A program made the translations under genes and the position numbers. The notes beneath the pieces were generated by a model. It saw only the letters and a list, made by a program, of their open reading frames with translations. It made no database searches and was not told the origin of the DNA. Source: Hyphochytrium catenoides (taxonomy: Eukaryota; Protista; Hyphochytriomycota). From it: DNA of 33,872 bases. This document shows, piece after piece, positions 1-33,872 of this stretch. The stretch covers positions 1-33,872 of the forward strand of contig FLMG01002176.1 of assembly GCA_900088475.1 (NCBI GenBank). The letters are read 5' to 3'. Position 1 is the first letter of the stretch. The number at the start of each line of letters is the position of its first letter.

Positions 1-1550
1 AATCTCTGGAATATTCACCGCTATTAGTAAGAATACACAGTGATATATTCCAGATCCTTGTGCTATGCTTACCAGTAGCGGCTCCTTTTCCGTTACTCAA
101 TTTACTTTTGGCGGATGACAGACAGACACAGACAGAGAATCAGATACTTTTATATTTTTGGATTGACTTCAGACTCCATTTGACTGTGATTTGTTATTTG
201 TGTCCGAGTAGGATTCTGACGCATCAACTCTTCATGAAGTAGGTACCATGAGTAGGACTCTTAGGTATAGGGACAGTGAAGTTACCATTATCCTTCACCA
301 CGGCTCACTCCACTAATTTCAATGGCATCAACAACAGTGTCACACCACTGACCTTAGGAAGATATTTTACAAGCTCTTATTAGCAGGAATCTTCGCTTAC
401 TCTGTGCACTCGCTTCGTAAGAACCTTACTGTTCTTACATTGTTGTCGCAACAGTGCTATTGTTGTTACATCCTACCTGTTGTTACAATGACGTATACCA
501 CCACCATGCCCTGGTGGCTGCATTCTTCTTCCTCGTGCTCTCCCCGTAAGGAATCCTAGTGAATAGCTTCTCCAAATCGTGATTTAAAACTCTTAACTGA
601 AGAAGGACCATCGTGATAATGATCCCCGCGGCCTAAAGCATAATAGCAATAGTTCTTCTCTGTCACGAGTCATAAAGTTCTGCGATATTCTTCTTCCTTT
701 TTTGTTGGTAATGGCCTTGACAGCGTTGAAGGTTGCACTATCTGGCGTGTCTCTTACGTAATCAGCATAACAATAATAAAAATGGGCCGTCTGACAGACA
801 AGCACTTGCATCTAGCTGTCCTATATATTCCTCAGTGACCTGTTCCGAGTACGAATGTACTGCTTGTTGCCATTTTCTGCAGCAGCAGCCTTGAAAGCTA
901 TGTATATAGGCGTTAGCAGCTTGCTTTAGAAAATCCGTTATTTACAAAGGATCAATTTTATGACACGCAATGACAAGCGAGGAAGTTCATCGTTCTCTTC
1001 CAGCTCTTCTCATGACACTTCCCGCTCCTATGTGCTAACCGTAGAACTCTCTCTTAGCTCTTGGCACCGAGTGTGTTCCTTTATTTGATGACCTAACAGG
1101 AAGGAAGTGACGATCGTTCTTATGGTCCAGTCGCTTGCCGTCGTCGTCTTCCTCTTACTACTGTACTGTGCGCCTTAACAGTTCTTTCCCTGCTAAAGAA
1201 TGAGGAAAGGATCTTCGGCGCGCGGTCGGGGTTGAGGTTGATGGTTGATCCTCTCAGGCCGGTGAAGCCGACTAGTGATCTCTCCAACTCATGCCAACTC
1301 TTTGAGCCTATCATTTTATTTCCTAACGGAGGCGTAGGTACGGGCAATAATAGACGAAGAAATTTGCCCACCCTGTGCCATTTAGCAAATCAGATTCTCT
1401 TATCAATGTCGGGCGATAGAACTGAGGCCTTCTGTTCTGACACCTAGAGGTCGATCTTTAAAGGATTTGCAGGCCCGTCTATGGCAGAGGGTAAAGGAAT
1501 AACCTGGTGCCGCGGAGGGCACTCGCTCTTATAAAGAAAAAAGGTCTAGG

Positions 1551-3505
1551 ATGGATTCTATCCTACGATGTTGGAGACGTCTTAGACAGGATGATATAGA
1601 TAAGCAGCGGGAGCTCAAGCTTGAGGACCTCCACATGCTATGTGAAACCGGGGATCTTATCTTCGTCCGTGAGACAGGTAAACGGTGCCCGAAGAACAAC
1701 CTCTACAGCCCCTTTGCCAGGAAGTAATTTGAATCTATTAACCACGAAATATCTTCATTGACAGTGCACGTCCAAGGGTTGGGCGTTGCCTGCTCACCAT
1801 TGTTCTGGCAAACACTTGAAGACGCTCAGCGCGGAAAGGTTTACCATGTGCGACAGCGACGGGTGCCTCGTAAGTTACTTAGCCTCGTTATTAGATCTTA
1901 GAGACTGACCTTTCTCGACAGGTTGGGGAAGGTAACGATCCATTCTACGATTGCATGTTGCTGTAGGTGATGGCACGGCTTGCAAGCCTCATCGATTCTC
2001 TTTGATTCCCTATGCTTAGGGTTGGGATCGTCGTACGACTGGATGCCTCTAGGGTTTCCGTGCTAGAAGCAAACTACAAAGGGCTGAATCTTAAGCCTAT
2101 GGCAAAGTATATTAGGCGGATGGAAACTGGATCAATGCGAGGGGGCGTAACGGTATCGTTAGATGTATTACCTCTCCCATGTCGCTCAATCTCTATTGTT
2201 GTCCTTTTGAAGCTCTTGTTCAAGGTCAACGTCAAGTTTGCGCGTCGCTACTTCTTGGTTGGCTGTCTCGCGTTAAAGACCTACTGGGTTTAACAAGGCT
2301 GCCGCTACTGAACTTTGACATTACTGGCTGCTTGTTCTCTATAACTCCAGATGGCGCTAAGGAGAGCCCACATTAACTCTCAGGAGCCGCGTGACTTTTT
2401 GGCACTAGCGGTAAAAAGCATAATATCTCTAGGGGGTACGGACAGTGGCGAGTTCACGATTAGCTGGGAGACCGTCTTGGCAACGAAGCCTTGTGACGTG
2501 TCGGCTGCCACAATGCTAGACCGCATTCAGCAGGCAAGCGACTGGTCTCCTTCAATCCCTTCTATGCGCTGGCTGCTAATACTTTGCCCTGTTGCATTGC
2601 AGAGCCTAAACTATAGCCGTTCTGTGCTCCTTCCTGAGGAGGAGCTAGAGATCCGGAGTACGTTTCGCATGCTACTGGAGTATTCTCAAAAATGGTGATC
2701 ACCTCCATACCTATCTCCGTACTCCCTTGGCTTGTGAATGACCTTCCACTTTTCCTTTCTATGTCAGTGGTGGGGTGAAGGACGAGGCCATGCAAAGAAA
2801 AATTAGTCAGTTTCTTGAAGAAGGCCTCTCAGGCGCGAACAGGGAGGAGATAGTCAAGCAGCTACTTTCGCATCTGGATAAAAACAATGATGGTATTGTT
2901 AGCGAGGATGAGTTCGTGGAGAGCTATCAGAACGTAAGTGCTTGCCCTTGTTAGAGCTCTATGGCTTTAGTCAATATCTCTCAACTTCCCGCTGTGGCTC
3001 TTCCTGCCACTTCTAGCTCAGGAGGAAGACTAAAGTCTCTCCCGAAAAGCTCGACAATATCCTCAGTGCCGCTCTGGTCGCAGTTCTCTATGAGAGAGCC
3101 AGCATACTCAGTCTGAGGAGGCTCTTCGATGCTGGAGACCGTAAAGTCATAAGGATGGAGGAGTTGCGGCAACAAGCGCAAGACGAGGTCATGACAACAG
3201 GGAAAGGAGGAAGACACAAGGCCGAGATGAGATTGTTGAGGAAGGGCGAGCACGGAGACAACGCTGCAATTGATCACGGGAAGGTGTTCTACTTCTCTCC
3301 TGACAGCTTTACAGAGTTGGGTTCAGCATCTGCTGTCAACCTTCATAAGGCAGTGACTTTTGGACCCCTGACAGCGCTTCAGCTCCTGCCAGGCTCATGT
3401 GTTAGCGCACCTAATGCTTGCCTGAGCCGAGTCGACATGACATTGGAAGGGGAGTCAGCTCCAAGTCAGAACAAGTACGCGATGCTTGGCTTCAGTAGCT
3501 GCTAA
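1551..3505 (+). CDS. Permuted papain-like (YiiX/YebB, NlpC/P60-type) fold protein with inserted EF-hand; probable pseudo-enzyme, ~8 exons
   Basis: Phase-consistent exons 1551-1677, 1765-1869, 1922-1931, 2020-2152, 2351-2533, 2603-2694, 2768-2933 and 3017-3505. Translation gives CETGDLIFVR, WGRVGIVVR..VLEANYKG, MALRR, EF-hand DKNNDGIVSEDE, ILSAALVAVLYERASIL and FSPDSF. This is the motif order of permuted NlpC/P60 proteins (GDli, WsHvGiv, lEA, RRL, CSeLva.Y..gil, P.dF). The 3' end is uncertain. Confidence 0.7.
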
Positions 3506-6141
3506 CAAAGGGGAAGACGCGGGAGGACTAGATACTGCAGAATCGGGCTTATCAGCAGAATGATGACCACTTCTGCAAAGTTGACGAACAAAGACAGCCT
3601 CCACAAAGAATGTTCCTGTTCCCTGTCTGCGTCCTAGGTTTACCTCCTTACCTTATCGGCCCTCACGGAGAGTACACCTGAAGCTATAGGTCACGTCTGT
3701 ATGCAGTGCTGGCCTCTGCTTGAGAGGGTAAACTACTCAGCTTCACTATGCCGTTAGTGGCTGTCCGTTCATCCCTCCTCTGGTTTAGTAGACGAAAGCA
3801 GAACTCCAGGAGAAAGAAGAAAGTCTCCTCGCAGCACAAGGACGCCACAAGCGGGGTGACAACTGATATGACCACAAGAGTTAGTCAGAGCAAGCCGGTA
3901 GTAGAAGCATAGAGGTTGAGAGCTCCAGCTAAGGGGTGATGCAACAGCGCTAAAGAGAAGTCTAGCGTAAAGCTCTAAGACTCTACCAAACAAAGATCAG
4001 CTCCATTCATTGTTTACCACTGTCATTGCCCTTTTACAATGTCAGCTCTGCTCATCCAAGACTCATGATTCATGATTCTCTGAGAAATCTCATCAGCAGT
4101 GGAGAGTTATTTCTTCACCTTCCTCCTACTATCTTCGTTCTCTGCCGTCACACCCCATAAAATTGCGTCTACAACTGCACCACGGCTGCAGGGTATCCAA
4201 GGAGGTCAGGAGGAGCATTGTCCTTTCGCTTCACTCATCATCTCACTCTCTTCATTCCCTTATACTAGCTCCCGCTCTCTCTGTCTCTTGTCACCCGCAC
4301 ATCCTTCTTCCTACACTATCGATTACCATTCCAGTTGGCGGCAGTTCGTAAAGGAAATGCTGTCAGCTCCGCCGTATCCTTCTGCTGCACAGCTGGTGTA
4401 TGGTGTGAGGGCATCTGTGGGCAATGTCTCCAGAGGGTCACTGCACTCACTCTGAAGGTCCGTCCGTCCACACAACCCAAGTCCGAGTGCACAAGAAAGA
4501 CAGACACCAGAGAGGACAAACTACTTTGTACCATCAACTGACAGAGCTTTCAGCAGTTCTAGGAGCCGCTGTCACTAATAAGGATGACGACTGTGCCCTA
4601 CAGATAGACGGACCAGACCGTCTAGTCTTCCACATCTGCGCTGTCTCTGTTCAGAGGCCCCCCTTATGATCAGACAACCAACAGAGAGAAAGGACGAAGT
4701 TGAAGACAGAAGGATGCCAGGAGTAGTAGTGATGAGTGAGGACAAGGACAGAAGGCGTAGAAAGAGGTGTGAATGGTTGGTCAATCTGCACCTTCTTTGC
4801 AGCAGTATCTGGTTGGACATTCACTAGAAATTGCACTGGAAGGACGATCGAGGTCAGTCACTTACAGAAAGCTGATGATCAGAAGGACCAAGAAGACTGG
4901 GAACCGCTGATGTTGAAGGAAAAAAGAGTAAGAGGGATGATGATAGTTCTATATGTGGAGAGAGGCGATGAAGAAGAGAAAGAGACATCAAGAGAGCAGG
5001 GGAGCAGAGAAAGGAAAGATGCTCCTCCTCAACGGCACAGCGCATTGGGCGATGGCCAAAGTGCGATCATTGAGGCGGATGTAGCCAGCATTAGAGGAGA
5101 GAGAGAGGACAACGGGGAGAAGTTTCTATGTGTTTCTATGGAGTTATCTGTTCAGCGGCAGCCAGTTCTGCTGACAATCACTTGGCGTGTCAAGCGCGCC
5201 ACAGTCTGCTCACCTTCTGGACCTTGTTCCTTCCTCGCCTTACCATCTGACCTCTCGTATCGACTCTGTGTCTCCACGTTATTCTGATAAGAGGCAAAGT
5301 GGTATGTCTCTTCTCCGCTCTGTCTTGTTGAGTTGGTTCCCTCATCCGGTGTGAAAGCGAGAGGAATCTTATCTTAGGGCTTCGGTCTTAGACAGAGTCT
5401 TAGAATGGCTTGTTTAGAACAGAGAGAGACCCAGAGAGAAAGAGAAGGGGAGAGAGGGAGCTGAGCCTGATCTCAACCCTACGATGGATGAGAGGGACTG
5501 GCTGTCTCTGGTTCTTTATCTCCTCACCACTGACAGAGTGTGCGTGATCACTCTGGCTCTCGAATCTACTTCTTTTGCGATGTGTCCTGTGTTCTAGCTC
5601 AAAGGGTAGAATTCTATGCCTTGCCTCTTCGTCCTGAATGACACTCTTTTGTCTGTTATTTGGCGCTCTGTCTTGACAATATGGGGGCTCTGTTTCGGTC
5701 TGCTTCTCACTCTGTCTCTTTCATCCTGATAACTCTAGCATCTCTGTGTTAGTAGTTAGTCGACTCTGTCTTGGGAACCTGTTATTTTTCTAGGAAAAGA
5801 GATGCTCCTCCTCCTTTCTTTTGGCTCCGTGCATGTCTGTTGCTTGGCCCCACCAGCACATTTATAAAGCAGAATATTATCTATGGACTCAAGCTTACCC
5901 TTACACCAACACATAGTCCCAGTCCCACCCATCCTTCCACACTATCAGAGCTAGAATGAAAATTAAGTAGCTCCCACCCATCCTAGGAGTTCTGGTAATG
6001 CAATAACAGGTGAAACTACCAGAAGATGATGATCTGTCTGATCTTATTCCGCAACACCATTAGCTTTCTCAGATATAAAAAAGTCTCAATAGATTCTATT
6101 TTTAAATGCTGGGCGGGCCGTGCCTTTTATTTTTTCTCCAC

Positions 6142-6245
6142 AGTAATAAGCTGTTTGCCTCCCAATTAATGAAGGTAAAAGAGGCCTTTCTTAGTAATAA
6201 GCTGTTTGCCTCCCAATTAATGAAGGTAAAAGAGGCCTTTCTTAG
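6142..6245. repeat. Perfect tandem duplication, 2 x 51 bp
   Basis: AGTAATAAGCTGTTTGCCTCCCAATTAATGAAGGTAAAAGAGGCCTTTCTT occurs at 6142-6192 and 6193-6243, followed by AG. Confidence 0.95.
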
Positions 6246-6931
6246 AAACTACTCCGGAGTACCTCGGTAAAATGTGATCCTTCTGTCGCTCCCTATTCTT
6301 TTAGCTTTTATTGCTTCTAAACGCCAATTTTAGTAATCTGCACGGACCGTTATTATTCTGTTAACTGTATGTACGTCCCATTCTAATCCTTTTCCGCCTC
6401 TGCTCTTTCTCTCTCCCTTCCTTCCTCTAACAGGCCCAAAGACGCAGCGGCGCCCATCGAAGAGCTGTCACAGTCCGGTCGGTCCTCCTGTGCCATCCTG
6501 GCCGTGGGTGATGTTGAGAGCAGAGCAGCCTCTGTGTGTCTCCATAGCTCGCTCTCTCGCTCTGTCGCCATAGCTCTCGCTCTCGCTCGGTCTGTCTTTG
6601 GAGACTCTGTCTGGACAGGTTGGCTTTCCCGCACCGTCAGTACTTCTCTGGCGCGCCCTCTCATTCGCACCTCGGCTGGCGCTCACAGTCAGGGGCCAAC
6701 GAGCTGCTCTTTCTGCTGAAGAAGGCCAACTGGCGTCATCTTTTCTTTTAACTGTTAGGAACCAAGAAGCTTCATCTTTTTCAGGCTCAGTTAGCGCTGC
6801 ACACAGCGTCCCATTCTTTCATTTTCTTTGTACCAACTTCTCACTCTCATCTTTTTCATCTGGCTGATCGCACCTGTCCGACTATCGCACAAGGACAGGG
6901 CATAAGGGCCAGTGTTAGAGACAAGGGCACA

Positions 6932-9493
6932 ATGCCGCAGTTCAGGAGCAGAAATGCAGGCGGCGATGATGCGGACTCGCCCTATTATCTTATGTCGAGC
7001 AGGAACCGCGGCCGCGGTGGCGGCGGCGGTGGTGAGATGGATGCCGACGGAGGTCGCAGCGGCGATGGGAATATGGCGCAGCTATACAACCCTCCTTTGA
7101 GAGAGAATGGAATGCCAAAACCGGAAGTTGTGCCAGTGAGGCCCGTGAAAGCGACTCCCTATGTAGAGAAGGCTAGACGATCAGAGAACTACAACTATGA
7201 TCAGAAGCCTTCGATCTTCAATAACTCCTTTGTGGGCAAGCCTTCCTTCATGATGATGAAGCAATCCTATGGGGCAGGCCAGCTATCTCCTTTCAACCCT
7301 GGGCCTGATGCTCTAGGCGGTCTCCGGAGGAGTGTCATGGGACGGCGAAGCATGATGCCTCAGGGAATGAGAATGTCCGTCGCCCAAGGTGGTGCTGTCC
7401 CTTCAGACGTAACGGAGGCGTTCAATCGCTTTGACGAGGATGGAGACGGCGCGCTGAACTTCGATGAGTTTGCGAACTTCGTGAAGTTTTGGGTCTTTGA
7501 TCGCAACAAACTTCAGTGCAAGGGCTCACAGTTTGAGGCCGTAGTGGAGGTGCTCTTCCAGATGGCGGGAGGTAACCAGTATGGCGCCGTAGGACCTTCT
7601 CAAGTCAACTACATCCTGAACACTGAGATCAAGGACAAGGAGGAGAAGTTCCAAGAGCCCAAGGTTGATGAGGCAGACGCGAACTTTGCGAAGTTGCCTA
7701 AATATCAGCGTGTTGCCTACTATCTCTTCTCAGGCATCGCGTTGTTTCTGACACTCTTTACAGGTATCTTCTTCGTTCTGATGACATTCTCGAGCTGGCC
7801 AAAGAAGGCCCTTAGCCGCATCCGCTCTGTTTTGAAAATCCATGGCATTCGGCTTCTTTGGCTGGCTGCGTACATCGGCGCTTGCGTCTATCTCTTTACC
7901 ACCAACTATCTCAAGTTCATGTCCATCACGGCTGTCACCAGGATTACAGGCGCTGGCATTGGACTCGCTACGGGCAACGCACAGCTGATTCGATTCAACA
8001 TCTTTTTCATCTTCCTTCCCCTCTGCTACCGCAGTCTGGTATATCTACGAGGAATGCGCTGGCTAATGCACTGGGTGCCGCTGGATGACACGCTTCTCTT
8101 TCATAAGATCGTTGGAACTGTCATTATCACCGCCTCCATTGTGCACACGATCGGGCATGAGATCAATGCTATCACCATTGCCAATACTACTCCTGCACTA
8201 CTGGCTGCCACCCCATTGGGTCCACACTTTGCCGCTCCACCGCCGGCTTTCGCCTATAACTTTCTCACACTTCCTGGCGTGACGGGTTGGATCATGCTTC
8301 TGGTGGTCCTCATTGCCATGCCCTGGGCCTATATTCCTGCCTTGAAAAGGCGGTTCTTCAACGTATTCTATCACACCCACAAGCTCATGCTCTGGGTCTT
8401 CACCCCAATGCTTATCGTACACGGTTTCACGGCTTGGCTGGTACCTCCTAAAGTCTGGTACATTGTGATGGGCCCACTTATTCTCTACTTCATTGATCGC
8501 CGGTACAGGATGGCCAAGCAGATATTCAACCAGCAACTGAACATCCTAGATGTTCGTGTCTATCCTGAGACGACTGTGCTTTACATTGAAAAAACTGCAA
8601 AGTATGAGAAGAAGTTTCGCCCTGGACATTATCTATGGATCTGCATCCCAGATATCTCTAACCTCGAGTGGCATCCTTTTACCATCACCTCTGCTTGTGA
8701 CGATCCTTATGTGTCAGTGCACATCCAGCGCTCTGGTGACTGGACTCGACGGCTACACAACCTGATGTCGGACATACAGGCACAGGCCGCCGGTGCACCT
8801 CCAGGAAGGCAAAGCATAGCGCGTCCTGGAATGAACATGGGGAACATTGTCTACCCTAAGTGCTACCTTGACGCGCCGATTGGCGCTCCAGCCCAACTGT
8901 TCAACACCTATGAGGTTACGGTGATGGTTGGGGCTGGTGTCGGTGTCACACCATGCGCGTCGATCGTTAGAGAGATGATGTATGCAGTCAATCGCAAGGC
9001 CTGCGCTGCAGACTGCATTCTTAGGCGCAAGCGACCTCACGTCTGCTGCTGCATGATTCAAAAGCTGTACTTTGTATGGAGCACGAATAAGCAGCACAAT
9101 CTGGACTGGTTTGAGGACACTGTGAACACACTCAGCGAGCAGACCGACAGGGTAGAGTTCCATCACTACTTTACGACCATCAAGAACACCAAGGATCCTC
9201 AGGTGAAGCCTCTCCTGGCAGTCCAGCAGCTGCTTCACAGGCAGACGGGTCTTGATGTCGTATCGGGCCTAAGAACCAGGAACCTGACTCACTTTGGGCG
9301 GCCAAACTGGAATGAGTTTTTTGGCAAACTGGCAGCTAGGCACGAAGGCAAAGAAGTTGGAGTGTTCTACTGCGGACCAACAGTGATGAGGGACGCCATT
9401 GCTCAAACCTTGAAGCGGATCAACCTTGCCGACAACGAGAATCCAATGTCTAAGGATAGGACTGTTTTCCATTTCCACGCAGAGCAGTTTTAA
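6932..9493 (+). CDS. EF-hand NADPH oxidase (NOX5/RBOH-like respiratory burst oxidase), 853 aa, single coding exon
   Basis: Uninterrupted ORF. EF-hand DEDGDGALNFDE; heme-ligand His pairs in FHKIVG..IVHTIGH and FYHTHKL..IVHG; FAD motifs WHPFTITSA and HIQRSGDWT; NADPH motifs GAGVGVTP, GRPNW and VFYCGP; C-terminal FHAEQF. Confidence 0.96.
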   Translation: MPQFRSRNAGGDDADSPYYLMSSRNRGRGGGGGGEMDADGGRSGDGNMAQLYNPPLRENGMPKPEVVPVRPVKATPYVEKARRSENYNYDQKPSIFNNSFVGKPSFMMMKQSYGAGQLSPFNPGPDALGGLRRSVMGRRSMMPQGMRMSVAQGGAVPSDVTEAFNRFDEDGDGALNFDEFANFVKFWVFDRNKLQCKGSQFEAVVEVLFQMAGGNQYGAVGPSQVNYILNTEIKDKEEKFQEPKVDEADANFAKLPKYQRVAYYLFSGIALFLTLFTGIFFVLMTFSSWPKKALSRIRSVLKIHGIRLLWLAAYIGACVYLFTTNYLKFMSITAVTRITGAGIGLATGNAQLIRFNIFFIFLPLCYRSLVYLRGMRWLMHWVPLDDTLLFHKIVGTVIITASIVHTIGHEINAITIANTTPALLAATPLGPHFAAPPPAFAYNFLTLPGVTGWIMLLVVLIAMPWAYIPALKRRFFNVFYHTHKLMLWVFTPMLIVHGFTAWLVPPKVWYIVMGPLILYFIDRRYRMAKQIFNQQLNILDVRVYPETTVLYIEKTAKYEKKFRPGHYLWICIPDISNLEWHPFTITSACDDPYVSVHIQRSGDWTRRLHNLMSDIQAQAAGAPPGRQSIARPGMNMGNIVYPKCYLDAPIGAPAQLFNTYEVTVMVGAGVGVTPCASIVREMMYAVNRKACAADCILRRKRPHVCCCMIQKLYFVWSTNKQHNLDWFEDTVNTLSEQTDRVEFHHYFTTIKNTKDPQVKPLLAVQQLLHRQTGLDVVSGLRTRNLTHFGRPNWNEFFGKLAARHEGKEVGVFYCGPTVMRDAIAQTLKRINLADNENPMSKDRTVFHFHAEQF

Positions 9494-9841
9494 CCCTTCT
9501 CCGCCTCGGAGACTCTTGTCATCACTCTTATCTCTTTGTTATCCCTCTTGCTGGGCTCCGAATGAGCACCACGTAGTCTTATTTATTGTGGCACCAAGGG
9601 CTCGTCTATCCCTTGCCTACAGTCTAGCTCTTTCTTGGTCGAACTCCATAGCAAGCATGAGAGCGCCAGTATGGATTCTGAAGAACTAAATGTAAAGACT
9701 CAAATCATCAATTTGTTAGTCTTCAAATGGGAGAGTTCTCTGCTTAGCTTTCATTAGTCATGGCGACCACATCCGTAGCTCCTATTTCTCTGTCAGTGGG
9801 TATGATCGCACTTTTACACTGAGGAACTTGATAGCCCAAAC

Positions 9842-11289
9842 TCACAAGCGTATTCTGCCTATCGTTTCCTGGCCTTTTCCAGGTTGAACCGCAATCTCCA
9901 AAATCTTGGCAGCCACCGCGTCTGGTGGATAGAGCTCTCCTGCCTTGTGCATCTCGATGAAGCGGTTGTACGCGGAGAAGTGGGAGCTAGAGTTCTGTCT
10001 GATGGCCTCTGTAGTGGCATCATAGAAAGAAGAGTTAGATCCCTCGGGCGGATTGTAACAAATTGGGGAACGTTGCAAAGTATAGTGTTGAAAATGGTGT
10101 GTCAGAGATAAGAGCATCATCATTGGACTTACCTTGCATCTCTGTATCTACGACTCCTGGGGCTATCGAATACACTCTTGTCCTCGTATCACCGGCTTGC
10201 TTGATTTCTGCTTCCAGCACCTGAGGAAGCATTCGTTTAGCACCGCATATACTGCTTTGGGATATAGCACAGACGGCGTGACGTAAGGAGCTTACAAGGT
10301 CTATAATAGAAAATAAGCAACACAAAGTAATTCGATGGGCGTCAGGAGATTGAGACGAGAGGAAAGGGCATTGAAAGCTGACGCTTCCCTAATTTTTTTA
10401 CCCTGATCATCATCTCAGTGGACGCCTTTGTCGAGCAATACAGTCCCCATGTATCATATGGAGAAGTGGCGGCACCTGAAGAGATGTTGATAATTACTCT
10501 CTCCACAGCTGCCATTTGATTGGCGGCCTTTAGCTTGGCCGAGCTTCCTCCATACAGATTGAGGAAGTTATTGACCAGGATTTGAGGGGAAAGAGCGTTG
10601 ACCAAAATATTGTTCTTGAGCTCCTCATTAGCTAGGTCTCCGTACGGTTCCATGGGATCGAGGACGCCGGCGTTAAGAATGAGAACAACCCGCTTCGTAT
10701 CATGAGGCAACTCCTTCTATAGAAAAGAAAGCAAGCGTCACAATAGTCTCTTCCAACAATCCTCCCGCCCATAATATCCGACAGGTGTGACTGAGCGTAA
10801 GGTGGTAAGGAAAAGAGAGAGCACTCTCTTGTAGGTAGCAGTGCAATCTTTCAGAATGACTAAGGTACTGACCTCAAAGGGAAAGCGCTCCACATCTGCA
10901 ATGTTAGCTAGATCTACTTTATGATCGATATAGGTGGAAGATCGTTCCTCAGGGAGACCGCGCCTAATGCGTAAAGACATTAGTCTATGAGACAGTATCC
11001 GCGATGCGAATGTCGTTGCTATGTATCGGTACCTGGAGATACCATGAACCTTAAGCGCACCACTCTGCACTGCGAGATGCGTCAAGTGCTTTCCTATCCC
11101 ACGCGAGGCGCCAGTAATGAAAAAGACAGAGTCTGCGCAGGAGGCAAGGCGCGCAGAAGCCATGATGTCGCTTCTAGTCCTTCCTCGTGGGACTAGTGCC
11201 GATACAACGCAAATGCTGTGTAGGGCCAGCGTTGAGCAAACAACAACAAGGAGGAGGTGAAATGACGAGGGTGGTGATGAGAGAAGCAT
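9842..11289 (-). CDS. Short-chain dehydrogenase/reductase, sepiapterin/benzil reductase (YueD)-like, 5 exons
   Basis: Exons 11289 (or 11163)-11033, 10963-10873, 10716-10402, 10220-10133 and 10008-9842 join in frame. Motifs TGASRGIG, LNAG, NISSGAA, YCSTK (YxxxK) and APGVVDTEMQ. Confidence 0.92.
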
Positions 11290-12061
11290 CAGCGAAAAGA
11301 CTTAAAGTAGCGCCTGCAGATGGACTTTGCATCCGGAGGAGTTATTGAGATTTTGGACGTCTTCTGAGATCCCTGACGGAGCCTTTCAGATATGCATCAA
11401 AAGCTCCCGCAGATGTCCTGACCCTGATGGACTGATGGATTAATTCCTCAAGAATCAGTAAATTCAGTAATCCATCACGTGATCTACGCTGTTAACTGCG
11501 GATCATGACCGTTAGCGGCGGGTAGGTATTTGCATAACCACCTCCGTCCTCCCTCCTCTTTCCTTCAGAAACAGCACCTCAGAACCCTATCACGCCTCAA
11601 TCATTGACTATTTGAAATATGCTCTGCGAATCTCGGCGATCGCCACCTGAAAAAGCTATCAAATCCGGGATTATCGCGTTGCAACCTTTTCGTGTTGCAA
11701 CCTTTCTGAAGATTCTTCACCACTTCTGTCTCCTCTGTCAGAACCTCAGAATGATTGCGCATCATCAACCTCCCGGCCAAAGCGCTAGGAACTGCATAAA
11801 CAGCATCAACGTCTCCATGCCCAAACATCACTTAGCATCATCTCTTTGTCAGCCTCAAAGATCCCTTTTCGAGCGATCTACTCTACAATCTGCTGCCTAC
11901 GCTAGCGCAGTGCTTTGCTGTGGCTTCCCTATGCCTTCTCCCAAGCCTTAATCTGCGACTTGCTGCTTTCTCTTTCTCCCCCTAGTCAGCCGACTGTGGC
12001 TAGAAGGGAGATAGTTCTGAGGAAGCGAAAGGGACGAGCTCTACATCTCGGGTGAAGCACA

Positions 12062-13006
12062 ATGAAAGCTCTTCGGAGGTCTATTGGCTCTCTCCTCTTT
12101 CTAGTCGTAGTCTTTTTGCAACAACACCACGCTGCAGCTGATTGCTCTGCCTGTGACCCAAAGAACGGCGGCCACTGCGAGAGTGCTTGGCGGGGCCAGC
12201 CGGGCCAGTTCTGTGGCCATTGGCGAGACTGGGGCCAGACATTGCCCTGTTGCTGCCCCCTAAATGCAGAATGTGCGGTCACGACCAATCACTGTGGGTA
12301 AGGCAATTTTGCGCTCAAGCCCCTTACTTCACCCCTGCTGATCTGCCAACCGCAAGGGCTATTCCTCTACATGACAGTCAAATCTTCTTAACGTGTTCCG
12401 TCTTCACTTCTTGCTGAAGAGTATGCGAACAAGAGCTCCTTTCTCTATTTCTTCCACTCACTGCTTCTAAACATCGTCAAATTTTATAGCTGCAGAAGAA
12501 TAAGCTATGTGCACAAGCCAGGAAGGCAAATACATAGGCATGAGGAGGGGTCCCTGTTCTCCTCTCCTCTCTTTTGGGTTTTCCTCCTCCTGGCGCTCAG
12601 TTGTTGCTGTTGCGGGGGGAGGTTGTGCTCTCGAGAGACAGGCGAGCCAGTCTACCGACCTGTGACCCAATATTATGCCACGGGGACCTCTCCTCCTTTA
12701 GCTACCTCGTCATCAGCCTATCAGTATGGAGAAGCCCCTACCGGCTATCCCATACAACCCTCTGCTCCTCTTTATTCTCCGGGAGGAGGAGGATCAGGAA
12801 GAGGATACACAGGGGGAGAGGTACTAGGCGCAGGTGCTGCAGGCCTGGCCACTGGTGCTCTCTTGGGGAGCCTGTTTTCAAGCAACAGAGGAGAGAGACA
12901 AAGGGAAGATGAGGAGTCATACTACTTTGAGGGTGATGCCACAGGAGGTGGTGGAGCTGTTGGTGGTGATGGAGTGGTGGTCGAAGAGTTTGAAGGAGAC
13001 TTCTAG
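12062..13006 (+). CDS. Cys-rich type I membrane protein of unknown function, 2 exons
   Basis: Exons 12062-12297 and 12490-13006 join in frame across a GT-AG intron. Signal peptide, Cys-rich ectodomain (CSAC..C..C..CCC..C..CGC), TM helix followed by SCCCC, Pro/Tyr-rich tail, GAGAAGLATGALLG motif and C-terminal FEGDF. Confidence 0.85.
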
Positions 13007-13241
13007 GTGTCCCACCTCCTGGGTCCTGGACTCAGCTCCACAGCTTTGTGGAAAGTAGGAGGCACTCCTCTTTTAATTTATAGGGATGACAGATAGTGGA
13101 AGGCTTACTTATTAGCAGGTGACGATAAAAGTTCAGACTGTATGGAGATAAGAACGGGGGAAAGGGTGCATCTAGCGTATGCGTCGATATAGCCTATATC
13201 TCCCTTTTGCGGATGCACAGTTCATCGTGAATGATGAAGTT

Positions 13242-16200
13242 TCAGTTAGCCATGCCTCTGACTCTCCCTGTCTCTTCTTCCTGCTGCGCTGCAAATTGGT
13301 TGAACACTTGCTCGAGGGAGACCTGGCTCACAGAGTATTCAGGCATATCAACCGTCTGCTTCATGCGCTGTAAAGGATATTGGAGGCCATGTTAGACTTC
13401 TGTCGAGACGACGTTGCAAGTTCAGAAAGGTTCGAATAAAGCAGCTTACTATCAAGATCCAAAAACTACATCTAGCAAGGAGTGAAGGTCATGCCAGAAA
13501 AGGTCGGCGAAGTAGCAGGAGCTGAAGCATATACGGCACGTTACGCGGTGTCAGAGATGTAGCGAAGAGCACTGGCAAGAGCGGTGACAGTGCTACACTT
13601 GGAGTGGAAATGAACAGAAAATGCCATACTGACCTCTAGAGCCTCAAAAATCTCTGAAAGTCTCTGTTCTCCTTTGTCTACTCTCCATCTGCTCTTCAAA
13701 TCATGGCGTTCAAGAAGTTTTACCCCCGTAAAGTTCCGCTCCAGGAGGTTCCTTAGTGTCTCGAAGTGCTCCTGAAGCAGCCACCAGTTTGCGAATAGAG
13801 AACAGGAGACTTTGCCATCCTTATTGAGTGCAGTCTCAATCTGCCAGCCCTCTTCATGCAGTCGCTTCTCTCTTTCAGTGTTGTCAAGAGAGGCACATAC
13901 AGCCGATATGTCGTCCTTCTTTAGATCTTCTTTACCGATTTTCTTCATCAACCCCTCTAGCTCCTCCTTGGGTGGATCTCTGCCCTTAATCTCAAGCATT
14001 AGACCTTGGCCGAACCGATCCTTCAAGTGTTGGATGCTTCCAAGACAGCGGAGACGCCCACCGACCATAATGCCCACAGAGTTGCAAAGCGCCTCACATC
14101 TAGGTGAGAGAGAGAGAAAACATTGGATGCTATGGTCAGACTACATCAGAGACCAGACTTTGGAAATCAGGCCTTGGAAGAGGTAAAGAAAGTAACCGTG
14201 ACATCGCAGAGAGACATTCAAAGCTGGTTACAGTACACTTACTCCTCCATTGAGTGTGTCGTGAGGATGACTGTGCTCTCCCGATCAACCGTGGACACTC
14301 TAGCGATAACGCTCCACATAAACCTTCTAGCGACAGGATCCATGCCTGTCGAGGGCTCATCCAAGAAGAGAACAGGGGGTGAGCCGATGAGAGCGATGCC
14401 CACCGAGAGCTTTCTCTTGTTGCCTCCTGAGAGAGTGTGCGCGAGCTTATGCTCAAAGTCTACAAGGTCCATGGCCTGCATCGTCTCCGCCACGACCATG
14501 GGGATCTGGCCTGAAGGAACGCCTCTGATCGCTGCGAAGAGCTCTAGGTGCTCTCGGACGCTGAGAAGGTCGAGCAGCGCATCAAACTGTGGGCAATACC
14601 CTACAAGGCGGCGCACCAGTATTTGCTCTGAGACAATGGAGCGGCCATCAATGAAGCCGCGACCTTGAGAGGGAATCTCATCGCCAGTCATGATCTTCAT
14701 GGTAGTAGACTATACAGAGAGCGAGAAGGAAGGTCAATACAGGCTTTTTATTCAGACAGGCCATGCGGGAAGATCAGCCAGTAAAGGAAGTTCATAAACC
14801 ACCTTCAAGTAGGAGCAGACGCTAGACTTCTGAAGACAGAAAGAAGGAAGAAGAGATCAAGAGAGATAGACGACAGAGGGCTGACGGCAAGAAGGCGTAT
14901 CGAAGTAAGCTCAGCAAGAGGCTGAGTATATCAGCTTAACGTAGACCTCTTGTGCCGCAATAGGAATAGGCAGCCTGACAGTTAAGGGCGAAGGATTAAC
15001 CTTAGCATACCTTGCCCGCCCCATTGATTCCTAAGAACCCGAAGCACGCGCCTGCAGGCAGACCGAACCAGAGATCCTTCACAGCAACCTTGCCTGTCCT
15101 ATACACCTTTCTTATGCCCTCGACACGGAGGAGATCTCCCGCCGCTTTCCCGTCCTGAATCCGCTTCTTCTCTTTCAAGACGTCCTCATCCTCCTCGAAG
15201 GGCTTGTCTTGTACCACTGGATCCCGAAGGAAGGGGATCCATGCGCGAGCTGACTCTTGGCATAAGATATAGTCGATAAGAATAGTGAGAAGGAGGTACA
15301 CCCAAGGCGTGACAGCCATATAAGTAATCCCAGCACCGGCCAGCTCCCAGTCGAAGGCGCTCCTGGTATTCCCAGCGTTGGAAAGGGCAGATCTTAGGTT
15401 CCCAACCACCATGTTGATGAGACCCTAAAGAGGATGTAGTCAGTGCGTGAAGAAAGAAGCTTTTGAGGGTGTTGGAGAAAAGGCAGAACTGAACGAGACG
15501 CAAGGGGAGATACCGGGATCATTTGCGGCGTGGGAAAGGGAGAGAGGTTAAGGACTATGAGATGGTCCTCATTCAGCGAGGGAATCAATCTATGGAGGAA
15601 GGAGTAAGATGAGGCTATTCTAACGCCCATCCCGCCGGTCTATGTTGGGTTTATCTCTTTCTGTTCTCTACAGGTGTAGTCCTCTTAACTCACCTCGCCC
15701 AACGCATATGTCGGTAGTAGCCTTAGGAAGTGTTTGAGCGAGGCACTGATGTCCTTCACACTGGCTATGTTGTCCATGACCGAAGTCGCGATAATGCCTC
15801 CGAGGCCCGTGATGAACGCAATAAAGAGCGCCACGTATTGCGCTACCGTATGCGTCGAGAAGAGGAAAGAGAATAGGAAAGTGATGGGCACTATGGAGAG
15901 CCCAAAGGTAAAAAAAAGCAGAGCAGTGGCGCCGAAAGGGTCGGACGCGCACTGGGAATTGCAAGTGCAGAATGGATGGAGAAAAAATGGGGAGTGAAGG
16001 TTAGAACGGGCGTGGGGATGAGCTTAGAATAAGAGATTAGGTGTAAAAGAGAAGGAAGACCGCTAAGCGTTGAAGGACAAAAGGTGCTGAGAAGCAGAGT
16101 CGGCTGTACAGCCAAAGATGGAGAAGGGCTGGGCAGTCGTTGCATCTCGCCCCAGGGGGAGGCAGGAGAAATAGGAGACCAAAGCAATTCACACTTCATC

Positions 16201-19200
16201 ATTACCTGTCCTGTGCAGTTGATCCCTGTGAACGCACTTATCTTGAACGCTTGGAGGAGAACCAAAGCGGCAATGAAGGTTACGAGGTAAACAGTGAAGT
16301 CCCATAAGAAGTTGGCAATCCAGTAAGCGGACAGAGAAGCGCCGCTGACCATCTGCAGATGCTTGGAGTTATGCGTGTTCTCCTTCTCCTTCACAACCAG
16401 CGTGATAATGTTGGCAGGGATGAAAGAAATCGCGATAAGAATGAAGGTAGAAGCAGTGAAGGCTAAGACCGTGGTAAAGACAGCCGATGTTTGCTGGGTA
16501 AGCGGGAGAGGATGTGAAGAGACAGAGATAGATGCATCTTTATCCCCTGTGGTCCAGCTGTATAAAGCGCTATGCAGAAGGTTATGGAAGAGGGGCGCTC
16601 CAAGCAGTGCTGAAGAGTTGACTCCAATAGTGGCTGAGATAGAATTGTTTGCCTCATCTAGGTGGAACACATAGGTACCGTACTGGGACAGAGAAAGAGA
16701 CGATGCGGCCTCAAAAGAGGCGTTCGACGCCTGCAAGGCCATTGCCTGATCCCCTGAAAGGGCAGAAAGATTGTAGGAAAGATCGAAGTACGAGACAGCC
16801 TGCGAGTTTGGAGGTGGAGTGAGAGTGAGCGCTTTAAAAGACACTCCTGCGCTGGATGGGAAGCTGTCACGAAGTGGGGAGCACATGCCGTTGTCTTTGT
16901 CCTCTCTGCCATGGCATATGTACGACATACGCAGCTCCACTTGCTCCGCTGGTCGACTTCTACCACGCATTGCGAAGAGAGAGGAGTCCAGCACTACCCT
17001 TGGTCCTGGCTTTCCTCTATTTGAGGAGATCAGGATGAGAAAGCCGAGTAGAAGCATAAGAAGAGGCATCAGAGTGCTGCAGCAGAGACTCTGGCTGTCT
17101 CTCTTAGCATAGCGAAGTCTTTTGAGAAAGAGAGCGCGAAGATGAGTGAGGAAAAGAGAGCGGGTGCCGACGTCTTTGACACGGAATGTGGACTTCTTCA
17201 TGGGTTCCATAGAAGGGAATGACGAGGTAGGAGACGATCCTGAAGCCGGTACTTTGTCTGGTTTCTGTGTGTTTTCATGAGTTTTCTCTGACACCTTAAT
17301 GAAGACTTCCTCCATCGTCGTCTGCAGGTGATTCGTCGGTCAGAAACAGATCTCAACAATATCTGTAAGTTGGCACACCGTAAGACTAGAGCGCTAACAG
17401 GTAGCAGACCGGGGAACAAGCGAAGGAGGAGGAATAGGTGAAGGAGGACAGAGGGCCTTACCACACTGATGCCATAAGATAGCAGGCCTAGCTCTGCCGA
17501 TCTATTGTCAAACTCCTTAAACATGGCTGGGAAGTTGCTGTTGGCATCCAAAGGAAGCTGGAAAGCGACCTCAGAACCAACCTCGCTGAGCTTCCTGGCG
17601 CTAGGAATGTGTTGACTGATAAGCGTCTGAAGAGCTGACGCGGCGCTCGCGGTTGCTTCCCTTCCCCCTGCTTCTCTCTTCACTACGGTGAGGTTATAGC
17701 CCACACCAAAGCGATGCTTGAGAAAGAGCGAGGATCCGCAACACTTGAGCTCTCCTCCAGACATAATAGCAATCCGGTCACCTAGAAGATCGGCCTCATC
17801 CTATGAATGGAGGAGCCGAAGTGTCAGAATGCCTAACTATCAGACTAGCGTAAAGATAAAAAGAAGCAAAAACTGCCATAACATTTCGCTGGACAAGCTA
17901 GAGGAAGATGCAAAGGAGAGTCAGCGGCAGATCGGAGTAGAGAAGGCTCGCTAGGTCTACCATGAAATGGGTGGTTAATATAATGACTCTGCCCTCGCGG
18001 TTGTTCTTAATCACATCCCAGGTGCTGCGTCGTGAATAAGGATCCATGCCGCTGGAGTGCGAAAGAGAAGAAAGAGAGGCAGAAAGGCAGCCGGTGTCAG
18101 GAGAAGAGGGAGTTCAGAAATAAGAAACAGTATTAGAAGCTGGAACTACGGAGCTGTCGTAGAGGTTGACAGAAGCCAAATGATCCGACTCCTCTCTCGT
18201 GGGAACGGACATGAGATCCTTTAGGCAGACATCGAGGCGAACGCCCGTACAAAAGGCATGGCGAAAGAAGCAGAGGGCTCACCTGGTCGGTTCATCGAGA
18301 AAGACGAGCTTGCTATCGCCAATGAGCGCAATGGCGAGAGACAGCTTTCTTTTCATTCCTCCTGACAGCTGCGAGGACTTCACCGTTCGCTTCTCAGTCA
18401 AACCTACCTCCGCAATCTAAGGTTGAGAAGAGAGAGAGGAGGCTTATGGTTAGCAGGAGGGAGCCAACAGGATGATAAGGCGAAGAAAGGCGGACTTCTA
18501 TGCAGGACCTGCAAGTCTTGGAGACATTTGCCGGCTTACAGGTCAAGTTAGAGGCATTTGTTGGCTTACCTTCTTCGTGCACTCGTCCATTAGCTCTTGG
18601 CCTTTGAGTCCTTTAATACTGCCGAAGAGTCTCAAATGCTCGATGACCGTGAGATCTTCATAAAGCACATCGTGCTGGGGGCAAACGCCCATGGACTTCC
18701 GGATAGTCAGAAGATTCTCAGAGAGAGAGAGGCCACGGAAGTATGCATCGCCCTTTGTGGGGTCCAAGAGACCGCAAAGGATGGAGATTGTAGTTGTCTT
18801 TCCTGAGAAAGGATGCCCGTAAACAGTGCGAAGGCAAGGCATGATAGTAAGCAGAGACCACAGAGCAGAAGACAAGAACGTAAGAAAAAGAAGAGCCGCG
18901 ACATGACTTGTATGATTTGTGCTTTCTACGAAGAAGAGAGAGCAAGCCGCGACAAGTGCATGAAGGAAGCCAAGAGTAAGTCTCACCTGCGCCATTGTGC
19001 CCCAGAAGACAGGTGATCTGGTTCTCATATAGGTTGAGATCTAAGTTCTTCAGCGCTACCTTAGGCCCCACTGGTGTCTTGAAGACTTTCTGCAGTCCCA
19101 CCACTCGCAGTGCTCTCCCGTCAAGCTCCTGTGCCTCCAACTCCTTAGAGACAGGCTCGAAGTCCTTCCCGGCTTGTTTTGATTCTTTGGGAGCCACAGA

Positions 19201-22200
19201 AGGCTTCTTACGCTGCGTCTTGAGGCCCCAGTACCGTGGAGAGAAGCAGAAGCACCACCCTTGACGGACACCCCACTCCTTTGGAAGTGTCTGCCCGAAG
19301 AAGAAGAACAAAACGTTAGAGCTGTTACCAGGCAAAGGTAGACAGCCCTCTCTCGCCTGCTTCTAGCTCGATCTCTTCCCACAAAATCTCTCAACCCCAC
19401 CCTGTGCATGGCTTTGATTCCTTCTTCTCTCGTTCCTCTCAGCCTTTCATGTAGGGTGCACGGGACGTTACCTGGTCAAAGTATGCTCCCAAAAGCGTAT
19501 AAAAGACAAAGTCAAAGACCATCAGACCAATAACGGCGCCAAAGGAGAAGTTGTTCACCACTGCAGAAGCCGTTAGAGGCGTCTCAGTGGTGGCGAAGGC
19601 GGAGAGCACGGAGATGCCCTGGGCTAACGCCACAGGAGGAAGAATAGAGGTGAGAGCCTTGGATCCGGGGCTGCTCGTGGGATCAGAAGAGGCGTTGTAG
19701 ACCATGTACGAAAGGAAGAAGAGAACCACTCCTGCAGAGGAGAAGAGACGATCGTAAGGAGATAACCACTAACTGCTCTTAAGGAGATTGAAAGTTTGGC
19801 GTTCAAAATGAAGTAGTTGCTGCTTTCAGAGGCAGTGACTATGATGTGAAGACAGGACGAGGAACATGGATATACCACAAACAGAGTAAGAGAATGCTTA
19901 TGTCTGATTGTGTGTGCGAGAGAGAGAGACAGAAGAGAGACAGAGAGTAAGAGAGACGAAGGTAGGGAAGCAAAAGGAAGCAAGGAACCGATAACTATGG
20001 AAGCAGCCTCACGAAGCCAACGCCAGTGCTAGGAGTAATGCTCAACGCACCTACAACGGCCCCGGTTTTGGCCTTGGAGAACATTGTGCTCAGAAAGAAG
20101 CAAAATGCAATGACATCCAAACCGAAGAAGAAGTAAAGGCAAAAGAGGCCGCCAAAGCTTGCTGATGGGAAGACATTCACCAGCGAGACGCCTGCCATCA
20201 TCAGAGAGGAGATGAGGAACAGGACAGCGTAGGTGATGTACCAGCTGACAATGATCCCGGAGTCACTGACACCCATAATCTTTGTCAGCTCTCGGAACTT
20301 GAGCTCCTTTTCACGGATGAAGGCCACAAGAATCCTGGAGACGCTATACAGATAGGCCAGGACAAAGGCAAGGGGAAAGACAGTCGCAGCCAGTGTATAG
20401 AACTGAGAGCTGCGGTAGCTCGCCGTCGGAAAGTTATAGAAGCTGTTGGACGCCGGTAACTGCTGATAAGGAAGAGAAAACGCCTCAATCGCCGCGTTAT
20501 CAATGAGGGAAAAGGGATCAACGTTTGTCCCTAGCCTTTTCAGCAGGAGGAACAAGGGCTTGAGGTAGGAGCGCATGATAGGATCCGTCAGGAGCTTATC
20601 GGTAACGAATGCACGTTTATCTTGGATGGTGGTTGTCTAAGGATACAGAGCGCAGAGGCAAACAAACAAAACTTACTTTTTGATATGGAGACGAAGCTCA
20701 ATAGGGCGACGAGAAGGTAAAGGACACAAGGCAGCGAAAGGTAAGCGACAGGATTCATGAGTCAGAAAGTGGACACTCAGCTTTAAATGCAAGGGAAGTA
20801 GGCTAACGAGTAGTCTTTCTATCACTTACCGCCTTAGCATTAGAACATGTCACTTTCCTCGCCTGAAGATCCTCAGTCTTAGGGTTACAGAGGATAAACT
20901 TGTTCACCATCGTCTGCAGGGTGACATGCCCGCCGGCCACCGCTTGCAACATCGGGTAGGAGTTCACTCCCTTCGTCACCTTGTCCACCGCAGCCTTCAA
21001 AGTATCGAAAGCTCCTCCAAAGATCGGAGAGGTAGGTAGCTCCCTGCTGAATCTTGTAGAGTTTAGGCGAACGCCGTACTCCCACTTCCCCACCTTCCCA
21101 ACCGTAGGGGCCGAGTAAAACTCTATCGCGGCAAAGATGCGAGGGCTCTCTGGGCCGCTTCCATAGCTCGGGCTAGCAATATACTCATCTAGGCTCTGGG
21201 TGGAGGGGAAGTGTATGAAGAACTGTTTGACTCCACTGACCGTGAAGTTTAAGGCGGGGATGGCAATGTTAGGGTGCCAGAGGCTGACTGTCTGGTTGAA
21301 ATAATCGAAGAAGTCTTTGTTGGAAGCCACCACGGCAATGAGACTGGGTGGCAGCGGACAGCCAGTCGGAGGTGGATTGATCTATCATAGGCATAGCGAT
21401 CAATGTGTTAGACTCTGCAATGGAGTAAGCGTGACGGACTTCGGTTTTAAGAAGAGGATGCCAAGAGACGGAGTAAAGGTAAGAAGAGGAAGCCGAAGAA
21501 AGGGAGAGACTTTATAGGTGAGAAAAGGAGAGAGAGAGAGAGAGAGGGAAAGAGAGAAAGAGTACAGCACAGGAGTGGGAGGAGAGTTAACCGCCGCACC
21601 TCCCCAGTAAGAAAGCCTGCACAAAGTTTCTTATGCTCTTCAGAGACGTTGAATAGTGGGACGCGAGAGAGAGCGAAAAGGAACCCCGACATGGATGGTT
21701 CTCTCTCATAGTACTTTCCCACATCATAAAAGGTATCAGGCAAGAAGGCAGGGAAGACTCCCCGTACATTGTAAGGTGCTGTCAGGGAAGAGAGTGGAAA
21801 GAAGGAAGACGCGGTCAGCGAGAGACAGAGAGGGGAGGGAGCGAGACAGAGAGAGGGGAAAGAGAAAGAAAAAGAGAGGGAGAAAGGAGAGAGAGAAAAG
21901 AGAGAGAGAGAGAAGAGTTGCGGAGGGAGGGTGCACAACAAAAGCAAGAGAAGGAGATCGGCGGTTGATGGGCTAGAGTTCAGTACTCGGCCCAGATAGA
22001 GCTTCCGCAACAGATATTGCGCAGCAAACTTGACGATCAGAGCTAAAAGCTGCTTTGTGGTTCTTAGACGAAGGCTCCTACCGTCCAAGGAATATCTAGA
22101 ACCCTGAGTACAGTCATCAGCAGGGATTTCTGGTGGACAACTGGGCGTGTCTGAGGACCATCCAGCTGGCACGTCGACTGTGGCGAGCTCAGACTAGCAA

Positions 22201-22388
22201 CGTTTATGGTGAGTCAGACTGAACGACATCCTCAAGACGAGACGCGTGTGCGGGCCTACCTTGAGATAGGAGAAGAGCAATATAAAAAGAAGCGGCAGCA
22301 CTAGCTCGACAATCAACCCGAAAGGATGACGGACTTTCAGTAGGGCATTCTTCCAGCAAAGCGTCGCAATATGTCGCCCGCTTTTCAT
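13242..22388 (-). CDS. Full-length ABC transporter, subfamily A (ABCA), ~17 exons
   Basis: N-terminus [21 protein letters not shown]1 has GHNGAG|[13 protein letters not shown] and LDEPT; NBD2 has GINGAGK|[12 protein letters not shown] and LDEPSTG. TMD motifs EKELKFRE and [12 protein letters not shown]; C-terminus [12 protein letters not shown]. Sixteen GT-AG introns give a continuous frame. Confidence 0.96.
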
Positions 22389-24130
22389 CGTTGTCGAACT
22401 TGCTGACAGGCAGCAGATGCCCAACAACCTTTAGATCCGTCGCTGTCAGCAGGCAGGGGATGAGTAGCGCTCAACCTGCTTGCCAGGATGCTGATCTGAT
22501 TGTCCCATGACGATAGCCCTTGTCGCCGGGCTGTGCTGGCTATCTTTCCTGTCACTGGACGGCAGCGCTGACCTCTGAAGCCGCTCGGATATGTCTCGTC
22601 CTGGGTGACAGGAGCCCAAATGCGTTCCTTCTTAAGCCCTGCGACCCTTCCCTGCCTTCCTGTTGGCAGGCGCAGCCGCAGGGGCAGCCGGGGACGGTTA
22701 CTGTCCCACTGGACGCAGGGCAGACCCCTAAAAGATCCTGACGTAGGCGCGGGAGCGGGCGCGGGCTGAAGAATCAGGAGACAGTGGTGGAGCCTGACGG
22801 GCCAAGCCATACTTTATATTAGGCCTAAGATTAGTTAGGCTTAACAAGCAATAGTGAAGGAGAAACGGAACACCTGTTATAGGGGGCAGGACTTGTAGAC
22901 CAAATGATAAGCATCTTTCCTTGTGCAAGGTGTCCCACACGGAAAGGTTCTTTGAGTGCAATGTAACGGACGGGCAGAGTTCTGTCGACAGTCCGGCGTG
23001 TCAGCTCTGGTCAGAGGCGCTGCGCTGCGACTTTTGGATGGACGCACCACCGTCCGTCAAAGGCAGCAAGCGACCGGGCTTAGGTCCATGACGAGAGACA
23101 TGAAGACAGAGTAAGGATCCCACTCTATTTAAACGTGCAGGGGCAGTGTGGAGGAAGTCGATGGCTTTCCATCAACTTGCCAAGGCAGTGCGGGCGAGGC
23201 AACGTTAAGAAAGGGCCAACGCACCAGCAGATTCGAAGGAAGGAGAAGGAGGAAGTACTCTAGCTAAAGGCACAAGGTAAAAGCCGGTCATGGGACAGGC
23301 AAGCCGATCAATATCTTTGAGACAGACGCTCAGAGCTTTAGACGAGCGTCGAAAGGCCTCACGTTCAGTGCTGGTTGAGGATAGGATCTTCGAGACGCTA
23401 CCGCAGAGAAGCTGGCGACCTCTATCTGTGTCTGGAACCCATGGGTACCGCAGCAAAGCTACTACTTGTCAAGCTCTTAGGGCTGCCAATACTGGCTGCC
23501 TTGGGTCTGCGTAGTTTCTAGAACAGAGAAGTCTTAGTAGCCGCAAGGAGAAGCTTATTATTAGGGGGCCGTGCCGTCCGCTGAGCGAGCTCTGCCCCAA
23601 GGATAAGATAGAGAAGAGAGGGAGAGAGAGAGAGGCAGACATCAGCTTCGCTTCAGGTCGATTTAGCAGAGTAATGCAGAGCCATAACGCTTCTTAGAAA
23701 GATTTGTTTATAAAGAAAAAAGGCACTGCTATTGCTATGAGGCCCGTCCATTGATGTCAAGGTATAGACTTTGCCTCCTCTTCTGAGATTACCTTGCGGA
23801 GCGTGTGATGTGAGGCTTCTCCTCACCTCAGATACCCCATATGACCAAAGAGATTCGGAAAGACGAGGGTAGAGGATAGTGTAGGACGCCGCCCCGCCTT
23901 GCAAGGGCCCGAGTCCGTGGCTGTCACGATTCTCGTCTTGCGCAACCGCTCCTAGCCCGTTACTCTTTGTCATGAGGAAGGACAAGAGGAACAGCAGGCC
24001 CACAGACGCAAGAGGGACCGCTGGGCCACACAGACTCGTGCTGCTACTAGAGCGATGAGAGCTACAGCGCCAGCCAAACTATCCCAGAGTAGAAGTTGCT
24101 TTGTTTACCGCGTCTCAGGATAATAGACAC

Positions 24131-26964
24131 TTAGGTCCATTCCCCTTGAACTGGGTCCGCTATCCATGTTTCAGGCCTTATGAGGATGGGCTCCAGCTCC
24201 GCTACCCTTTCAAAATAACGCGAGAGGTAGTCGTATTCTTCCGCTAGGGCCTGTTTCTCATTCGATAAGAAGGATGGCATCATGAAGACGCTTCTGTTGG
24301 CCTTCTCTCTCCTTCTATCTGGCACCTTAAGAGATCCTGATGGTCCAATCTTGGTCACTGTCCCGTGCATCTTCTCTAGGCTCCAGGAGGCCCTTCTCTG
24401 CCGCTGTGGTAGCGGCGGGGCCCATTCTTTCTCGTTCCTTAGCCCTTTCTGTGCCTGGCCGTCCTCGACAGGCTCCTGTCCTTTCCTTCTGAATCCGAAG
24501 CGGAATCCACTTTGCAAGTCTTCACTTCTGGACTTCGGCTCTCGGTCACTCTGTTCATCTTCCTCGTCTATTGATTCTCCTTCTTCAAGGTCTTCCTTAG
24601 CAACATCGCGAGAGGTTCTACTAGTCCTTGGTCTCGTTCTTAACGTCTTCTCTCGGGCACTTAGGTCACGGTTCTCGGTCATTCTGTTGTCGTTAGCAGC
24701 CCTCGCCCCTGTCCTCTGCGGTTCTGACTCTCTTACATCTGCTGCTATACGGTCCGGCGCTTTGTGATTGTCTGTCTGTTCAGTTTCCTCAACCACCATC
24801 TCCTGCAACAGGCAACTTTCATCCTGAGTCTCATCGCTTACGGCCTGGGTCTGAGGTGCCTGAGACTGCATTGTCAGGCCATACGTAGGCGATGGTGGTG
24901 CCTGGCTCTCCTCTTTCCCTGTCCAGTAGGACTGCGAGTCATCTTCTCTCTGGTGATCTGTATTTTCCTCTCTTCTCCGCTTCCTAGTACCTTGAGAAAG
25001 GCTGGGCTCCTCTTGTTGGCTATCAGTTTCATTCTCGCTACTTTGCTCATACTTTAGGTCTAGGGGCGGGTGACCCTCCGCCTCGTCTTCTCCCTCATAT
25101 CTCTCTTCGCCTTCCTTTGCCTCTTCTTCTCGTTCGTCAGACTGGTGACTGCTTGTCTGACTGGTGTCCTGACTGTCCGGGGGAAGCTGGGATTTGAATG
25201 GGGAGAGGTGGTTGACTATCCAGCCCAGACCGCCAACTATTTTCCCGATAGCCGAAGTCTGCTGCTCTTCGCTCTCTGTACGAACTCTCTTCTCTCCTGC
25301 TAACAATGAGGAAGTCAGCACAATGATAGAGGTTCTTTCTATACTTCACCATCAATGACTCTCTCCTCTCACAGTCCTTACTTCCCGCTAGTCATTCCTT
25401 GCTTAACCCCGTCAAAGATACGTCTCTACGGCCCATTTTTTTTTTACTCTCCTTCTCTCTCTTTCTCACTGGACTTACGTGATCGGGCGTCGGTATCCTG
25501 AACTCCCTCAGACCTTGCGCCCGGAGATTGCGGCCCTGCCCCTCTTCCTGTCTCATCCATGGCCTTCACCCCCTTCTCAGGGCTTTCAGCATTCTGATCT
25601 GACGGCTCCTTTGCCCATCTCACTTTACCGGCAGAGGGCAGATTCACAACTTGGTCTGTTCCTTCCTTAGCTCTCTCTTCGTCGTTCCCGTCATTCGCCT
25701 CGCTCTCGTCCTCGTCTTCTTCAACCAAGCGCGCCTCAAATTGCGTGAAGGTCTGGGTAGCCTCAAACTCATACTCTTCTTGGCTATTATCCATCGCTGT
25801 ATCCCCCACCTCAACCTCTCTCTCCCGTTCTGGCTCCTCTCTCCGATCTCCTTCTACGGACAATGGCTCCGAAGCAGTGGCGGATGGAGCTGAATGTCGC
25901 TGCGGCCTTGGTTCCGGCCTTCCTTCCTTTCCTGCATCCTCCAGTGTGAGTGGGTTCTGTTTGTTGAATTGGAAAGCATGCTCCACTGTTTCCTCTCCGC
26001 CTTCGCATGTCACTTTCTGCCTGCTGAAGAGGTTTGCCTCTATCACTGCCAGAGGAAGTCTAGCTAGGACTTGTCTGACGTCGGGATCTCTATCTATCTC
26101 TACTGGGTTGCCAGATACGATCCAGTTCTGCATCAGATAAAAGTGCTTTAACTCGGACACCTGCAGAGGCCATGCGACGGACATGAGAGTGTGAGGACAG
26201 AATGAGATCAGAAAGAGCCATAGACTGCCCAAGACACAGTATATGCCATGGCAAAAGACGTGGAGAGCGTAGCTACAGGTGCATGTGAGAGGAAAGCCGC
26301 TGTGCCTGTAGACCGACGTCTATCTTAAGAGAGGACTATCGATCACTTCCTAAGGTGCTCCGCTTAACTCTTTTCGCTCCTATGCCTCCCACATAATTGC
26401 AACTTAGCTCTCTCCAGTGCTTCGTCTCAACCCAGGAGACGGCCCAATGTCTTATAGAGAGCATAGCAAACTTACGGAGAGACAGAGGCGACTCGACGTA
26501 TCCAGGTCCCCACAGCGGGCGGGTGTAGAGATATGGAACTTTCTGAGGAACACAACGCCATCTTTCAGGGCTGCCAATTTCTCTCCAGGCTGGAGGCAGG
26601 AAGCTCTACACGTAGGTTTAAGGTAGGCGAAGATGAAGTGGAACGTGTCTGTTAGGAGAATGCGAGATCTCTTCTCGTCAACCTCCACCACCTTGGCTGA
26701 GACCCCAGCAGAGCGAGACTGAGGGCACAGGTCCTGCCATTTGCGCTATGGAACAAGCGTTAGCAAGGGAGTAGAGAAGGATTAAGCACCGCGATCAAGG
26801 AGGACGAAACGCTACATGAAATAGAGTCGAACGGCAGAGTTCAGAGAATGGAAGAGTGGGGGCATTTTGTAAGCAAGACCACCTACCTCTTCCTCAGGTG
26901 TGAAGCTCCCTATGCACATCATCACCTTGGGCTTCAGCCATGCTTGCCTCAGGGTGGAACTCAT
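24131..26964 (-). CDS. TPP1/Est3/TEBP-beta-like OB-fold protein with long acidic S/TQ-rich tail (~732 aa, 4 exons)
   Basis: Exons 26964-26887, 26745-26476, 26160-25479 and 25299-24131 join in frame. The N-terminal ~150 aa carry LRQAWLK, AKVVEV, ILLTDTFHFIFAYL, LKDGVVFLRKFHI, LCLSVSEL and GNPVEIDRDPDVRQVL, matching by eye the motif order of the TPP1/TEBP-beta OB fold. Confidence 0.7.
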
Positions 26965-27404
26965 TGGACAGGTAAGAGAAAGGAACCAGCAGGCCCTGCA
27001 CACGTCCGATATCTTATCGACCTTCTGACGGTCCTTGCTATCCTAGCTTGCTGTCTCGTGACACTATAGCCTACTGGGCAAGGTATGGCGCCCTACCTTT
27101 CACATCCCCCCAAGGCCTGTTCCCTCTGTGCTTCTAGCACCGAGCACCGAACCCTTGTCTTCTGCTTCCTCGCCCTTTCCATGGCCCAACCGTCATCAGA
27201 GGTGGAGGCCGGCGGCGATGGCGGGAGCGAGGGAAAGCTGGACTGTGAAGAACAAACCTTCTATTCAGAATAAGGCACAATTTAACTTACATCAGGCCTA
27301 TACAATCCCCCTACACGCTCAAAAGAGAGTATAGACTGAGTATTATGCTCACTAGAACTACACCGCCCACCCAACCGTGTGGATTAGGAACATACTCAAC
27401 TCGG

Positions 27405-27415
27405 TTCCCGCCAAA
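27405..27415. promoter_or_regulatory. Canonical E2F binding site in the bidirectional spacer
   Basis: TTCCCGCCAAA (reverse complement TTTGGCGGGAA) lies between the divergent ATGs at 26964 and 27660. A second E2F-like site, TGGCGGGA, is at 27219-27226. Confidence 0.55.
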
Positions 27416-27659
27416 TTATGAACTGAAAGGAGAGACGCGGCCGTGGCAGCAGCAGGCGGCGGCGGCGGATGTTGAGGCTTCCAAGAGCTGCAGAAGAGCT
27501 ACTGAGCATCTCTCCCGACAGCTGCAGACTGATTCTAGAGCTAGAGATTTTGATTGGAGTCCGAGTGACCGGGGACGAGTGCTCTTTCTCCGTCGATTGC
27601 TCTGACGGGAGGCCTTGGAGAGGTGGAAGTCTTAGGGCAGCGTGCTCGCCAGCGTAAAG

Positions 27660-29586
27660 ATGACTTCGATTGTCTCTGCCGAGGATATCGTTGAGGCGTT
27701 CCAGGAAGTCACAAGTAAAGCAGTCGATGAAGGCGTTGCGACGCTAGGTAATGGTGATCGTTTGCTGGGTTAACCTTCGTCTTCCTTTTCTCGACCTTCT
27801 GTCCCTTTCTCCTGATGCGTACCCTACAAGGGCTCGTCTCCTCTTTCGCTTCCAAGCGGTACCAGCCGTTGACTTAACGAGCATTGTCTGTCCTCCAGGT
27901 GCAGAGATATGTATTGAGCTTGGCATCTCAGCTGGAAAGCTGGCATTAGAGTGGGACGCCTACGCAATGAACTCTGGCAACCCTGCGGGCCTTGCCCGGG
28001 AGCCTGATCTCAAGTCCTTAAACGTACTGAAAAAGCGGATACAGCAGAGCCAGTCTGGAAGTAAACCCACTCGCTCTATAAGGAACCCTGTCATACAAAG
28101 GCCGACACCTCGAAAGACTCCTGGTGCTATAACGGTTAGCACATACGCCCCTTACCTGTCTCCTCCTCTAGATGCTTTCGCCACCTCCCTCACTTTCCCT
28201 TAGCCTTAGATCTGCCTGCAACCTCCTCCTTTGCCTACATGTGCTAACGTTTGCATCTGGCCCTTTCCTATTCCGGCCGTATTCTTGACCTGATCGCTTG
28301 GTATCACGATAGCAGGCTTCCCCAGGACTCTCCGGAGTGAAGAGGGAGTCCATCTTCTACAGCCCTAGCATGGAGACGCCCACGAAGTATCAGAAGAGAG
28401 AGCCCATGTTCTCACCAAGGTTCTCCCCTTGCTCTCCCTCCCAGCTTATCTATTCTCCTTTTCACAGCGTATCTCCACCACCGTAAGCACTTCTACTCGG
28501 GCTCTCCGAATGTCTTTTTTACCTCTCAACAGCTAAGTCTCGTGAGTACCCTGGTCACGGCCGAGTCTCATGCTCTGCCTGCTTTCTCTCTCTGTCTTCC
28601 CTCTTGCAGCACTCTTCCATCTCCTCCAGCTCCAGGGATGTACAGCCAGCGTAAGAATGCCGGTCAAGTGGTTGAGTCAATGAACCTGGAGAAGAAAAGA
28701 ATGCGCAACCCTTCCTCCTCCCGACTCAAGGTCCAGGTTACCGCGTCCCCGTTCAACGTACCTGCAGACTATCGATATATGTATACGCCCATTCTAGAGA
28801 AAGGAAGAGTGCTCGAGAGAATATTGCAGGAGGGGACGGAGGTACTGCTGGACCGCTACAAAGTAGGTGAAGAGTCATCAGAGGGCGGAGAAATCCTTCC
28901 TCCGCTCTCCCGCCTAGGAGAGGTCTCTCAGGAGCCCATCATGGTGGCAGGAAGAATATGTTGCGACGCTGCTGAAGGCAAGTTAAACCGTAATTCTGTG
29001 GTGCTCGAGGGCAGCCGAAGAGAGAGCGGGAGCCTTCGAGTCCCTCTCGATCTCTCCGCTGTCGAGACTTTCTCCTTGTTCCCGGGTCAGATAGTCCTTG
29101 TTCAAGGAGTCAACAGTGATGGAAGGAAGATCTCAGTGCAGAAGATATTAACGGCAAGATTGGTGTTGCTCTTTCAAGGATTGCTCATTGTTTGCTTGCC
29201 TTGTGACGCTTGTTGTTGCCATTGTCTTGAACCTATCTCTTGACCCGCTTGGCCATCGTTCTCCACTGCTCTACTTTCCTATCCTTCACCTTTTCTCTAA
29301 GTTCGGGGAGTGAGTCTATAGTCTAGCTAACTCCTACGTGGTTGCTCTCTGGTCCAGGATTATGCAGCACCACCATTGAACACACCACCTACCGACGTAC
29401 AGTCCTTCTACCACTTGCCAGAGAAGGGAGGACAAGGGGGCGGAGACGGGTTTCTCTCCATCTTCGCGGCCTCTGGCCCCTTCTGCACTTCAGATAACCT
29501 TGACTACCAGCCTATGAACGACCTTCTAAGAGCAGTGACGGGCGAGAATCCAGACCTCCTCGTCTTGGTAGCTCACACTCTCCTTT

Positions 29587-29623
<37 letters not shown>

Positions 29624-31566
29624 GTGACTCTTACGTAACTGTGCTCACTTCACTGCTTTCGTTCCTTACCTCTCTCCATCTATTAGCATGGACGTAGTGC
29701 TTATTTTATGATCCCCGCCAGCCCGTGGCCATTTTCCAGCTTCCCAACTTCTTCGTCTCTGTTTATCAGCTGTAATTTTCACAATGTCCTCCCCTGAGCG
29801 GCTGCTGCTCCTTCTCTTTCTCTCAACCTCCCTCTCTGTCCCTGTCTGTCTGTCTCTCTTTACTTTGCAGGCGGGGCCTTTTGTAGATATAAAGCACCCA
29901 AAAGTCGCCGAGGGAGAGGTAGTCCACACGTCCTCATCAGGAGAGAAGGAGTGCTTATCCTATCAGCAACTTTTCCATGACTTAGGTATTGCCAAAACCT
30001 TTTTGTTATATGGTGCCTTGTGATATAGGCCCCTCATTCCTCTGCGAGAGCACCCTCATATCTCTGGCTTCGCTCTCTTTGGGGCACGTTGATAGCGCTC
30101 TATGTATTCTCTCTCACATCCTGGGTCTAAGACACCTCTTTCGCCAGTAACGCACATCGTGTCGAAGCTGGAGGAGAGCTCCTCTTGCACAACCCGCGTT
30201 GTGCTGGTTCCATCTGCCCGGGATGCCCAACACGACTTTGTATATCCGCAGCCTCCCTTCGCTATTGACCCTGCCCTCCTGAAGAGCGAAGTAAGTCTAG
30301 TGTTAGAACACTCAGGGGTAGAGAGAGAGCCAGACGCAGGTTGGAGAGATGCGGAGGCCTGAGCGGGGACTGAGGACAAGCAAAGGGAAAAGTGAAGGAA
30401 AGGCACTGTCCGTGATAACCACTTTTGAGACTTTATATCACCCTAACAACGCTCGTGCGGCATAATCTCCGTTCTCCCCCACCATTAGCGCATCATTCCC
30501 GTTTCCAACCCAGCCACCGTGAAAATCAATGAAGTCTCTTTCGCGGTTTCCACGCAAGATATTCTTTTTCACCTCGGAGCACAAGAAGTTGAAAGGTGAA
30601 GGATTGTACATCGCTTCTGTCCATGCCGTGGCATGCTCTCATTACTGTCAACCTATGGCGGTGGAGTTAAAGACACTAAAGGCTCCGTGTAGGGGCAAAC
30701 ACGCAGCAAAAGGTCGACTGATGAGGCTCGCAGAGCACCTGCTCCAACAGCGAAGGTACGGTTCTTTGCTAGCCCTATGAGGCATTCTGCCGTCTCCACC
30801 CTCTCTTCCCCTGTCGCTTACTGGTTCCATAGCTTTAGCTTGGCTCTGCGAGCAGTGCTTGCTTGTTTTGTCGCCCTTCCATCATGTCATGCTAACCTAT
30901 CTTCTCTCTGCCCTGTCTATCTGCTGCTATGTTGAACATCCTGCTTTCGGAGCAGCTTCTATCCTCTCTTTCCTCCGTCGCTCGATGACTGCAATCTTGA
31001 CCTGCGATACTATGATAATCTGCGCTTCCGGAAGACCCCGGACATTCTTATGTTGACATCCCGGCTAAATCACTTCGTTGGGGTAAGAGACCAGTCGAAA
31101 GAAGCTAGTTTCGTTGCCCATATTTCATGCGCTTTGTCCCTGGTTCATTTCACTGATGAGTACGAGGATTAATCGATCACTTTTGTTGCCACGCGTTCTC
31201 TTTCTGCTCACCTAACACCACCTTCAATGCTAGTTCTTTACCTCGTATCTGACCTATGTTCCCTCTTCCGCCGTTGTTAGCCTATAGGGCAGACCCTATG
31301 TTTGAATCCAGGTCAGCTGGCCAAAGGAGCCAATGGAGGAACCTTTGCTCGGCTAACAATCTGTCCGCCGCAGTTGGAGGCAGATGCCGCAGGTAAGAGA
31401 GGTTATTAGGAAGTGGGACGAGAAAGCAGCCGATATCCTATTTCTCTGAGGAAATGCTGAGCAAGACGTTGCCCTTCATTCTTTTTCTCTTCCTTCCGTT
31501 TTCCGACCAGACACCGTGCACCATAACCTGGCGGATCGGACGTGCGTCGAGATCTTACGCATCTAG
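27660..31566 (+). CDS. POLA2: DNA polymerase alpha/primase regulatory subunit B, ~12 exons
   Basis: Motifs YRYMY, VAGRICCDA..KLN..SVVLEGSR, FSLFPGQIV..G.N, AASGPF, GPFVD, VLVPS.RDA.HDFVYPQPP, SNP, RLAEHLLQQRSFYPLFP, PDILMLTSRL and CLNPGQLAKG..GGTF. Stop TAG at 31564-31566. Confidence 0.95.
29592..29620. repeat. (CT)n microsatellite in a POLA2 intron
   Basis: Directly visible CT run. Confidence 0.9.
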
Positions 31567-31744
31567 CGTTATCAGCCAGAAGGAGCCTTAGTGTGAAAGG
31601 ACAGCGGAGTATGGGAAGGGATGGGGACACAAAGTGAAAAGGATACGGAAAGCGAAAGGTATTGTCTGCTTCGTAGAAGACAATCAGAGCCATATCTGTG
31701 ATCTTCAGACATAAGTCGCCGTGAGTGCGGTCCCTCCGGGTATC

Positions 31745-31759
31745 TATATATATATATAT
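31745..31759. repeat. (TA)n microsatellite between the convergent POLA2 and AK6 3' ends
   Basis: Directly visible TA run. Confidence 0.85.
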
Positions 31760-32062
31760 TGTCAACCTCTTGCTTGCTAGCAAGTTATACTGACCCTTCA
31801 AAGCCCTTTACGTGAAACGCTAACGCGGCCTTTGACTGTTGACTGATGAAGTCGCCTATCATCCTGCAACCAAGCACCAATAGCTCTCTCTCTCTGTGTC
31901 GGTCTGTCTGTACGTATGTCGGAACACTGTTTGATGAGTCAGGAACGACTTGAAGCGGGGCGTTCACTGTTAATATACACTGTATGAAATAAGGAAGGGG
32001 GCTGTAGGAGTCTGGGAACAGAGAGGATTAGAAGGAGAACAGACGGAATAGAGAGGCGGAAG

Positions 32063-33276
32063 CTAGGCATTGTTCTGCATCCAGTGCTGGTACCATAGCA
32101 CTACTCTTTCCAAGTTACTCTCTGCGTCCTCCGGGGTGTCGTTCTTTAGCGGGATAACAATTTCTGGTGCGTAGCTCTCTTTGGCTTCTTCCAGCACCAC
32201 CTGCATGATCTCGCACTCTACATTCTCCTGCAGCTTCTTCGGTGCATAACCTCTGAGAGTAGGACGCAGGCGATGAGCGCGCCATCGAAGAGAGTAAAGC
32301 CATCGAAGAGAGTAGAGCCAAGAAGAGGCAGGGTCAGAAAGCTCGAAGCTTGGCAATTGGAAACGAGGCGGAACAGGGGACGCAAGAGCGAGAAACTGAA
32401 GAGTAAGCAAGCCAGTGAGCAAGGGCGACGAGTAAGCGAAGAGAAGAACAAAAAGAAAGGGAAGAGAGAGGAAGAGAGAGAGACAGAGCGCAAGAGTTAT
32501 CATTGCAGAGGAAGACGCGACCCATTCAGCGTTTCTCTTTACCTCTTTTCTAGTCTATCATAGAGGACTGTGTTATTGGTCTGCAGCACGAGGACAAGGT
32601 CGAACCACCGCTCAGGGAAGAAATCGCAAGAGTGAAGATCCACAATCGCGCCGCCCTCTGACATGATATCCTCTAGATAATCTACCACCTGAGTGACAGG
32701 AGAGAAGACAGATTCATAGCGTTATCCAGAGTCAGGAAGAGGAAAGTACGTAGGGAAGAGCAGGGAAGATGCAACAAAGTGAGAGGAGGAAGATGGAAAG
32801 CGGAAGAGAGCGAGTAAGTGGTCCTTCGCAGAGAAAAGGAGAGTTTGAAGAGAGGAGGAGAGGAAAGAAGAAGAGAGAACCTCCCCGCAGAGAGGGGACT
32901 AGGCGATGGAAGAGATGTCTTTTGTATGGGAGGAGGAGAGAGAGAGAGAGTTCTAAGAGTTAGAAGAGGAAGACTGTGCCCAGAAGTGATGAACAGCGAG
33001 GACGATGGGAAGTGTACCTTATCTTCGTTAAGAAGATAGCTGTCAAACTGCTCGTCCCGTCCATCGTGGAGCTCGTGCTCCTTTACCTTCAAGGGGACGA
33101 AGAGTGAGCTTGATATTCAGGTTGCACCATCAGCTCAGAGAGATAGAGGAGACCAGATCCAAAGGAGCAAGGAGGGCTATCAACGGGCAAAAGAGGGAGA
33201 GTGTCACGCTTCATAGGAGTATACCAGTGTGCCCACGTTTAGATGCTTCAGCCCCAGTCGCTCCTATAAAAAGAAG

Positions 33277-33309
<33 letters not shown>

Positions 33310-33634
33310 GATAATAACAGAGAGAAAGACAGACACAGAGTGAGCGTGAGAGAGAGAGAGAGAGAGAGATGAGAGAGAGAAGAGAGCACTCGGTGAGAAT
33401 GGACAGATCAGGCCACTCCTTGGCACAGCAAGTGACAGGCAGAGCCGATGCCACGGATTGGAGTGGAGGGAAGTAGATAAAGAGTACGAGCAGCCAGTAG
33501 ACAAAGCAAGGACACCATGAGCAACAGAAAAGACTAGCGTTATCTGAATTGCTTACCGCCACCATGCTGGAGAAGGTAGTCTTGCCTGTGCCAGGCGTCC
33601 CTGTGATCAGCACATTCGGCTTGGATCTCTTCAT
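32063..33634 (-). CDS. AK6: Adenylate kinase isoenzyme 6 / Fap7 (ribosome biogenesis ATPase), 5 exons
   Basis: [62 protein letters not shown]; exons join through GT-AG introns. Confidence 0.96.
32281..32327. repeat. 18-bp tandem repeat (2 near-identical copies plus a partial copy) in an AK6 intron
   Basis: GCCATCGAAGAGAGTAAA / GCCATCGAAGAGAGTAGA / GCCAAGAAGAG. Confidence 0.85.
33274..33387. repeat. (GA)n/(GACA)n compound microsatellite in AK6 intron 1
   Basis: Directly visible GA and GACA runs. Confidence 0.9.
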
Positions 33635-33872
33635 TCTTCCTCAACTGTGAGCTAGCTTGCTTGGTAAGGACGGCCTTTTAGAGCTGATGGGTGGTTCGCT
33701 TCTCCAGAGGCTGATGTCTATGAAGGATCTCCAGATGAGCGTGATACCCGTGACGATGAGAGAGGTGCCCGAGCAAACAATGACGGCAAAGGTAGGTGCA
33801 GATGTGATGAAGGATCATTGGGAAAAATAAAATTAGAGGTTACAAAGAGAGAGAAAGAGAGAGAGAAAGAGA

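Follow-up and report, generated by a model that had tools for sequence, protein, structure and literature searches.

An E2F-type site in the divergent spacer between POLA2 and an orphan, possibly OB-fold, gene of Hyphochytrium catenoides

E2F control of POLA2 and bidirectional promoters bearing E2F sites are both already known. Mammalian POLA2 is given as E2F-dependent in PMC5295014, as are POLA1, POLE2, and the POLE3 unit with its bidirectional layout, and the dependence of POLA2 is placed at G1/S (Nishikawa et al. 2000, via PMC5295014). E2F-driven bidirectional promoters are documented for CDT2-INTS7 (PMC2194621), for CCHCR1 (PMC10734992), and for head-to-head genes generally (PMC4089025). 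At telomeres, POT1-TPP1 and CST-Pol alpha/primase are functionally connected (10.1101/2023.05.08.539880, PMC10499019), and metazoan TPP1 consists of an N-terminal OB domain, a variable disordered linker, and a C-terminal helical motif (PMC8653790).

Here, a locus of the protist Hyphochytrium catenoides was compared with these systems, using as the window the whole of contig FLMG01002176.1 (33,872 nucleotides; assembly GCA_900088475.1). A preliminary description had reported two genes arranged head to head around a spacer of about 700 bp, and this layout was confirmed: the divergent ATGs were read in the sequence at 26964 on the minus strand (CAT at 26962-26964) and at 27660 on the plus strand, leaving a spacer of 695 bp, as defined from ATG to ATG and not between transcription start sites (Table 1). 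As in CDT2-INTS7, the POLE3 unit, CCHCR1-TCF19, and FOXM1-RHNO1, the genes lie head to head within 1 kb, a canonical E2F site is found in the spacer, and one partner is a replication gene. The locus differs from these examples in its gene pair, in its protist host, and in its two mirror-oriented sites at about -255 from each ATG.

Table 1. Coordinates of the features at the divergent locus, counted from the first nucleotide of the window
Feature	Coordinates	Strand	Details
Minus-strand gene, exon 4	24131-25299	-	stop TAA at 24131-24133; stop-free ORF of 396 aa
Minus-strand gene, exon 3	25479-26160	-	227 codons + 1 nt; end of the OB-like region, then acidic low-complexity stretch
Minus-strand gene, exon 2 (core of putative OB fold)	26476-26718	-	81 codons; acceptor CAG, donor GTAAGT
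Minus-strand gene, exon 1	26887-26964	-	26 codons; ATG at 26964, donor GTAGGT
ATG-to-ATG spacer	26965-27659	none	695 bp, 54.5% GC
Weaker, core-only E2F-like site TGGCGGGA	27219-27226	+	~255-262 nt upstream of the minus-strand gene ATG
Canonical E2F-type site TTCCCGCCAAA (TTTGGCGGGAA on the minus strand)	27405-27415	+	245 nt ahead of the POLA2 start codon
CCAAT box (ATTGG on the plus strand)	27553-27557	-	~103 nt ahead of the POLA2 start codon; single pentamer, no statistics claimed
POLA2 (DNA polymerase alpha subunit B), ~10 exons	27660-31409	+	Pfam, frame map, homologues
POLA2 exon 1	27660-27747	+	frame map
POLA2 OB-domain exon	inside 28341-29240	+	Pfam DPOA2_OB
POLA2 stop codon	31407-31409	+	frame map

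Judged from its domains and homologues, the plus-strand gene is certainly POLA2, as the preliminary description had named it. The ORF at 28542-29243 scored 99.2 bits for the Pfam domain DPOA2_OB (PF22062), whose gathering threshold is 27 bits (E value, 1.7e-28), and the other exons gave sub-threshold Pfam matches in the right order, to Pol_alpha_B_N (PF08418; 17.3 bits) and to DNA_pol_E_B (PF04042; 19.4 and 25.7 bits). Homologues numbered 63, the best with 44% identity; PF22062 was present in all 63 and PF04042 also in most. The gene is orthologous to mammalian POLA2 (p68/p70), which is E2F-dependent at G1/S; its neighbour and its promoter sequence are unrelated to those of the mammalian gene, and its regulation by E2F is predicted from a motif.

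The E2F element that had earlier been placed in the spacer was indeed found there. The canonical site TTCCCGCCAAA at 27405-27415 is the sole match to TTSSCGCSAAA in the window, where 0.05 matches were expected and where at least one match occurred in 5 of 100 shuffles. With this site, which reads TTTGGCGGGAA on the opposite strand, the locus has the layout described for E2F-controlled bidirectional promoters, in which two genes point away from each other across less than 1 kb and a consensus E2F site lies in the gap. The second site, TGGCGGGA, matches the core only, has no T/A flank, and is set in a GGC-rich tract (GCCGGCGGCGATGGCGG); its reverse complement is contained in the canonical site, at 27406-27413. 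This 8-mer has three copies in the window versus 0.73 expected, and the probability of two copies falling in the spacer was ~2.5e-4 in 20,000 first-order Markov simulations, for a word picked post hoc. Read on the sense strand of each gene, TCCCGCCA starts 254 nt upstream of the ATG of POLA2 and 262 nt upstream of that of the minus-strand gene. Looser 8-mers of the form TTTSSCGS occurred at chance-level frequency over the whole window. A transposon origin of the two E2F-like sites was also considered and was rejected after a search for a larger inverted repeat carrying both of them found none.

These counts bear on whether the two genes are neighbours by chance, with the E2F site serving POLA2 only, the second site an accident of the GGC tract, and expression of the orphan gene unrelated. 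Chance alone makes roughly one neighbouring gene pair in four divergent, the 34-kb window holds about eight genes of a gene-dense genome, and the second site is core-only inside GCCGGCGGCGATGGCGG, all of which would fit such an explanation. However, an exact 8-mer recurring within 695 bp at P ~2.5e-4, at near-equal distances from the two ATGs and with the same orientation on the sense strand of either gene, argues against it, and we regard chance adjacency as unlikely.

Synteny of the pair, a check put forward in the preliminary description, did not bear out the proposed linkage: the minus-strand gene was absent beside POLA2 at all seven distant POLA2 loci compared, which are at most 44% identical, although this is a weak test because the collections contained no close relative. 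The upstream neighbour of POLA2 was a PP2C gene at three loci (L005, L006, and L008), an ABCF gene at L003, and a gene for a Cys-rich repeat protein at L002, and it was not recognisable at L007 and L009; tblastn of each exon of the minus-strand gene against the seven loci gave zero matches. A clear E2F site upstream of POLA2 was present in just one of the seven, L002, where TTTGGCGGGA lies 109 nt upstream of the ATG. That the pair is not conserved at these loci is in line with chance adjacency. The differing neighbours and the blank tblastn search also count against the proposal of genuine TPP1/TEBP-beta/Est3 orthology for the minus-strand gene, in which its E2F-shared pairing with POLA2 would be a selected module coupling telomerase recruitment to C-strand fill-in.

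The locus is probably explained by an ordinary G1/S divergent promoter of the E2F/DP type beside an orphan, possibly OB, protein. Two real protein-coding genes are transcribed in opposite directions, away from the spacer, and an E2F/DP-type region in the spacer would turn POLA2 on for S phase. The orphan gene may be co-induced, either via its own weak site or through the strong site held in common; the canonical site is the one closer to POLA2, and the core-only copy, in mirror orientation, is the one closer to the orphan gene. POLA2 takes part in replication generally and is an established target of E2F, so that an E2F site in front of it does not call for a telomere reading; because POLA2 acts in all lagging-strand synthesis, telomere-specific coupling is unnecessary to account for the site. 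Nothing shows that the pairing has a dedicated telomere-maintenance purpose. Counted against the ordinary G1/S promoter are the flankless second site, the chance-level frequency of E2F-like 8-mers, and the presence of an E2F site in only one of the seven distant loci.

The minus-strand gene is a well-formed protein-coding gene. Its four exons encode ~723 aa, with GT-AG introns, in-frame joins, and a single terminal stop; the exons were joined by script solely for the frame and composition check. By codon score, the true frame was the best in all four exons (in exon 1, +0.17 in frame versus -1.32 and -0.02 in the other frames), and the introns and the spacer were negative in all frames. We tentatively infer an OB-like fold of the TPP1/TEBP-beta/RPA70N kind in the first ~165 residues, which are spread over three exons. 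AlphaFold modelling of exon 2 alone, run without an alignment, returned three short strands at a pLDDT of 38.9 and was unusable. The ~470-aa acidic linker that follows is probably disordered and precedes a short C-terminal helix. Exon 4 is acidic, rich in Ser and Gln, and probably disordered apart from one C-terminal helix, and in the AlphaFold model of the last 130 aa one helix reached a pLDDT of ~90 (approximately residues 679-702 of the 723-aa model), with the rest near 50.

The preliminary description had labelled this gene TPP1/Est3-like, and part of that label found an echo in language-model features. In the Atlas search with exon 2, the top clusters were TEBP_beta/TPP1 (PF07404/PF10341), one at 0.94 sharing 207 features and one at 0.93 sharing 196, which makes this the nearest group to exon 2 and is a lead, not proof, of kinship with TPP1/ACD, Tpz1, Est3, and TEBP-beta. 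The coarse layout, an N-terminal OB-like region, a disordered linker, and a C-terminal helix, likewise resembles that of metazoan TPP1 (PMC8653790). However, the same search placed the RPA70 N-terminal OB domain (PF04057, Rep-A_N) as a second family group, with 13 of the 30 matches and a best value of 0.91, and an Atlas search with residues 1-80 of exon 3 returned unnamed and PB1-like clusters and no named family.

All sequence searches with the minus-strand gene were blank. Pfam gave zero matches at E values up to 1 and up to 10, whether to PF10341, PF07404, Rep-A_N, or any other family, when the exons were searched one by one, a design in which a weak PF10341/PF07404 member could escape, since the OB domain is split over three exons. 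A phmmer search of exons 1, 2, and 3 and the last 70 aa against all PDB chains (E up to 10) returned unrelated chance matches only, and no TPP1, Est3, Tpz1, TEBP-beta, or p50 chain was among them. A full phmmer scan of exon 2 against 1.84 billion representative proteins had 0 matches, and word searches with the exon 4 ORF, and with exon 2 at E values up to 10, found nothing. One metagenome locus from the exon 2 scan (L001) was seeded by the octapeptide PARCGDLD, was otherwise dissimilar, and was discarded as chance. A resemblance of the C-terminus to the end of human TPP1 that binds TIN2 was also considered and was dropped, as the PDB search with the last 70 aa failed to reproduce it. Unlike TPP1/ACD, Tpz1, Est3, and TEBP-beta, the minus-strand protein has no significant sequence match to these families or to their solved members, and neither a POT1-binding domain, a TEL patch, nor a partner-binding motif of TPP1 was made out in it. 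The identity of the gene as TPP1/Est3 is not established by these comparisons.

The same evidence weighs on the telomere module introduced above. The two best exon 2 clusters, the TPP1-like layout, and the functional link of POT1-TPP1 with CST-Pol alpha/primase in the literature speak for it. Against it stand the failure of any exon to match PF10341/PF07404 in Pfam (E up to 10), the PDB search without a TPP1, Est3, Tpz1, or TEBP chain, the empty phmmer scan, the share of Rep-A_N among the exon 2 matches, and the unsupportive exon 3 search, together with the general role of POLA2 in lagging-strand synthesis, by which the E2F site is explicable without telomeres. We judge such a module improbable, and would give only a slim chance to a highly diverged TPP1/TEBP-beta orthologue through which telomere extension and fill-in are wired into G1/S by an E2F-controlled gene order. 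The protein could instead be an OB adaptor that binds other proteins, RPA70N-like or of another type, and does not act at telomeres. Such an adaptor might serve in replication or in a checkpoint and be co-regulated with POLA2 in S phase as one more replication-linked gene. Rep-A_N forms the biggest Atlas set for exon 2, the combination of an N-terminal OB region with a disordered, acidic tail is generic among adaptors, and an E2F-like site lies ~260 nt upstream of the ATG. Yet the two highest clusters are TEBP_beta/TPP1, no exon has a Rep-A_N match in Pfam, the homologue searches (word search and phmmer scan) were blank, and the gene, unlike RPA70, does not continue into DNA-binding OB domains; an adaptor of this kind is a doubtful alternative.

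Collectively, the solid part of the locus, POLA2 and the E2F site of its divergent promoter, is expected biology, and the orphan OB protein is a more interesting object than the promoter. If it were a real TPP1-type protein, the range of a fast-evolving telomere factor would be extended to a lineage with none described, and the locus would then offer a natural example of cell-cycle control common to telomere and replication genes.

The sequence confirmed the arrangement claimed in the preliminary description, in which POLA2 (DNA polymerase alpha subunit B) and a four-exon orphan gene, here called the partner gene, diverge head-to-head from an E2F-bearing spacer. The window is intron-rich eukaryotic DNA of ~51% GC, and the two ATGs, at 26964 on the minus strand and 27660 on the plus strand, have 695 bp between them. 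The canonical E2F-type site in this spacer, TTCCCGCCAAA, is the only match to TTSSCGCSAAA in the window (0.05 expected), and its opposite strand reads TTTGGCGGGAA, the textbook E2F site. A second, weaker E2F-like site, TGGCGGGA, lies without a T/A flank within a GGC-rich tract; a similar tract was seen elsewhere in the spacer. The 8-mer TGGCGGGA occurs three times in the window versus 0.73 expected, and two of these copies fall in the spacer, on opposite strands. At least two copies per simulated spacer were obtained at a frequency of 2.5e-4 in 20,000 first-order Markov simulations, a figure that is generous because the word was picked post hoc. On the sense strand of each gene, TCCCGCCA begins 254 nt upstream of the POLA2 ATG and 262 nt upstream of the partner gene ATG; no larger inverted repeat holding these mirrored sites was found. 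Looser E2F-like 8-mers occur across the window at chance-level frequency. The spacer also contains a direct repeat, CTTCCAAGAGCTGCAGA and CTCCCGACAGCTGCAGA, 34 nt apart, in the stretch separating the E2F site from the POLA2 ATG.

Coordinates of the spacer elements, the partner gene and the upstream neighbors of POLA2 on other contigs
Feature	Sequence	Coordinates	Strand
Canonical E2F-type site TTCCCGCCAAA	window, spacer	27405-27415	
Weaker E2F-like site TGGCGGGA	window, spacer	27219-27226	
GGC-rich tract	window, spacer	27452-27468	
Direct repeat, CTTCCAAGAGCTGCAGA	window, spacer	27478-27494	
Direct repeat, CTCCCGACAGCTGCAGA	window, spacer	27512-27528	
Partner gene exon 1 (starts at the ATG)	window	26964-26887	-
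Partner gene intron 1	window	26719-26886	-
Partner gene exon 2	window	26718-26476	-
Partner gene intron 2	window	26161-26475	-
Partner gene exon 3	window	26160-25479	-
Partner gene exon 4	window	25299-24131	-
PP2C phosphatase, divergent	contig L005	512-934	
PP2C phosphatase, divergent	contig L006	1422-2237	
PP2C phosphatase, divergent	contig L008	3618-4229	
ABCF-type ATPase	contig L003		
Cys-rich repeat protein	contig L002	6647-7509	-

The plus-strand gene is identified by sequence similarity as POLA2, bearing out the identity first proposed. The ORF at 28542-29243 matches the DPOA2 OB domain in Pfam (E 1.7e-28), and other exons gave matches to Pol_alpha_B_N and DNA_pol_E_B, below threshold but in order. 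A three-frame map places ~10 exons between 27660 and the stop at 31407-31409. A word search returned 63 homologues, all environmental; PF22062 is present in all 63 and PF04042 in most. The best is 44% identical, and a close relative of this organism was absent from the collections searched.

The partner gene is a real gene, since codon-usage scoring, with other coding sequence of the window as the training set, favored the proposed frame in each of the four exons and gave negative values in every frame of both introns and the spacer. With the predicted exon borders, it comprises 723 codons with a single terminal stop and in-frame exon joins, with donors GTAGGT, GTAAGT, and GTAAGT and acceptors CAG, CAG, and TAG. 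Introns 1 and 2 (168 and 315 nt) are both divisible by three; each contains an in-frame stop, and retention of either would therefore truncate the protein. Residues 1 to ~200 are globular in composition, while residues ~200-600 are strongly acidic and abundant in Ser, Pro, Thr, Gln, and Gly. AlphaFold modeling of the last 130 residues gave a single confident helix (residues ~679-702 of the gene model), the remainder being of low confidence.

The sole positive result for TPP1 likeness came from an Atlas language-model search with exon 2, in which the nearest two clusters were TEBP_beta/TPP1 (0.94 and 0.93; 207 and 196 features in common). Next came Rep-A_N clusters (0.91), which accounted for 13 of the 30 matches, versus 7 of 30 for TEBP_beta/TPP1. 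Searches of single exons against Pfam (E up to 10), of exons 1, 2, and 3 and the C terminus against all PDB chains with phmmer, of exons 4 and 2 by word search, and of exon 2 against 1.84 billion representatives by full phmmer scan gave no match. An Atlas search with the start of exon 3 returned nothing informative, and AlphaFold gave no usable model of exon 2 alone. The lone match in a metagenome scan was dismissed as a chance seed match. An N-terminal OB, a disordered linker, and a C-terminal helix are common to many adaptor proteins, so sharing this layout with TPP1 is weak evidence. The partner protein agrees coarsely with the TPP1 architecture of N-terminal OB, variable disordered linker, and C-terminal helix (PMC8653790). 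We consider the chances roughly even that it carries a TPP1/TEBP-beta-type OB, and true TPP1/TEBP-beta orthology less probable than that.

Gene order was compared with that around the nearest POLA2 relatives, on seven contigs. Five have a different upstream neighbor (see table), two (L007 and L009) have no recognizable gene there, and tblastn of every partner gene exon against all seven gave no match. The pair is thus not conserved at this distance, although the very large evolutionary distance makes this a weak refutation. The three divergent phosphatases suggest a conserved head-to-head PP2C-POLA2 pair in the lineage of these environmental contigs. The Cys-rich protein on L002 has many repeats of GGxxRCKxxGC...SRGLCxxHGG. 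On the same contig, TTTGGCGGGA at 7892-7901, 109 nt upstream of the POLA2 ATG, fits widespread E2F input to POLA2; no clear E2F site was found upstream of POLA2 at the six remaining loci. A CHR-like word, TTTGAA, lies ~45 nt after TTTGGCGGGA (7946-7951).

Several other genes were noted in the window. A single-exon ORF of 853 aa (6932-9493, plus strand) has a translation that, judged by eye, resembles NOX5/RBOH-type EF-hand NADPH oxidases or ferric reductases. On the minus strand, two ORFs at 10342-11289 resemble short-chain dehydrogenase/reductase (TGASRGIG motif) and are probably one spliced gene; ORF translations at ~13500-22200 indicate a large many-exon ABC transporter, ABCA type, with CT-dinucleotide runs in several introns translating as SLSLSL; and exons of a spliced gene at 32063-33634 resemble, by eye, adenylate kinase isoenzyme 6 (AK6/Fap7), with the P-loop GTPGTGKTT.

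POLA2 acts at every Okazaki fragment, and its promoter therefore needs no telomere rationale. Of the interpretation offered initially, the POLA2 identity, the gene arrangement, and the E2F site stand, while a TPP1 identity for the partner gene and a telomere module are unproven. POT1-TPP1 and CST-Pol alpha/primase are already known to be functionally linked; in a literature search, no listed paper combined TPP1, POLA2, and "bidirectional promoter". E2F sites mediate the G1/S induction of mammalian POLA2, POLA1, POLE2, and the bidirectional POLE3 unit (PMC5295014), and co-regulation of head-to-head genes by E2F sites in a bidirectional promoter is well documented (PMC2194621, PMC10734992, PMC4089025, PMC8104967). 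Judged from its motifs, the spacer would most simply be read as a promoter region of this established type, acting at G1/S, in which the strong E2F site would serve POLA2 and the partner gene would probably be co-induced, via its own weak site or by use of the strong one. The promoter would be a further example of the known E2F bidirectional type, and the orphan OB protein is the part worth following.
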